A stretch of DNA of 64,000 nucleotides from positions 928,001 to 992,000 of the forward strand of contig OZ219787.1 of NCBI GenBank assembly GCA_964291285.2. The letters are read 5' to 3'. Position 1 is the first letter of the stretch; each line of letters opens with the position of its first letter. Below the pieces are notes generated by a model. That model was not told the origin of the DNA and ran no database searches. It saw only the letters and a program-made list of their open reading frames with translations. This DNA comes from Alphaproteobacteria bacterium (GTDB taxonomy: Bacteria; Pseudomonadota; Alphaproteobacteria; Bin95). Both the position numbers and the translations under genes were made by a program. Shown here piece by piece: positions 1 through 64,000 of this stretch.

Positions 1-725
1 GTGACGCCGGTGACATACTGGGCGAGGTCCGAGACCAGGAAGAGCACCGGGCCGGCGATGTCCTCCGGCGTGCCGTGGCGCCCCAGCGGGATATGCTGCA
101 TGAAACGCGCCAGCATTTCCGGCTTCTTCTGGATGCCGTCCTCGTTGATCGGCGTGAAGATGAGGCCGGGCGCCACGGCATTGACCCGGATGCCGAACGG
201 CCCGAGCTCCGCCGCCAGCCCCACGGTGAAGTTCTTCACCGCGCCCTTCGAGGTCGTATAGACGACCGAGTTGGGCGTGTGGACATGGGACTGGATCGAG
301 CCGGTATTGACGATCCGGCCCTTCGTTTCCTTCAGCTGCTCCAGGAAGGCGTGGGTCATGTAGAACAGGGCGTTCACATTGACCGCGATGGTATCCTCCC
401 AGTCCTGCCGCGCGGTGTTGGAGGAAAGCCCCGCCCGGCGCACGATGCCGGCATTGTTGAACAGGATCGAGGCGGGGCCGATCTCGATATGCACCCTGCC
501 GGCGAGCGCCTGGCAGGCGTCCGCATCGGTGACGTCCACCGGGTAGGCCCGCGCCGCCGGGCCGATTTCGCCGGCGACGGCCTCGGCCTTCGCGCCGTCC
601 ATATCCACGACCGCGACCCGCGCGCCCGCTTCCGCCAGCACATGCGCCGTGCCGCGGCCAATGCCGGAGCCGCCGCCGGTGATGACGGCGACATGGCCGT
701 CCAGCAGTCCCCTGGGAACGATCAT
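1..725 (-). CDS. SDR family oxidoreductase (3' end runs off the window)
   Basis: Minus strand from ATG 725 reads MIVPRGLLDGHVAVITGGGSGIG (TGxxxGIG), later NNAGI, YTTSKG (YxxxK) and VRVNAVAPG. ATGA overlap with the upstream SDR. Absent from the ORF track because there is no stop in the window. Confidence 0.9.
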   Translation of the reverse strand, partial: MIVPRGLLDGHVAVITGGGSGIGRGTAHVLAEAGARVAVVDMDGAKAEAVAGEIGPAARAYPVDVTDADACQALAGRVHIEIGPASILFNNAGIVRRAGLSSNTARQDWEDTIAVNVNALFYMTHAFLEQLKETKGRIVNTGSIQSHVHTPNSVVYTTSKGAVKNFTVGLAAELGPFGIRVNAVAPGLIFTPINEDGIQKKPEMLARFMQHIPLGRHGTPEDIAGPVLFLVSDLAQYVTGV

Positions 726-1513
726 CGCGCCGCCTCCTCGTCCACCGGGACCGTGTACATCAGCGGCAGCCGCCCGCCCTCGGCGTAGATCACCTGTCCG
801 GTGACGTAGGAGGACTCCTCGCTCGCGAGGAAGAGCGCGACGGAGGCGATCTCGTCGGGCTCGGCCGGGCGCCCGATGGGCGTGCGCGACAGCACCGTGC
901 GGCGCGCCTCCGGCGAGGAGAACACCATCTCCCGCATGAGTTCCGTGTTGGTGGAGCCGGGGCCGATGGCGTTGACGCGGATGCCCTTGTCGATGAGCGC
1001 GAGCGCCATGCCGGCCGTCATGTGGTTCACCGCCGCCTTGCTTGTGCAATAGGGAATCTGGGTGGGGATGACGCGCTTGCCGGCAATGGAGCCGATGGTG
1101 ACGATGGACCCGCCGCTTCCCTGCGCCACCATCTGGCGCGCGGCCGCCTGGACCGTCAGCATGACGCCGTTGACATTGACGCGCATCACCCGGTCGAAAT
1201 CGGCTTCCTCCAGATTGAGGAAATCCGCCTCGATGCCGATGCCGGCATTGGCGACCGCGATGTCGAGCCGGCCGTAGCGCTCGACGGCGAGCGCCACCAT
1301 GTCCCTGAGTTCGCCGGAGCGGGTCACGTCGCAGGCGGTCGCCGAGGCCACCGCCGCATCGTTCGAGATCGCGCGCGCGGCGGACTCGGCCCTAGCTCCG
1401 TCTATGTCGGAGAGCAGCACCTTCGCGCCCTCGCGCACGAAACGGTCGGCAATGGCCTTGCCGATCCCCTGTCCGGCTCCGGTGACGACGGCGACCTTGT
1501 TTTCCAGGCGCAT
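722..1513 (-). CDS. SDR family oxidoreductase (glucose 1-dehydrogenase/FabG-like)
   Basis: MRLENKVAVVTGAGQGIG, ANAGI, YCTSK, IRVNAIGPG, YVTGQVIYAEGG. Real start at 1513, inside the longer 780-aa ORF. Confidence 0.92.
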   Translation of the reverse strand: MRLENKVAVVTGAGQGIGKAIADRFVREGAKVLLSDIDGARAESAARAISNDAAVASATACDVTRSGELRDMVALAVERYGRLDIAVANAGIGIEADFLNLEEADFDRVMRVNVNGVMLTVQAAARQMVAQGSGGSIVTIGSIAGKRVIPTQIPYCTSKAAVNHMTAGMALALIDKGIRVNAIGPGSTNTELMREMVFSSPEARRTVLSRTPIGRPAEPDEIASVALFLASEESSYVTGQVIYAEGGRLPLMYTVPVDEEAAR

Positions 1514-1678
1514 GAGCGGCTCCTTCGGGCGGTGAATTTCTCGGGGCCGGCGCACTATAGCGGCGGCGCCCGGCGCAACAAAACCGCAGGCGAACCGCCC
1601 CGTTGCTGCCATAATGGCCGGGGGAGACTCGCCGGAGCGCCGGGTCCTCCGGCAGGCGGCAAGGGTGCGAGGCGGACC

Positions 1679-3661
1679 ATGCGCGACTCCGAGCCCGTAA
1701 TCGACCGGTCGCTGGAGGCGGTCTATCGGCAGGCCCGGGAAGCGGCCGGCGCGCCGATCTCCGAACGGGAAAGCTGGACCCTGGAACTTCTGGTCGGCGT
1801 TGACAGCGGGCTCGAAGCGCTGGATAGCGCGGAGCCGGCTTCCGACCTGCAGCAAATCGCCGAAGCGGTGGGGGACCGGACCGTCCGCCGCCATTCGGCC
1901 TCGTGCCATTCGGTCGGCGGCGACCTCGTCCGGGTTCTTCCGGCCTGGCTGCTGGAGGACAGGCGCAGCCGCCGGGAACGGAACATCTGCGTCGTTTCGG
2001 GCGCGTTCGCGGCCAGTCTCCACATAGCCGACGCGCTGACCACGAAACCGCTCCCGCCGAAACGGCTGCGCAATTTCGCGTTGCGCCGCCGCCGGCCGTC
2101 CGGACGCCGCCGCCGGCGGCTGGCGGAGGAGGCGCAAGTCCTCCTCGAATGCCTGCAACGGGTTCTCGGCGCGGTGCCGGAAAGCGCCCGTGTGCTCAGA
2201 CGGATGGCCGCATGCCCGGAGGAGGCGGAGCGCGCTGCGCTGACGGTATGGAACGGGTTCGTCGACGAATGCTGCAACAGGATGGGGCGGCAGGCCGTCA
2301 GGGCCGGACTGACCATGGAGGGGCTGGCGCTCCTCAGCCAGGGGCGCGACGGGGGCCGGGACCGGATGTGGTTCCAGGAACATTACCCCTGGGCTTTCGG
2401 GGCCGCTCTCGACAGCGGGGACGCGGAGCGGCTGCTCCACCGCATCGACGAGAACCGGGCCAATGCGCGCGCCGTGGCCGAGCGGCTGCTCTGCTGCCAG
2501 AGGCTCGAGGAATGCGAAAGCGCACGCCTCGTTGCAAGGCGGATGCCGAAATACCGCGCCGATCCGGCGTTGCTGCATGTTCTCGGACGGTATTCGTCGG
2601 AGCGCGACACCCGGTTCCGCGCCATCCTGCTGGAGGCGAACGCGCGCGACGAAGGCGAATTGCTGGCGCACCTCCTTCGCGACGGTGCGGCAACGCGCAG
2701 GCGCCTCGGCTTCGCCGCTCAGGCTGTACTCCGAACGGGCGCGACGGGGAGCGGCCTGAGTACGCGCTACGGGTGCGGGATGCTGGCGTTCCGCAGTTTC
2801 GCCTGGAGCCGCCACGAGCCGGACGCTGCCGATCCGGCGGTTCTGGTCGAAGGACTGGCCGCTGCCTCCGCCGACTGCCTGGCCGGCTTTGCGGCCTGCC
2901 ATCCGCCGGAGGAGACGGACGATCCGGATCAACCCGGGGGGCCGGACCCGGTCGACCGGGGCATCGCGGCCCTGACCGGCTTGCTGGACGGGGCGGAACG
3001 GCCCGAACTGACGGGGAGGCAATTGGTCGCCTTCGCCGAAGGGGCCGCGGCGCGCTGCGTCCATCGCATCCGCATTCTCGAACGCGCCGATATCGGCTCA
3101 GAATGGCCCGAGCCGCCCGGCTGGAAGGCACAGCCCCGAATTGCTGGAGCACGGTTCCTCGCGACTCCGGACGCTGTGCGCGCGGAAGGCAGCCGGATGC
3201 AGAACTGCCTGCGCTACGCCGAGGCCTATATTCACGGCTCTGCGCTGGGGCGCCTCATGCTGTTTTCGATCCGTGCGCCGGAGGAGGCTTCGCGGGCAAC
3301 GCTCAGCCTCGCATCCCTTGAGAGCCTCGACGACGACCGCATCCGGGTCGATGGATACCGGGTCTCCGAAATCCGCGGCGTCCGGAACGGGGAGCCCGAC
3401 CCGGCCTGCCTCGCCGTGGCGGAGCGGGTCGCAAGGGCCCTCAACGACAGTTGCCCCTTCATCCTGCCGCCGGAAGAGGCGCTTCGCCGGGCGGAGGTAC
3501 GCCGGGTGCTGAACGAACGCCGCAGCTACAACGAAGACCTCGCCGCCGCCGAGGAACGCTGGCGCGAACTCTACCTGCCGCTCCTGCCCAGGCGCTTCGC
3601 CGGCCTCTCGGCCCGGGAAGTCGTGGAGGACTGGATCCGGAAGCGGGCCGGGGACGCTTGA
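1679..3661 (+). CDS. Hypothetical protein with C-terminal PcfJ-like domain
   Basis: About 660 aa from MRDSEPVIDRS. C-terminal AVRAEGSRMQNCL..Y...LMLFSIR...ATLSL...EIRGVRN resembles the PcfJ motif EGxxMx(H/N)C. N-terminal part not recognised. Confidence 0.6.
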   Translation: MRDSEPVIDRSLEAVYRQAREAAGAPISERESWTLELLVGVDSGLEALDSAEPASDLQQIAEAVGDRTVRRHSASCHSVGGDLVRVLPAWLLEDRRSRRERNICVVSGAFAASLHIADALTTKPLPPKRLRNFALRRRRPSGRRRRRLAEEAQVLLECLQRVLGAVPESARVLRRMAACPEEAERAALTVWNGFVDECCNRMGRQAVRAGLTMEGLALLSQGRDGGRDRMWFQEHYPWAFGAALDSGDAERLLHRIDENRANARAVAERLLCCQRLEECESARLVARRMPKYRADPALLHVLGRYSSERDTRFRAILLEANARDEGELLAHLLRDGAATRRRLGFAAQAVLRTGATGSGLSTRYGCGMLAFRSFAWSRHEPDAADPAVLVEGLAAASADCLAGFAACHPPEETDDPDQPGGPDPVDRGIAALTGLLDGAERPELTGRQLVAFAEGAAARCVHRIRILERADIGSEWPEPPGWKAQPRIAGARFLATPDAVRAEGSRMQNCLRYAEAYIHGSALGRLMLFSIRAPEEASRATLSLASLESLDDDRIRVDGYRVSEIRGVRNGEPDPACLAVAERVARALNDSCPFILPPEEALRRAEVRRVLNERRSYNEDLAAAEERWRELYLPLLPRRFAGLSAREVVEDWIRKRAGDA

Positions 3662-3711
3662 CCGGGCACGCTCCCCCTGCCCATATCGCCGGGGCGGCGG
3701 CAGGAGGCGGC

Positions 3712-4425
3712 ATGGAGGATTTTTCGGGGTTGGGCCGGAAGCGGCTGGAGCGCATGGCCGCCGCCGGGCGCGAGGTGCGCGAGACGGTTCGTGCGCTGGC
3801 GAACACGGGCGACAATCCAGTCTCCGAGGTGCTGTGCCACCAGGACCCGTTCGAGGTCTGGGACCACTACCCGAAGGGCGACGTGTATGACTGGAAGACG
3901 CACAGCCAGTATTACTTCCACGCCCATCCGCCCTCCGAGAGCCGGTTCCCGGAGCACGGCCATTTCCACACCTTCCTCAGGCCCAAGGGCATGCCCGTGG
4001 GGGTGAAACCCGCGCCGGTGGACGGCTTTGCCATGCCGGAGGACCCGGACGATGCACTCAGCCACCTGGTCGCCATTTCGGTGGATGAGGACGGCCGGCC
4101 GCTGCGCCTGTTCACCACCAACCGCTGGGTCACGGGCGAGGTCTGGTACCGGGCCCGCGACGTGGTCCGCATGCTGGACCTGTTCAACATCGACCACGCC
4201 CAGCCCTCATGGCCCGCGAACCGCTGGGTGACGGCGATGGTAGCGCTCTTCCGCCCGCAGATCGAAACCCTGCTGCGCGAGCGCGACACCCGCATCGAAC
4301 TGCACGCCCGCTTCCGCCCCGACGGCGATGTTTACGAAGACCACGAGTTGGAAGTGGCCTCGGTGGCGGAAATCTCCGTGGACGAGCAGATCGAAGCCGT
4401 GGACGCGGCGCTCGCTGCCGCCTGA
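3712..4425 (+). CDS. His-rich conserved hypothetical protein (DUF6969-like)
   Basis: RBS AGGAGG before ATG 3712. Motifs WDHYPKGDVYD, QYYFHAH, EHGHFHTF, LFTTNRWVTGE. Confidence 0.7.
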   Translation: MEDFSGLGRKRLERMAAAGREVRETVRALANTGDNPVSEVLCHQDPFEVWDHYPKGDVYDWKTHSQYYFHAHPPSESRFPEHGHFHTFLRPKGMPVGVKPAPVDGFAMPEDPDDALSHLVAISVDEDGRPLRLFTTNRWVTGEVWYRARDVVRMLDLFNIDHAQPSWPANRWVTAMVALFRPQIETLLRERDTRIELHARFRPDGDVYEDHELEVASVAEISVDEQIEAVDAALAAA

Positions 4426-4460
4426 CAGGGGCGTCCGCGCTTGAGGGCAGGGTGACCGGT

Positions 4461-5609
4461 ATGACATCCCTGCATGACTGGCTGGTCGGGGCGGCGTGGG
4501 AGTGCGGGTCGCCGGGGGCGTTGACGGCGGCTTACGGGCAGGCGCTGAACGAAGCGGGCATTCCGGTCTGGCGGGTGCAGGTGGGGCTGCGCACGCTGCA
4601 TCCGCTGCTGGTGGCGGAAAACCACACCTGGCGGGCGGATGCGGACGGCGTCGAGGTCGCCTACGCCACCCGCGAGACGGTGAGTTCGGACGCCTTCCTG
4701 CGCAGCCCGCTGGCGCCGCTCTACGAGGGCGCGGGCGCCATACGCTGCCGCCTCGCGGGCGAGCATGCCGCGCTCGACTACCCGGTCCTGCACGACCTGG
4801 CGGCAGCGGGCGCGACCGACTATGCGGCGCTGCCGATGTCCTTTTCCGACGGCCAGCTGAACGCGGTGACCTTCGCGACGCGGGACGCCGCTGGATTCAC
4901 CACCGGGGCGCTCGGCCGGATCAGCGCATCGGTCGGGCTGCTCGGCCGGCTGTTCGAGGTCCATATCCTCCGGGCGACGGCGGGCACCCTGCTCGACACC
5001 TATCTCGGCAAACGCTCGGGGCGGCGGGTGCTCGACGGCTCGATCCGGCGCGGCGACGGGGAGGAGATCGAGGCGGCGGTCTGGTTCGCCGACCTGCGCG
5101 GCTCCACCGCCATGGCCGAACGGCTGCCGTGCGAACTCTATCTCGATGCGCTCAATACCTTCTTCGACGCGACGGCGGGCTCCGTGGCGGACCGGGGCGG
5201 GGAGGTGCTCAAGTTCATCGGCGACGCGGTGCTTGCGATTTTCCCGGTCGAGGGCGGCAGGCCGGACGCCTGCATGAGGGCGCTGGCGGCGGCCCGCGGC
5301 GCGCTCGCCCGCCTCGACGGGCTGAACGAATACCGAGACCCGGAATGGCCGGAGCTGCGCGCGGCGCTGGCGCTGCATCTGGGCGCGGTCAGTTTCGGCA
5401 ATATCGGCACGGCCGACCGGCTCGACTTCACCGCCATCGGGCCGGCGGTCAACGAGACCGCGCGCCTCGCCGAAGCCTGCAAGCAGGCCGGGCGGCCGCT
5501 GCTCGCCTCGCACGCCTTCGCGACGGCGCTGCCGGAGGCTTTCGCGCCGCTCGACCGCTTCCGGCTGCGCGGCGTCGCCGAAGCGATGCAGGTCTTCGTC
5601 CCGGTTTGA
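4461..5609 (+). CDS. Class III adenylate/guanylate cyclase domain protein
   Basis: WFADLRGST, GGEVLKFIGDAVLAIF, GNIGTADRLDFTAIGPAVNETARL. N-terminal GAF-like region (TLHPL). Confidence 0.9.
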   Translation: MTSLHDWLVGAAWECGSPGALTAAYGQALNEAGIPVWRVQVGLRTLHPLLVAENHTWRADADGVEVAYATRETVSSDAFLRSPLAPLYEGAGAIRCRLAGEHAALDYPVLHDLAAAGATDYAALPMSFSDGQLNAVTFATRDAAGFTTGALGRISASVGLLGRLFEVHILRATAGTLLDTYLGKRSGRRVLDGSIRRGDGEEIEAAVWFADLRGSTAMAERLPCELYLDALNTFFDATAGSVADRGGEVLKFIGDAVLAIFPVEGGRPDACMRALAAARGALARLDGLNEYRDPEWPELRAALALHLGAVSFGNIGTADRLDFTAIGPAVNETARLAEACKQAGRPLLASHAFATALPEAFAPLDRFRLRGVAEAMQVFVPV

Positions 5610-5673
5610 CCGGGTGTCTGGCGCAAAGCGGCAAATATGGCCAGGCGGCGGACCGTCGGGCATTATGTTGCCC

Positions 5674-5898
5674 ATGACTGCCAATCGGGGATTCACCGGG
5701 CTTGACCCGGAGGCGGGCGACGAAGCCGCCGCGACTGACCGGCCGGGCCGGGCCGCTACTGGACCCATGCCCCGCGACACGCTCGACAAGACCGGTCCCG
5801 AATGGGCGGCAGCCTATCGGAGGATGATGGAGCAGCTTGAGAAGGGCGCTTCGCTGGGCGGGCTGAGGATCGAGCGGGAAGACCTTTACGACCGGTAG
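5674..5898 (+). CDS. Small protein with antitoxin-like C-terminus; no cognate toxin adjacent
   Basis: Ends ...EQLEKGASLGGLRIEREDLYDR, a tail typical of antitoxins that precede PIN toxins. Start codon uncertain (5674 or 5768). Confidence 0.45.
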   Translation: MTANRGFTGLDPEAGDEAAATDRPGRAATGPMPRDTLDKTGPEWAAAYRRMMEQLEKGASLGGLRIEREDLYDR

Positions 5899-5917
5899 AG
5901 GCCGCCGCCCCGCGCCC

Positions 5918-6721
5918 TCAGCTTCCCGCGCCGATCAGCTCCGCGTAGGCGTCGTTCACCTCGTCGATGATCTCGTCGTGCATGACGCCCATGCAGGACC
6001 GGAAGCCGTAGAGCCTGACATTGCCCGCCGCGTTCACATGCTTGCAGTCGTCATAGGCGCTCTGCGCCATGGACTGCGCGCGGGGCGTCTCGCGTTCGGG
6101 CTCGGCCCCGGTCCATGCCTTGCGCCGTTCGCCGCGCGTGACCGGACGGTCGGCAGGCACGGCGTTCAGCACGTCGCGGACGATCCGGGTGGCGCCGACC
6201 TGGTCCGGATGCTCCTCGATCGTATAGAGGGCGGCCTGGCGCGCGGTCGTGGCGAGGAAGGCGAGGTCCTCTTCGTCCTGCGCCCGGGGGTCGCCCGCGA
6301 CCGCCTGCGGCACGAGCATGACCGGCTCGCTGACCTGGACCGAGAGGCGGATCACGCCGTATTCGCGCAGCACAGGCGCCGGCACGGTCAGCATGACGGC
6401 GGAGTGGTCGCGCTCCGCGGTCAGGATGGCGTTGCTCTCCAGCGGCAGCACGACCTGCCCGCCGTCCGCGCGGTGGCCGACCAGCCGGATGGCGCCCTGC
6501 TGGTCCGCCATCGCCAGAATGTTGTAGCGGTGGCCGAACTCGGGATTCGGGCGGTCGGGCTGCAGGCAGAAGGTGGTGATCTCCGCCCGGCAGGCCGCGC
6601 CCGCGCAGGCAAGATGCACCTCGCCGCTGCCCGCGGCCACCATCAGGGCCTGGGGCGCGGCGGCCGCCCCTCCGGCGGCAAGGGCGAAAGCGGCGGCGAG
6701 ACCGGGCAACAGGCGGCGCAT
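5918..6721 (-). CDS. Secreted Cys-containing hypothetical protein
   Basis: RBS AAGGAGG before ATG 6721. Signal peptide MRRLLPGLAAAFALAAGGAAA. Cys motif LACAGAACRAEITTFCLQ plus two C-terminal Cys. Confidence 0.7.
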   Translation of the reverse strand: MRRLLPGLAAAFALAAGGAAAAPQALMVAAGSGEVHLACAGAACRAEITTFCLQPDRPNPEFGHRYNILAMADQQGAIRLVGHRADGGQVVLPLESNAILTAERDHSAVMLTVPAPVLREYGVIRLSVQVSEPVMLVPQAVAGDPRAQDEEDLAFLATTARQAALYTIEEHPDQVGATRIVRDVLNAVPADRPVTRGERRKAWTGAEPERETPRAQSMAQSAYDDCKHVNAAGNVRLYGFRSCMGVMHDEIIDEVNDAYAELIGAGS

Positions 6722-6866
6722 GGGCTGGTTCCTCCTTCGTGCCTCCCGTCGGGCTGCGACAGGGCAAGCCATGCTGCGCCTCCGGCGGCGGCCCGTCAAC
6801 GCCGCATAGATCGCTTGTTCCTAAGGAAGCGCATCTACTCGGAACTCCAGCGTGGACCTATAGTAG

Positions 6867-7454
6867 TCAGTCCGTCCAGCCTTTTCTGCAGTCTCCGCTC
6901 CAATTGCGACCGAATTGGCGCCGGCTATTGTCGGGGTCAAGCTCATTTCGTCGCTCGAAAGCCCGGTGAATCCACTTCTTTATCCGTCGTGCTTTCTCGC
7001 GTTTCGGCCAGTCATGAATGACTGCAAAGGGATCGCTCGCTACTCCGAAAGGATCTTCATCATCGCAGTTATCTGCAAGTCTCGGTGGTATCCTGTAAGG
7101 AAAATATCTATTGGTTCCATAGTCGGGGTGATTCGGAAGCCGAATTCCCAACAAACCGCACCGGGGATTCTTCCGGGTATATCGTAATCCAGAACCTATT
7201 TCCCAATCGACATGTTTGCGTTGCCATGTGCAGGGACCAACTAGCACCACGATCACGGTTGCATCAGAAATGAACTCATCGCGAATCTTCTGACGTATGG
7301 TTCCCGTTTTCATATTACTGTCATTTATGTCTCCATCACGGACTGCTTTGTCAACAAGGTTATCTTCCATGATCTTCGCAAATATGTCTCTGTAGCGATC
7401 GTCATCATGATGAAAGCTAACGAAAACCTTGTGCCTTGGGATATTCTGATTCAT
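6867..7454 (-). CDS. TIR domain protein (ThsB / MTH538-like)
   Basis: HKVFVSFHH, IRQKIRDEFISDATVIVVLVG, RKHVDWEI (catalytic Glu), GLLGIRLP, IPPRLADN. Clearly lower GC than the flanks. Confidence 0.85.
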   Translation of the reverse strand: MNQNIPRHKVFVSFHHDDDRYRDIFAKIMEDNLVDKAVRDGDINDSNMKTGTIRQKIRDEFISDATVIVVLVGPCTWQRKHVDWEIGSGLRYTRKNPRCGLLGIRLPNHPDYGTNRYFPYRIPPRLADNCDDEDPFGVASDPFAVIHDWPKREKARRIKKWIHRAFERRNELDPDNSRRQFGRNWSGDCRKGWTD

Positions 7455-7936
7455 TGCTCCTGTCCTTGTTGTTCCATATCGGTTAAGTCCTCAACACCAG
7501 CGATGTCCGCCAGCATCCGGTTATAGTTTTGCAATTCCGCTTGCAAGGCTTTCAAGTCGTCGCGGAATTCGGCCCGTTTCCCAGCGTCGTCGAAATCTCC
7601 CTGGAGAGCCTCCAAGTGCCATTTTGCTGTGAACGGACGCACAATCTGGTTTAAGACCGGGATGGCGATCTTGCTGAACTGGATGGTTTGTCGCCCGCGT
7701 TGGCGCAGTATCCCGCGCGTTGTCGGGAATAGCGAGTAAACGCTGTCGAGCGCCGTTTTGTCGTCTCCGTGCTCCGAAGGCAGGGGCTGGGTCACGATCC
7801 TGGTCAGCATCTCGACATATAATTCCCATGCCGCATCCTTGTCGGCTTCTGAAAAGTCTATATTGGCCTCGAATATCGACGCATTGATCTTTATTGACCG
7901 TAGTTGGAATTTCCCGAACAAGTCCTTGAGATTCAT
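7451..7936 (-). CDS. Hypothetical protein, translationally coupled to the TIR gene
   Basis: 161 aa, RBS GAGGAG. Motifs AAWELYVEMLTRI, ALDSVYSLF, LNQIVRPFTAKWH. ATGA overlap with the TIR start. Low GC. Confidence 0.75.
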   Translation of the reverse strand: MNLKDLFGKFQLRSIKINASIFEANIDFSEADKDAAWELYVEMLTRIVTQPLPSEHGDDKTALDSVYSLFPTTRGILRQRGRQTIQFSKIAIPVLNQIVRPFTAKWHLEALQGDFDDAGKRAEFRDDLKALQAELQNYNRMLADIAGVEDLTDMEQQGQEQ

Positions 7937-7990
7937 TGCTTCAGCTCCTCGGAAGCAAGCAGCCTCCAGTTAGCCTGCTGCCGTGGTGTT

Positions 7991-9214
7991 TCAAGCCCCT
8001 AGCGACCCCCAGTCTATCGGCTTCGTGCGGTCCAGGCGGCGGTCCATGGCGGGCATCGGGTATTTCAGGCCGGTGGCGCAGTTGAAGAGGACCGAGCGCG
8101 CGCCGGAGGCGATCCGTCCCTCCGCCATGGCGCGTTTCCAGGCGGCGTAGGTAGCCGCACCTTCCGGGCAGAGCAGCAGGCCTTCCTCGCGCGCCATCTC
8201 CGCCTGCGCCTGCTCGATCTCGCTGTCGGGCACCGCCACCGCATACCCGCCGCTCTCGCGCACCGCGTCGAGGATCAGGAAATCGCCGAGCGCGGCCGGC
8301 ACGCGGATGCCCATGGCGACGGTCTCCGCGCCTTCCCAGCGCTCCGCATGGCGCTCGCCGCGCTCGAAGGCGCGCACGATGGGCTGGCAGCCTTCCGCCT
8401 GCACGGCGATCATCCGCGGGCGCTCCGGGCCGATCAGGCCGACCGCTTCCATCTCGGCGAACGCCTTCCACATGCCGATCAACCCGGTGCCGCCGCCGGT
8501 GGGGTAGAAGATCGCGTCGGGCAGGGTCCAGCCGAACTGCTCCGCCAGCTCCATGCCCATCGTCTTCTTGCCTTCGATCCGGTAGGGCTCCTTCAGGGTC
8601 GAGCAGTCGAACCAGCCCATCGCGTCGCGGCCCTCGCCGACGAGCTTGCCGCAATCGTCGATATAGCCGTTGACCCGCCAGACCTCCGCGCCCTGCAACG
8701 CGATCTCGCGCACATTCACTTCCGGCGTGTCGGCCGGGCAGAACACGAAGGCCTCCATGCCGGCCCGTCGGCAATAGGCGGCGAGCGCCGCGCCGGCATT
8801 GCCGTTGGTCGGCATGGCGATGCGTTTTACGCCCAGCTCCTTCGCCATCGAGACCGCCATCACCAGCCCGCGCGCCTTGAAGGAACCGGTCGGCAAGCGG
8901 CCCTCGTCCTTCACATAGAGGCCCTCGCCGGCGCGCGTGACGGCCACGAGCGGCGTCATCTCCTCGCCGAGGCTGACGATGTTCTCCAGCCGGCGCACGG
9001 GCAGCAGTTCGCGGTAGCGCCAGAGCGTCGGCGCGCGCTTCGCCAGCGCCTCCCGCGTGAGCGAGGCGGCCGCGCCCTCCAGGTCGTAGCGCACCAGAAG
9101 CGGCTTGCCGGCCGCCGACAGGTTGTGCAGCCGGTCGGCCTCCAGCCGCTCGCCGGTGTAGCCGCATTCCAGATGCGTCGCGAAACTGCGCGTGTCCGGT
9201 GCGTGCGCCTGCAT
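7991..9214 (-). CDS. thrC: Threonine synthase family PLP enzyme
   Basis: SLGEEMTPL, PTGSFKARG (PLP Lys), TNGNAGAALAAY, EGKKTMG, PTGGGTG, CPEGAA, FNCATGLKY. Confidence 0.85.
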   Translation of the reverse strand: MQAHAPDTRSFATHLECGYTGERLEADRLHNLSAAGKPLLVRYDLEGAAASLTREALAKRAPTLWRYRELLPVRRLENIVSLGEEMTPLVAVTRAGEGLYVKDEGRLPTGSFKARGLVMAVSMAKELGVKRIAMPTNGNAGAALAAYCRRAGMEAFVFCPADTPEVNVREIALQGAEVWRVNGYIDDCGKLVGEGRDAMGWFDCSTLKEPYRIEGKKTMGMELAEQFGWTLPDAIFYPTGGGTGLIGMWKAFAEMEAVGLIGPERPRMIAVQAEGCQPIVRAFERGERHAERWEGAETVAMGIRVPAALGDFLILDAVRESGGYAVAVPDSEIEQAQAEMAREEGLLLCPEGAATYAAWKRAMAEGRIASGARSVLFNCATGLKYPMPAMDRRLDRTKPIDWGSLGA

Positions 9215-9286
9215 CGCCCCCTCCCTTGCGTCGATGGCCGAGCATTAGCAGATTCCGGACCCGACGCCACCGGAAGGAATGCCCCC

Positions 9287-10732
9287 ATGCGCCTCGGGAT
9301 CGCCGAGTTCAGCCTCGAATCCGTGACTTTCCTGCCGGAGACCACGGGCATCGACGTCTTCGAGCGGGGCGCGCTGCGGGGGGCCGATGTCATCAGCGGC
9401 AACCGGGGCGCCAATACCGCGCTCGGCGGGTTCATCGATGTCTGCGAGGCGGAAGGTGCCGCCATGCAGGGCATCGTCGCGGTCGGCGCGGGCGCGGCGG
9501 CGTCGGCCAGCGAGGAGGCGCTGGCGCGCTACACGGAGGAGATCGTGGCGGGGCTCGACGGTCTCGACGGGCTGCTGATCCACCTTCACGGCGCGCTCGC
9601 CACGCCCGCCAACCGCAAGGCGGACGCGCATGTGCTGGCCGCGGTCCGCGCCGCCGCCGGGCCGGACTTCCCGGTCGCCTGCGCCATGGACCTGCACGGC
9701 AATCTCGGGCCCGAGGTCGTCGAGGCCGCCGACGTCGTGACCGGCTACCGCTCCAGCCCGCATGTCGATATGGCCGAGACCGGCCGGCGCGCGGCGCGCA
9801 TCCTGCTGGCGGCGATGCAGAGCCGGGTCCGCCCGGTCATGGCGTTCGCGAAGCCGGGCGTGATGCTCCCCAGCATCTTCACGGCCACCGCGCTGCGTCC
9901 GCTCGCCGACATCAAGCGGCAGGCGGCGGCCTGGCAGGCGCGTGAGGAGGCGCTGCTCGACGTGTCGGTGTTTTGCGGTTTCGCCTATGCGGACACGCCC
10001 GACACCGGCATGAGCGTCGTCGCGGTGGCGGACGGCGACGAGGCGCTTGCCCGAAGGGCGGCGGACGACCTGTCGGAGCAATGCAGCCTCAACCGCTTCC
10101 GGCTGCTGAAGCGCGAACTGGTCCACAGCGTCGAAGAGGGACTGGACAGGGCGGCGGCGGTCGAGGGCGGCCCGGTCTGCCTGCTGGAGCATGCCGACCG
10201 GATGAACGACAGCACCTGGACGCTCCGCGAGATGCTGGCGCGCGGCATGGGCCCCGCCTATGCGCCTTTCGTCTGCGATCCGGAGGCGGCGTCGGCCTGC
10301 ATGGCCGCTGGAGCGGGCGCACGCCTCAGGCTCGCTTTCGCCGGCAAGTCGTCAGAGAAGGCCGGCGGCCCCCTGGAGGCCGATGTGGAAGTGCTGGAGG
10401 CCGGTGAGAAACGCTTCCGCATCACCGGGCCTCTCAAGACGGGCACGAAAATCTCGCTCGGGCCCTCCGCGCTTATCCGCACCGGCGAAGTCACGGTCTC
10501 GCTCGTTTCGGCCAACTACTCCGCCATCGACCTGGACTGCTTCACCCAATTCGGCCTCTCGCCGGAGGATTTCCGCTACATCCTGCTGCGCTCCAAGACC
10601 CACTTCCGCGAGGTCTATGAACCGCTCTGCGCGGCCATCGTGATCCTGGACACGCCCGACTGGGGCCCCGCCGACCTCGCCCTCCTGCCCTACGAGCACG
10701 TCCCGCCCGCCACCTTTCCGCTCGGTGAATAG
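9287..10732 (+). CDS. M81 family metallopeptidase (MlrC-like)
   Basis: LESVTF, LHGA, DLHGN, YRSSPHVDM, GFAYADTP, KTHFR motifs. Confidence 0.88.
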   Translation: MRLGIAEFSLESVTFLPETTGIDVFERGALRGADVISGNRGANTALGGFIDVCEAEGAAMQGIVAVGAGAAASASEEALARYTEEIVAGLDGLDGLLIHLHGALATPANRKADAHVLAAVRAAAGPDFPVACAMDLHGNLGPEVVEAADVVTGYRSSPHVDMAETGRRAARILLAAMQSRVRPVMAFAKPGVMLPSIFTATALRPLADIKRQAAAWQAREEALLDVSVFCGFAYADTPDTGMSVVAVADGDEALARRAADDLSEQCSLNRFRLLKRELVHSVEEGLDRAAAVEGGPVCLLEHADRMNDSTWTLREMLARGMGPAYAPFVCDPEAASACMAAGAGARLRLAFAGKSSEKAGGPLEADVEVLEAGEKRFRITGPLKTGTKISLGPSALIRTGEVTVSLVSANYSAIDLDCFTQFGLSPEDFRYILLRSKTHFREVYEPLCAAIVILDTPDWGPADLALLPYEHVPPATFPLGE

Positions 10733-10918
10733 CCGGGTTGAGAGGTTGAAATGCGCAGCGCGCGACCGGATAGGCGCAAATGTTGGCGACGCGCATGGAC
10801 CCGACCATATTGTCAGGTTGTTGCAGGCGCGCAGAGCCGTCGGTGCGTTTCGTGAAGCGGGACGTCCCGCGTGGGGTCTGGACAGCGCCTGTTGTCCATC
10901 ATCAGGTCGGGACGAGCC

Positions 10919-11965
10919 TTAGTTTACCGGGGTTGATCCTGATCTCGCCGTACTGGTTGACGTTCTTCCGTTCGATAGGTCTGATGCGGGCGTGTCCCCG
11001 TCTGACTCTCCCTCTCGCCGGATTCTCATGAGCATGTAGCGTTTCCGGCGCGCGAATTCGACGGGGTCCAATATCTCAAGCGAGCGCTCGAGGGAACGTC
11101 GCGAGCCTTCGAATATGTTCTCCAGAACGTAGTGCACGCCGGGGGATTTCGATTGGACCTTGCCCTGCGTGTAATCGAATAACGGGAGACCGAGTCGGGT
11201 TGCGAGCAAGTGAGCGAAACCGAGTGTGGGCAGCACATGCACGGTAATGTCGCGACTGTGGACGATTCGAAATCCTTCGGAGTCGAGCCGTTTCCGAAAA
11301 TCCTCCCATAGCCATCCGGAACGCTCGCCTCCGGGTTGCGTGCGAAAGTAGTCGGCGACGATCCAGGCTCCTCCGGGTGCCAGAATCTGCTGGACAACAG
11401 GGATTACCCGAATGGGATTCATGTACTGGATTGACTCGGCGTGAATGATGGTCCCGAAGGCCCCTTTGTAGTCATCTGACGGCAAATCCTCGAACCGGCA
11501 GTGGAGGATCGGGACTCCTCGACGGGCGCGGTGGATGTACTCAACCTCGAGAACATCGGGCGTCAAGCCGGTCGCGTCGAATCCGGCCTCCTTCAGGAGG
11601 CTCAGCACTCCGCCCCTGCCGCAGCCGACATCGAGAACAGGTGCGCCGGGAACGTCGATCAGCTTCAGGATCTCCTGAGCATATCTCAATTGCGCGTGCT
11701 GCATATCGTGGAAGCTGATTCGTTCCGGCGACACGCTCGCGTCGTCGAAGTAACCGTAGTGGAGAAAATCGCCTGGGAGCACCTGGCTGTACAGGTCAAG
11801 CTGCGTGTTTTTCAGTCCGGTAGGGAACCGACGATGCAGGCGCCCGCGTCCGATCCGCCGCACCACATGATGAGGCAGGAATGTCCGGATCAGGATCTCA
11901 CTAATGACGCGGGTGCTCGTAAGGCGAAGATCTGCTCGGGATGCCGCCGTATCGGACTTCGCCAC
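10919..11965 (-). CDS. Class I SAM-dependent methyltransferase
   Basis: FLHYGYF, VLDVGCGRGG (motif I), HAESIQY, LAPGG. GTG start. Lower GC than neighbours. Confidence 0.85.
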   Translation of the reverse strand: MAKSDTAASRADLRLTSTRVISEILIRTFLPHHVVRRIGRGRLHRRFPTGLKNTQLDLYSQVLPGDFLHYGYFDDASVSPERISFHDMQHAQLRYAQEILKLIDVPGAPVLDVGCGRGGVLSLLKEAGFDATGLTPDVLEVEYIHRARRGVPILHCRFEDLPSDDYKGAFGTIIHAESIQYMNPIRVIPVVQQILAPGGAWIVADYFRTQPGGERSGWLWEDFRKRLDSEGFRIVHSRDITVHVLPTLGFAHLLATRLGLPLFDYTQGKVQSKSPGVHYVLENIFEGSRRSLERSLEILDPVEFARRKRYMLMRIRREGESDGDTPASDLSNGRTSTSTARSGSTPVN

Positions 11966-12315
11966 TTCCAGTCCTCCACTTGCCGTTCCAGCGAGAAACG
12001 CTCGGGCAGCGCGAGGACGGCAACCGATATGTCAGCTCGAGAGCGCTCCCCACCAGCCCGGCCGCAAACGCTAACCCGGTTGCACCCTTCCGCGCATCCC
12101 CTAGATTGGGGAAATTCGGGACAGGCTCGCGCGCATCGCCGATCTTGAGGAACAGATCGACGGCACGCAGGAGATGGTCTTCGAACTTTCGCCCGGCGAC
12201 CGGAGGGAATGGGCGTTGGCCGCTTGGACTCGCGGTCGCGCCGGGCCACAGGGAAGCCGGAAACTTCTACGCTATAGGAAACGCCCGGGCGACCGAACGA
12301 AAGGAGCGCCGCTGC

Positions 12316-12993
12316 ATGGCGAAATACCGGCTGGTCACCTTCGACGCCTATAGCGGCCTGGCGGACTTCCGCGCGACGCTGACGCCCGCCGTCGCGCGGC
12401 TCCTGGACCTTTCCGCCGATGCGACACATGCCTTCCTCACCTCCTGGCGGGCCGGCCAGCTTCGCGCCGCCGCTCTCTCGAACGCTCTGAAACGGGGACG
12501 CACGAGCTTCCACGACTGCACGGCGCTGGCCCTCGAACATGCGGCAGCCGAGCGCGGCATCTCTGTTCCGGCCGACAGGCGGGAAGAGTTGGTAGCGGCC
12601 TGGTATCCGCTTCGGCCGTGGCCGGAGGCGCCGGAGGTGCTGCGCGCGCTCAGGTCGCGGGGCTGCGAGCTGGCGCTTCTGTCGAACGGCGACCGCGCCA
12701 TGTTGGAAGCCGTCGCCGGACAACTGCCCGTCCCGTTGGATCACATATTCTCGACGGCGGACTCGGACTCCTACAAGCCCGACCCGGAGGTCTATGACCT
12801 GCCGGTGCATGCGCTCGGCATCGCCCGCGAGGACTATCTGCATGTCGCCGGCGGCGCCAACGATGTCATCGGCGCGAAATCGGCGGGTGTGGCCTGCTAC
12901 TGGAACAACCGGACAGGCGACCGGGTGCTGCTGCCCGAGTTCGCCGCCGACGCCGAGGGACCGGACCTTCGCGGCGTGCTGGACCTTGTGTGA
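12316..12993 (+). CDS. HAD hydrolase, haloacid dehalogenase type II-like
   Basis: RBS AAGGAG. VTFDAYSGLAD, LSNG, YKPDPEVY, DVIGAKSAG. Confidence 0.88.
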   Translation: MAKYRLVTFDAYSGLADFRATLTPAVARLLDLSADATHAFLTSWRAGQLRAAALSNALKRGRTSFHDCTALALEHAAAERGISVPADRREELVAAWYPLRPWPEAPEVLRALRSRGCELALLSNGDRAMLEAVAGQLPVPLDHIFSTADSDSYKPDPEVYDLPVHALGIAREDYLHVAGGANDVIGAKSAGVACYWNNRTGDRVLLPEFAADAEGPDLRGVLDLV

Positions 12994-13044
12994 AAGGAAG
13001 GAGCGGGCCCCGCTCCTCCCCCGGCGAGGGCCTGCCCGATAGCC

Positions 13045-13317
13045 GGATTTTGCAATTTGTTCACATTTAGAGAAATATTTCATAAATCAGGTTGACCTCG
13101 CGAGGTCGATTGGCCATATAAGGGCAGGAGGAAAGGAGCGGCATCCGGAGGCCGTTTCGATTCGCGCCGGTGCGAAAAAACACCCGAGAAGCCGACAGGA
13201 CAAGTGCGCCCTGCGTTTCGCTCTCGCGCGCGCCGGCGCAATCAGGCGCGCGATTCGCGCCGCCGCGGAACGCGCGCGGGCACGCGCAGGCGCCCGCGCG
13301 CATCATGCGCGAATTAG
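13045..13317 (+). repeat. Intergenic repeat family, copy A, 5' part (promoter and structured core), split by IS1634
   Basis: Shares ordered blocks GGCATCCG, TTCGCGCCGGTGCGAA, GAGAAGCCGAC, GTGCGCCCTGC and GCAATCAGGCGCGCGA (13238-13253) with copies B, C and D. Confidence 0.85.
13091..13119 (+). promoter_or_regulatory. Putative sigma70 promoter of repeat copy A
   Basis: GTTGAC-N17-CCATAT preceded by an AT-rich tract. Matches the alphaproteobacterial CTTGAC-N17-CTATAT consensus. Confidence 0.7.
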
Positions 13318-13468
13318 CCCGACTTCCGCAACTCGGCTTGAGAATCGACTGATTTGACGGTTTTCCGGCGCGAGAAGTGTCGGATTTCGGTGCAGTACCT
13401 CTCGGGACCGGCTTGTAGTGCCGACCTACCCCCTTGATCGGGCTGGCGAAGATCCGGACGCTGCGCTG

Positions 13469-15217
13469 ATGTTCGTGCGCTGCAAGAGACGCTTCAAGGA
13501 CGGCAAGGAGCACCGCTACTGGAGCGTTGTGGAGAACGTCCGGGTCCACGGCGGTCGGGTTGTTCAGCGTCAGGTGCTCTATCTCGGGGAGATCAACGAC
13601 AGCCAGCGAGCGGCGTGGTGCCGCTCGATCGAGGTGGTGGAGGGCAAGTCGCGATCACGGCAGATGGCGCTGTTTCCCGAGGACCGGGAGGCGCCGGCGC
13701 TGACTTGCGAAGTGGTGAAGATCGACCTCTCGCAGGTGGCGCTTCACGACCCGCGCCAGTGGGGGGCGTGCTGGCTGGCGCTGTCCTTGTGGGACCGCCT
13801 GGACCTGGACCGCTTCTGGGAAGAGCGGCTGCCGGCGAGCCGGCAAGGCACGCGGTGGCTGGACATCCTGAAGATCCAGGTCTGCTACCGGCTGATCGAC
13901 CCGGGCAGCGAGTGGCGCCTTCACCGTCACTGGTATGAGCACAGCGCGCTTCGCGATCTTCTGGGTGGCGAGCGGGCGATCGCCGACGACACACTCTATC
14001 GCTGTCTCGACAAGCTGCTGGCGCACAAGCAGGGCTTCTTCTCGTTTCTGCGCGACCGCTGGGCGACGCTGTTCGAGGCGCGCTTCGACGTGCTGCTCTA
14101 CGACCTGACCTCGACCTACTTCGAGAGCGATCCGCCGTTCGATGACAAGCGCCGCTTCGGCTACAGCCGGGACAAGCGGCCCGACTGCGTGCAGGTGGTG
14201 ATCGCCCTGATCGTTACGCCGCAGGGCTTTCCGCTGGCCTATGAGGTGATGCCGGGCAACACCTCCGACGACACCACGCTGGCGGCGTTCCTCAAGAAGA
14301 TCGAGGATCAGTATGGCCGCTCCGAGCGGGTGTGGATCATGGACCGCGGCATCCCCACCGAGGAGACGCTGGCCGCGATGCGCGAGGGCGAGGCGCCGGT
14401 GCGCTACCTGGTGGGCACGCCCAAGGGCCGGCTGACGCGGCTCGAGAAGGTGTTCCTGGGCCTGCCCTGGCAGGAGGTGCGCCAGTCCGTGACTGTCAAG
14501 CTTCTGGTCGAGGATGGCGAGCTCTACGTCCTGGTGCGCAGCGAGGGGCGGCAGGTGAAGGAACGCGGCATGCGCCGGCGCCGGCTGAAGAGGCTGTGGC
14601 GTCGATTGGCCGAGTTGCAAGGGCAGTCGAACAGCCGGGATCAGTTGTTGCTCAAGCTCGGCGCCGCCAGGAAGGAGGCCGGCCGGGCCTGGAGCCTGGT
14701 CGACATCACCGTGCCCGGGACCGACAGCGAACTCGCCGCCAACGGCTTCTCATTCCGCCTGCAGCGCGACCGGCTGCGCCAGGTCCGCCGCCGCGAGGGC
14801 CGTTACCTGCTGCGATCCAACATGGTCGCCGAAGACCCCGCCACGCTGTGGCATCTGTACATGCAGCTCGTCGAGATCGAGCAGGCGTTCAAGGAACTCA
14901 AGCACGACCTCGCGATCCGCCCCATCTTCCATCAGCGCCAAGAGCGCATCGAGGCGCATATCTTCGTCTCGTTCATCGCCTACTGCCTGCTGGTGACCCT
15001 GAAGAACCTCGCCCGGCCGCGCGCCCCGGGCCTCACCCCACGCGCCATCCTTGAGGCCTTCGCCACCATCCAGATGGTGGACGTCCATCTGCCAACCACC
15101 GACGGCCGGCACCTCGTCCTGCCGCGCCACACCCGGCCGAACAAGGAGCACGAGCTACTGCTGCAACAGCTCGGCATGACCTGGCCGCAGCAACCCGCAC
15201 CCCGGATCTCCGCCTGA
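13469..15217 (+). CDS. IS1634 family transposase
   Basis: MFVRCKRRFKDGKEHRYWSVVEN, LYDLTSTYFE, FGYSRDKRPD, MDRG, IEQAFKELK, IRPIFHQ, IEAHIFVSFIAY. Confidence 0.93.
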   Translation: MFVRCKRRFKDGKEHRYWSVVENVRVHGGRVVQRQVLYLGEINDSQRAAWCRSIEVVEGKSRSRQMALFPEDREAPALTCEVVKIDLSQVALHDPRQWGACWLALSLWDRLDLDRFWEERLPASRQGTRWLDILKIQVCYRLIDPGSEWRLHRHWYEHSALRDLLGGERAIADDTLYRCLDKLLAHKQGFFSFLRDRWATLFEARFDVLLYDLTSTYFESDPPFDDKRRFGYSRDKRPDCVQVVIALIVTPQGFPLAYEVMPGNTSDDTTLAAFLKKIEDQYGRSERVWIMDRGIPTEETLAAMREGEAPVRYLVGTPKGRLTRLEKVFLGLPWQEVRQSVTVKLLVEDGELYVLVRSEGRQVKERGMRRRRLKRLWRRLAELQGQSNSRDQLLLKLGAARKEAGRAWSLVDITVPGTDSELAANGFSFRLQRDRLRQVRRREGRYLLRSNMVAEDPATLWHLYMQLVEIEQAFKELKHDLAIRPIFHQRQERIEAHIFVSFIAYCLLVTLKNLARPRAPGLTPRAILEAFATIQMVDVHLPTTDGRHLVLPRHTRPNKEHELLLQQLGMTWPQQPAPRISA

Positions 15218-15294
15218 CGGCACACGGCGCCGCCTCTCCGTTCGCCGCCTTGTAGTGCCGACCCTCGGGGAGACGATCAAGGCTATTCAATGAG

Positions 15295-15368
15295 TTAGCA
15301 TCCTCATGACCCCCGAGTTGCGGAAGTCGGGTTAGCATCCTCATGACCCCCGAGTTGCGGAAGTCGGG
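15295..15368. repeat. 37-bp exact tandem duplication of the IS1634 right end
   Basis: TTAGCATCCTCATGACCCCCGAGTTGCGGAAGTCGGG at 15295-15331 and 15332-15368. Confidence 0.95.
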
Positions 15369-15620
15369 TTAGGGTCCGCTGCACGGGCAAGCCGGCGGCA
15401 GTCAAATGGAACGAAACCGGGTCGAAAGGAGAGATCTATGCCGAATGGGCAAAGACGGAGAAACCGGACGGAATACCGGGAGCCCCCGCCCGGAACGCCA
15501 GTTCCATGCCTGAATCGGCGGCAGGATATGAGCCGTCTGCATGCTGATCATGACATCGCATGACAAAACATGACACTTCATGACACGTCGGTGGAGCGGG
15601 CCCCTGGGCCCGGCTGCGGG
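15369..15620 (+). repeat. Intergenic repeat family, copy A, 3' part (variable segment and CATGACA array)
   Basis: Joining 13317 to 15373 restores ATGCGCGAATTAGGGTCC, homologous to ATGCGCGAATCAGGGTCC in copy C. CATGACA at 15549, 15559, 15569 and 15579. Confidence 0.85.
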
Positions 15621-15740
15621 TCCAGCGTGCGCCTGTGGCAGCGGCGCCGGTCCGCCGTCTTTCGCGAACGGGCAAAGGCGCTATCATCCGCCGCCGAACC
15701 CTGAAACCCGAACGATCCCGAAACCCGAGGGGGGCTCTTC

Positions 15741-16151
15741 TTGTCCGACTACCAGAAATGGATACCCGTCCCGACGCCGGAGACCTGGCACTTCTGGGAC
15801 GGCTGCCGCGAAGGCAGGCTCTTGCTGCAACGCTGCGGCGATACCGGCAGGGCCTACTTCCCGCCGCGCCCGTTCAGCCCGTACACGGGCAGCCGCAATG
15901 TCTCGGTATTCGAGGCGTCCGGTAAGGGCACGCTCTACAGCTATGTCATCAATCACCGGCCGGCCAAAGGCTTCGAGGCGCCCTACGCCATCGCCATCGT
16001 CCAGCTTCCCGAGGGCGTGCGGATGATGACCAACATCGTGGAGTGCGAGCAGACGCCCGAGGCGCTCGAGCTCGACATGCCGCTCGAGGTCTGCTTCGAG
16101 AAGATCGACGACGACATCTCGCTGCCGCTCTGGCGGCCGGCGGGCGGCTGA
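15741..16151 (+). CDS. Zn-ribbon/OB-fold (DUF35) protein
   Basis: FWDGCREGRLLLQRC, YFPPR, GKGTLYSY, EGVRMMTNIV. Directly upstream of a thiolase. TTG start. Confidence 0.9.
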   Translation: MSDYQKWIPVPTPETWHFWDGCREGRLLLQRCGDTGRAYFPPRPFSPYTGSRNVSVFEASGKGTLYSYVINHRPAKGFEAPYAIAIVQLPEGVRMMTNIVECEQTPEALELDMPLEVCFEKIDDDISLPLWRPAGG

Positions 16152-16164
16152 GGGAGAGCGGACC

Positions 16165-17325
16165 ATGACCTACAAGCCCGGCTCCGTCGCCATAGTGGGC
16201 GCCGCCGAGACCACCGAACTCGGCAAGCTGCCCGACATCTCGCAACTCCAGCTGCATGCCGACGCGGCCTTGAACGCGATGGCGGATTGCGGCTTGCGCC
16301 CCGCCGACATCGACGGCATCGCGACCGCGCGCGAGGTGCCGACCGAACTCGCCCACTATCTCGGCATCGTGCCGAAATGGGTGGACGGCACTTCGGTCGG
16401 CGGCTGCTCCTTCATGATCCATGTGCGCCACGCCTGCGCCGCCATCGAGGCGGGGCTCTGCAACACGGTGCTCATCACCCATGGCGAGAGCGGCCGCTCG
16501 CAGATCGGCCGGCCCGTGCAGGGTGTCGGCCCCTCCACGCAGGAAGGCCAGTTCCAGATGCCCTACGGGCCGCTCGGGCCGCCGACCATGTTCACCATCC
16601 CGGTGCTGCGCTACCTCAAGACCTACGGTGTCGGCATCGAGAAGGTCGCCAATGTGGGCGTGGTGCAGCGCAAATGGGCGGGCTTCCATCCGCGAGCGAG
16701 TTTCCGCGACCCGATCACCATCGACGATGTGCTCAACTCGCGCATGATCGCCTGGCCGTTCCGGCTGCTGATGTGCTGCCTCGTGACCGACGGCGGCGGC
16801 GCGCTCATCCTGACGAAGGCTGACCGGGCGTCGAGCTTCCCGACGAAGCCCGTCTATATCCAGGGCATCGGCGAGAGCGTGGAGACCAGCCTCATCAGCC
16901 AGATGGAGGACTTCACCTCCTCGCGCGCCTTCCGCGTCGCCGGGCGGACCGCCTTCGAGAACGCCGGCATCACGCACAAGGACGTGGACCACCTGATGAT
17001 CTACGACGCCTTCGCGCACCTGCCGATCTACGGCCTGGAGGACCTGGGCTTCTGCGGGCGCGGCGAGGCCGGCGACTTCATGTGGGAAGGCAACACCGCG
17101 CCCGGCGCGACCGGCTCGAACGCGCTGCCGCTCAACACCAATGGCGGCGGCCTCTCCTACATGCATTCCGGCATGTACGGCATGTATGCGCTGCAGGAGA
17201 GCGTGCGCCAGATGCGCGGCACCTCGCCCGCCCAGGTCGAGGGCGCGGAACTCTCCGTCTGCCACGGCGTCGGCGGCATGTTCGCAGCCTCGGGCACGGT
17301 GGTGATGTCCAGCCAGCCGGCCTGA
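16165..17325 (+). CDS. Thiolase-family (SCP-x / lipid-transfer-like) protein
   Basis: VAIVGAAET, CCLVTDGGGA, YDAF, LEDLGFC, NTNGGGLS, ESVRQMRG. Confidence 0.9.
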   Translation: MTYKPGSVAIVGAAETTELGKLPDISQLQLHADAALNAMADCGLRPADIDGIATAREVPTELAHYLGIVPKWVDGTSVGGCSFMIHVRHACAAIEAGLCNTVLITHGESGRSQIGRPVQGVGPSTQEGQFQMPYGPLGPPTMFTIPVLRYLKTYGVGIEKVANVGVVQRKWAGFHPRASFRDPITIDDVLNSRMIAWPFRLLMCCLVTDGGGALILTKADRASSFPTKPVYIQGIGESVETSLISQMEDFTSSRAFRVAGRTAFENAGITHKDVDHLMIYDAFAHLPIYGLEDLGFCGRGEAGDFMWEGNTAPGATGSNALPLNTNGGGLSYMHSGMYGMYALQESVRQMRGTSPAQVEGAELSVCHGVGGMFAASGTVVMSSQPA

Positions 17326-17346
17326 CCGCCGGAGGGGCCGCCTGTC

Positions 17347-18015
17347 ATGGACCTTGCCGGCCGCGTCCTCTACCGCGACGGCCTGGTCCTGGTCATCGAC
17401 AAGCCCGCCGGGGTCCCGGTCCATGCCGGCCCCGGCGGCGGCCCCAATCTGGAAGAGGGCTTCGACAGCCTGCGCTTCGGCTGGAGGCGCCCGCCGGCGC
17501 TCGCCCACCGGCTCGACCGGGAGACGAGCGGCTGTCTGGTGCTGGGCCGGCATCCGAAGGCGCTGAGGCGTCTCGGCAGGCTCTTTGCCTCGGGCCGGGT
17601 GGGCAAGACTTACTGGGCATGGACGGCCGGCGCGCCGCCGGAAGAGGCGGGACTCATCAATGCGCCGCTGCTCAAGCGCAGCACCCGCGCGGGCGGCTGG
17701 TCCATGCGGGTGGACGGAGAGGGCAAGCAGGCCGCCACCCGCTACCGCGTGCTCGAACGCCGGGAAGACGGCACCGCCTGGCTCGAATGCCGGCCGTTGA
17801 CGGGCCGCACGCACCAGATCCGGGCGCATCTGGCACATCTCGGCTGCCCGGTGGTGGGCGACACGCGCTATGGCGGCCCGGCGGCGCCACGCACGTTACT
17901 GCATGCCTGCGCCATATCCTTGCCGCTCCGTGAGGGCCGGAAGCCGGTAGCCGTGGAAGCGCCCTTGCCGGCAGATATCGAGGCGTTTCTCGCGGGCGGC
18001 GGCCGTCAGGTATAG
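17347..18015 (+). CDS. RluA family pseudouridine synthase
   Basis: DKPAGVPVH, HRLDRETSG, TGRTHQIRAHL, GDTRYG, LHA. Confidence 0.93.
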   Translation: MDLAGRVLYRDGLVLVIDKPAGVPVHAGPGGGPNLEEGFDSLRFGWRRPPALAHRLDRETSGCLVLGRHPKALRRLGRLFASGRVGKTYWAWTAGAPPEEAGLINAPLLKRSTRAGGWSMRVDGEGKQAATRYRVLERREDGTAWLECRPLTGRTHQIRAHLAHLGCPVVGDTRYGGPAAPRTLLHACAISLPLREGRKPVAVEAPLPADIEAFLAGGGRQV

Positions 18016-18974
18016 ACGAACGCCAGCGAGCGGTCGGGCTCGGCGAGGACGAGATCGACGATGGTCTCGACCGTGCTGCCGACGGGCTCCATGCCGGCCG
18101 TCTTCGCGACGTCGGTCATCGCCTGCATGGCGCGCAGGAAATTGCGGCAGACCCGGTCGTCCGGGTCGGTGTAGTCGTTGTCGTTATGCGTGATGGCGTT
18201 GATGACCGGGATCGTCGCGCCGCGCCGGCGGACCTGGCTCACGATGTTGGCGGCGATCCGCTCATAGTCCGCCTCGGGCCAGTCGGGGCGCATGTCCCAG
18301 TGGCCGGTCAGCGTGTTGGCGTCCAGCGCGTCCGCATCCGGATCGACGGCCTGCCATTTGGTGCCGGCCGTGACGAGCGTGCCGGAGAAATCCACCGAAA
18401 CCGGCATGTTGGCGAATGGCAGGTCGCCGACGAGCTGGCGGAAGACCGGATGGGCCCGGTGCGGGTCGGGCGCCGCCCCGGTCCAGATGGCGTTCATGCG
18501 CGGCCAGATCCGCCCCGGCATGGAGCATGAGCCGCCGCGAAAGCCGAGGTCGGCGAGGACCCGGTACATGCTGTCGTTCGCCGAGAAGGTGCCGGGCCGG
18601 AAATAGAGCGGGCGGCGTCCCATGCCCGACTGCCACATGGAAATCGCCTCGGAGAGCGCGGCCCGCATGTCCGGCTCCGAAAGCCCGCCGAAATGAGCCT
18701 TGTATCTGCCGTCGCGGAACTTCCAGGGATGAAGGTGAAGGCCCTCGACGCAGCAGCCCCGGCCCGTCAGCTCCTCGAACAGGCCGGCCTGCTCGACGGC
18801 GACCTCGGGATGGATGAAGAAGGAGACGGGGAAGCCGAACTCCCGGGCCCGATCGGCGTAGCCCCGGATGAATTTCTCGCTGTCCGCCCAGCTTCGGGGT
18901 CCCGTCGCCGTCGGGTGCGTATCCGGCGTCGGCGGCTCCACGTCCATGGTGATGACGACATGCAGCTTGTCCAC
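18006..18974 (-). CDS. Polysaccharide deacetylase-like (CE4-type) protein
   Basis: ITMDVE, GLHLHP, FRPGTFS motifs. GTG start. Confidence 0.7.
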   Translation of the reverse strand: MDKLHVVITMDVEPPTPDTHPTATGPRSWADSEKFIRGYADRAREFGFPVSFFIHPEVAVEQAGLFEELTGRGCCVEGLHLHPWKFRDGRYKAHFGGLSEPDMRAALSEAISMWQSGMGRRPLYFRPGTFSANDSMYRVLADLGFRGGSCSMPGRIWPRMNAIWTGAAPDPHRAHPVFRQLVGDLPFANMPVSVDFSGTLVTAGTKWQAVDPDADALDANTLTGHWDMRPDWPEADYERIAANIVSQVRRRGATIPVINAITHNDNDYTDPDDRVCRNFLRAMQAMTDVAKTAGMEPVGSTVETIVDLVLAEPDRSLAFVYT

Positions 18975-18983
18975 GGGGCGGCG

Positions 18984-20162
18984 TCAGACCCGCTTCGGCA
19001 GCATGAAGGCGCCGCAGAGAATCGCCGCCGCAGCAACCGCCAGCACCATGAACAGCGCCTCGAAGCCCCAGCTTTTGTGCAGCCAGGCGATCAGGTTGAG
19101 TGCCGTGGCCGCGACCGCGAAGGTGACGATGTAGCGGGCGGCGAAGGCGCGCGCGCGCCACTCGCTCTTCGTCATGCGCCCGATCAGCACATCGTTGATC
19201 GGGATCTGGCCGAACACCGCCAGCATGAAGCCGACGGCGATGAAGAAGGCGAGGAGCCCGTCGGCATGGATCATGGCGGCGAACAGCAGCGCCTGGCATG
19301 CCGCGACGCCGACGAACACCCAGCGGATCGAGTAGTTGTCCACGAGCCAGCCCACGAGGAGCTGCGCGAAGGCGGCGGCGGTGAAGGTGACGAAGGCGTA
19401 GCCGCCCACTTCCGTCGCCGATCCGGCGAAATCGGACAGGCGTTCGTCGAACACCTCGGGGAGCGCGAAGGTCGTGCTCTGGAAGACCAGCCCGCCGAGC
19501 GCCGTGGTGAAGAAGATGATTGCGAAGACGTGGATCAGCACGGCCCGGGTCGGGTCGGCTTCGCCCTGGACCGCCGGCTTTGCCTCCGCGACGGAGGCGG
19601 GCGTCTCGACGGGGCCGCCGCGCAGGAACAGCATCCAGGCGAGGCCGACGGCGATGGAGACGGCGCCGGGGACGAAGAAGGCGGCCCGCCAGCCGACAAG
19701 GTCGATCAGGATGCCGGTCACCAGCGCGGCCAGAGCCACGCCCATATTGCCGTAAATGCCGTTGACCGCGATGGGGATTCCGGTGCGCCCGCGCCCCTCG
19801 ACCACCATGGCGAGGCCGACGGGGTGGTAGATCGCGGCGAACACGCCGATGGCCAGCAGTCCCGCGCCGATCTGGAGCGGCGTGTCGGCGAACCCGGTGG
19901 CGACGGTGCTGGCCCCGATGCCGAGGAAGAAAACGCTCATCATCCCCTCGCGGCTCCACTTGTCGCCGAGCCACCCGGCCAGGAGCGCGAAGGCCCCGAA
20001 CGCAACGAGGCCGGCCGTCCCGTAGGGGATCAGGTCGTCATATGTGAGGTTCCAGGCCTCGGCCAGAAAGAGCGCCGCCACGGTGGCGAAGATCAGCATG
20101 GCGAGATGGTCGAGCAGGTGCCCGATATTCAGGAACAGGAACTGCGTCGAGAAGCGGGTCAT
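18984..20162 (-). CDS. MFS transporter
   Basis: About 12 hydrophobic segments. GHLLDH, GWLGDKWSR, AAIYHP. Confidence 0.9.
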   Translation of the reverse strand: MTRFSTQFLFLNIGHLLDHLAMLIFATVAALFLAEAWNLTYDDLIPYGTAGLVAFGAFALLAGWLGDKWSREGMMSVFFLGIGASTVATGFADTPLQIGAGLLAIGVFAAIYHPVGLAMVVEGRGRTGIPIAVNGIYGNMGVALAALVTGILIDLVGWRAAFFVPGAVSIAVGLAWMLFLRGGPVETPASVAEAKPAVQGEADPTRAVLIHVFAIIFFTTALGGLVFQSTTFALPEVFDERLSDFAGSATEVGGYAFVTFTAAAFAQLLVGWLVDNYSIRWVFVGVAACQALLFAAMIHADGLLAFFIAVGFMLAVFGQIPINDVLIGRMTKSEWRARAFAARYIVTFAVAATALNLIAWLHKSWGFEALFMVLAVAAAAILCGAFMLPKRV

Positions 20163-20172
20163 GGATCCGAGG

Positions 20173-21291
20173 TTACTCCAGTATCGCCATGTGGACGAAG
20201 TTCGAGACCACGTCGAGGCGTTCGCTGTGCCAGGGCTCGGGGTGGAGGCAGTTGGTGAGATAGGCGAAGGAGACGCCCGAGGCCGGGTCCGCCCAGCAGT
20301 AGGACGAGCCCACACCGCCATGGCCGAACACGCCCTCATGGCCGAGCGAGCCGAGGCCCCGGATCGTCTGGGTGCGGCCGCGCACATGCGGGCCGATGCC
20401 GCGGTGCATCGGCATCTCGAAGCGCTCGTCCACCCTCTCGCCGGTCCAGTTGCGGGTGCAGTAGGCGACGAGTCGCGGCGGGAAGAGCCGCACATCCTCC
20501 AGCCGTCCGCCCTGCACCAGCATCTGGTAGAAGGCCGCCATGCCCTTCGCGGTCGCGTAACCGCCGCCGCCGGGTATGCCGGCGCGGCGGATTTCGGGCG
20601 TGTTGCGCTCCGCCAGCGGTTCGAACCCGCCGCCATCGGCCGGCGCGTGCATATCGACGGCGCGGCCGTGCTCCGAATCCGGCAGGCCGACGAACACCTC
20701 GTTCTCCAGCCCGAGCGGCGCCGTGACCTCGTCGCGGATGAAGGCGCGGAAGTCCCGGCCGGAGACGGCCTCGATCAGCGCCGCAGCCGCCCAGTGCGCG
20801 GCCCCGGCATGGTAGTGGACGCGGCTTCCGGGCGTCCATTCGGCCTCGAAGCCGATGACGGCGCGCCGCCTGGCCTCGCGGTCCTCCCAGGCCTCCGGCG
20901 GCATGTCCGAGTTGGGAAAGCCGCCCTGGTGCGTCAGCAGTTCGAGCACGCTCTGCCGGCCCTTGCCGTGGGCCTCGAAGCCCGGCAGGTGCATGGCGAC
21001 CGGGTCGGTGAAGCGCAACCGGCCGTCCGCAACGAGCTTCCAGACCGCCGCCGCGGTAATCACCTTGGTATTGGAGAAGAGCAGCCAGAGCGTGCCTTCC
21101 TCCGCATCCTGCGGCGGGTCGAGCCGGGCTTGGCCGAAGCGCCGGTTGAGCGCCAGCCGCCCGTGCCGGGCGACGGCGATCTCGGCGCCGGGATAACGCC
21201 CCTCTGCGATATGGGCCTCGACCGTCTCGACCAGCCGCTCCAGCGGCCGCGGATCGAGGCCGAGCGCCCCGGCGTCCGCCATGTCCGTCAT
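20173..21291 (-). CDS. Serine hydrolase, beta-lactamase class C / esterase family
   Basis: FSNTK (SxxK), LLTHQGG, PGSRVHYH, FGHGG. Confidence 0.9.
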   Translation of the reverse strand: MTDMADAGALGLDPRPLERLVETVEAHIAEGRYPGAEIAVARHGRLALNRRFGQARLDPPQDAEEGTLWLLFSNTKVITAAAVWKLVADGRLRFTDPVAMHLPGFEAHGKGRQSVLELLTHQGGFPNSDMPPEAWEDREARRRAVIGFEAEWTPGSRVHYHAGAAHWAAAALIEAVSGRDFRAFIRDEVTAPLGLENEVFVGLPDSEHGRAVDMHAPADGGGFEPLAERNTPEIRRAGIPGGGGYATAKGMAAFYQMLVQGGRLEDVRLFPPRLVAYCTRNWTGERVDERFEMPMHRGIGPHVRGRTQTIRGLGSLGHEGVFGHGGVGSSYCWADPASGVSFAYLTNCLHPEPWHSERLDVVSNFVHMAILE

Positions 21292-21301
21292 GCGCGCGCG
21301 C

Positions 21302-21916
21302 CTAGAACGGGAACGTCGAACTGAATGCTTCCGTCGCCTCGCAGCGTTCGGCGAGCGCCGCCAGGGCCGGACAGGCCTCGGCGACCTTCATCGGCGGATG
21401 CGCGAAGCGCGCAAAGGTGAAGCCGCAGACGGCGGAGATGTCGGCCTGGCTCAGCGAATCGCCGACCAGCCAGCCGTCGCCGGCTTCGGCGGCGAGCCCG
21501 TCCAGATATTGCAGGCCGCCCAGCGCGCGTTCGCGATTGTGGGCGATCCAGCTTTCCTCCACCTTCTCCTTCGGGCGGAAGCGCGGCTCGTAGACGGCCC
21601 AGATGGTCCGGTCCATGGCGCCGGTGGCCATGGCGGTCGCGTGCATCACATCGCGGCGCGCCTTGCCGGAGGCGGGGATCAGCCGCTTGTCGCCTGCCAT
21701 TTCGTCGAGCGCGTCGAGAATGGCGTAGCTCTCGACCAGCGCCTCGCCATCGTCGAGCAGCAGCGTCGGGATGCGGAGCAGCGGGTTGTAACGCCGGACG
21801 GACTCGGGGTCGTCGAACACCGCGACCTGGTCGAGTTCCCAGTCGAGGCCCATCAGGTTGAGCGAGACTGCGACGCGGCGGACATAGGGCGAGCGGGTGG
21901 AACCGAGAAGTTTCAT
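21302..21916 (-). CDS. Glutathione S-transferase family protein
   Basis: SPYVRRV, NPLLRIPTL, ESYAI, SQADI. Confidence 0.9.
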   Translation of the reverse strand: MKLLGSTRSPYVRRVAVSLNLMGLDWELDQVAVFDDPESVRRYNPLLRIPTLLLDDGEALVESYAILDALDEMAGDKRLIPASGKARRDVMHATAMATGAMDRTIWAVYEPRFRPKEKVEESWIAHNRERALGGLQYLDGLAAEAGDGWLVGDSLSQADISAVCGFTFARFAHPPMKVAEACPALAALAERCEATEAFSSTFPF

Positions 21917-22070
21917 CGGGCTGGAAGCTCCTGGATGCGGGGATAGGACACCCGCACCATAGCGCGCTGCGCGTTCTTCCTCCAGCCTCCCCGTGCGCGA
22001 CCCGCCCGGCGCGGGCGGCGGCGGAAGGAATGGCCGGGACGGCGGCGCGCGTTTATTTTGAATTTTTTCC

Positions 22071-22104
22071 GTTGACGTCACGCACAGATATTCTATATAT
22101 GTTC
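22071..22104 (+). promoter_or_regulatory. Putative sigma70 promoter with overlapping LexA-like box
   Basis: AT-rich tract, then GTTGAC-N16-CTATAT (22071-22098). ATTC-N7-GTTC at 22090-22104 resembles the alphaproteobacterial SOS box GTTC-N7-GTTC. Confidence 0.55.
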
Positions 22105-22285
22105 CAGCGCAGCCCATGATCCCGAAGCGCTGCGCGCGCGTATGCCGGGGCCGTCAGGGCCTCCGGAAGCGGCCGACGGGTCGCCGTTCCGATGTGCAGC
22201 GCGCGCGCACTCCCCGCAAGCCGCCGGCGGAGGGCAGGCCGGCAAACCGGCGGGGTGCGCCTGCGCCGACCCTGCGGAGGGGCCT

Positions 22286-22340
22286 TGCCGCGCCGGACCT
22301 GCCGGTTCCGGGCGGCGCCCTGCCGCGCCGGACCTGCCGG
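22286..22340. repeat. 20-bp direct repeat
   Basis: TGCCGCGCCGGACCTGCCGG at 22286-22305 and 22321-22340. Confidence 0.85.
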
Positions 22341-22374
22341 CCCGCGGCCGCGGCTGCGGTCGGACATAATGGAA

Positions 22375-23401
22375 CCTGCTTATTCTTGAGAGTCATCTTG
22401 TGAGATTGTAGGTTTGGAAGGGTTTCTGTTATCGGGAGGTCATGGATATGGCATTCAAGGTTGCATCGCGTGTTCGTGGCTTGAGCGACGATGCGTTCCG
22501 AGCGTCGTTCGGCACGGAGGATCAGTGCCGGGCGGTGCTAGCCCGATTGCGCTGGCCGAACGGTTTCGAGTGCGGCTCCTGCGGGCATCGGGGGCACTGC
22601 ATTCTTGCCGGGCGCAGGCTTTACCAGTGCAACCGCTGCAAGAAGCAGGTTTCGGTGACGTCGGGGACGATCTTCCACTCGACCAAGCTGCCCCTGACGT
22701 TGTGGTTTGCGGCGATCCACCTTGTGGTGACGGCGAAGAACGGCATTTCGTCGGTGGAACTCGGTCGCCGCCTCGGGGTCAGGCAGCCGACCGCCTGGAG
22801 CATGAAGCAGAAGATCATGGCGGTGATGGCCCGGCGCGAAGCCGACACGCGGCTCGAAGGACGGGTCGAGATGGACGACGCCTATCTCGGCGGGTCGCGC
22901 TCCGGCGGCAAGCGCGGCCGGGGCGCGCCGGGCAAGACGCCCTTCGTGGCGGCGGTCTCGACCAGCGCCGAAGGGGCTCCGCGCAAGGTCAAGCTCGTCC
23001 CGGTCAGGGGCTTCCGCAAGCGCGAGATCGCGCGCGGCGCCAAACGCTGGCTGGCCCCGGGGACGGAGGTCGTCACCGATGCCCTGCACTGCTGGAACGC
23101 CCTCGACGGCATCGCCGCAAGCCACAGCGCCATCCGTACCGGCTCAGGCCGCCGGGCAGCCCGCATGGCCCCCTTCAAATGGGTCAACACGACCCTCGGC
23201 AACATCAAGAGCGCCATCGCCGGAACCTACCGAAAGCTCGGTCCCGACCATGCCGAACGCTACCTCGCCAGCTTCGCATGGCGATACAACCGACGATACC
23301 AACTCAACTCCATGATCCCACGCTTCCTTCACAGCGCCGTCAGAACACAACCCATCCCATATCAACTACTCATTGCAGGATGATCCTTGAGAATAAGCAG
23401 G
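22375..23401 (+). mobile_element. IS1595 family insertion sequence
   Basis: Terminal IR CCTGCTTATTCT / AGAATAAGCAGG. 8-bp target duplication TAATGGAA at 22367-22374 and 23402-23409. Confidence 0.92.
22442..23383 (+). CDS. IS1595 family transposase
   Basis: Zn ribbon (RWPNGFECGSC...YQCNRC), SVTSGTIFH, VEMDDAYLGG, VTD, RYNRR. Confidence 0.93.
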   Translation: MDMAFKVASRVRGLSDDAFRASFGTEDQCRAVLARLRWPNGFECGSCGHRGHCILAGRRLYQCNRCKKQVSVTSGTIFHSTKLPLTLWFAAIHLVVTAKNGISSVELGRRLGVRQPTAWSMKQKIMAVMARREADTRLEGRVEMDDAYLGGSRSGGKRGRGAPGKTPFVAAVSTSAEGAPRKVKLVPVRGFRKREIARGAKRWLAPGTEVVTDALHCWNALDGIAASHSAIRTGSGRRAARMAPFKWVNTTLGNIKSAIAGTYRKLGPDHAERYLASFAWRYNRRYQLNSMIPRFLHSAVRTQPIPYQLLIAG

Positions 23402-23423
23402 TAATGGAAAGAGGAGGACGACG

Positions 23424-23903
23424 ATGACGAACGAATGGAACGGTCCGGGGGCCGGCGCAAGGCCGGAGGAGGCGCCCCCGGAGCCGAAACGGGGCCAGGC
23501 CGCCAGCCTGGAGGTCCGCGACATGGCGGTGGCGGCCGTGCTCCGCCACGGCGCGAGCGCGGGCGCGGCGGCGCGGATCTTCGGGGTGAACGAGTCCAGC
23601 GTCCGCCGGTGGCTGAAGCAGTTCCGGGAGCACGGCCATCTGCGGCCCGGCAGGCAGGGCGGCAGCGAGTCGCAGATCGAGCGGCGGCGGGACGCCATCT
23701 TCCGTATCCTGGCGGCGCAGCCGGGGCTTTCCAGCTACGAGTTGCGGGACGCGCTGGCGGCCGAGGGGGTCCGTTTCAGCAGCTCGGCGGTGCAGCGCTT
23801 CCTGAGCCGTTACGGCCTGGCCGGCAGGAACAACCGCGCCCGCGCCCTCCTCCGCGAACTGGCGCCGCCGGCCTTGAGCCGCCGGCCCCCTCATCCCGGG
23901 TAG
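23424..23903 (+). CDS. HTH protein resembling the DNA-binding half of IS630 transposases; no DDE domain
   Basis: RBS GAGGAGG. AAARIFGVNESSVRRWLKQFREHG...P.LSSYELRDALAAEGVRFSSSAVQRFL. Confidence 0.7.
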   Translation: MTNEWNGPGAGARPEEAPPEPKRGQAASLEVRDMAVAAVLRHGASAGAAARIFGVNESSVRRWLKQFREHGHLRPGRQGGSESQIERRRDAIFRILAAQPGLSSYELRDALAAEGVRFSSSAVQRFLSRYGLAGRNNRARALLRELAPPALSRRPPHPG

Positions 23904-24088
23904 CGCCGGGCGGTCGATCCGGACTTCGATTCCACCGGACCCTTCGGAACCCGGTCGAACCCGGGCCATGCGCCCTGTCCGCCGGGTCCGGACCGGACGG
24001 CGGCGGGGCCGGATGCGGTTTTTCCTCCCCGCTCCCAATTGCCCGCCTTCGCGCTGTATGGTGGCGCCCATGAGGTTGGACCATCTGA

Positions 24089-25255
24089 TACCAGCGGTTG
24101 AGGGTTGAGACTCATTGAGGGGATTCCCAAGGTTATCGAGTTCTGACTCAATAGCGATTCTGCGATTGGAGGGTCGTTATGAGGGCAGCAATCCCCTTGA
24201 GGGAGGATTTTGATGCGGCGCAGTTGCGCGGCTTGGCGCAGCGGAGCCGGGATGGTTCGCAGAACCGTCGCCTTCTTGCGCTTGCGGTGATTTACGACGG
24301 TTACCGTCGTTCGGATGCGGCGCGTTTTGCGGGGGTGGGCTTGCAGATCATCCGGGACTGGGTTCTTCGCTTCAACGCGGAAGGCCCGGAGGGATTGAAG
24401 GATCGCAAGGCCTCAGGTCCGCCGCGCAAGTTGAACGGGGAGCAGCGCGCGGCGCTGGCGGCGGTTGTGGAGAGCGGTCCGGACCCGGCGATCCACGGCG
24501 TGGTGCGGTGGCGGCGCTGCGACCTGGCGGCATGGCTCAGCGAGCAGTTCGGCATCTCGTTGGCGGAGACGACGGTCGGGCGGGAGTTGCGCCGGATGGG
24601 CTACGCCAAGCTCTCTGCGCGCCCGCGCCACTATGCCCAGGACGAAGCCGCGCTGGCAGGGTTCAAAAAAACTTCCCCGACCGCCTGAAGGAGATCCGCG
24701 CTGCACTCGGCGACGGCGTCGAGGTCGAAGTCTGGTGGCAGGACGAGGCGCGCGTCGGGCAGAAGAACAAGATCACCCGGCGATGGGCTAAACGCGGCAC
24801 CCGACCGTCAGCGCCCAAGGACCAGAGAACCATCTCGGCCTACATCTTCGGCGCCATATGCCCGCAGAAGGGCAAGGCCGCCGGCCTCGTCATGCCCCAC
24901 GCCAACACGGAGGCACTCAACGCCCACCTCGCCGAGGTCGCCCTCACCGTTGAACCCGGAGCCCATGCCCTCGTCATGCTCGACCGGGCCGGATGGCACA
25001 CATCCCCGGCCCTCAAAGTCCCCGACAACATAACCCTGATGCCGCTCCCGCCCCGGTCCCCCGAGCTCAATCCCGTCGAGAATGTCTGGCAGTTCATGCG
25101 CGAAAATTGGCTCTCGAACCGCGTCTTCCAGAACTACGACGACATACTCGATCACTGCTGCCAGGCCTGGAACAATCTCGTCTCACAACCAGAACGCATC
25201 GCCTCCATCGGAACCCGAAAATGGGCCAATGGGTTCTGAACTATGCCCGCTGGTA
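24089..25255 (+). mobile_element. IS630 family insertion sequence
   Basis: Terminal IR TACCAGCGG / CCGCTGGTA, flanked by TGA on both sides (24086-24088 and 25256-25258). Confidence 0.88.
24179..25239 (+). CDS. IS630 family transposase (two ORFs joined by a probable -1 frameshift)
   Basis: ORF1 is the HTH part (IRDWVLRFNAEG, VVRWRRCDL). A7C slippery run at 24665-24672. ORF2 is the DDE part: WQDEARVG, LDRAGWH, LPPRSPELNPVENVW. Confidence 0.92.
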
Positions 25256-25947
25256 TGACATGGCCCGAAGTCGAGGCCTATCTCGGCCGGGCGGACGGCA
25301 TCCTGCTGCCGGTCGGCTCCACGGAGCAGCACGGGCCGAACGGGCCGCTCGGCACGGATGCGCTCTGCCCCGAGGGGGTAGGGCGGGCGGCGGCGGAGCG
25401 GCTCGGCATTCTCACCGCGCCCACCCTGGCGCTCGGCGTCGCGCCCTACCACATGGCGTTTCCGGGAACGATCACGCTCACGCCGGAGACCTTCCAGGCG
25501 GTCCTGAAGGAGACTATCGCCTCGCTTGCCCGGCACGGATTCGGCCATGTCTATGTGTTGAACGGGCATGGCGGCAACATTCCCTTCATCCGGGGTGTGC
25601 TGAAGGAAATGGAGTCCCCGCGCTGCAGGCTGCACAGCTGGTTCATCGGCCCGCGGGTGCGCGCGCTCGCAAAGCAGCTTTACGGCAAGGCCGAGGGCCT
25701 GCACGCCACGCCGTCCGAGATTGCGCTCGCCTGGCATGTCGCGCCCGAGACCCGGCGCGAGGACGTGGCCATGACGCCGAAGCGCGCCCCCGGGGGGTTC
25801 GAGAAGGAGCCGGACGCCTACCGGGCGCGGTTCCCGGACGGGCGCATCGGCTCCGAAGCCGCGCTCGCCCGCGCCGAGGACGGCGCCCGGCTGCTGCAGG
25901 CAGCGGTTGAGGATGTGATCGAGGACTACCGCGTCTTTACTGCGTAA
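25243..25947 (+). CDS. Creatininase family protein (native 5' end displaced by IS630)
   Basis: TWPEV, PVGSTEQHG, GTD, NGHGGN, HA..SE. Original start MRLDHL appears at 24070-24087. Confidence 0.9.
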   Translation: MPAGMTWPEVEAYLGRADGILLPVGSTEQHGPNGPLGTDALCPEGVGRAAAERLGILTAPTLALGVAPYHMAFPGTITLTPETFQAVLKETIASLARHGFGHVYVLNGHGGNIPFIRGVLKEMESPRCRLHSWFIGPRVRALAKQLYGKAEGLHATPSEIALAWHVAPETRREDVAMTPKRAPGGFEKEPDAYRARFPDGRIGSEAALARAEDGARLLQAAVEDVIEDYRVFTA

Positions 25948-27127
25948 TCGCTCCGTCGGCCGCCAGCGCCTCTATTTCCTCGGCGTCGAAGCCGGCCTCG
26001 GCCAGGATTTCGCCGGTATGCTCGCCGACGGCCGGGGGCTGGCGGCGGAGGCCGAAATCATGCGCGCCGATCTCGACAGGCAGGCGCGGCAGCCGCGTCG
26101 CCGGGCCGCCCGGAAGCTGCACGTCCAGCAGGCGCCCCTCATGGTTGAGCTGTGGATCCTCGAACAGGTGCACCGGCTTCGCGACGGGCGAGAAGGGCAC
26201 GGCGATCTCCTCCAGTATGGCGGTCATACCGGAGAGCGTGTGCGCCTTGACGGTCTCCGCGATGCGGGCGGCGATCCGGTCTCCCTCGACCACGCGGCTC
26301 TCATTGGTGGCGTTGCGCGGGTCGGCGAGTTCGTCCGCCCAGCCGAAATGCTCGCACCAGGCGCGCCAGTGGTTGTCGCTGGTGATGCCGATAAACACCT
26401 GCTCGCCGTCCCGGGTCTCGAAAGTTTCGTAGATCGCCCAGGCCCGGGCGCGCGCCGGCATGGGTTGCGGCTCGCGCCCCGTTGCGCTGATGCCGGCCAT
26501 GTGCTGCGACATGAGGAACGCGGTCGATTCGAACAGCGCCGACTTCACGAATTGCCCCCTGCCGGTCGCCTCGCGCTCCTTCAGCGCGCAGAGGATGCCG
26601 ATGACCGCATAGCTGCCGCCCATGATGTCGATGATCGAGGTGCCGGCGCGCAGCGGCCGGCCGGGCGGGCCGGTCATGTAGGCGAGCCCGGCCATGAACT
26701 GCACCACCTCGTCGAGCGCCGGCCGGTTCTCGTAGGGTCCGGAGAGGAAGCCCTTGAGCGAGGCGAAGACGAGGCGCGGATTGATCCCGCTCAGGGTTTC
26801 CCAGCCGCAGCCGAGCCGTTCCATGGTGCCGGGCGCATAGTTCTCGATCACGACATCGACGGAGGCGGCGAGCCGGTGGACGACCTCCCGGCCGCGGTCC
26901 GACTTGAGATCGACGGCCAGCGAACGCTTGTTGCGGTTGAAGCCGCCGAAGAAACCGGCGGCGAATCCCGGCAGGCGCCTCGTCTTGTCGCCGTCGGGCG
27001 CAGGCTCGACCTTGACGACGTCTGCGCCGAGATCGGCCAGCACCAGGCCGCAGCTCGGCCCCATGATCGTCTGGCAGAACTCCAGCACCCGGATGCCGGC
27101 AAGCGGAAGCGGGGCGTTTTCGGTCAT
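25937..27127 (-). CDS. CaiB/BaiF family III CoA-transferase
   Basis: PLAGIRVLE, LADLGADVVKVE, NRNKRSL, ENYAPG, GEHT. Confidence 0.93.
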   Translation of the reverse strand: MTENAPLPLAGIRVLEFCQTIMGPSCGLVLADLGADVVKVEPAPDGDKTRRLPGFAAGFFGGFNRNKRSLAVDLKSDRGREVVHRLAASVDVVIENYAPGTMERLGCGWETLSGINPRLVFASLKGFLSGPYENRPALDEVVQFMAGLAYMTGPPGRPLRAGTSIIDIMGGSYAVIGILCALKEREATGRGQFVKSALFESTAFLMSQHMAGISATGREPQPMPARARAWAIYETFETRDGEQVFIGITSDNHWRAWCEHFGWADELADPRNATNESRVVEGDRIAARIAETVKAHTLSGMTAILEEIAVPFSPVAKPVHLFEDPQLNHEGRLLDVQLPGGPATRLPRLPVEIGAHDFGLRRQPPAVGEHTGEILAEAGFDAEEIEALAADGAITQ

Positions 27128-27253
27128 CGGTCGCGAAACCTGTGTCTCGGGAATCGGTGCGCAGACTATGGGCCATTCGCGCGCCGGCTGCGACCGGGAC
27201 CGTTTGTCCGGCCGCGATGCAATTCCCGTGAATGATTGTCATTCATGTTATGA

Positions 27254-28495
27254 ATGGATATCATTCACGGGATGTTCGAAGCCCCTCTTCCGCGCCTCGT
27301 GGCGAAAACGCTTGAAGACCGCCTTGCCGTCATGCCGGCCGTCGTGCTCACGGGCGCGCGCCAGACCGGCAAGACCGTTCTCGCCCGGGGACTCGAAAGG
27401 AAAGGATGGCGCTACCGCACTCTCGACGACCCGGACATTCTGGACGCCGTCCGCCGCGACCCGGAGTCGGTTCTGGACGCGCCGGGCCCCATGGCTCTGG
27501 ACGAGGTGCAGCGCGCGCCCGACCTGCTCCATGCGGTCAAGCTGGCCATCGACCGTGACCGGCGGCCGGGACGCTTCCTGCTGACGGGCTCGGCCAATCT
27601 GCTTCTCATGCACCGCGTCTCCGAGTCGCTGGCAGGGCGCGCGAGCTACCTGACGCTTCGGCCCATGACCCGGCGGGAACGGTCGGGAAAGGGCGCGGGC
27701 GGTCTCTGGGAAGAGTTGGTCCACACGCCCGACGACCGTTGGCTCGACCTGCTTGCCGCCCAGCCGGACGAGCCGGAGGACTGGCGCAAGCTGGCGCAGA
27801 GCGGCGGGTTCCCCACGCCGGCGGTCCATCTGGAACGGGACGATGCGCGGACGGTCTGGTTCGACGGCTATGTGCGCACCTACCTGGAGCGCGACCTCCA
27901 GGACCTTTCCGCGATTTCCGCCCTGGTCGAGTTCCGCCGCCTGATGCGAGCGGCCGCGCTCAGGACCGGCCAGACCGTCAACCAGACCGAACTCGGCCGG
28001 GACATTGCGCTGCCGCAGCCGACGGTGCGGCGCTATCTCAACCTGCTGGAAACCTCCTATCTGCTGGCGCAGATCCCCGCCTATGCCGTGAACCGCACCA
28101 AGCGGCTCATCAAGGCGCCGAAACTGTATTGGGGCGATACCGGCCTCGCGCTTTTCCTCGCGGGCGGCGGAGAACCGGGCGGGGCGCATCTCGAGAATCT
28201 GGTGGCGATGGACCTGATGGCGTGGCGGGACGCCCGGCTCGGGCAGGCCGAAATCCTCCATTGGCGGACGGCCGCCGGCGAAGAGGTGGATTTCGCAGTC
28301 GAAGCCGAAGGCCGCCTGCTGCCGATTGAGGTCAAGGCGGCGAACCGGCCTCGACTAAGGGACGCCCGCCATCTCCGCAGTTTCCGCGCGGAATACGGCA
28401 ACAGCGCGCGACCGGGCTTGCTGCTGCACGCGGGTTCGCAACTGGAATGGCTCGCGCCCGACATTCTTGCTGCGCCCTGGTGGCGGGTGATGTAG
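27254..28495 (+). CDS. AAA+ ATPase with DUF4143 domain
   Basis: GARQTGKT (Walker A), LDEVQ, LLTGS, ESLAGR, GGFP, KLYWGDTGL, EVDF...PIEVK. Confidence 0.9.
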   Translation: MDIIHGMFEAPLPRLVAKTLEDRLAVMPAVVLTGARQTGKTVLARGLERKGWRYRTLDDPDILDAVRRDPESVLDAPGPMALDEVQRAPDLLHAVKLAIDRDRRPGRFLLTGSANLLLMHRVSESLAGRASYLTLRPMTRRERSGKGAGGLWEELVHTPDDRWLDLLAAQPDEPEDWRKLAQSGGFPTPAVHLERDDARTVWFDGYVRTYLERDLQDLSAISALVEFRRLMRAAALRTGQTVNQTELGRDIALPQPTVRRYLNLLETSYLLAQIPAYAVNRTKRLIKAPKLYWGDTGLALFLAGGGEPGGAHLENLVAMDLMAWRDARLGQAEILHWRTAAGEEVDFAVEAEGRLLPIEVKAANRPRLRDARHLRSFRAEYGNSARPGLLLHAGSQLEWLAPDILAAPWWRVM

Positions 28496-28605
28496 CCGTC
28501 ATGGCCGCCTGCGCTCTTGCCAGGGCGGGCGGCCGGGGTAATGCTGAGGCGTCCGTTCCGGAAGAGCCGGCCTTTCCAGATGTTCGCATACGCCTGCGCC
28601 AATCC

Positions 28606-29583
28606 ATGCGTGTAATCCTCTGCCGCGAGCTCGGCTCGCCCGATGTGCTGACGGTCGAGGAGCGGCCCGACCCGGAGCCGGGCATGGGCGAGGTGCTCGT
28701 CCGGCAGGAGGCCTGGGGCGTCAACTATGTCGATGCGCTGATGGTGGCGGGCGGCTACCAGTTGAAGCCCGACCTGCCCTTCGTGCCGGGACTGGAAGCC
28801 GCCGGCACGGTCGTTGCGACCGGTTTCGGCATCAATGTCTTCGAGCCAGGCGACCGGGTGGTCGTGAGCCACCGGCCGGGTGCGTTCGCGGAACTGGCGG
28901 CGGCGACCTTCGACCGCGTGCGACCGGCGCCTCCCGAACTGGACATGGCGGAAGCCGCCGTGTTCCGGTCCGCTTACCACACCGCCCTTCACGCATTGCT
29001 GCAGCGCGGCCGGCTGGCGCCGGGCGAGAGCGTGCTGGTACTGGGCGCGGCCGGCGGCGTCGGCATGGCGGCGGTGCATTGCGCCAAGCGGCTGGGTGCG
29101 CAGGTGATCGCCGCGGCGGCCGGAGAGGAGAAGCTGGCCGCGCTTCGCAGGCAGGGAGCCGATGTCGTCATCGACTATCGCGAAGGCTTCCGCCAGGCGG
29201 TGCTGGCCGCCACGGGCGGGCGCGGCGTCGACGTCGTTTACGACCCTGTCGGCGGCGATGCCTTCGACGAGGCGATGCGCTCGACGGCCTGGGGCGGGCG
29301 CATCCTCGCCATCGGATTCACGAGCGGCCGCCGGCCGGTCGCCAAGGTCAACCACATCCTCATCAAGGGCATCGAGGTGATCGGCGTGCGCGCGGGCGAA
29401 GCAGGCCGCCGCGACCCGAACCTGCCCGAAGAGACCTGGCGCTATCTGACCCGCTGGGTATCGGAGGATGGGCTGAGGCCTCATATCAGCCACCGCATTC
29501 CCTTCTCCCGCGCCGCCGAGGCGCTGCAATTGGTGCTCGATCGCAAGGTCATCGGAAAGGCAGTGCTGGTCCCCGATGGTTGA
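28606..29583 (+). CDS. NADPH:quinone oxidoreductase family (MDR)
   Basis: GYQLKPDLPFVPGLEAAG, GAAGGVG, DVVYDPVGG, IGFTSG. Confidence 0.92.
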   Translation: MRVILCRELGSPDVLTVEERPDPEPGMGEVLVRQEAWGVNYVDALMVAGGYQLKPDLPFVPGLEAAGTVVATGFGINVFEPGDRVVVSHRPGAFAELAAATFDRVRPAPPELDMAEAAVFRSAYHTALHALLQRGRLAPGESVLVLGAAGGVGMAAVHCAKRLGAQVIAAAAGEEKLAALRRQGADVVIDYREGFRQAVLAATGGRGVDVVYDPVGGDAFDEAMRSTAWGGRILAIGFTSGRRPVAKVNHILIKGIEVIGVRAGEAGRRDPNLPEETWRYLTRWVSEDGLRPHISHRIPFSRAAEALQLVLDRKVIGKAVLVPDG

Positions 29584-29662
29584 GCCGTCTTGCAGGGTCC
29601 GGCGAAACGCTGGAATTGTGCCGCTTCCCGCGCAGTGAAGAAAGAGAAAGGCGCGCTCCGCG

Positions 29663-31954
29663 ATGACGCTTCCGCTTGACGGCATTACCGTCCTCGACCT
29701 CACCTCCGGCGCTGCCGGCGCCTTCGCCGGGATGCTGCTGGGCGACTCGGGCGCGCGGGTGCTTCGTGCCGTCCATGCGGCGGCGCCCCTGCATCGCGAC
29801 GGCGGCTTTACCGTCTGGGACCGGGGCAAGGAGGCCTTCGACTGGGACCCGGAAGCCGCCGGCGCGGAGGACGAACTCAAGCGCCTGCTGCCGGGCGCGG
29901 ACGTGCTGTTGCAGGATTTTGCGCCGGCGGCGGCGCAACAGGCGATGTTCGGGCCGGCGAAACTTCTGGCGCTGAACCCGCGCCTCGTCGCCTGCTCGAT
30001 CACCGCCTACGGGATGAAGGGCCGGTGGCGGAACGACCCGCCGGTGGACGACCTGGTGATGGCGCGCGCGGGCATCCCTGCGGGCATGCCGGGTTTCCGG
30101 CCCGCGCCCGTGCATGTGCCGCATCCGCTGCCGAGCACAGGTGCGGCGCTGTTCGCCTGCATCGGCGCGGCCGCAAGCCTGCTCGCGCGCGAGACGACGG
30201 GGCGGGGCCGCATCGTCGAGACCTCGCTGCTGGCGGGCGCGCTGCTCTTCCACCCGAAAGTGGTCGCCGAAGGCATCCCGCCGCTCGTGTTCCAGACCCA
30301 TCCCTCCGGCAGCGCGCCCTTCTACAGCCTCTATGAATGCGCGGACGGCGAATATATCCAGCTCGGCTGCGTGCATGAGCGCTTCATCGCCCGTGCCTCC
30401 GAGATCATGGGCATCGGCGAGCTCGTCGCGGAGCCCCGGTTCGACAATGTGCGCCGGGGCGACGGGATGACGGAGGAAGAGGAGCTTCGTGCGGCGATTG
30501 CCGGCGCGATGAAGACCCGCAATGCTGCGGACTGGGCCGCCGATTTCGAAGCCGCCGACGTGCCGTTCGCGCCGGTCCGGCAGGGCCCGGTCGTCCTCGA
30601 GGATCCGCAGATCCGGCACAATGCGATGGTGCTCGCGCTCGAAGACCCGGCGCTCGGCGAGACCGTGCAGATGGGGGCGCCGATCCGCTTCGCCGAGACG
30701 CCCGCTGACCCGAAACCGCGTTCGGCCGCCGCCGGGCCGCTCCCGGACCTCCCGCCGCTCGCGGCGGAGGCTGCGCCGGCGGCAGGCGAGGGGCAAGACC
30801 CGCCGCCGCTTGCCGGGATCAGGGTGTTGGAGATCACGAACCTCATCGCCGGTCCGACCGGGGGCCGGCTGCTCGCCGATCTCGGCGCCGACGTCATCAA
30901 GCTGGAGCCGCCGGGCGGCGACATCTCGCGGCCCATCGGGCGCAACTACTTCTACAACCTGAACTTCAACAAGCGCTCGTTTTGCGTGGACGCGCGCAAG
31001 CCGGGCGGCAGGGAAGCGATCCAGCGCGTGGCGGCAAGCTGCGACATGATGCTCGCCAATCTCCGCCCGGGCGCCACGCACCGCATGGGCATCGGCGCGC
31101 ATGTCGATCCGGAGCTGATCGAGACGCATGTCACCGGCTACGGCCTCACCGGCCCCTATTCGAAGCGGCCCGGGATCGACCCGCTGGCGCAGGCGCTGAT
31201 GGGCCTCTCCCGCGCGCAGGGCGGCAGCGGCAACCCGCCGTCCTTCGCTGCCCAGCTTGCGCCGACCGACTTCACCGCCGGCGCCATGGCGACGCTCGGC
31301 TCGATCATGGCTCTCTACGCCCGGCGGCGGGGCAGGGCCTCGCGGCGGGTGGACAGCAACCTGCTCAATGCCGCCGTGGTTCTGAGCTCGCCCTGGTTCG
31401 GTAAGTGGCGGGGCAAGGAGGAGCGGCCGCTCGCCGATTCGGGCCAGCACGGCATCGATGCCTTCCACCGGCTCTACCGGCTGCGCGACGGCTGGATTTA
31501 TGTCGCTGCGGACACGGAGGAGACGCGGGCGGCGTTGTCGGCCATGCTCGGGCTCGGCGCGCTTGATCCCGCCGGCGACGGGCACCCGGCCGAATCACCG
31601 CTCGCCCGCGCCATCGAAGCGGCCTTTGCCGACCGCCATGTCGAAGACGCGCTGGCAGCGCTGGAGGAGGTCGGCGTGCCGGCCGCGGAGGCGCGGAGCG
31701 GGGCGAGCGACGTCTTCCTCGACGACGAAACCGCGCACGCAAACGGTCTGGTCACAGAAACCCGCCACCCGACGGCAGGCAGGATGCGGATCGCCTGGAA
31801 CTATATCGGCTTCCAGGACACCGCGTCCTCCGCCGCCCGCCCGACGCCATTGCTGGGCGAACACGGCGCGGACGTGCTGGCGGAAGCCGGACTCGAAGAG
31901 GGCGAAATCGAGGCGCTCTTCGCCTCGGGCGCAGTGCTTGCGGAGCGCGGCTAG
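29663..31954 (+). CDS. Family III CoA-transferase with two fused CaiB domains
   Basis: Two repeats: PLDGITVLDL...DSGARV and PLAGIRVLEI...DLGADVIKLE...NFNKRS. C-terminal LLGEH. Confidence 0.9.
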   Translation: MTLPLDGITVLDLTSGAAGAFAGMLLGDSGARVLRAVHAAAPLHRDGGFTVWDRGKEAFDWDPEAAGAEDELKRLLPGADVLLQDFAPAAAQQAMFGPAKLLALNPRLVACSITAYGMKGRWRNDPPVDDLVMARAGIPAGMPGFRPAPVHVPHPLPSTGAALFACIGAAASLLARETTGRGRIVETSLLAGALLFHPKVVAEGIPPLVFQTHPSGSAPFYSLYECADGEYIQLGCVHERFIARASEIMGIGELVAEPRFDNVRRGDGMTEEEELRAAIAGAMKTRNAADWAADFEAADVPFAPVRQGPVVLEDPQIRHNAMVLALEDPALGETVQMGAPIRFAETPADPKPRSAAAGPLPDLPPLAAEAAPAAGEGQDPPPLAGIRVLEITNLIAGPTGGRLLADLGADVIKLEPPGGDISRPIGRNYFYNLNFNKRSFCVDARKPGGREAIQRVAASCDMMLANLRPGATHRMGIGAHVDPELIETHVTGYGLTGPYSKRPGIDPLAQALMGLSRAQGGSGNPPSFAAQLAPTDFTAGAMATLGSIMALYARRRGRASRRVDSNLLNAAVVLSSPWFGKWRGKEERPLADSGQHGIDAFHRLYRLRDGWIYVAADTEETRAALSAMLGLGALDPAGDGHPAESPLARAIEAAFADRHVEDALAALEEVGVPAAEARSGASDVFLDDETAHANGLVTETRHPTAGRMRIAWNYIGFQDTASSAARPTPLLGEHGADVLAEAGLEEGEIEALFASGAVLAERG

Positions 31955-33123
31955 GCGGCCCTGGCGGTCTGCCGCTCGCGGAAGGGCGCCATCACCTCCT
32001 TGCCGAAATGCTCGAGCTGCTCGAGCATCACCGAGAGCGGCGTGCCCATGCTGGACTGGACATTGACGTCCTCCAGCCCCGGATACTTGGCCTGCAGCGA
32101 CTCCAGATAGTCGATGAAGCCCTCAGGCGGCCCGCAATACCAGGAGCCGGCCTCGACAGCGCGCTCCAGCGTCGGGATGTTCATCTCGGCCCAGTCGCCG
32201 CGTTCGCTCACCCGCTGCAACTGCTCGGGTTTCATCGGCACCATGCCGAGCGGGGCGAACATCTTGACGTGCTCCTCGAAATAGGGCGACGCCTCGCGGA
32301 TCGCCTTCTCCTTCGTCTCGGCGATGTGGAAGTTCAAGCCGATGCAGAGGTTCTCGCCGATCTGCACATCGTGCCCGGCGCGCTCCCAGGCCTCCTTGAA
32401 GGCGACGATCGGCCGCTCCGCCATCAGCGCCGAGCCGCCGCCGACAATGCCCTTGATGCCGTGCTTCGCCATGAAGTCGAGCCCGCGCGGCTGGGCGCTC
32501 ACGATCGGCTGCCAGCATTCCACCGGCTGGTTGACCGGGCGCGGCACCAGCGTGATCTCGTCCAGCTCGTAGCCGCGGTAGGGCACGCGCGGCGGCAGGG
32601 TGTAATATTTGCCCTCGTGCCGGAAGGACTCCTCGCGGAAGGAGCGGAGCACGATCTCCGTCTGCTCCTCGAACATGTCGCGGTTGGCGTCGCCGTCCAT
32701 CAGGATGCCGCCCAGCGTCTCGACCTCGCGGGTGTGGTAGCCGCGCCCGACGCCGAAGATCACCCGGCCGCCGGTCAGGATGTCGGCGGTGGCGAAGTCC
32801 TCCGCGAGGCGGAGCGGGTGCCACATTGTGGTGACGTTGAAGCCGCAGCCGAAGCGGAGCCGCTTGGTCAGGTGCGCCAGATGCACGAAGAACAGCGGCA
32901 GGTTCGGGATGCACTCATAGCCTTCATGCTGGAAATGGTGCTCGGCCAGCCAGAAGGCGTCGTAGCCGAGTTCGTCCATGGCGACCGCCATCTTCTCGGT
33001 CTTTTCGAATACCGAGGCCAGCCGGTCGTTGTCGTAGCGCCGGTCGTTCGCCGGCGTGGCGTCCTGGCCCATGTCGTCCAGGTCGATATGCCCGGCGAAC
33101 AGGCTTCCGAAGCGCTTGATCAC
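31951..33123 (-). CDS. LLM class flavin-dependent oxidoreductase
   Basis: WLAEHHFQ, WHPLRLAED, DILTGGR..FGVGRGY. GTG start at 33123 after GGAGG. Confidence 0.92.
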   Translation of the reverse strand: MIKRFGSLFAGHIDLDDMGQDATPANDRRYDNDRLASVFEKTEKMAVAMDELGYDAFWLAEHHFQHEGYECIPNLPLFFVHLAHLTKRLRFGCGFNVTTMWHPLRLAEDFATADILTGGRVIFGVGRGYHTREVETLGGILMDGDANRDMFEEQTEIVLRSFREESFRHEGKYYTLPPRVPYRGYELDEITLVPRPVNQPVECWQPIVSAQPRGLDFMAKHGIKGIVGGGSALMAERPIVAFKEAWERAGHDVQIGENLCIGLNFHIAETKEKAIREASPYFEEHVKMFAPLGMVPMKPEQLQRVSERGDWAEMNIPTLERAVEAGSWYCGPPEGFIDYLESLQAKYPGLEDVNVQSSMGTPLSVMLEQLEHFGKEVMAPFRERQTARAA

Positions 33124-33216
33124 AGTCTCGTTCCTCCGTCGCGTCCTGCGGATTGGGTGCCCGGCGGGGAGCATACAGATGCAAGGCCCGCCGCAGAAGC
33201 CGGGCCGCTCCGCCCC

Positions 33217-34308
33217 CTACTCCATAACGATGCGCGGCGCCGCGGGGCCGGTGGCGCGGCGGTTTTCGACCTGCTGCCAGAGGCGGGCGGCGATGTCGCG
33301 GAAGGCGCGGCCCGAGGGGGAGGCGTCGTCGTCGGCCGCGGGCTCGCCGGCGTCGCAGCGTTCGCGAAGCTCCAGCACGAGCGGCACCTCGCCGAGGAAG
33401 GGAGCGCCGAGCTTCTCTGCCTCCGCGCGCGCGCCGCCCGCGCCGAAGATGTGCGTGCCTTCGCCGCAATGCGGGCAGATGAACACCGACATGTTCTCGA
33501 CCAGCCCCAGCACCGGCACCTCGACCTTGTCGAACATGGCGATGCCGCGCCTGGCGTCCAGCAGCGCGATGTCCTGCGGCGTCGAGACGATCACCGCGCC
33601 CGTCAGCGGCACGCGCTGGGAGAGCGTCAACTGTGCGTCGCCCGTGCCCGGCGGCATGTCGATCAGCAGGATGTCGAGCGCGCCCCAGGCGACGTCGCCG
33701 ACAAGCTGCTGCACGGCGCTCATCACCATCGGCCCGCGCCAGATCATCGCCGTCTCTTCCGAGATCAGGAAGCCGATCGACATGCAGGCCACGCCCCATC
33801 GCCGCATCGGCAGGAGCGTCTTCCCGCCCGCGAGCGCGGGCTTGCCGGAAATGCCCATCATGCGCGGCAGGGAAGGCCCGTAAATGTCGCTGTCCATGAG
33901 GCCGACCGCGAGGCCCTGCCGGGCGAGCGCCACGGCGAGATTGACGGCGACCGTGGATTTGCCGACCCCGCCCTTGCCGGAGGCGACGGCCACGACGGCC
34001 CCGACGCCGGGCAGTTCGATCCGTCCCTGGCCCCGTCCGGACGCCGCGCCGGAGGGCTGGCGCTCCGGCGGCGGGGCGGGCGCGGCGCGCTCCGCGGTCA
34101 GCACGACGGTGGCGCTGGTGACGCCCGGCAGGCGGGCGAGCGCGGCCTCGACGGCGCGGCGCTCATTGCCGGCTTCCCCGGCCTGGCCGGGGTCCACCTC
34201 CAGCGAGACCTGCACCGCGCCGTCCTTCGCTGCGACGCCGCCCACGCGGGCGATGCGCGCCACGGCCTCCGCTGCGGCACGGATCTCGGCTTCGGTCGGT
34301 CCGGCCAT
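33217..34308 (-). CDS. mrp: Mrp/NBP35 (ApbC) Fe-S carrier ATPase
   Basis: ASGKGGVGKST, DIYGPS, WRGPM, DMPPGTGD, VENMS..CPHC. Confidence 0.93.
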   Translation of the reverse strand: MAGPTEAEIRAAAEAVARIARVGGVAAKDGAVQVSLEVDPGQAGEAGNERRAVEAALARLPGVTSATVVLTAERAAPAPPPERQPSGAASGRGQGRIELPGVGAVVAVASGKGGVGKSTVAVNLAVALARQGLAVGLMDSDIYGPSLPRMMGISGKPALAGGKTLLPMRRWGVACMSIGFLISEETAMIWRGPMVMSAVQQLVGDVAWGALDILLIDMPPGTGDAQLTLSQRVPLTGAVIVSTPQDIALLDARRGIAMFDKVEVPVLGLVENMSVFICPHCGEGTHIFGAGGARAEAEKLGAPFLGEVPLVLELRERCDAGEPAADDDASPSGRAFRDIAARLWQQVENRRATGPAAPRIVME

Positions 34309-34436
34309 CGTCGCTCAGTGCCTCCGCACGGGGTTTCAGGATGCGCGGCCCCATTCCAACACCGGGCGCCCTGTTCTATAAGGCGCCATGCGGGAAATCG
34401 GCGGTCGCGCGCAGAACGGCAACGAGAGGTAGGCCC

Positions 34437-35627
34437 ATGCCCTGGCAGAATCAAGGCGGAGGCGGCGGCGGCCCGTGGGGCGGCGGCGGCGGTGGCGGTC
34501 CCTGGGGCGGCGGCGGTGGCGGCGGCCCGTGGGGCGGCGGCGGAGGCGGCAACCAGGGCGGCGGCGGTGGCTGGGGCGGCGGACGCGGCCCCGGCGGCGG
34601 TCCGCAGGCTCCCAATGTCGAGGAGGCGATCCGGCGCCTGCAGGACTGGCTGCGCCGGCGCATGCCGGGCGGCGGGGCCGGCGGCCGCGGCGGGCGCATC
34701 GGCATCCTGCTGGTCGTCGTCGTGCTGCTCGCGATCTGGGTGCTGAGCGGCTTCTACCGCGTGCAGACGGACGAGCAGGGCGTCGTGCTGCGCTTCGGCG
34801 AGCGCGTCGGCACCACCACGCCCGGCCTCAACTACCATCTGCCCTATCCCATCGAGACGGTCGAGACGCCGAAGGTGACGCGGGTCAACCGCGTCGAGGT
34901 CGGCTTCCGCAGCGCCGAGGAAGCGCTGATGCTGACCGGCGACGAGAACATCGTCGATATCAACTTCGTCGTCTTCTGGATCATCAAGGACGCCGGCGAC
35001 TACCTGTTCAACGTGCGCGAGCCGGAACGGTCGGTGAAGGCGGCTGCCGAGAGCGTGATGCGCGAGATCGTCGGGCAGACGCCCATCGCGGCCGCGCTCG
35101 CCGAGGGCCGCGGCCAGATCGAGGACAAGGTCAAGGCCGGCGTGCAGGGCATCCTGGACGACTACCGGACCGGCATCGAGATCACCAATGTGCAGCTCCT
35201 CAAGGTCGATCCGCCGAACCAGGTGGTCGATGCCTTCCGCGACGTGCAGCGCGCCCGCGCGGACCAGGAGCGGCTGCGCAACGAGGCGGAAGCCTACGCC
35301 AACGACATCATCCCCCGCGCGCGCGGCGAGGCGGAGCGGCTGGTGCAGGAGGCGGAGGCCTACAAGCAGGAGGTCGTGGCACGCTCCGAAGGCGACGCCC
35401 AGCGCTTCACCCAGGTCTATACGGCCTTCAGGGCCGCCAAGGACGTGACCACCAAGCGCATCTATCTGGAGACGATGGAGGAAATCTTCGCCAACGCGGA
35501 GAAATACGTCATCGACCAGGGCGGCGGGGCGTCCGGCGTGGTGCCATACCTGCCGTTGCCCGAGGTGCAGAAGCGGATCAAGGCGAATGAGGCCGGAACG
35601 CAATCCGGCGCGGGAGACCTGCAATGA
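34437..35627 (+). CDS. hflK: FtsH protease modulator HflK
   Basis: MPWQNQGGG...GPWG N-terminus, one TM segment, MLTGDENIVD, DAFRDVQ, RIYLETME. Confidence 0.95.
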   Translation: MPWQNQGGGGGGPWGGGGGGGPWGGGGGGGPWGGGGGGNQGGGGGWGGGRGPGGGPQAPNVEEAIRRLQDWLRRRMPGGGAGGRGGRIGILLVVVVLLAIWVLSGFYRVQTDEQGVVLRFGERVGTTTPGLNYHLPYPIETVETPKVTRVNRVEVGFRSAEEALMLTGDENIVDINFVVFWIIKDAGDYLFNVREPERSVKAAAESVMREIVGQTPIAAALAEGRGQIEDKVKAGVQGILDDYRTGIEITNVQLLKVDPPNQVVDAFRDVQRARADQERLRNEAEAYANDIIPRARGEAERLVQEAEAYKQEVVARSEGDAQRFTQVYTAFRAAKDVTTKRIYLETMEEIFANAEKYVIDQGGGASGVVPYLPLPEVQKRIKANEAGTQSGAGDLQ

Positions 35628-36511
35628 TGAGGCATGCGGCGCTTTTCGGCGGCGCGATCCTGCTGATCGTGCTCGCCATCCTCGCGGCCAGCGCGCTGTT
35701 CACCGTCCACCAGACGCAGCAGGCCATCGTCATGCAGTTCGGCAACCCGAAACGCGTGGTCCAGGAGCCGGGGCTGCATGTGAAGGCGCCCTTCTGGCAG
35801 AACGTGGTCTATTTCGACGCCCGCGTGCTGGACTTCGCGCCGCAGGGCGAGGAGATCATCACCTCGGACCAGAAGCGCATCGTGGTGGACAGCTTCGTGC
35901 GCTACCGCATCGACGACCCGCTCAAATTCTTCCAGTCGGTCGGCACCGAAACCCGCGTCCAGAGCCGGCTTGCCGGCGTGGTCGTCTCCAGCCTGCGGCG
36001 CGTCGTCGGCAATAACAGCTTCAGTTCGATCCTCTCCGAGGAACGCGGCGACATCATGGCCAATATCCAGAGCGAGGTGAACGCGGCGGCCACGGAGTTC
36101 GGCATCGAGATCGTCGATTTCCGCGTGCGCCGCACGGACCTGCCGGACGCCAATGCGCAGTCGATCTACCAGCGCATGCGCACCGAGCGCGAACGCGAGG
36201 CCAAGGAGTTCCGCGCCCAGGGCGCCGAGGTGGCGCAGCGCATCCGCGCCCGCGCCGACCGCGAGCGCACGGTGCTGATCGCCGAGTCGCAGAAGAAGTC
36301 GCAGATCCTGCGCGGCGAGGGCGATGCGGACGCGATCCGCATCTATGCCGAGAGCTTCGGGCAGGACCCGGACTTCTTCGCCTTCTACCGCTCGATGGAG
36401 GCCTACCGGAACGCGCTCGGCAAGGAGAACACGACGCTCGTGCTGAGCCCGGACAGCGACTTCTTCGACTTCTTCGGCGACATCTCCGGCAGGGCTTCAA
36501 GAAGCGAGTAA
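35624..36511 (+). CDS. hflC: FtsH protease modulator HflC
   Basis: EPGLHVK, RMRTEREREA, GEGDA, FFAFYRSMEAY. Follows hflK. Confidence 0.95.
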   Translation: MMRHAALFGGAILLIVLAILAASALFTVHQTQQAIVMQFGNPKRVVQEPGLHVKAPFWQNVVYFDARVLDFAPQGEEIITSDQKRIVVDSFVRYRIDDPLKFFQSVGTETRVQSRLAGVVVSSLRRVVGNNSFSSILSEERGDIMANIQSEVNAAATEFGIEIVDFRVRRTDLPDANAQSIYQRMRTEREREAKEFRAQGAEVAQRIRARADRERTVLIAESQKKSQILRGEGDADAIRIYAESFGQDPDFFAFYRSMEAYRNALGKENTTLVLSPDSDFFDFFGDISGRASRSE

Positions 36512-36536
36512 GCGCACCGCCGGCCCCGCCCGCCCG

Positions 36537-36743
36537 ATGGAGGATTTCCCCCTCGGCGACTTCCTCGCCGCGCTCGGCCTCGCCCTGGTGCTGGAAGGCG
36601 CCGTCTGGCTCGCCGCGCCGCAGTCCATGCGCCGCTTCATGCTCCGCCTCGCCGGCTACTCCCCCGCCATCCTCCGCTTCTGCGGCCTGACCGCGGCGAT
36701 GCTGGGGCTGGCGGTGGTCTGGGCGGCGAGAAGGTGGGTGTAA
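36537..36743 (+). CDS. DUF2065 family small membrane protein
   Basis: LAALGLALVLEG...LRFCGL. Usual position after hflC. Confidence 0.85.
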   Translation: MEDFPLGDFLAALGLALVLEGAVWLAAPQSMRRFMLRLAGYSPAILRFCGLTAAMLGLAVVWAARRWV

Positions 36744-36770
36744 GGAAGCGCCCCGAGTTCGGGCAGTGTC

Positions 36771-37433
36771 TCACTTTGACTTTTTCGGCCACGGGCCAGC
36801 GGCGGCGATAGAGGAGGGCAGCCCCGCGTCACGGACGATTGCCGGATCGACGGCATAAACGCGCAAACCGTTCTTCCACCATTTCGAGTAGAGATCGTCG
36901 ATTTGGGAGCGGATACGCCAGCAATACCGCAGCAACACTTCGGCCGCCTCCAGCCGAATGAGATAGCCTCTGCCGCTCATGCGCCTGCGGCACTGGATGA
37001 GCCGCCGGCTGCTGTCCAGCGCGGCGACCATGCGGACCATCCGCTGTGGCCTTTTCGTTTCGGCGAGATAGGCGACATCCCATTCGTCCTGAAGGGACAT
37101 GATCTCCGCGACGGTCTCCCGGAACCCGTCCTCCAGCCGCGCGTCGTCTTCCAAGATGAGCGCACAGGGCGTCCGGGTCTCGACCAGGCGCTCCCACAAG
37201 CCGTAGTGTGACAGGAAGCAACCGACCTCGCCTGGGCGCAGGTTGCGACGCCGCATGATGCGGAACCACATAGTGTCCAGACGATCAGCAAAGCTCGCGA
37301 CATCAAGCGCCGCGCCGTCCACGCCTTCGAAGAATTCGAAGTCGAAGCCGGTCAGTTCCTGCGCCATGAGGGCGCGGCGTTCCGGCTCACGGGTGAGGGA
37401 AATAACGAAGATAGGCGGCGTTGCGCTCGACAT
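36771..37433 (-). CDS. Glycosyltransferase family 25
   Basis: FVISL...ERR, FFEGVDG, GEVGCFLSH, LILEDD. Confidence 0.9.
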   Translation of the reverse strand: MSSATPPIFVISLTREPERRALMAQELTGFDFEFFEGVDGAALDVASFADRLDTMWFRIMRRRNLRPGEVGCFLSHYGLWERLVETRTPCALILEDDARLEDGFRETVAEIMSLQDEWDVAYLAETKRPQRMVRMVAALDSSRRLIQCRRRMSGRGYLIRLEAAEVLLRYCWRIRSQIDDLYSKWWKNGLRVYAVDPAIVRDAGLPSSIAAAGPWPKKSK

Positions 37434-37517
37434 GACGGACCTCGCAAGATCGTGCCCCCGCGGGTGGTGTAAGAGCCTGGCGTCCGTAGCGGTGTCCGGC
37501 GGGTAGGGCCGGAACGC

Positions 37518-38720
37518 TCAGGCTGCCACGGCGGGCAACTTGACGGTTGTATTGTCGCTCACGGGAGCGATGGATTCCAGCGTCATGTATCTGGCTCTCT
37601 GGACTGCCCATTCATCGTTCTGCTCGAGCAGGATTGCGCCGATCAGCCGGGTGATGGCGTCCTCGTTGGGGAAGATGCCGACGGTGTTTGTGCGCCGCTT
37701 GATCTCGCCGTGGAGGCGTTCGAGCGGGTTTGTCGAGTGCAGCTTGGCGCGGTGCGCGGCCGGGAAGGTCATGTAGGCGAGAACATCGTGCTCGGCCTCG
37801 TCCATGATGGCGGCGAGCTTTGGCGCCTTGGGCCTGAGCTGGTCGGCGACCTGGCGCCACTGGGCGGAGGCGCTGTCTGCATCCTCCTGGGCGAAGGCGG
37901 TAGTGACGAAGGCGGAGACGACGCGCCGGCCCTGCTTGCCGGCATGGGCGAGCAGGTTGCGCATGAAGTGGACGCGGCATCTCTGCCAGGTGGCGCCGAA
38001 GATGCGGGTGGCGGCGGCCTTCAGGCCCTTGTGGTCGTCGGAGATCACCAGCTTGACGCCGCGCAGGCCGCGGCGGGCGAGCGAGCGCAGGAAGTCGGTC
38101 CAGAAGGTCTCGGCCTCGGACGCGCCGATCGCCATGCCGAGCACCTCGCGCCGGCCCTGATCGTTGACCGCCACCGCGATGGTGACCGCGACCGAGACGA
38201 CGCGCCCGGCCTCGCGCATCTTCACATAGGTCGCGTCAAGCCAGAGATACGGCCAGTCGCCCTCCAGCGGCCGGTCGAGGAAGTCGCGGATCTTGTCGTC
38301 GATCTCGCCGCACAGCCGCGACACCTGGCTCTTGGAGATGCCCGACATGCCCATCGCCTGCACCAGGTCGTCCACCGAGCGGGTCGATACGCCCTTGATG
38401 TAGGCCTCCTGGATCACCGCCGTCAGCGCCTTCTCCGCCATCCGCCGCGGTTCAAGGAAGCCCGGGAAGTAGCTCCCCTTGCGCAGCTTCGGGATCTTCA
38501 GTTCGACCGTGCCGGCCCGCGTCTCCCAGACCCGGTCCCGGTAGCCGTTGCGCTGCGTGATCCGGTCCGGCGAGCGCTCGCCGTGCGCGGCGCCCGCAAG
38601 GCCCTCAACCTCAAGCGCCATCAGACGCGCGGCCGTGAACCCGATCATCTCGCGAAGCAGGTCGGCGTCGGAACTCTTCTCCAACAGCGCCCGCAGGGTC
38701 ATCATGTCGGTGGTGGTCAT
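37518..38720 (-). CDS. IS256 family transposase
   Basis: [53 protein letters not shown]. Confidence 0.95.
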
Positions 38721-38785
38721 CGTGGTACTCCTCCGGTCAGGTGGACTGTGACAGCCCAACCCTAACCGGCACCGCGATGGCCTCC

Positions 38786-38853
38786 GCTGTGGGTAAGTGG
38801 CCCGCCGCCGCCTGACTCCAGACGGTCGCGGCGGCGGGCCACTTACCCACAGC
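38786..38853. repeat. 26-bp perfect inverted repeat inside the IS256 upstream end
   Basis: GCTGTGGGTAAGTGGCCCGCCGCCGC ... GCGGCGGCGGGCCACTTACCCACAGC with a 16-nt loop. Confidence 0.85.
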
Positions 38854-39319
38854 TACCACCGGAAGCTTCAGCTCCTACACCACCCCTGGGGACACGACCA
38901 CCTCGCAAGGCCCGACCGGGTGCCGGGCCGTTGCAATCACCGCACGAGGCTTAGTCGTGAGAGACCCCGCCTATTCGCCGGGCTCCGGGTGATCGGCCCG
39001 GTGCCGGGTTTCGGCTGTTGTATTTGACGGGCGACCCGACAGAGCGGGAAGCCTCATTCGGTGATTGCGGAAGTCAGTCTGCGTTCCGAAAACCATTGAT
39101 GCAAGCGCAGCATGGCCGCATTGATGCCGTGGCGCCGATCTTCGGGTGCCCGGTGAGCCGGCTTCCGGGGATGGACAATTGCCGGCAGGACGGCAGAACC
39201 GAAGGTAGAGTTTTGTTCAAAACATTTGAACTAATTCTCCATACATACTTGATAACGGAGAATCTAAGGCTATCTTGGATCAAGAGCAGGCGGTGCCCTT
39301 CGCGTGTCGGCCAGGGCCG

Positions 39320-41737
39320 CTACCAGCGGAGCGTGCCATTCAGCAACACGCCGCGCTCCGGCACCATGTCGTCCGCGTACTCCTTCCGCGTGGCATCGAG
39401 ATTGACTTCAAACCCCGGATCGCGCGGCGCCGCCGGGGTCAGGCGCCAGCCAAGGCGCCAGATTCGCGCCCCGCCGTCCGACAGCCCGAAGCCCAGGTTC
39501 GGCGTGCCGGTGAACCCGCCGCCGAACACGGCCATGCCATAGCCGATCCTGCCCTCCAGGCGGCTTGACGTCTCGAACCCGGCCCCGTCCGTTTCCGACG
39601 CCAGGCCCGTCAGCGTCTCGCGGGCGAACAGCGCGGCCACGCCGCCCGAAGAGGCAGTGCCCAAAGACTTGGTGAGGGACAATGACGGTCCGCGGTCGGT
39701 GGACCGGCGCGGGTCCCAGCCGACGGAGGCGCTCGAACTCCACTCGCGGAAGTCCGACGCACGGTGCGCGACCAGCCCGCGCCCCTTGAGATTGAGTGAG
39801 AGCCCGTTCGCCGGATCGGCAATGGCGAGGCTTCCGCCGAGCTCGGCGCCGAACCCCGTTTCCGCGTCGCCGCCGTCATGGCGCACCCCGATCTCGAAGC
39901 CCGGTTGGAAACGCCAGCCGCCCGGGGCCGCCGTCTTCTGCCATGTCCCTTCAAGGCTGAGCCGGAGCCGCGTTACCCGGGCTCGCGATACCGCAAGGCT
40001 TGCCTCGTCCCCGTCGGCTTCGTCGGAAGAGGTGCGCACGAGACGCGCATCGGACTTGACATGGAGTTCCAGAGCGCCCTCGGCGGGGGCCTTCATCAGC
40101 AACCCGCGCCCGCCGAACGCGCCCATCGCGAGGTCCATATCGGTCTCGACCTCGGCGTCGTTCTCGGGTTTCAGCGTAAACGTTCCCGACCCGTAGCCCG
40201 CAACCCCCCACACCGAAAGCCGTTCGCTCATCGCGTAGCGGCCCCAGGGGTAGAGGCCCGTGAGTGCCGATTCGACCTCGCCATTGCCGTTCGCGCTCCG
40301 GTAGCTGCCCTCGCCGCGGCTGTATGCCGACACGAGGCCCACCGTGCCCCGGCCGCGGGTGAAGTCCCCGCCCAGCATCGCGCTTGCCACCTCGCCGTCC
40401 AGCGTGAGGCTGCCGGCGCGTCCGTCGAAACCCGAGACGGCGCCGCGGCCCCATACCGCGCCGGAGCCGCCTTCCGCATTCGCGCCGGTCATGGCGAACG
40501 ACCAGCCCGCGAGCATGTCGCGGTTCGTCAGTCCGCGCGACACCGGAGCCGGCCGGTCGCCTTCGCGTTCTCCCAGCGCTTCCGCCTCCGGGCCACCGCC
40601 AATCCGGTGTCCGGCAAGGCTGGCTTCCATCCCGGCAGCCTGCGGCGCCGCCATACGGCTCTCGACCGCCTCGACGACCTGGTCCGCCACCGTGCGCCCG
40701 AAGCGGGCAAGCCACGCTTTCGGGACCGCATCCGGGTCGAGGGTTGCGCCGTCTGCGCCGAGATAGATGCCGGAACCGACGACAACCTTCTGCTCCGTGT
40801 TGGCCCCCTTGAAACTCACCGCGTAGCCGAGCTTCGGCGAACCGGTGTCCTCGTCTCCCTCAATGGTCGGGTCGTCATAGTGGTACCGCAGGAATTTCCT
40901 GCCCTCGCGCCGCGCGCCTCCGATCAGCTCCTCGGCGAACCTCACCCCGTTGATGTCCGTCCTCGTCATGTCCGTCGCCTTGCCTTCGCGAAACGGCTCG
41001 GTTGCATGAAAGAAGGTGACGCCGCCGGCGCTCACGACCCACAGGTAGACGGAGCCCGATTTCCAGTCCCCCCCTTCGACCCGGAAGGCGTTTCTGACCC
41101 CGGCGAGGTCCTGGTAGCCCGGGGACAGGATGGCGTCGCGGTACACCCTGGCTGCTTCCTCGACGAAGTCGATCAGGGTCTCGCGGTCCACGACCTGCGA
41201 TGCGGTGACCGCGGGCCTGGGCAGGTCGGCGATGCGGATCGGGACATGGGAGACGTCCTGCGAGTAGCCGCCGACCAGCACAAATATCCGTCCGGTGATC
41301 CCGGAGGTGTATTCGACGGCGTATGCCGTCTTCGGCTCGCCGTCATGGTACCGGACGAAGTCCCCGCCGCGGGCGGCGGCCGCAAGGAGTTCCTCGACGA
41401 CCCTGAAACCGTTGTCGTCCACGACGTCGAGCAGGTTCTTGTTTTCCGCAGAGCGGTCGTTCCCGTGGATGAACGGGTCCCCGTTCCTGAGAAACAGGAT
41501 GAGGAACATCGATCCGGCCTTCCACTCGCCCTCGGTTCTCAGCCTTTCCCTGAGCCTTGCTCCTTCGTTTATGTTCGTGATCGCCGCGATGTCAGCCGCC
41601 GCCCCATCGACGAAGGCCTTGAGGGTCGCGTCGTCCACCACCTGGTCGGCAGTCGTCCGGGCCCCGGCCCCGCCGCTCGCCAACAGAAACAATGCCAGGA
41701 CGGCAAAAGCCGGCGCAGCCTTGATGCTCAGTCGCAT
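39320..41737 (-). CDS. Autotransporter-like outer membrane protein with two tandem Cache-like passenger domains
   Basis: Signal peptide. Internal repeat TADQVVDDATLKAFV / TASQVVDRETLIDFV with DxNG...EEL and VVGSGIY. Linker WLARFGRTVA. Beta-barrel motifs VWGRGA, GVRHDGGDAETGFG. Ends LRW. Confidence 0.8.
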   Translation of the reverse strand: MRLSIKAAPAFAVLALFLLASGGAGARTTADQVVDDATLKAFVDGAAADIAAITNINEGARLRERLRTEGEWKAGSMFLILFLRNGDPFIHGNDRSAENKNLLDVVDDNGFRVVEELLAAAARGGDFVRYHDGEPKTAYAVEYTSGITGRIFVLVGGYSQDVSHVPIRIADLPRPAVTASQVVDRETLIDFVEEAARVYRDAILSPGYQDLAGVRNAFRVEGGDWKSGSVYLWVVSAGGVTFFHATEPFREGKATDMTRTDINGVRFAEELIGGARREGRKFLRYHYDDPTIEGDEDTGSPKLGYAVSFKGANTEQKVVVGSGIYLGADGATLDPDAVPKAWLARFGRTVADQVVEAVESRMAAPQAAGMEASLAGHRIGGGPEAEALGEREGDRPAPVSRGLTNRDMLAGWSFAMTGANAEGGSGAVWGRGAVSGFDGRAGSLTLDGEVASAMLGGDFTRGRGTVGLVSAYSRGEGSYRSANGNGEVESALTGLYPWGRYAMSERLSVWGVAGYGSGTFTLKPENDAEVETDMDLAMGAFGGRGLLMKAPAEGALELHVKSDARLVRTSSDEADGDEASLAVSRARVTRLRLSLEGTWQKTAAPGGWRFQPGFEIGVRHDGGDAETGFGAELGGSLAIADPANGLSLNLKGRGLVAHRASDFREWSSSASVGWDPRRSTDRGPSLSLTKSLGTASSGGVAALFARETLTGLASETDGAGFETSSRLEGRIGYGMAVFGGGFTGTPNLGFGLSDGGARIWRLGWRLTPAAPRDPGFEVNLDATRKEYADDMVPERGVLLNGTLRW

Positions 41738-41944
41738 CTCATTCTCCTCATGACATAACGGTGGGATCGATATGCCCACAGTGATCAGGCGGACGTTGAG
41801 CGCGGCTTTCAGAAAGCCCGCTACCGCTTGGTTCGGACAGGAAGGCGGGGTCCGGCCTCCGACAATGTCCGGTTGCCTGCCGGACAGGCCGGACGTGCAG
41901 GTGGCAGCGTAAGCCGTTGTCGCCTGTTCCTCGTCCCTGCAGGA

Positions 41945-42053
41945 CGAACGACCCGGATATGCTGAGAATGTCCGGATGTGAGTTCAGGACGTCGGACAGC
42001 ATGGTCGAATCGCAGCGTCCGGAGCTGACGACGATTGCCGGAGAGACGTCCAT
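41945..42053 (-). pseudogene. Sulfotransferase N-terminal remnant
   Basis: MDVSPAIVVSSGRCDSTMLSDVLNSHPDILSIS resembles the PAPS-binding loop GRSGSTLL...LNSHP. Similarity stops after about 35 codons. Confidence 0.6.
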
Positions 42054-42594
42054 GGGCTGTCTCAATTTTACCCTCTAGCGGGCCCTGATCCGACCAACAC
42101 CCCTTCAACTCGGGGAGCCGCCCGCAACCGCGTAAACATTTACCTATATTTAGTATAGCAATTAGTAATACTCATAAAGTCCTTCGTTTTCGAGGGCGAG
42201 GGGGGGGGTATCGCATTGCCGCCGATGGCCGCCCGGAGGACGCCGGAACAGGGGCCGCTCGAGGACGGCCAGCGCATCGTGCTGACGCCGCTTCCCGCGG
42301 GCCAGCGTACGCAGCCGGCGGAACTGCTGGTGCTGGCCGGCAGCGTGCCGACTGCGCCCGAATATGTTGCAGGCCCCACCAGTGCGCCGGCGCTGCCCGC
42401 AGGCCTGCGCGGCAGCGCCGGCGGCAGCAATGCCATCGGTACTGCTGAGCGGGACACTTTGCCGGACTCGGAGGAACGCGACTGCCTGAGGCTGGCCGCT
42501 GGCGGGCATTATACCGGAGGCGCGGGCAACTGAAGCAAGGCCCCGACGGGTCGATAGAGGGCCGGGGCGGGAGGCAGTCCCCTTCCAAAGTCGC

Positions 42595-43458
42595 AAAGAA
42601 TGAAAAAAATCTAATGAAATTGATTTTTGTTCGTAATTTGATCTTGACATCTGGCGGATTGTGATATGATGGTCCCCAGGGAAGAGGCATCCGGAGCCGC
42701 TTCCCGGGCGTTGCGCGGCCGGGCGGCGCCATTTCTGAAAACCCGTGAGAAGCCGACGGGAGACGTGCGTCCTGCGTCTCGCGCGCGCAATCAGGCGCGC
42801 GAACCGCGCCGGCGCCGACACGCGCCCGGGCAGGCGCGGGCGCCCGCGCAGGATACGCGCGGAAACAGGGACCCGCTCCCCGTCGGAGAAGGAGGAACGA
42901 TGAGGGCAACCGACCCCCGCCCCGGGCTGGCGGCGATGCCGGCCGAAAGGCTCGCGCCGGCCGCCGCGGCCCTTGCCAGTGCCTATGCGGAGGAGATGAG
43001 CGCCGGGCCGCCGCCCATCTGCCAGAGCCTGTGCCCGCACCTGCCGGGGAGCCCGCGAACGACCCCGACGCCTGGGTCCCGCAGCCGGAGGCGCAGGCGC
43101 GGGCGGGTGGTAGGACCGGCTCCGTGTAGGCCGCAATGACCTCGTCCGCAAGCTCCTATCGTCACCCCGGCCGGAGCGGAGCGGAGAGCCGGGGTCCATC
43201 CTCCGCCCTCTCCACCGGACCGAAACGGTGGGGGACGGGTCCCGGTTCCGGGGCCGGGGCGACGGTGAACGCAAGACGCAGAAGGAGACCGAAGAGTGGA
43301 CAGCTTCATGCCTGAAACGGCTGCAGCATATGAACCCTGCGCATGCAGATCATGACATTCCATGACACATGGCGAGGGAAGCCCGGCGCGCCTCATGACA
43401 AAACATGACATCTCATGATGCCCCGGATGGAGCGGTCCGTTGTGCCGGGCAGCCGGGT
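42595..43458 (+). repeat. Intergenic repeat family, copy B
   Basis: AT tract, CTTGACA (42643) ... TATGAT (42665), GGCATCCGG, GAGAAGCCGACGGGAGACGTGCG, GCAATCAGGCGCGCGA (42787-42802), AAACAGGGACCC. CATGACA at 43351, 43361, 43394, 43404 (CATGATG at 43414). Confidence 0.85.
43161..43263. repeat. GTCA-type REP/RIME-like palindromic unit nested in copy B
   Basis: GTCACCCCGG...GAGCCGGGGTCCA with a degenerate inverted partner GGGTCCCGGTTCCGGGGCCGGGGCGAC. Related to 60737-60889. Confidence 0.7.
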
Positions 43459-43466
43459 CGAAAGGA

Positions 43467-43495
43467 TTTGACCGGCGGGCGCTTCGGGCCTATTG
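43467..43495 (+). promoter_or_regulatory. Putative sigma70 promoter of the ornithine decarboxylase gene
   Basis: TTTGAC-N17-CTATTG, about 170 bp upstream of ATG 43666. Confidence 0.55.
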
Positions 43496-43499
43496 GTGC

Positions 43500-43660
43500 G
43501 CCGCCGCACCACGCATGACCCACGTGCCAAGAAATCACCCGGGCAGGTCAAGCCGGGGGCCGGTAACGAGGTATCGGTGCGACAGGCGGGAAGACGGACG
43601 GTCCGCGGCCGTCTGCCGAACCGCCGCCCGAGACGCGGTTAGGAGCCCCTTGGGAGGGTT
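43500..43660 (+). ncRNA. Possible speF-type cis-regulatory leader
   Basis: Long 5' UTR between the promoter and the ornithine decarboxylase gene with hairpins (e.g. AGACGG...CCGTCT). The speF leader is known in this position in alphaproteobacteria. Not verified by covariance model. Confidence 0.35.
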
Positions 43661-43665
43661 GTGCG

Positions 43666-44796
43666 ATGACGGCGCGCATTCGCCGATTTCTCGATGAGTC
43701 CCGGCCGCCGACGCCGTGCCTCGTGATCGACTTGGATGTCGTGCGCGAGAACTATCTCGCCTTCACGCGGCTGTTGCCGCAGGCGGCGGTCTATTACGCG
43801 GTCAAGGCCAACCCCGCGCCGGAGATCATCTCGCTGCTCGTGCGCCTCGGCTCGTCCTTCGATTGCGCCAGCATCTACGAGATCCGCGACTGCCTGGCGG
43901 CCGGCGCGCCGGCCCGGCGGCTCTCCTTCGGCAACACCATCAAGAAGGCCGCCGATATCGGGGCCGCGCACAGGCTGGGCGTGGACCTGTTCGCCTTCGA
44001 CAGCCGGGGCGAGCTGGACAAGCTGGCCAAGGCCGCGCCCGGCGCGCGGGTCTATTGCCGGATCGCCATGACCGGGGAAGGCGCGGACTGGCCGCTCGGG
44101 CGGAAGTTCGGCTGCGAGGTCGATATGGCGCGCGACCTCATGCTGGAGGCCGGGCGGCTCGGCCTCGAGCCCTATGGCATCTCCTTCCATATCGGCTCGC
44201 AGCAGCGCGACGTGCGCCAGTGGGACGTCGCCTTCGGCCAGACGGCGATGCTGTTCACCGCGCTCGACGAGGCCGGGGTCAAGCTCGGCATGGTGAATGT
44301 CGGCGGCGGCTTCCCCGCCCGCACCCGCAAGGACGGGCCCGGGGCGCAGGCGCATATGGAGGCGCTGGTCGCGGCGGCGCGCAGCCATTTCGGCAACCGG
44401 ATGCCGAACCTGATCGTCGAGCCGGGCCGCGCGCTGGTGGGCGATGCCGGCCTCGTCCAGAGCGAGGTCGTGCTGATCTCCCGCAAGGGCTACCGGGACG
44501 AGGAGCGCTGGGTCTATCTGGATGTCGGCAAGTTCGGCGGCCTGATCGAGACCATGGACGAGGCGATCCAGTACCGCATCACCACGGAGCGGGACGGCGC
44601 GGAATGCGGCCCGGTCGTGCTGGCGGGGCCGACCTGCGACGAGGCCGATGTGCTCTACCAGCACAGCAACTACCGCCTGCCGCTGACCCTGGAGGTCGGC
44701 GACAGGGTGGCGATCGAGTCGGCAGGCGCCTACACGGCCTCCTACAGTTCGGTCAATTTCAACGGCCTGCCGCCGCTGGCGACCTACTGCATCTGA
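43666..44796 (+). CDS. Type III PLP-dependent ornithine/lysine decarboxylase
   Basis: YYAVKANP, FDCAS, WPLGRKFGC, SFHIGSQ, NVGGGFP, EPGR, GPTCD, GAYT. Confidence 0.93.
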   Translation: MTARIRRFLDESRPPTPCLVIDLDVVRENYLAFTRLLPQAAVYYAVKANPAPEIISLLVRLGSSFDCASIYEIRDCLAAGAPARRLSFGNTIKKAADIGAAHRLGVDLFAFDSRGELDKLAKAAPGARVYCRIAMTGEGADWPLGRKFGCEVDMARDLMLEAGRLGLEPYGISFHIGSQQRDVRQWDVAFGQTAMLFTALDEAGVKLGMVNVGGGFPARTRKDGPGAQAHMEALVAAARSHFGNRMPNLIVEPGRALVGDAGLVQSEVVLISRKGYRDEERWVYLDVGKFGGLIETMDEAIQYRITTERDGAECGPVVLAGPTCDEADVLYQHSNYRLPLTLEVGDRVAIESAGAYTASYSSVNFNGLPPLATYCI

Positions 44797-44862
44797 GCCG
44801 GCGCATTGACAGCGCGGGCAGGGTCACCAGATAATCCGCAGCAGTTGGAGCATGGCGACAGG

Positions 44863-45195
44863 ATGAGCGCAGGACTCAGCATTTCCGACAGGGCGGCCGA
44901 GCGGGTCTCGGTCCTGCTCGAACAACAGCAGGGCGCGGGGCTGATGCTGCGGGTCTCCGTGTCGGGCGGCGGCTGCTCGGGCTTCCAGTACGGCTTCGCC
45001 TTCGACGATGCGCGCAACGAGGACGACCTCGTGTTCAGCCATGCCGGCGTCGATGTCGTGGTGGACGAGATGTCGCTGGAGCTGCTGGAGGGCGCGGAGA
45101 TCGATTTCGTCGAGGACCTTGCCGGCGCCGCCTTCCGCATCGACAATCCCAACGCGACGGCTTCCTGCGGCTGCGGCTCGTCCTTCGCCGTCTGA
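44863..45195 (+). CDS. erpA: Fe-S cluster insertion protein ErpA (HesB/IscA family)
   Basis: GGGCSGFQY, NPNATASCGCGSSF. Adjacent to xth. Confidence 0.9.
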   Translation: MSAGLSISDRAAERVSVLLEQQQGAGLMLRVSVSGGGCSGFQYGFAFDDARNEDDLVFSHAGVDVVVDEMSLELLEGAEIDFVEDLAGAAFRIDNPNATASCGCGSSFAV

Positions 45196-46014
45196 ATGAA
45201 GATCGCAAGCTGGAACGTCAACTCGATCAAGGCCCGCCTGCCCGCCGTGATCGACTGGCTGGAGACGGCCGCCCCGGACGTGCTGGCGCTGCAGGAGATC
45301 AAATGCACCGCCGACGCCTTTCCGCACCTCGAGATCGAGGCGGCGGGATACCGCGCGGCGGTTCTCGGCCAGAGGACCTATAACGGCGTCGCGCTGATTT
45401 CGAAGACGGCCCCGGAAGCGCTGCGCGAGGGCCTGCCGGGCGACGGCGGGGACGACCAGGCGCGCTATGTCGAGGCGGTGTTCGACGGGGTGCGGGTCGC
45501 CTCCATCTACCTGCCGAACGGCAACCCGGTCGGGAGCGACAAGTTCCCCTACAAGCTCGCCTGGATGGCGCGGCTGAAACGCCATGCGGCGCGCCTGCTG
45601 GCGGACGAGGTGCCGACGGTTCTCGGCGGGGACTTCAATGTCATCCCGGAACCGGAGGACTGCTACGACCCCGACGACTGGGCGGGCGATGCGCTCTACC
45701 GGCCGGAGAGCCGGCGGGCGTTCCGGGAAATCCTTTATCTCGGCTGGGCGGACGCCTTCCGGTCGCTCCATGCGCGGCGGGGCGGCGCCTTCACCTTCTG
45801 GGACTATCAGCGCGGGCGCTGGCAGCGCGGCGAAGGCATCCGCATCGACCATCTGTTGCTGTCGCCGGCGGCGCTGGACCGGCTGGAGGAATGCGATATC
45901 GACACCGTTCCGCGCAGCCGCCCGAAAGCCTCCGACCACACGCCCGTCTGGTGCAGCCTTGGCCCCGCCGCCGAGGCCGGAAATCTGTTCCTCGCGCCCG
46001 GCGAAGACGGATAG
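45196..46014 (+). CDS. xth: Exodeoxyribonuclease III
   Basis: MKIASWNVNSI, LQEIK, YNGVA, YLPNGNP, GDFN, RIDH, SDHTPV. Confidence 0.95.
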   Translation: MKIASWNVNSIKARLPAVIDWLETAAPDVLALQEIKCTADAFPHLEIEAAGYRAAVLGQRTYNGVALISKTAPEALREGLPGDGGDDQARYVEAVFDGVRVASIYLPNGNPVGSDKFPYKLAWMARLKRHAARLLADEVPTVLGGDFNVIPEPEDCYDPDDWAGDALYRPESRRAFREILYLGWADAFRSLHARRGGAFTFWDYQRGRWQRGEGIRIDHLLLSPAALDRLEECDIDTVPRSRPKASDHTPVWCSLGPAAEAGNLFLAPGEDG

Positions 46015-46023
46015 GGACCGCCC

Positions 46024-46727
46024 ATGGACTTCGCAAACAGGACGATCATCGTGACCGGGGGCGCCTCCGGCATCGGGGCGGAAACGGTCGGCATGCTGCG
46101 CGCCGCGGGCGCCGATGTGCTCGTGGTGGACCGGGACGCCTCCTCCGGCCTTGTCGGCGATGTGACCGACCCGGCGCTGGTCGCGCAGCGATGGAACGCT
46201 GCCCGAGGCTCGACGGGCTGGTGACGGCGGCGGGCATCTCGGAGAGCGGCGTGGCGATCGAGGATATCGACCCGGAGGACTGGGACCGGGTCTTCGCCGT
46301 CAACGTCAAGGCGACCTGGATGTGGCTGGCGGCGGCGGCCGGGCCGATGCGCGCCGCGGGCGGCGGCTCGGTCGTGGCCATCGCTTCGCAGCTCGCGTTC
46401 GGCGGCGGGTCGCTGAACGCGGCCTATATCGCGTCCAAGGGCGCCGTCGTCTCGCTGGTTCGCACGGCGGCGGTCGAGCTTGCCGGCGACGGCATCCGCG
46501 TCAATGCGGTCGCGCCCGGCGCCACCGAAACGCCGATGCTGAACCGCAGCCTCTCGCGCCAGCCGGACCCGGATGCGGCCAGGGAACGCTCCCGCACCCG
46601 CCACGCCATGGCCCGCTTCGGCAAGCCGGACGAGATCGCGGACGCGATCTGCTTCCTGCTGTCGGACCGCGCGAGCTTCATCACCGGCACGACGCTGCCG
46701 GTGGACGGCGGCTGGCTCGCGGCCTGA
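46024..46727 (+). pseudogene. SDR family oxidoreductase with a frameshift (real or sequencing error)
   Basis: TGGASGIG lies in the frame starting at 46024. LDGLVTAAGI, YIASKGA and IRVNAVAPG are in another frame. The switch is near 46186-46190. Confidence 0.8.
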
Positions 46728-47345
46728 CTAGGGGCCGGCCAGCCGGGCTTCCGCCGAAGCCAGGTCCTCCGGCGTGTTGATGTTGAAGAAGGGGTCGCCT
46801 TCGGGCGGGACCGGGAATTCGACGTCGGCCATGCGGTGGCGGGCGGTCCACCGGTCCACCTTGCGCAGGCCCTCCTCGGCGAGCGCATGGCGCAAGTCGT
46901 CGGCGAGGCGGACGGTCCAGAGCGCGAAGACGGGATGGCGCTGCCCCCCGGACGTCGCGGTCACGATATCGGCGCTCCCTGCCTCGGCCGCCAGCTCGCG
47001 GACCAGCGTTGCGGGGAAGAAGGGCGCGTCGCAGGGGAAGCTCGCGACCCAGCCATAGCCGGCCTCGCGCGCCCAGAGCATGCCGGCGAGCACGCCCGCA
47101 AGCGGCCCGACGAAGCCGGCAACCGGATCGGGCAGCACGGGCAGGCCGAGTTCCGCGAATTCCTCCGCCGGCGCGTTGGCGTTGACGGCGAGGCACGCTA
47201 CCTGCGGGGCGGCGCGGGCGGCGGCATGGGCGAGCAGCGGCCGGCCGTCGAGGAGCGCCATGCCCTTCAGCCCGCCGCCCATGCGCCGGCCGAGGCCGCC
47301 CGCCAGCAGCAGGCCGGCGCAGTCACGCCGGGGGTCGGACGGCAC
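46728..47345 (-). CDS. mobA: Molybdenum cofactor guanylyltransferase
   Basis: LLAGGLGRRMGG..K, GPLAG, PCDAPF, HPVFALW, FFNINTPEDL. Confidence 0.93.
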   Translation of the reverse strand: MPSDPRRDCAGLLLAGGLGRRMGGGLKGMALLDGRPLLAHAAARAAPQVACLAVNANAPAEEFAELGLPVLPDPVAGFVGPLAGVLAGMLWAREAGYGWVASFPCDAPFFPATLVRELAAEAGSADIVTATSGGQRHPVFALWTVRLADDLRHALAEEGLRKVDRWTARHRMADVEFPVPPEGDPFFNINTPEDLASAEARLAGP

Positions 47346-47350
47346 AGGGC

Positions 47351-48202
47351 TCAGGCGGCGTCGCCGGTGGCGACTTCGGGGTTCGCGTCGAACACGAGGC
47401 GCTCCGCGCCGGAGAGCGCGATGAAGCGCTTGCCCTTGGCGCGCCCGACCAGCGTCAGCCCGGCCTGCCGGGCGAGCGCCACCCCCGAGGCCGTGAAGCC
47501 CGACCGGGAAATCAGGATCGGCACGCCCATCTGCACGGTCTTGATGACCATCTCGCTGGTGAGCCGCCCGGTGGTGAAAAACAGCTTTCCCTCCGGCGAA
47601 ACGCCGTTGAGGCGCATATAGCCGGCGATCATGTCCACCGCATTGTGCCGGCCCACATCCTCCAGATAGAGGATCGGCCGGTCGCCCTCGCAGAGCACGC
47701 AGCCATGGATCGCGCCGGCGGCCAGATAGAGGCTCGGACGGCGCGCGATCTTGGCCGAAAGCGTGTAGATCCAGGAGGTGTAAAGCGGGTCCGGGGGCAG
47801 GTCCGCCGCCTCGAAACTGTCCATCACGTCGGCGAACACCGTGCCGACGGCGCAGCCCGAAGTGCGGACCCGGCGTTCCAGCCGGTGCTCGTAGTCGGTC
47901 ATGCGCGCCGTGCGCACGACGGCGGCGTCGAGCTCGTCGTCTATGTCGATGCCGGTGATCTCGTCGTCCGGGCGCAGCATGTTCTGGTTGGCGAGGAAGC
48001 CGACGGCCAGCCAGTCGGCATGGTCGCCGACCGTCATCGCGGTCACGATCTCCTGGCTGTTCAGGTAGATGGTGAGGGGGCGTTCGACGACGACGCGCGT
48101 GCTGCGCTCCCGGCCCTCGTGGTCGATGCCGGTGACGGCTTCCGTCAGCCTCGGGTCGTCCGGGTCCGGCGCGACCAGGAACTCCTGCATGAACTCGCTC
48201 AT
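47351..48202 (-). CDS. fdhD: Formate dehydrogenase accessory sulfurtransferase FdhD
   Basis: ERPLTIYLN, TSGC, GAIHG, EDVGRHNAVD, TTGRLTSEMVIK. Confidence 0.93.
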   Translation of the reverse strand: MSEFMQEFLVAPDPDDPRLTEAVTGIDHEGRERSTRVVVERPLTIYLNSQEIVTAMTVGDHADWLAVGFLANQNMLRPDDEITGIDIDDELDAAVVRTARMTDYEHRLERRVRTSGCAVGTVFADVMDSFEAADLPPDPLYTSWIYTLSAKIARRPSLYLAAGAIHGCVLCEGDRPILYLEDVGRHNAVDMIAGYMRLNGVSPEGKLFFTTGRLTSEMVIKTVQMGVPILISRSGFTASGVALARQAGLTLVGRAKGKRFIALSGAERLVFDANPEVATGDAA

Positions 48203-48224
48203 GTTCTCCACTATGCTCCGGGCC

Positions 48225-49424
48225 ATGGAGAGGCTCAACGACTGTTTCGCGGCGGGCGACCGGCTGCTGACCGTCGGCGAGGCGGCCGAACGGCTGAGCA
48301 CGCGCCTCGGCCCGGCGGTCGGCCGGGAGCGGATTCCGCTGTCGGAGGCGCGGGGCCGGATCCTGGCGGAACCGCTGACGAGCACGCTCGACGTGCCCGG
48401 CTACGACAACGCCGCGGTGGACGGCTACGCCTTCGCTCACGGCCGGGCGCATTACCGCATCGCCGGGCGGGCCGCGGCGGGACGGCCCTTTCCGCATCCG
48501 CTCGGACCCGGCGAGGCGGTCCGCATCCTGACCGGCGCGCCGGTGCCGGAAGGCGCCGACACGGTGGCGATGCAGGAGGACTGCGGCCTCGACGGCGAAA
48601 CCGTGACGGTGCCCGCAGGCCTCAGGGCGGGCGCCAACTACCGCATGGCCGGCGAGAACATCCGCCGGGGCGAGACGGTATTCGAGACAGGGCAGCGCCT
48701 CGGCCCGCTGCAACTGGGCGTCGCCGCATCGCTCGGCGAGACGGCGGTGGAGGTCTTCCGGCCGCTTCGCGTCGCGCTGTTCTCCACCGGGGACGAACTT
48801 GCGCGCCCCGGCGAACCGCTGGCGCCGGGGCAGCTCTACGACTCCAACCGGACGATGCTGCGCGCCTTCCTTGAGGCCGACGGGCTCGCCGTGACCGATC
48901 TGGGCATCCTTCCGGACGATGCGCCCTCGGTGAAGGCGGCGCTGGCCGAGGCGGCGGCCGGGCATGACGCGGTGATGACCTCGGCGGGCATCTCGACCGG
49001 CGACGAGGACCATGTGGCGGCGGCCGTTCCGGCGCTTCATTTCTGGCGCCTCGCGGTGAAGCCCGGCCGGCCGCTGGCGCTCGGCAGCATCGGGAGTGCG
49101 GCCTTTGTGGGCCTGCCCGGCAATCCGGTGGCCGCCGCCGCCTGCCTGCTGATGCTGGTGCGCCCGATGCTGGGCCTGCTGGGCGGCGCCGGCTGGGAAA
49201 CGCCGCCGTCGGTGCTTGTGCCCGCCGGCTTCGCCATGAAGAAGAAGACCGGGCGGCGGGAATGGCTGCGCGTCCGCCTCGGCGAGGACGGTGCGGCCAG
49301 GAAGGCCGGGCCCGACGGCTCGGCGCTGCTCCGCGTCATGGCCGAGGCCGACGGCCTGCTCGACGTGCCCGAGGACGTGGCCGCCATCGCCCCTGGCGAC
49401 CGCTTCCCGATGCTGCGCCTCTGA
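48225..49424 (+). CDS. moeA: Molybdopterin molybdotransferase MoeA
   Basis: DNAAVDGYA, RILTGA, STGDEL, YDSN, KPGRP, LPGNP. Confidence 0.93.
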   Translation: MERLNDCFAAGDRLLTVGEAAERLSTRLGPAVGRERIPLSEARGRILAEPLTSTLDVPGYDNAAVDGYAFAHGRAHYRIAGRAAAGRPFPHPLGPGEAVRILTGAPVPEGADTVAMQEDCGLDGETVTVPAGLRAGANYRMAGENIRRGETVFETGQRLGPLQLGVAASLGETAVEVFRPLRVALFSTGDELARPGEPLAPGQLYDSNRTMLRAFLEADGLAVTDLGILPDDAPSVKAALAEAAAGHDAVMTSAGISTGDEDHVAAAVPALHFWRLAVKPGRPLALGSIGSAAFVGLPGNPVAAAACLLMLVRPMLGLLGGAGWETPPSVLVPAGFAMKKKTGRREWLRVRLGEDGAARKAGPDGSALLRVMAEADGLLDVPEDVAAIAPGDRFPMLRL

Positions 49425-49436
49425 CGCCGCCCGCCC

Positions 49437-50015
49437 ATGCGCCCGCAGGTCCTGACCGTCGGCCACTCCAACCATGCGCCGGAAACTTTTCTGGCGCTGC
49501 TGGTGCGGCATGGCGTGACGGCGCTCGGCGACGTGCGCTCCGCGCCCTCGAGCCGGTTCAATCCCCATTTCAACCGCAAGGCGCTTTCGGCGTCGCTCTC
49601 CGCCAGCGGCATCGCCTATGCCTGGCTTGGGCGCGAACTCGGCGGACGGCCGGACGATCCCGCCTGCTACGAGGATGGCGAACTCTGTTACGACCGTCTT
49701 GCCCGGACTGCGCTTTACCGGCAGGGAATCGAACGGGTCCTGCGCGGCGCGGCGGAGCACCGGCTGGCGCTGATGTGCGCGGAGAAGGACCCGCTCCACT
49801 GCCACCGCGCGCTGCTGGTCTCCCGCTCGCTCGAGGATGAAGGGCTGGAGGTCGCCCATATCCTCGCGGACGGCAGTCTCGAACCTCATGACAGCGTCAT
49901 GGACCGGCTGCTCGCCGCCCGCCGCCCGGAGGACGACCTGTTCGCAGCAGGGAAGTCGCGCGCCGACTGGATCGCCGAGGCCGCCCGCATGCCGCGCCGC
50001 CGCAAGCGCGCCTGA
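49437..50015 (+). CDS. DUF488 domain protein
   Basis: TVGHSN, DVRS.P.SR, ELGGR, LMCAEKDPLHCHR. Confidence 0.88.
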   Translation: MRPQVLTVGHSNHAPETFLALLVRHGVTALGDVRSAPSSRFNPHFNRKALSASLSASGIAYAWLGRELGGRPDDPACYEDGELCYDRLARTALYRQGIERVLRGAAEHRLALMCAEKDPLHCHRALLVSRSLEDEGLEVAHILADGSLEPHDSVMDRLLAARRPEDDLFAAGKSRADWIAEAARMPRRRKRA

Positions 50016-50034
50016 CCCGTACCCCGGAAGACGG

Positions 50035-50508
50035 CGCGGCTGCCGGGGCACACTCCAGCGCGATGTCATGATGTGTCATGTTTTGTCATGGGCGCCGCCG
50101 GAAATGTCATGTTTTGTCATGGTCCGCCGCGCCTCCGCCCCGGCCCCATCGCTGCCCGTTCGTATCCCGCATGTCGTTCGTCCGTCATGTTTCGTTCCAC
50201 TCCGTTCCGTTCGCCCCGCCGCCGGTTCGCCCATGCGGCGGGACCCTGATTCGCGCATATCGCGCGCGGGGGCGCGCGCGTCGGCGGCGGCGCGGTTCGC
50301 GCGCCTGATTGCGCCTGCGCGCGCGTAGGCCCAAATGCAGGGCGCACCTGTCCCGTCAGCTTCCCAGGGTGTTTTTCGCGCCGGCGCGAACCGGGAGAGC
50401 GGGCGGCCCCGCGCGGATGCCGCCGCCTCTCTCCCGGCCTATTTAGTTACAGAATCAGAGAGTGTCAATCCTAAAAACAGAAATTTTTCATAAATAGTGA
50501 ACAAAATG
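50035..50508 (-). repeat. Intergenic repeat family, copy C (shortest complete copy)
   Basis: Minus-strand promoter ATTGAC-N17-CTAAAT (50469-50441). Invariant 16-mer at 50297-50312. TGTCATG at 50064, 50074, 50084, 50105 and 50115. Confidence 0.88.
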
Positions 50509-50529
50509 CTCCTGCGGCCACGGAGCCTG

Positions 50530-51405
50530 TCATACGGCCCACAGCGGCGGCGCGCCGGGGCGGTGGAAGTCGATCCAGGCGCCGAGGCCGTCCGACGGCG
50601 GCACCAGCAGGCGGTCCGGCCGCCCATGGACGGTAATGCCCGCGTTCGCAAGAAGGAAGCGCGAGCGATCGAGGTCGGCGCTCTCGATGCCGACGGCGGC
50701 GCCGAAGGGCGGCGGCGGGTGGGGCGCGTCCGGCAACAGGGCGCCGAGCGCATCCGGGCCCGCTAGCGCGAAGCGGCCGCGGTCGAGCGCGATCTCGAAA
50801 ACCGGTCCCGACCTGCGCGCGGGGCGGTTGGCGAAGCGGGCGTAGCGGCCGGCGGCCTCTTCCGGGTCGGCGACGATCTGCAGGAAGCCGGTGAGCGCCC
50901 GCGCGGCGTTGGCGTGGCGGTCCATGCCCGGCAGCCAGATGAGGTCCGGCGTCTCGTGGGTGAGCAGCTGCACCCGGCCTTCCGGCATCGCCTCGGCCGT
51001 TGCCCGGCGCACGGTCGCGCGCACGATGCGGCCGTCCTCCAGCGGGCGGCGCAGGAAGACGGTCGGGCGCATGTCCGTGCCGCCGGCATCGTGCTCTTCG
51101 ACCCGTTCATGCGCGAGCGCAATTAGGTGCAGCCCCTCATAGCGCGCGACGCCGGCGGCGAGTTCCGCACCAAGCGGCGTATCCGCTGCCTGGCCCAGCG
51201 CCTCGATATAGCCCGCCTCGAACGTGATCAGCCGGTTGGCGGTGCCCGACCGCACGAGTTCGCCGTCAGCGCTGTTGTAGTGGATGTTGACCGGCGACAC
51301 GGTGAAGCCGAGCCGCTCGAACCGGGCGGCGGCCCCCTCCAGATCGGCGAGGAAATAGCCGACATGGTCCAGGAAAAGCTCGTTGCCCGTCGGAAGCTGT
51401 TTCAT
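50530..51405 (-). CDS. VOC / glyoxalase-like domain protein
   Basis: LDHVGY, FERLGF, GTANRLI...GYIE, RYEGLH, HANAA. Confidence 0.85.
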   Translation of the reverse strand: MKQLPTGNELFLDHVGYFLADLEGAAARFERLGFTVSPVNIHYNSADGELVRSGTANRLITFEAGYIEALGQAADTPLGAELAAGVARYEGLHLIALAHERVEEHDAGGTDMRPTVFLRRPLEDGRIVRATVRRATAEAMPEGRVQLLTHETPDLIWLPGMDRHANAARALTGFLQIVADPEEAAGRYARFANRPARRSGPVFEIALDRGRFALAGPDALGALLPDAPHPPPPFGAAVGIESADLDRSRFLLANAGITVHGRPDRLLVPPSDGLGAWIDFHRPGAPPLWAV

Positions 51406-52616
51406 GCCGTTGCCCTCGCGCGGCTGACATTGCGGTTCGTCTCGACGAAGGTGGCGACGGCGAGCAGCATGACGGCCGCGCTGCCGAAGAACACCCAGCG
51501 CGGGTCGCCCATGTCCATCACCCAGCCGAACAGGACCGGCGTCATGAAGCCTCCGATGGACAGCCCGGTGGAGGTGAAGCCGAACACCTTGCCCATCTGC
51601 CCCGGCGGCGAGATGCGGCGCACCAGCAGGTCGCGGGTCGGCATGATCGCGCCGTGCGCGATGCCCGAGACCATCATCAGCGGGAGGATGCCGTAGAGCG
51701 GCAGCGGAACCGCGCCGATGATGTTGACCGCGACGAACACCGTGCCGATGGCGCCGAAGAACACGAGCTGCGGGCGCCCGGTGCGGTCCACCAGCCAGCC
51801 GCCAGCCAGATTGCCGACCGAGGCCGCCACCATATAGGCGATCAGCGCCTTGGCGATGACCGTGTCCTCGAAGCCGCGCAGGTCGTGCAGCGCCGGAATG
51901 CCGAAGGTGCGGATGCCGCCGAGCGACATGGAATGGAACATCTGGAACAGGAACAGCAGCACGACCGGCACCGTCAGCAGCAGCGCGATCCCGTCCGAGG
52001 TCGAGCCGCCCTGTTCGCGCCGCCGCGCCCTGCCGTCGGCGCTTTCCAGATGCCGGGACTGGAGCAGGAGCGCAAAGGAGACGGCGATCCCGATGGCGCC
52101 GGCCGTCAGGAAGACGCCCCGGAGGCCGACGATGTCGGCGAGGTCGGGACCGAGCAGCGCCAGGATCCACCCGGCATTGCCGGCGACGGCGTGGATGGAG
52201 AAGGCGCGCCCCATGCGGTGCTCGGCGACCGATGCCGACAGAATGGCGTAGTCGGCGGGGTGGAAGACGGAGTTGGCGATGCCGCCGATGACCGCGAGCG
52301 GCAGCATGGCCCAGAAGGAGGAGACCAGCCCGAAGCCCATCACGGCTCCGGAAAGCACGGCAACGCCCAGGATGAGCGGCGCCCGCCCGCCGATGCGGTC
52401 GACGATGAATCCGACGCCCGTCTGGCAGACCGCCGCGCCGACCGAGAAGGCGCCCGCCAGGATGCCGATTTCCAGATAGCTGAAGCCGTGCTCGTCGTGC
52501 ATGCGCACCGAAAGCGGCAGCAGCATGAACACGAACATGTGGCTCATCGTGTGCCCGACGGCCACGAGACCGATGACCCGCGCATCGCGGGAGAAGCTGT
52601 CGACGGGCGTCGTCAT
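51402..52616 (-). CDS. MFS transporter
   Basis: GHTMSH, GFIVDRIG, NSVFHPADYAIL, many TM segments. Confidence 0.9.
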   Translation of the reverse strand: MTTPVDSFSRDARVIGLVAVGHTMSHMFVFMLLPLSVRMHDEHGFSYLEIGILAGAFSVGAAVCQTGVGFIVDRIGGRAPLILGVAVLSGAVMGFGLVSSFWAMLPLAVIGGIANSVFHPADYAILSASVAEHRMGRAFSIHAVAGNAGWILALLGPDLADIVGLRGVFLTAGAIGIAVSFALLLQSRHLESADGRARRREQGGSTSDGIALLLTVPVVLLFLFQMFHSMSLGGIRTFGIPALHDLRGFEDTVIAKALIAYMVAASVGNLAGGWLVDRTGRPQLVFFGAIGTVFVAVNIIGAVPLPLYGILPLMMVSGIAHGAIMPTRDLLVRRISPPGQMGKVFGFTSTGLSIGGFMTPVLFGWVMDMGDPRWVFFGSAAVMLLAVATFVETNRNVSRARATA

Positions 52617-53368
52617 GCAGGCAGTCGGGCGAGGAATCCGGAGACGGCGGCGTTGAATGCCGCGGGATTGTCGAGATTGGCCGTGTGGCCGGCGTCCGGC
52701 AGGATGACCTTCTTGGCGTCCGGAATCTTCCGGGCCATGTAGTCGATGCCGGCCAGGAAGGGAGTATCGCGCTCGCCGGCCAGCACCAGCGCCGGCACCC
52801 GGATCGACGGCAGCGCTTCCAGCACGCTGCCGTCATGGTGGCGCATCATGTATCGGGCTGCGCGCGCGACGCCGGCGAGGTCGCGGTGGCCGTCCGGCTC
52901 AAGGCTCTCCAGGGCGCGCGGTTCGCGCGCGGCGATCCGCTCGCCCCGCTCCTTCGCCCGCTCGTTCCATGCGTTGCGCGGCTCGTCGCGGCGGAAGCCG
53001 GGGCCGCAGTCGAACAGCATCAGCGCCCGCACCCGCTCCGGGTGGCGGAGGTGGAAGGCGAGCGACAGATAGCCGCCGAGAGAGAGCCCGCCGACGACCG
53101 CCCGTTCGACGCCTTCAGCGTCCAGCAACGCCAGCATGTCGGCGACGCAGGCTTCCGGGTCGTACAGCCCCTCATCCTCGGGCGAGTCGCTCCGGCCGTG
53201 CCCGCGCAGGTCCCAGAGGATGAGCCGGTGGGAGGGCGCCAGCGCCTCGACCTGGCCGGCCCACATGCGCGCCGTCAGCCCGAAGCCGTGGGTGAGCAGA
53301 ACCGCCGGGCCCTCTCCATGCGTCTCGTAGTGGATCGCGGCGCCGGGGCCGCGGGCAAGGCGGCTCAT
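52613..53368 (-). CDS. Alpha/beta fold hydrolase
   Basis: THGF, WDLRGHGRS, GLSLGG (nucleophile elbow), GERD, AGH. Confidence 0.9.
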   Translation of the reverse strand: MSRLARGPGAAIHYETHGEGPAVLLTHGFGLTARMWAGQVEALAPSHRLILWDLRGHGRSDSPEDEGLYDPEACVADMLALLDAEGVERAVVGGLSLGGYLSLAFHLRHPERVRALMLFDCGPGFRRDEPRNAWNERAKERGERIAAREPRALESLEPDGHRDLAGVARAARYMMRHHDGSVLEALPSIRVPALVLAGERDTPFLAGIDYMARKIPDAKKVILPDAGHTANLDNPAAFNAAVSGFLARLPA

Positions 53369-54705
53369 GCGGCGAGCGCCTCCGGCCAGACGGGATCGTT
53401 GGAGCCGAGCGGCACGGAGGGCCGCGCCCAGTGCGGCGGCGTGCGGGACATCTGCGCGATCGGGGCCAGGTGCGTCAGCCGGCCGTGCGGCGTGTCGCTC
53501 TCCATCGTGATCGCCGCGAGTTCCTCCGGCGCGAGTTCCGCCGGCGCATCCTGCCAGTCCTCGACGAGGCCCATGCCCTTGATCCATTCCGCCATGCCGG
53601 CGAGCGATAGCTGCACATGCCAGGTCCCGCCTTCTTCCGCCCGGCGCAGCAGGGCCGTCACGGCGCCCCAGGCGGCCAGGTAGCCGGCGCAATAGTCGAG
53701 CGGCTGCACCGGAAGGTTGCGCGGCGCTTTTGCGCTGCCCTGCACGGTGGACATGCCGGAGGCGTTCTGCACGATGCTGTCGAAGCCCCGGCGCGAGGCG
53801 AAGGGCCCTTCATGGCCGTAGGCCGAAAGCGAGACATAGACCTTGCCGGGGCCGATATCCCGGGGGCCGAAGCCGCGCGCCGCGAGCGTGCCCGGGCGGT
53901 AGCTCTGCACGAACACATCGGCTTCGGAAGCGAGCGCGCGAAGCTGCGCCCGGCCGCGTTCCTCGCGCAGATCGACGAAGGCGGAGAGCTTGCCGTGGCC
54001 CGTGTCCATGACGAGCGTCGGCGCGAAGGGCAGGTGCGGCCCGGCGATGCGCATGCAGTCCGCGCCGTGCTCGGCGAGCGTGCGCCCGCAGGTCGGCCCG
54101 GCCAGAACGCGCGTCAGGTCCAGCACGCGAATGCCCGCCAGCGGCCGGTCGCCGCCGCGCGGTGCGGTCTTCGGCCCGGCGCCGATGCGCTCGATCGTGA
54201 TCGGCGGCAGCGCCGCCAGCGCCCGGCCCTGCGGGTGGGCGGCCCATTCTTCCGGCGTGCGCGTCATCGCGCCGCAGAGGCCGGCGACGGCTATCGCGTC
54301 CTCGAATTCCTGCCCGCCGCGCGCCGCGACCGCGTCGGCGAAGGCCTGCTTCTCCGCCTTCGCGCCGAGCAACGCCAGCATTCCCTCGCGGTGGTGCGGG
54401 AAGTTGCAGTGCAGGAAGACATGCCGCCCGTCGCCGGTCGGCCAGGTCCCCGAGAACGGGTCCCACAGGGAGGAGGGCGCCGCGCCGTCGATTTTCAGAT
54501 AGGTGGCGGAGCGCATGGCCGCGGCCGCATGGCGGCGGTCCACCGTCACAGACTGGCGCTCGCCTGTGCGCAGCTCCCAGAAGTCGGCGGCCGCCTGCGC
54601 GGAGGCGGCGATAGCGGCGGCGCCCGCCTCGCCGATGCGGTAGGGCGTGGGCAGCACCGGGTCGGTCCCGGTCAGTGGAACATTCCGGATGGCTTGATGT
54701 ATCAT
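53365..54705 (-). CDS. Family III CoA-transferase (long form)
   Basis: LHCNFPHH, PLAGIRVLDLTRVLAGP, GKLS, YRPG, RRGFDSIVQ. Confidence 0.9.
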   Translation of the reverse strand: MIHQAIRNVPLTGTDPVLPTPYRIGEAGAAAIAASAQAAADFWELRTGERQSVTVDRRHAAAAMRSATYLKIDGAAPSSLWDPFSGTWPTGDGRHVFLHCNFPHHREGMLALLGAKAEKQAFADAVAARGGQEFEDAIAVAGLCGAMTRTPEEWAAHPQGRALAALPPITIERIGAGPKTAPRGGDRPLAGIRVLDLTRVLAGPTCGRTLAEHGADCMRIAGPHLPFAPTLVMDTGHGKLSAFVDLREERGRAQLRALASEADVFVQSYRPGTLAARGFGPRDIGPGKVYVSLSAYGHEGPFASRRGFDSIVQNASGMSTVQGSAKAPRNLPVQPLDYCAGYLAAWGAVTALLRRAEEGGTWHVQLSLAGMAEWIKGMGLVEDWQDAPAELAPEELAAITMESDTPHGRLTHLAPIAQMSRTPPHWARPSVPLGSNDPVWPEALAA

Positions 54706-54732
54706 CCGGCAAGCATAGCAAGGAGGAAACCG

Positions 54733-55941
54733 ATGGGCGATGCGCCGCTGGCGGGCATTACCGTGCTCGACCTGACCCAATTCGAAGCCGGGCCGTCCTG
54801 CACGGAGGCGCTGGCCTGGCACGGCGCCAATGTCATCAAGGTGGAGGAGCCCCGGCGCGGCGACCAGGGCCGGCTCGGTATCTCCGAGCGCCCGGACATG
54901 GACTCGCTCTATTTCATCCTGCTCAACTGCAACAAGCGCTCGATCACCTGCAACCTCAAGGAGGAAGGCGGCAAGCAGGTCCTCCGCCGCCTGATCGCGA
55001 AGGCGGACGTGCTGATCGAGAACTTCGCGCCGGGCGCCATCGAGCGGCTGGGCTTCGGCTGGGACGAACTGCAGAAGATCAACCCGCGCCTCGTCTTCGC
55101 GCAGGTGAAGGGCTTCGCCACCGACGGCCCCTACGCCAAATATCTCTCCTTCGACATGATCGCGCAGGCGACGGGCGGCGTGATGAGCATCACGGGCATG
55201 CCGGACGGGGTGCCGATCCGCCCCGGCGCCACCATCGGCGACACCGGCACGGGCCTGCATATGTGCGTCTCGATCCTCTCCGCGCTCTTCCAGCGCGAGC
55301 GCACCGGGCGCGGCCAGCACCTCCAGGTCGCGATGCAGGACGCGATGACCAACTATTGCCGCGTCACCTTCTCGCGCCAGCCGATGATGGAGCACCCGGC
55401 GCCCAGGCTCGGAAACTCGGTCGCCTCGGGCGCGCCGGGCGGGCTCTTCCCCTGCAAGGGCGGCGGGCCGAACGACTATTGCTTCATCTTCGTCGCCCGC
55501 GACCTGACGGCGCATTGGGAGCGGGTCTGCAAGGCCATCGGGCGCGAGGACATGCTGGCCGACCCGCGCTTCTGCGACGGGCTGAAGCGCATCGAGCACA
55601 AGGCCGAGATCGAGGAGAACGTGTCGGCCTGGACCCGCGAGCGCACCAAGCAGGAGGTGATGGAGGCCATCGGCGGGGCGGGTGTGCCGGCGGGCGCCGT
55701 GTTCAACATCAAGGACCTGATCTCCAGCGAGGACATGCACCGCCGGGGCATCATGCAGACCGTCGAGCATCCGGCCCGGGGCGCGGTGGTGGTGCCGGCC
55801 TGGCCGGTGCGCTTCGGCGGCGAGGCGATCGACGTGGTGCGGGCGCCGCTGCTCGGCGAGCACAACGAGGCGGTGCTGGGCGAATTGCTGGACATGCCCC
55901 CCTCGGAGGTGGCGGACCTGAAGCAGGCCGGCGCGCTTTGA
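54733..55941 (+). CDS. Family III CoA-transferase (formyl-CoA transferase-like)
   Basis: RBS AGGAGG. DLTQFEAGPSCT, LNCNKRS, ENFAPG, IGDTGTG, LLGEHN. Confidence 0.92.
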   Translation: MGDAPLAGITVLDLTQFEAGPSCTEALAWHGANVIKVEEPRRGDQGRLGISERPDMDSLYFILLNCNKRSITCNLKEEGGKQVLRRLIAKADVLIENFAPGAIERLGFGWDELQKINPRLVFAQVKGFATDGPYAKYLSFDMIAQATGGVMSITGMPDGVPIRPGATIGDTGTGLHMCVSILSALFQRERTGRGQHLQVAMQDAMTNYCRVTFSRQPMMEHPAPRLGNSVASGAPGGLFPCKGGGPNDYCFIFVARDLTAHWERVCKAIGREDMLADPRFCDGLKRIEHKAEIEENVSAWTRERTKQEVMEAIGGAGVPAGAVFNIKDLISSEDMHRRGIMQTVEHPARGAVVVPAWPVRFGGEAIDVVRAPLLGEHNEAVLGELLDMPPSEVADLKQAGAL

Positions 55942-55951
55942 CGCGGCCGCG

Positions 55952-56539
55952 ATGATCCGGGGCGGCGAGGAGCTGCGCGCTCTTGCCGCCGCGCCGCCGG
56001 AGCTTCGGCCCGGGGTGCGGCGGTTCTATTTCCTGAGGCACGGCGAGACCGCCGGCAATGCCAGCTTCATCGTGCAGAGCCCGGTCATCCCGCTGAACGA
56101 AGCGGGCCGGGCGCAGGCGGCGCGGGCGGCGAAGAAACTTGCCGCAGCCGGGGAGATTACCCGTATCGAAGCCAGCAGCTATCCGCGCGCCTATGAGACG
56201 GCGCAGGCCGTCGCGCGTCTGCTCGCCGTGCCGATGAACGCAACGCCCCGGCTGGGCGAACGGCTGTTCGGGGAGCTTGTCGGCCAGAGCGCGCTGGAGC
56301 TCGACTGGCGAGCCCGTCCCGCCGGCGGCGAGACGCTGGAGGCGTTCGTCGCGCGCACCAAATCCGCCGCGGCCGACACGCTCGACGGCAGCGATGTTCC
56401 CTGCATCGTCGCGCATGGCGGCAATCTGCGCGTCATCATGGCGGCCCTCGGCGCGGACTTCCGCGACGAACTCGCGCCCAATGCGGCACCGATCCGCTTC
56501 GACCGTTCGGACGCGGGCTGGACGGTGACGCTCCTGTAG
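55952..56539 (+). CDS. Histidine phosphatase family protein
   Basis: FLRHGET (RHG), RAYETA, VAHGG. Confidence 0.88.
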   Translation: MIRGGEELRALAAAPPELRPGVRRFYFLRHGETAGNASFIVQSPVIPLNEAGRAQAARAAKKLAAAGEITRIEASSYPRAYETAQAVARLLAVPMNATPRLGERLFGELVGQSALELDWRARPAGGETLEAFVARTKSAAADTLDGSDVPCIVAHGGNLRVIMAALGADFRDELAPNAAPIRFDRSDAGWTVTLL

Positions 56540-56546
56540 CCCCGCC

Positions 56547-57302
56547 TCAGCCCCGCTTCGCGGCAAGCGTCAGCACGCAGCGATAGACGACTTCGACGAA
56601 GCCGTCCGCGTTCGCGTGCCGGCCCGTGAGCGCCTCGACCTCGCGGTCGAAGACCTCCGCCCCGGCGGCGTCGCGCGCGGCCTGCGCCCGCGAGGACGAG
56701 CGGGACATCGCCATGAAGGCGTCCGGGCGCATCGGCCTCGTCCAGGCTTCGCTTTCCTCCTGCGTACGGGCCGTCCAGCCGAGCGCGTCGAGCTCGCCCC
56801 GGATGTCGAACTCGCGGTAGTCGCGCCGGTAGCCGGGGCTGTAGCGTTCGAGCAGGTCTTCGTAGCCGCTGGCGAAAGCGTCTCGCCGCCAGTCCCGGTT
56901 GTTGTAGAGGATGGCGACGGCCCCGCCCGGCTTCAGCACCCGTTCGCACTCCCGCCAGAAGGCCGGCCGGTCGAACCAGTGGAGCGCCTGCGCAGAGAAG
57001 ACGAGGTCGATTATCCCGTCCTCTGAGGGCAGCGCCTCCGCCCTGCCGTCCAGCCAGCGTATTCCCGGCGCAGCCTCCGCCTCCTGCCGCATGGCCGGGC
57101 TCGGCTCCACCGCCAGAATGGACGCCCGCAGGCCCAGGACGCCGGCCAGCGCGCGCGTGCCGATGCCGGTGCCCGCGCCCGCATCCAGCACCTCGACCGG
57201 CCCCTCCGGCAGCCAGCCGGCGATGAGCGCGACCAGCCGCTCCGGATATTGCGGCCGGGCCTGCCGGTAGTCCCCGGCGATGCGCTCATAGTCGGGTTTC
57301 AC
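56547..57302 (-). CDS. Class I SAM-dependent methyltransferase
   Basis: YRQARPQYP, LDAGAGTG, AQALHWFD, RVLKPGG. Confidence 0.9.
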   Translation of the reverse strand: MKPDYERIAGDYRQARPQYPERLVALIAGWLPEGPVEVLDAGAGTGIGTRALAGVLGLRASILAVEPSPAMRQEAEAAPGIRWLDGRAEALPSEDGIIDLVFSAQALHWFDRPAFWRECERVLKPGGAVAILYNNRDWRRDAFASGYEDLLERYSPGYRRDYREFDIRGELDALGWTARTQEESEAWTRPMRPDAFMAMSRSSSRAQAARDAAGAEVFDREVEALTGRHANADGFVEVVYRCVLTLAAKRG

Positions 57303-57322
57303 GCCTGCCGCCTGCTGTTAGG

Positions 57323-58042
57323 ATGGCGGGTATGCTACCGGAAGCCTTCCTTGCCCGCACCGCCGCCGATGTCGGCCGGCCCGCGCTTGCCGTGCTGCCG
57401 GTGGGGGCGTTCGAGCAGCATGGGAGCCACCTGCCGCTCGCGACCGACAGCCTGATCGCGGGCGCGCTGGCGGCCGGGCTGGCGGAGAAACTCGGCGCGC
57501 TGCTGCTGCCGGTGCTGCCCGTCTCCTGCTCGCAGGAGCATGCGGGCTTTCCCGGCACCGTCTGGCTGGCGGCGGGCACGCTGGCGGCCGTCGTCGGCGA
57601 CATCCGCGCGAGCCTCGCGCATGCCGGCATCGAACGGCTCGCCATCGTCAATGCGCATGGCGGCAACCTGGTGCTGGCGCATCTCGCGCGCGAAGCCAAT
57701 CTCGACGGCCCGCGCGTCTGGCTCGGCCCCGGCCGGCATATCCAGGAGGCCGCCTTCGCCGCCGCCGGCATCGAGACGAGCGTGCATGACGACATGCATG
57801 CGGGCGAATACGAAACCTCGGTCCTGCTCCACTGCTGGCCCGGCCTCGTGCGCATGGCCGAGGCCGCCGACGAGCTTGCCGAACGCCCGCAACTCGCCGT
57901 CAGGGGCCTCGCCGCCTACAGCCGCTCCGGCACGGTCGGCCGCCCCACCCGCGCCACGGCCGCGAAGGGCGGGGCCGCGCTCGCGGCGATGGTGGAGGCG
58001 ATGGCGGCAGAGGTGAGGGAGCTCTTCGGCCTGGAGGCCTGA
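57323..58042 (+). CDS. Creatininase family protein
   Basis: PVGAFEQHGSHLPLATD, EHAGFPGT, NAHGGN, DMHAGEYETS. Confidence 0.9.
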   Translation: MAGMLPEAFLARTAADVGRPALAVLPVGAFEQHGSHLPLATDSLIAGALAAGLAEKLGALLLPVLPVSCSQEHAGFPGTVWLAAGTLAAVVGDIRASLAHAGIERLAIVNAHGGNLVLAHLAREANLDGPRVWLGPGRHIQEAAFAAAGIETSVHDDMHAGEYETSVLLHCWPGLVRMAEAADELAERPQLAVRGLAAYSRSGTVGRPTRATAAKGGAALAAMVEAMAAEVRELFGLEA

Positions 58043-58048
58043 TCCGCG

Positions 58049-59725
58049 CTACGCGGCGGCGGCGCGGCAGAAGCAGGAGCTTTCTATCGGGATGTCGGCG
58101 CGCGCCTTCGCGAAGTCGAGCCTCTGGCGCAGCAGCCGCAGTTCGTTGGCGTCCCCGGCCTGCGCCACGCATTCGACGAGCCCCTGCAGCGCCCAGACAT
58201 TGTCGGGATGCTGGCAGCAGCGCGGCAGGTCCCCGCCATAGCCGAGGTCTTCGCGGAACACGGCCTCGGCCTCGCGGAACAGGCCCTGCTCGGCCAGCAG
58301 CGCGCCCAGCGCATGGCGCGGCGGATGCATCCAGGCCCAGGGCTCGGTGTAGTTGAGCGAGTCGTCCCGCGAAACCGCGAGCCGCAGGCTTTCGAAGGCG
58401 CGGTCGTGGTTGCCCTTCCGGTATTCCAGTTCGCCCACCAGCATGGCCTCGCCGACGCGGAGCATGTCGCGGACCGTGTTGCTGAGGAAGATGGCGTCCT
58501 CGGAAATCGCCGCTGCGGCCTCGTCGAACGCCGCCCTGGCCGCCTCCGCCGCATCGATATTGCCGAGCGCGGCGTGCGCCACGCCCTGCCCGTAGGCGTG
58601 CATGGCGGCGCCGATCGGGCGCAGCGAGGCATCCTCCGGCCCGCTCGACGCGGCAAGCTCGCGCCAGCGGCCGAAGCGCACCGCGACATGGGTGCACATG
58701 GCGGAATGGCCGTCCAGGATCGACGCCATGAAGGGCGCGCTCCGGGCGATCAATTCGGACTTTGCCACCTTGCGGATGCGTTCGGCGGCATGGGCGGCCC
58801 TGCCGTGCTGGCCGAGGAACATGGCCGCATACATGAACAGGTGGAGGTCGTGGCACCGCGCGGTGGTGTAGAAGTTCCCGTCCCCGGCATAGGCGAGATA
58901 CCTGTCGTCGGCGCGGACCGCGCGCTCGCTCTGCGAGACGGACTGGGCATAGTCGCCGCAGAGCACGTAGATGTGCGCCGGCATGTGCTCCATGTGGCCC
59001 GCATCGGGGGCGTAGCCGCGCAGCATGTCGGCGGCGTTCAGGGAGCGCTCGGGAAAGGGCGACATTTCCAGCGTGTGGATATACATGTGCGGAATGCCCG
59101 GATGGACGGGGCCGCCCCGCCCGATCCGGTCCATCCAGCGCTCCAGCACCGGCATCGCCTCCATCGTGCGCGCATCCGGGTCGGGCTCCCCGGTCTGCAG
59201 GTTCCAGAGCCGGCGCGGCGTGCAGGTGATCGCGGCCTCGACATAGAGCGCGGCGATATCGGGATCGTCCGGATATGCCCGGCAGGCCTCGCGCATGGCG
59301 TCGGCATAGTCCCGGTGCCAGGCGTCCAGCACCGCGCGGTCCCTCTCATGGCCGTTCCGGTAACGCTTCGCGAGCGCCTGTATGAGCACCCGTTCGGCCG
59401 GCGCCGCATCGCCCGCGAGCGCCAGCGCGGCCTCCACCGCCTCATGGCAGACCGGCAATATCTCGGCGATCTCGGCGTCGGAGTAGCGGATCCACGCCCG
59501 GTTGTAGAAGGGGCCCGACGCATGGGCGATGCCCCACCGGGCCATGGCGCAGGCAGGGTCCGCCTCCGCCGCCCGCCGGTAGCAGGCGGCGGCCTCGTCG
59601 TGGTTGAAGGCGAAGTTCCAGTTCAGCCCGCGGTCGAACCAGCGCTGCGCGGCCGCCGATGCGGTCGAGACCCTGCGCGTCCAGGGGCCGAGATCGAAAT
59701 CGTAGCGCACGCCGGTTTCAGCCAT
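58049..59725 (-). CDS. TPR-repeat protein
   Basis: AQRWFDRGL...FNHDEA, HMYIH, GHMEHMPAHIY, YTEPWAWMHPPRHALGALL, NVWAL. Confidence 0.85.
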   Translation of the reverse strand: MAETGVRYDFDLGPWTRRVSTASAAAQRWFDRGLNWNFAFNHDEAAACYRRAAEADPACAMARWGIAHASGPFYNRAWIRYSDAEIAEILPVCHEAVEAALALAGDAAPAERVLIQALAKRYRNGHERDRAVLDAWHRDYADAMREACRAYPDDPDIAALYVEAAITCTPRRLWNLQTGEPDPDARTMEAMPVLERWMDRIGRGGPVHPGIPHMYIHTLEMSPFPERSLNAADMLRGYAPDAGHMEHMPAHIYVLCGDYAQSVSQSERAVRADDRYLAYAGDGNFYTTARCHDLHLFMYAAMFLGQHGRAAHAAERIRKVAKSELIARSAPFMASILDGHSAMCTHVAVRFGRWRELAASSGPEDASLRPIGAAMHAYGQGVAHAALGNIDAAEAARAAFDEAAAAISEDAIFLSNTVRDMLRVGEAMLVGELEYRKGNHDRAFESLRLAVSRDDSLNYTEPWAWMHPPRHALGALLAEQGLFREAEAVFREDLGYGGDLPRCCQHPDNVWALQGLVECVAQAGDANELRLLRQRLDFAKARADIPIESSCFCRAAAA

Positions 59726-60537
59726 CACGCCGGCACGGCATAGCCCGCGTCCCGGGCCGCCCGGTCCCATTCCAGGGTCGGCGCGAAGGTCTCCCGCGCG
59801 ACCGTCTCGAATCCCTCGATCAGCAGCGCGTCGCGGAAGCGCCCGAACCAGGGCCGCGTATGCGCCGCCGCAAAGGCGTCCCGCAGGCGCTTGACCGTTT
59901 CCGCTGGCAGGGCCGGCGCGGCGACGAAGGCCGGCATCGGCGCGGTCGCGGTCGACTCCAGTATGCGGACCCCCTCCGTAATCGCGGGCTGGTATTTCCG
60001 CATCAGCATGTGCCAGTAGGCGTCCAGCGGCCCGATGTCGATGCTGCCGTCCAGCACGCTGTCGAGGATGCGCCGCGCCGTCACGAGATGGCCGACCGAC
60101 TGCCGGTAAAGCCGCGCCCGGCCCTCGCCCCGCCAGGGCAGGAGATGATGGCGCAGCGCGTTGAAGCCCGAATGCGAATGCTCGACGGTCCAGCCGACCG
60201 CGCCGCCGAACGTGTCCGCGAGCGCGGCGTAGGGCGCGTCCTTCCGCACGATCAGGTCGGACCGGTAAACCGCCCGTCCCCCGGCCCAGGGCGCGGCGGG
60301 CACGGGCGAAGCCAGCGGCACGACCTCGGCGATGCCGAGCGCGATGGGATAACCGCACATCTGCACGCAGCCGAGATCGGTGCGGCGCCACAACTCTTCC
60401 AGCGGTTGCGGCGCCGCGTAGGCCAGGTAGTCGAACGACGCGCCGGCGTCCTCCGCCACATGCGCGACCAGGTCCCTCCACTCCGCCTCGGCTTCCGGGC
60501 TGACGGCATACATGCGGGCGTTGGAGATGAACGTCAT
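59725..60537 (-). CDS. PhnD/SsuA-type substrate-binding protein
   Basis: QMCGYP, YRSDLIVR, HSHSGFNAL, DIGPLD. Confidence 0.8.
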   Translation of the reverse strand: MTFISNARMYAVSPEAEAEWRDLVAHVAEDAGASFDYLAYAAPQPLEELWRRTDLGCVQMCGYPIALGIAEVVPLASPVPAAPWAGGRAVYRSDLIVRKDAPYAALADTFGGAVGWTVEHSHSGFNALRHHLLPWRGEGRARLYRQSVGHLVTARRILDSVLDGSIDIGPLDAYWHMLMRKYQPAITEGVRILESTATAPMPAFVAAPALPAETVKRLRDAFAAAHTRPWFGRFRDALLIEGFETVARETFAPTLEWDRAARDAGYAVPA

Positions 60538-60634
60538 GGCCGCCCAGCCTGCCACGCGCCGGGCGCAACCTCCAGATGCGATGCGCGGGCCTTGCAGCCC
60601 CGGCCGGCGCCGTATGCCCCATCCCGTTCCGGCC

Positions 60635-61322
60635 CGCTATCCGGCACACCCGCGCACCGTGTCATGAGATGTCATGTTTTGTCATGTTCCGGGGGCGGAA
60701 TGTCATGTTTTGTCATGTTCCGATCCACCCCTCCTCGTCACCCCGGCCCCCGAGCCGGGGTCCAGCCTCGGTTCTCGCGGCGGCCCCGGATCGGGGGCCG
60801 GGGCAGGCCTCGGCGGTTCGGTCCACCCTCTGCCGGCCGCGGCGGTATCGGGAGTCATGGATGGACCCCGGCTCGGGGGCCGGGGTGACTGTTGAGGGCC
60901 GGGATGGGAGGCCATCCTGTCCGCCCGGCCGCCGCCTGGCCGCCGACCCTCTCCCGACCTCTCCCTCGTGCGGGAGAGGCGGTTTCGCGTCTCCGTCCGT
61001 ATGCTGCATGCCGTTCCGCTCCGTTCTCCCCGCCGCCGGCCCGCCCGGCGCGGCGGGACCCTGTTTCGCGCGTATCGCGCCCGCCTGCCCGCGCGCGTCG
61101 CCGCCGGCGCGGTTCGCGCGCCTGATTGCCCGCGCGCGAGGCGGGCGCAGGGCGCACGTCTCCCGTCCGTTTCCCGGAGGTTTTTAAATTCGCGCCGGCG
61201 CGAACCGGGAGAGGAAGCGGCTCGGCGCGGACACCGCTCCCTTCCTGCCGCCATATATCGGCGCTGCCGTTCCCGGTGTCAACCCGTATTCAGAATTATT
61301 TCTTTTTTCCTAAACAAATCGC
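60635..61322 (-). repeat. Intergenic repeat family, copy D
   Basis: Minus-strand promoter GTTGAC-N18-GATATA (61283-61254). Invariant 16-mer at 61114-61129. TGTCATG at 60660, 60670, 60680, 60701 and 60711. Confidence 0.88.
60737..60889. repeat. REP/RIME-like unit with 28-bp perfect inverted repeat nested in copy D
   Basis: GTCACCCCGGCCCCCGAGCCGGGGTCCA (60737-60764) and its reverse complement at 60862-60889. Partial third arm at about 60782-60804. Confidence 0.85.
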
Positions 61323-61515
61323 GTCTTTCGACCGGGAGCGGACGCCGCCGGCAGGCTAGGGCCGGGGGATGGCGCGGACGCCGTGCCGTTCTTCGCGCGA
61401 AACTGCAAACGGGCGGCTCCGGGCCGCCGGACCTGTTCCGAGGCCCGCCTTGAACCCCAGTGCAAACCCCCTACCCTGTCCGGTGCGATTCGACATCCCG
61501 AGAGGGTATCCATCC

Positions 61516-61746
61516 ATGCGGGTCTCGAAATGGGGCGACAGCCTGGCGGTGCGGCTGCCCAAAGCGGTGGTGGACGAACTCGGCCTGAAGGTGGGCGACC
61601 GCCTGGAGGTCGTGTCCGCCACGCGCGAACGCCTTGCCGTTGCGAGAGACGAAAGCAGACAGCGGGCCTTGGAACGGATGCGCGCCCGCGCCCTGCCTAT
61701 CCCTGCCGACTATGTCTTCGACCGGAATGAAGCAAATACCCGGTGA
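61516..61746 (+). CDS. AbrB/MazE/SpoVT family antitoxin
   Basis: MRVSKWGDSLAVRLPKAVVDELGLKVGD and C-terminal IPADYVFDRNEANTR. Confidence 0.9.
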   Translation: MRVSKWGDSLAVRLPKAVVDELGLKVGDRLEVVSATRERLAVARDESRQRALERMRARALPIPADYVFDRNEANTR

Positions 61747-61769
61747 TAACGTTCTTCGATAAAGTATAA
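61743..61769 (+). pseudogene. Truncated PIN/VapC toxin start
   Basis: GTG overlapping the antitoxin stop (GTGA) reads MITFFDKV*. FFD matches the first PIN strand (xxFFDTN). Sequence turns AT-rich immediately after. Confidence 0.55.
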
Positions 61770-61801
61770 TATCCAGTTCCTAAAAAAATTCATAAAGAAT
61801 C

Positions 61802-62311
61802 TCAATTTATGGCTCCGAACAAAAGCTCTGCAACTTCAGAAATTGATTCCACTTTTCTGAATTTTCTCTTTGGTATTATTCGAATCAATGGCCGCTCTCT
61901 CTTCACTCCCGAGGAATCACCTTTGGTATGACGGGCTATCTTCAATTCACTTAAATCCGGCCAGGGCCGTCCTGCCGGATTCCCAAACCACCAAAAAGGC
62001 CCAAGGTTGAAATCATCCTTATGAAATTGGATCCATATAACACATCCACTTGGCTTTTCCTGTAGTCGAATGTTAACTTTTTGCTGAATTGTCTTTGCAT
62101 CTCGTGCCGATGTCTTGAGCTGAACATGGCGAATTACCTTATCAGCCTCTATTACAAGATCGTAGCCGCCATCATCCACACTGGGTTTCATTACTTCGAT
62201 ACGGTGTGGCCATGCAGCTCGCAGCAATTCACCAATAAACAAATGCTCAATTAGATTTTCTCGATAGGACGACTGATGACTGTGAATATCAATCTCCCGA
62301 TTATATGCCAT
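61802..62311 (-). CDS. PD-(D/E)XK-type nuclease-like protein
   Basis: E-helix (ENLIEHLFIGE), then VDDGGYDLVIE...RHVQLKTS (D...QxK). Strongly low GC. Confidence 0.75.
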   Translation of the reverse strand: MAYNREIDIHSHQSSYRENLIEHLFIGELLRAAWPHRIEVMKPSVDDGGYDLVIEADKVIRHVQLKTSARDAKTIQQKVNIRLQEKPSGCVIWIQFHKDDFNLGPFWWFGNPAGRPWPDLSELKIARHTKGDSSGVKRERPLIRIIPKRKFRKVESISEVAELLFGAIN

Positions 62312-62333
62312 ATCGTTCAGCTGCCCTCGACCG

Positions 62334-63128
62334 TTAGTTTTCGTACGGCAGACGATGTAGAAAGCTTCTAGCCGTTGCCAGCACTAAATGTAATCGGAGT
62401 GTGCTGTGGCTCTCATCGGACAGTCCGTCATGAGACCCTTCTGTGTGGAGCATCTTAAACAAGCCGTTTACGTAGTTCTTCCCGTCGTCCGACCATTCTT
62501 TCCGTTCCTTGGACAGAAACCCGATTCTGCCAAGCAACGCCCGCCGATTTTCCGATGTCATGCTCTGCGTTTTGTCCGGTCTCAACAGGCAAGCAATTTC
62601 ATTCAGCAGGCTTTCCATAAATACCCGAAGCTGTGCGTTTGCAGCAGCCCAATCGCCTCGGACATGTGCGTTGAGAGCCTGATCCAGATGGCCGCAAGGC
62701 GTTGTGAAGCCATTCTCCTTCAGTAGCCGGTGTACCTCATCATCCGTCTTGGCCCCCAATTCGATTGGCAGGGCCGGCCTCAAATCTGGCTTGCCGTCCT
62801 CGTCCCATGTCAAAGAGAAGCCATCGCGCATAAGTGAGCGCGTGAACCTTTTACGCAGTTCACCCCCACCGTCCAGCGGTGCTATCGCCATTGCTTCGCG
62901 TACGGTTGCTTCGCCAAGCGTCATTCGCCCCTCTGGAGTATCCAGGGGAGTGTCCGGCCGGCTGACCACGATCCGAGCCAGTTCGGCGCACTTCTTTCCA
63001 ACGCTCATTGCGGTGTTCATCGGAATCTCTTGTTCAAGTTCCAGACGTACCATCATCTGATTGAACGTCGCTTGGGAATGTATCTCCAGTAGTTCGGCCG
63101 CGGCGACCAATGTGACCCTGCTAAACAC
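62334..63128 (-). CDS. Abortive-infection-like protein (Abi_C/HEPN-like C-terminus)
   Basis: GHLDQALNAHVRGDWAAANAQLRVFMESLL and KMLHTEGSH. GTG start with RBS GGAG. Lower GC. Confidence 0.6.
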   Translation of the reverse strand: MFSRVTLVAAAELLEIHSQATFNQMMVRLELEQEIPMNTAMSVGKKCAELARIVVSRPDTPLDTPEGRMTLGEATVREAMAIAPLDGGGELRKRFTRSLMRDGFSLTWDEDGKPDLRPALPIELGAKTDDEVHRLLKENGFTTPCGHLDQALNAHVRGDWAAANAQLRVFMESLLNEIACLLRPDKTQSMTSENRRALLGRIGFLSKERKEWSDDGKNYVNGLFKMLHTEGSHDGLSDESHSTLRLHLVLATARSFLHRLPYEN

Positions 63129-63143
63129 GACTCCCTCCGCCCC

Positions 63144-64000
63144 TCAATTCACCCCCGCCACGCGCCTGAATTCCGCGGCCTCGATCCCCACAGACGCCGC
63201 CGCTGCCTCCAGTTCCCGCCAGGTTTCGTCGTCCACGGGGATGCCGCCCTGGCTGCGTTCGGCGTGGGTGGCGCGTTCGGGGTCGCCGGGGACGAGGACG
63301 GGGAGGGCGGGGTCGGCGGGGGGCGAGGCTTTTACGTGCGCGATGGTGGCGTCCATTTCGGCATTGTAGAAGCCGGGGTCCACCAGCCGGGCCGGGTCGA
63401 AGATGATCGAGAGCATGTTGTTCAGGATCGTGTCCTGCTCGTGGTCCGTCTCCGGCCGGCAGGTTTGCCCCCCGGAGAGCACGCCCGCCATCATCTCGCT
63501 CATCAGCGCCATGCCGTAGCCCTTGTGCCCGCCGATGGGCAGGATCGCGCCCATCGGCCGCTCGAACATCACATTCGGGTCGGTGGTCGGCCGGCCCCGG
63601 TTGTCGATCAGGATGCCCGGCGCCATCCGCTCGCCCTTGTTCTTCGCGACGCGGACCTTGCCGTGGGCGACGGTGCTGGTCGCCATGTCGAGCTGCGTCA
63701 CGGGGTTCGCCCCGGTCGCCGGCATGGTGATGCAATAGGGGTTGGTGGCGAAGCGCGCGTCCGAGCCGCGCCAGGGCGCCACGAGGCCCGGATGGCCGAC
63801 GACATTGACATAATGGATCGAGACGAGGCCGGCGGCCGCGCATTGCTCGCCCCAGGCGCCGATGCGGCAGAGATGGAACGACCGGCGCACGGCCATGACG
63901 CAGACGCCGTGCTGCTTCGCGCGCTCGATGGCGAGTTCCATCGCCTGCCTGCCGACCGACTGGCCGTAGCCCGCCTTGCCGTCCACCACCAGCATGGCGC
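63144..64000 (-). CDS. Ldh_2 family malate/lactate/ureidoglycolate dehydrogenase (5' end outside the window)
   Basis: VDGKAGYGQ, HLCRIG, TNP, DMATS, GGHKGYG, VPGDPE. Confidence 0.92.
   Translation of the reverse strand, partial: AMLVVDGKAGYGQSVGRQAMELAIERAKQHGVCVMAVRRSFHLCRIGAWGEQCAAAGLVSIHYVNVVGHPGLVAPWRGSDARFATNPYCITMPATGANPVTQLDMATSTVAHGKVRVAKNKGERMAPGILIDNRGRPTTDPNVMFERPMGAILPIGGHKGYGMALMSEMMAGVLSGGQTCRPETDHEQDTILNNMLSIIFDPARLVDPGFYNAEMDATIAHVKASPPADPALPVLVPGDPERATHAERSQGGIPVDDETWRELEAAAASVGIEAAEFRRVAGVN

Follow-up and report, generated by a model that had tools for sequence, protein, structure and literature searches.

A dispersed chromosomal cassette family with a small-terminase-like gene and a phased heptamer array, probably derived from a phage packaging module

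Phage satellites of the PICI-like kind are single-copy islands of about 7-18 kb that carry integrase, replication and interference genes and have an att site. MITEs and Correia elements are promoter-bearing intergenic repeats of high copy number. The pac site of phage P1 consists of hexamer repeats clustered on either side of the cleavage point. In the late-operon region of lambdoid phages, a constitutive promoter, a structured leader and antitermination stand ahead of the terminase genes. In the 64-kb stretch of DNA analysed here (the window), there are four related intergenic stretches, copies A to D. They are best read, with a probability of roughly 0.55, as worn members of a genus-specific cassette family of about 90 copies, 0.45-1.6 kb in size, that originated from a phage packaging module. 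The family lies outside the usual transposon and small-RNA classes. From 5′ to 3′, a complete unit consists of an AT-rich tract, a TTGAC-type promoter-like box, a leader of about 270 nt, a ribosome-binding site with an ORF, and a terminal CATGACA array. All four window copies are decayed derivatives of this unit, and their features are as follows.

50064-50507, minus strand: copy C, taken as the type example; an entire element in a decayed state, with the TTTTGTTCA motif at its 5′ side and the final CATGACA heptamer at its 3′ side
50463-50468, minus strand: −35-like box TTGACA of copy C, preceded by an AT-rich tract (50469-50507); negative in a strict promoter scan
50393-50434, minus strand: hairpin P1 of copy C, at the predicted 5′ end of the transcript
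50297-50312, minus strand: invariant 16-mer GCAATCAGGCGCGCGA of copy C, an exact match
50064-50121, minus strand: terminal array of copy C, 2 + 3 CATGACA heptamers with a 10-bp period, forming the 3′ end of the element
13056-13317, plus strand: 5′ part of copy A, with the promoter-like box at 13092 and the 16-mer at 13238
13318-15368, plus strand: 2.05-kb insertion sequence splitting copy A, with a 599-aa DDE_Tnp_1 transposase (ORF 13418-15217)
15369-15585, plus strand: 3′ part of copy A, with the leader end, a short MPNG... ORF and four heptamers (15549-15585)
42600-43420, plus strand: copy B, of the TCTGGCGGATTG leader subtype, with the −35 box at 42644, the 16-mer at 42787 and arrays at 43351-43367 and 43394-43420
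42900-43139, plus strand: remnant ORF of copy B (79 aa, MRATDPRPGLAA...), a truncated member of the second cargo family
43153-43267, plus strand: unrelated REP-like repeat of about 110 bp inserted into copy B; dozens of copies in genome G003
60660-61318, minus strand: copy D, with the −35 box at 61277-61282, the 16-mer at 61114-61129 and arrays at 60701-60717 and 60660-60686

An earlier note, made from the letters of the window, had described an ordered set of blocks shared by four copies. Every block that it listed is present in the window copies, with the TTCGCGCCGGYGCGAA palindrome in copies A, C and D, and the 16-mer that it called invariant is exact at 13238 and 42787 on the plus strand and at 50312 and 61129 on the minus strand. 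Its claim of a narrow spacing between the −35 box (13092, 42644, 50468 and 61282 in copies A to D) and the 16-mer was borne out; the spacing is 143-156 bp in the window and 122-160 bp across 72 intact copies in the genome. The heptamers keep a strict 10-bp period in all four copies (15549-15585, 43351-43420, 50064-50121 and 60660-60717). Copy A, which had been given in two parts, is indeed split by the 2.05-kb insertion sequence, at whose flanks TTAG is duplicated (13314-13317 and 15369-15372). An end of this insertion sequence lies at the same leader position at eight places in the genome, copy A included. Copy D has inserts resembling the REP-like repeat of copy B at about 60740-60930. The main cassette family is absent from G003, where the REP-like repeat is found in dozens of copies. 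Copy C occupies the gap between two convergent genes, which abut each other in G013, and it was correctly said to face the 3′ end of one of them, a plus-strand gene that ends at 50015.

The number of four copies is right for the window but not as the size of the family. The 6.1-Mb genome has 79 exact occurrences of the 16-mer, 4 of them in the 64-kb window, and 93 matches are found when one mismatch is allowed, including one intragenic chance match. None of 100 shuffles reached five matches (mean 0.47). A match with two mismatches at 35600, where all other blocks are missing, was regarded as chance. The genome also has 91 CATGACA-N3 triple arrays and 113 array clusters, 91 of which have a 16-mer within 1.5 kb upstream. 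The 16-mer and the triple array are present together in the identical 13 of 16 other genomes of the genus, while neither was found in 20 genomes of a sister genus. A blastn search of copy C against the PLSDB plasmids gave no match, and no printed description of the family was found by a literature search with motifs and keywords.

Likewise, the absence of a shared ORF holds within the window but not elsewhere. Other copies carry a gene for a 329-aa protein resembling the terminase small subunit, which is intact in 10 copies in this genome. The protein matches the Pfam family Terminase_2 (PF03592; E 2e-11, 45-46.5 bits against a cut-off of 26.1), the single Pfam match of the longest-copy protein, and the phrog_51 terminase small subunit (E 1e-12). 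All 12 Terminase_2 matches in the genome are above the cut-off and lie within cassettes. In a tblastn search, residues 8-122 were aligned to annotated phage small terminases. The AlphaFold model is all-helical, with an N-terminal helix-turn-helix (pLDDT at least 89) and helices 69-106 (pLDDT 65-79) that resemble an oligomerisation hairpin. The best fold matches are the small terminases of the SF6/SPP1 type (4zc3; TM 0.85, 1.5 Å, 56 columns). The protein has a helix-turn-helix of this type together with more helices and a long charged C-terminal part, and has no catalytic domain. Its closest solved relative is the DNA-binding domain of SF6. For this domain, one study reports weak, sequence-independent binding and a minor role of the pac repeats (PMC4737164).

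The dN/dS values of the 329-aa gene range from 0.23 to 0.47 over 33 pairs, by which measure the gene is under purifying selection. Twelve of 16 genomes of the genus have it in several copies, and none was found in the three cassette-free genomes or in G008, which has few cassettes. No large terminase was matched in this genome by four Pfam models (PF03237, PF03354, PF04466 and PF05876). Across 17 genomes, Terminase_6N was matched in three and TerL_ATPase in none, and most of the cassette-bearing genomes are without a large terminase by this search. The large terminase of a prophage in G016 was rejected as a cassette partner, as no cassette or array adjoins it by coordinates. Other cargo families (MTATDP..., MPKTRSR...) share the same chassis and show no likeness to terminases. 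For the second cargo family, with intact proteins of 192 and 234 aa, there is no Pfam family and no similarity to the terminase-like protein; one weak PHROG match of unknown function and weak Atlas leads were obtained. Frameshifts or truncations have left most cargo ORFs as remnants, whose ends differ.

The CATGACA heptamers are phased at exactly 10 bp and overlap the last five codons of the 329-aa gene. They form two clusters of 2-3 plus 3 heptamers with a spacer of 21-33 bp between them. In the phage contig L110, a phrog_51 terS gene followed by terL has, about 230 bp upstream of it, an array identical at 26 of 27 positions, and in the phage contig L156 an array identical at all 27 positions lies upstream of terL. 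The L110 terS scores 24.8 bits against the Pfam cut-off of 26.1, and BLASTP found no similarity between it and the cassette protein. Phased triples of CATGACA were found in 10 viral contigs and those of the reversed control heptamer in 17, so that the bare occurrence of such triples in phage contigs is uninformative. Since the control is the commoner of the two, the phage link rests on the two contigs with matching spacers, L110 and L156, which were the only viral contigs to match cassette arrays in the spacers too. A CATGA-like motif is also found at the 5′ edge of the cassettes (TTCATGAAA, ACATGAA), and the promoter region of an orphan terS on a Skermanella plasmid contains the palindrome ACATGA..TCATGT. 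This orphan terS sits between metabolic genes.

How did the cassettes come to be so numerous? The cassettes spread at the DNA level and take their promoter with them; they decay through internal deletions, and the shortened forms are themselves amplified. Copies are homologous to one another from a point about 45 bp ahead of the −35 box as far as the last heptamer, within about 2 bp of which the similarity ends, and identical deletion breakpoints are shared by cassettes at unrelated loci. The family has many dispersed copies and is polymorphic for presence and absence. The earlier note had proposed a comparison of filled and empty sites. G013 has no cassette at the site of copy C. At the site of copy D, none is present in G002, G006, G007 and G010, with G006 and G007 having a PIN/MazE-like pair there instead; G016 has a cassette at the orthologous place, where it truncates a PIN gene. 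The empty sites and the shared deletion forms uphold the view of the window copies as non-autonomous derivatives of a spread DNA element. Cassettes coincide with synteny breaks and are intergenic only, in either orientation. With regard to the next ORF, 43 are co-directional and 39 convergent among 82 array-bearing copies, as counted with a crude GC3-based gene caller after 11 array-less copies were dropped; this agrees with the claim that the element is not a cis-regulator of a host gene.

These observations also raise the possibility of a selfish transposable repeat that is non-autonomous and moves in trans through a transposase of the host or of an insertion sequence (for example, an IS3-like one acting at the arrays), with the terminase-like protein as an accessory or passenger and no packaging. 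The polymorphism, the amplified deletion derivatives, the intergenic-only insertion in random orientation and a copy number that varies between species (4 to 60 exact 16-mers) are all consistent with it. Three types of insertion sequence favour cassettes as targets, at fixed positions. Of the IS3-like inverted repeats, 18 of 23 lie within 12 nt of a heptamer, and a 180-bp sub-module opens with an IS3-IR-like TGGAGAGG... motif; however, the IS3-like copies break the arrays from inside and do not flank whole cassettes. Pairwise alignments of the closest copies, whose ends read ...TTTGTTC or ATGAAA at the 5′ side and CATGACA at the 3′ side, show no terminal inverted repeats, and no target duplication is visible in four aligned pairs, the empty sites being too diverged or too deletion-bearing for the junctions to be read. 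Both absences had been reported before. The filled sites in G016 and G000 have adjacent deletions or replacements, unlike clean transposition. Furthermore, the terminase-like gene is under purifying selection and tracks the family across genomes, which speaks against this reading. The search suggested earlier found no copy with its own transposase, recombinase or reverse transcriptase; such genes occur only in inserted insertion sequences. An IS91-like GTTC target was rejected, since conservation at the 5′ side extends over the longer motif TTTGTTC, which thus belongs to the cassette itself. Taken together, a transposable repeat of this kind seems unlikely.

The leader, of about 270 nt, is GC-rich and starts with a covarying hairpin (P1), followed by the near-invariant blocks GTGCGYC and the 16-mer. 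The promoter proposed upstream of it stands as a box at the aligned position, where TTGAC is found in 36 and TTGCA in 14 of 72 copies (counted on aligned columns), with a −10-like box that is either TGnTATGAT at a 15-bp spacing or ATAT-rich at 17-19 bp, but a strict E. coli-type scan called no promoter in copies B and C. For P1, 80.8% of cells are paired in 53 distinct copies against 73.5% in shuffled ones, and 61 cells have double changes against 28.7, a test favoured by the fact that the structure was set by hand from the same sequences. None of 500 shuffles came up to the real alignment in pairing, in the number of double changes or in covariation score. RNAalifold predicted no structure on the P1 sub-alignment, in which the 3′ arm is out of register, and for the whole leader it gave 12 pairs with none changed on both sides. 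Covariation was seen for P1 but not for the whole leader, and in the aligned copies it backs the 5′ hairpin only. The GGCGCGC half of the 16-mer in copy C is predicted to pair with GTGCGCC at 50341-50347; the variation is all wobble-compatible, with no pair changed on both sides. A local hairpin around GUGCGYCC (P3) was rejected, as its mean ΔG was −12.2 against −11.8 in shuffles (z −0.18).

Could the leader itself be the product, that is, a stand-alone trans-acting structured small RNA, with the ORFs and arrays being incidental? In favour of this, 13 species conserve the promoter-like box together with the near-invariant 16-mer, P1 covaries and contains G-U pairs, and for P1 and P5/6 the predicted fold is better than that of shuffled sequence (z about −2). 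Nevertheless, a ribosome-binding site and an ATG directly follow the leader in all subfamilies, intact copies encode a selected protein, and a terminator scan of copies B and C found no sense-strand terminator after the leader. The array, 150-1200 bp further downstream, is as conserved as the leader and has the same range of genomes. G011 keeps its cassettes, with 98 arrays and 8 terminase-like matches, yet has only 3 exact 16-mers, and other sequence takes the place of the 16-mer in its two sequenced leaders. A stand-alone structured RNA, as the earlier note had it, is therefore not the best description, and I regard it as rather improbable. The note did not recognise a described family, and the whole window gave no Rfam match at the gathering threshold. 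The sole match of copy C at E up to 10 was to a miRNA (16.5 bits against a cut-off of 70) and was dismissed as chance. The 16-mer matches in 38 IMG/VR contigs were also taken as chance; none has the GTGCGYCC block or an array.

A domesticated, non-mobile regulon, in which small-protein genes share one promoter, leader and operator array under a common regulator at CATGA sites at both ends, would fit the several unrelated cargo ORFs on one chassis, the CATGA-like 5′-edge motif and the Skermanella palindrome, but it is very improbable given cargo ORFs that are mostly broken and end differently, the recent gain shown by empty sites and synteny breaks, and the insertion sequences and REP repeats that riddle the copies.

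The best reading, to which I give somewhat better than even odds, is that of a mobile cassette of terS plus a pac-like array, probably dependent on a helper phage. By analogy with a small terminase at pac, the terminase-like protein may oligomerise and bind or wrap the phased, A-tract-bearing array, while the leader may control the expression of the unit in the style of a phage late-operon leader. Since no large terminase was matched in the resident genome by the four Pfam models, the cassettes would need a helper phage, and they would act only once it brings one. They may then mark the chromosome with packaging signals, in a role of satellite-like hitch-hiking, transduction or decoy. More tentatively, and with the odds against it, there may be, in this genus, a network across the chromosome of about 40-130 packaging signals per genome plus several orphan small-terminase genes, both under a phage-late-like promoter and leader. 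On infection by a phage with a compatible large terminase, the small terminase of the host would guide headful packaging to start at the arrays, so that the phage would become a generalised or lateral transducer of the entire chromosome and capsids would be diverted from phage DNA, and a self-propagating terS-pac cassette would thereby provide both gene transfer and decoy defence.

If the reading of a packaging-derived cassette is true, a phage packaging module of a small terminase and a pac-like array has turned into a self-contained chromosomal cassette that multiplies with no recognisable transposase, and chromosomes may have a way to programme their own transduction or to decoy phage packaging. 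The family also suggests that the orphan genes annotated as terminase small subunit in many genomes can belong to repeat systems. The cassettes are markers of genome architecture, being found at synteny breakpoints and serving as favoured landing pads of three types of insertion sequence. In practice, the family will be a source of breaks in short-read assemblies and of false leads for prophage finders.

MITEs and the Neisseria Correia elements are similar to the cassettes in their high copy number, intergenic location, deletion derivatives, outward promoter-like sequence and presence/absence polymorphism. In contrast to them, the cassettes have no terminal inverted repeats or visible target duplications, add the structured leader and the phased heptamer array, and in their longer forms have a gene for a terminase-like DNA-binding protein in place of one for a transposase. 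The order of a strong-looking promoter, a long structured leader and a terS-like gene recalls the lambdoid late operon as a pure analogy, although no terminator or antiterminator was identified in the cassettes (copies B and C were scanned). As in the P1 pac, the cassettes have two clusters of a short motif, but they differ from it in motif, phasing and protein family. The working model for the cassettes is that of phage-inducible chromosomal islands, as chromosomal elements with a terS homologue and a packaging signal of their own that are silent without a helper. Unlike phage satellites, however, they are 0.45-1.6 kb long, number about 90 per genome, have one ORF and lack an integrase, and by these features they are not PICI-like satellites. 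The closest likeness of the protein is to the SPP1/SF6-type small terminase (G1P; Terminase_2, phrog_51), with which it shares the Pfam/PHROG N-terminal helix-turn-helix and, in the SF6 DNA-binding domain, its best fold match; direct repeats at or in the terS gene are a further likeness. In contrast to that system, genes for a large terminase, a portal or a capsid are lacking beside the cassettes, which are dispersed over the chromosome as 10 intact and about 80 decayed copies; their protein of 329 aa has a long charged C-terminal part, and their repeats are heptamers strictly phased at 10 bp at the 3′ end of the gene.

The family consists of many copies of one DNA cassette, specific to the genus and built on a conserved chassis. 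The window corresponds to positions 928001-992000 of contig C3 of the source genome G000 (6.13 Mb, 68% GC, 5 contigs). The near-invariant 16-mer GCAATCAGGCGCGCGA has four exact matches in the window, as the earlier note had claimed:

13238, + strand, 16-mer of copy A
42787, + strand, 16-mer of copy B
50312, - strand, 16-mer of copy C
61129, - strand, 16-mer of copy D

Five matches with up to two mismatches were reached in 0 of 100 shuffles of the window. A two-mismatch match at 35600-35615, with its neighbouring blocks all absent, was taken as a chance match. On reading all four regions, the shared ordered architecture was confirmed: an AT-rich tract, a TTGAC box, a hairpin (P1) centred on GGCATCCG, the TTCGCGCCGGYGCGAA palindrome (copies A, C, and D), GTGCGYCC, the 16-mer, ACGCGCGAA..AGGG, a variable part, and CATGACA heptamers with a strict 10-bp period. 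The cargo of copies A to D consists of short ORF remnants only.

Across G000, 79 exact 16-mers were found. Allowing one mismatch raises the count to 93, including one chance match within a gene. Triple CATGACA-N3 arrays occur 91 times and the reversed control pattern never. A same-strand 16-mer lies at most 1.5 kb upstream in 91 of 113 array clusters, and 21 clusters without a 16-mer are, judged by eye, mostly 3' halves severed by an IS. The 16-mer and the array are both present in the same 13 of the 16 other genomes of the genus and both absent from the same three (G001, G003, and G013). Neither was detected in 20 genomes of two sister genera, nor was the 16-mer in 16 genomes from other families. 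An Rfam search gave no match. In one relative, G011, terS-type leaders (stretches L104 and L108) have GCGCAGGCGCGCGCAAG or similar in place of the GCAATCAGG portion of the 16-mer, but retain P1, GTGYGCC, and the arrays. Thus, the 16-mer is not indispensable to the family.

What does the cassette carry? In every subfamily, a Shine-Dalgarno-like motif and an ATG lie right behind the conserved leader, and the cargo ORFs group into several families. Intact copies carry a selected, orphan, small-terminase-like cargo. This first family is a protein of 329 aa which scores 45-46.5 bits on Pfam Terminase_2 (cut-off 26.1) and matches phrog_51 'terminase small subunit'; by tblastn, its residues 8-122 align to annotated phage small terminases. 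Its AlphaFold model (mean pLDDT 61) has an N-terminal helix-turn-helix (residues 11-60, pLDDT at least 89) followed by further helices and disordered charged linkers, with no catalytic domain. The top Foldseek matches are SF6/SPP1-type small terminases, none at E of 0.001 or below, and the SF6 DNA-binding domain 4zc3 superposes with a TM score of 0.85 (1.5 A, 56 columns). G000 has 10 full-length copies, and all 12 of its Terminase_2 matches are inside cassettes. Since dN/dS between species is 0.23-0.47 (33 pairs), the protein is selected. The last codons of the ORF (..DHDKT, stop) are themselves the first array heptamers. Of the 16 other genomes, 12 have the gene in several copies (7-17 matches); it was not detected in G008, where cassettes are very few, or in the three that have none. 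The proteins of the second cargo family (MTATDP..., 192 and 234 aa) belong to no Pfam family and are not related to the terminase-like protein. Other cargo ORFs are short, such as MPKTRSRGNRMEYP... and MEERHAGY....

Cassettes decay, and deletion forms amplify. Deletion derivatives at unrelated loci have identical breakpoints, ...CRHYTAS|TGSRGPA... being common to three copies and ...LLERPWIVENIEQ... to three further copies. In alignments of the closest copies, TTTGTTC or ATGAAA marks the start of homology, some 45 bp upstream of the -35 box, and homology ends no more than about 2 bp from the last heptamer; thus, the putative promoter belongs to the copied unit. A plain transposon mobilised in trans is a rival explanation; at these aligned edges neither a terminal inverted repeat nor a target duplication is visible, as had been reported from the sequence. 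Copies which are 97% identical downstream can still have different promoter and P1 parts, a pattern pointing to gene conversion among cassette copies.

The cassettes are also hosts of other elements, of which the window contains the following:

13318-15368, IS of 2.05 kb splitting copy A, with TTAG duplicated at its flanks
15590-15610, remnant of an IS3-like element (TGGAGCGGGCCCC)
43153-43267, REP-like repeat in copy B
about 60740-60930, REP-like repeat in copy D

The copy-A IS encodes a 599-aa DDE_Tnp_1 protein and has the ends TAGCCCGACTTCC...; with 55 ends, roughly 27 copies exist in G000. It occupies the identical leader position (ACGCGCGAAT^TAG) in 8 places, copy A included, and nine right-hand junctions continue into the leader (...GGGTTAG^GGTCC), so that the leader is a preferred target. 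A second IS type, ending ...CGATCCGGAGAGATACAAG, abuts the leader block GTGYG in 8 of 12 occurrences in G000 (for example, C1:641337, C1:860071, C2:876777, and C3:1277676). The IS3-like element (inverted repeat TGGAGTGGGCCCC; orfA beginning MRKHRTHSMAFKRQVVEEY) targets the arrays, since in 18 of 23 occurrences of its inverted repeat in G000 (for example, C2:1255459+1143, C1:691335, and C2:1315490) a heptamer is at most 12 nt away. The REP-like repeat, a separate GC-rich palindrome of about 110 bp (GTCACCCCGGCC...GGGGTCCATCC), is present dozens of times in G003, which lacks the cassette family. A sub-module of about 180 bp starts with TGGAGAGGACGG... and comprises part of a leader, a short ORF (MPCERPERRP...), and an array of its own. 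It follows immediately 3' of another cassette's array, giving tandem arrays; 8 loci were listed in G000 (such as C1:227770+313 and C3:917654+505), and nine such clusters were counted.

A small-RNA family is the second rival explanation. The P1 hairpin covaries under a hand-set structure: 80.8% of cells are paired versus 73.5% in shuffles, and 61 versus 28.7 cells are double changes, with 0 of 500 shuffles equally high and slid controls lower. For the whole leader, RNAalifold gave only two helices, each joining invariant blocks; in the one pairing GUGCGYC with the GGCGCRC half of the 16-mer, variation is entirely wobble-compatible and no pair is changed on both sides. Local folding beats shuffled sequence at P1 and the GC-rich middle (z about -2), and around GUGCG it is no better. 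A strict sigma-70 scan of copies B and C found no promoter. No sense-strand terminator was found in these two copies. At the aligned -35 position of 72 intact copies, TTGAC occurs in 36 and TTGCA in 14, and the most frequent -10-like box is TGnTATGAT, 15 bp downstream. The cassettes are not regulators of the genes beside them: the next ORF is co-directional for 43 and convergent for 39 of 82 array-bearing copies (genes from a crude GC3-based caller), in line with the earlier rejection of a cis-riboswitch. The leader may control expression of the cassette itself.

Cassettes have been gained and lost between species. A third rival explanation is a fixed regulon. Filled and empty sites were compared. 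In G013, the convergent gene pair that flanks copy C abuts at locus C with the cassette absent; G006, G007, G009, and G010 have other-subfamily cassettes at this spot, just past the upstream gene's stop codon; the flanks of copy C are widely separated in G007, G008, and G010. At locus D, the cassette is absent from G002, G006, G007, and G010. Here G007 has a PIN-domain/MazE-like antitoxin pair (L098, G007:C3:2031300-2032760; 603-1231, minus strand), which sequence in G006 and partly in G010 resembles by eye. G016 is filled as in G000, with the PIN gene truncated by the cassette. For copies B and D, the array-side flank alone is conserved among the relatives searched.

In the proposed reading, the cassette would work with the large terminase of a helper phage, and its terminase-like protein would bind the arrays. 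Pfam models of four large-terminase families gave no match in G000, which has one weak HK97-capsid match; Terminase_6N was found in 3 of 17 and TerL_ATPase in 0 of 17 genomes of the genus. Thus, the terminase-like genes are orphans. Two low-GC phage contigs have arrays whose spacers match those of the genus. In L110 (IMG/VR, 37% GC), CATGACAAAACATGACATTACATGACA at 5410-5436 lies immediately 5' of a TTGATT-N17-TATAAT promoter-like site and about 230 bp upstream of a phrog_51 terS (24.8 bits on Terminase_2, slightly below the cut-off), with a phrog_2 terL next. In L156, CATGACAGAACATGACATTTCATGACA at 23-49, an array variant which occurs in the genus too, lies close to one contig end upstream of a phrog_2 terL. 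Because viral contigs have phased triples of the reversed heptamer no less often than those of CATGACA (17 versus 10), the array-terminase evidence outside the genus is limited to these two spacer-matching contigs. On a Skermanella rosea plasmid (NZ_CP086113.1; L103, 5860-6700), an orphan 'terminase small subunit' gene amid metabolic genes shares 32% identity with the cassette protein over residues 4-110; its AT-rich promoter region holds an ACATGA..TCATGT palindrome and a TTGTTC motif, and close to its 3' end are two GGA(A)TAGTGACCT direct repeats. This layout is perhaps distantly analogous to that of the cassette. For the SF6 domain, a published study reported that binding is independent of sequence and proposed selection of bent DNA (PMC4737164). 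In the cassette arrays, A- and T-tracts recur in phase with the helix, as might be expected of bent DNA.
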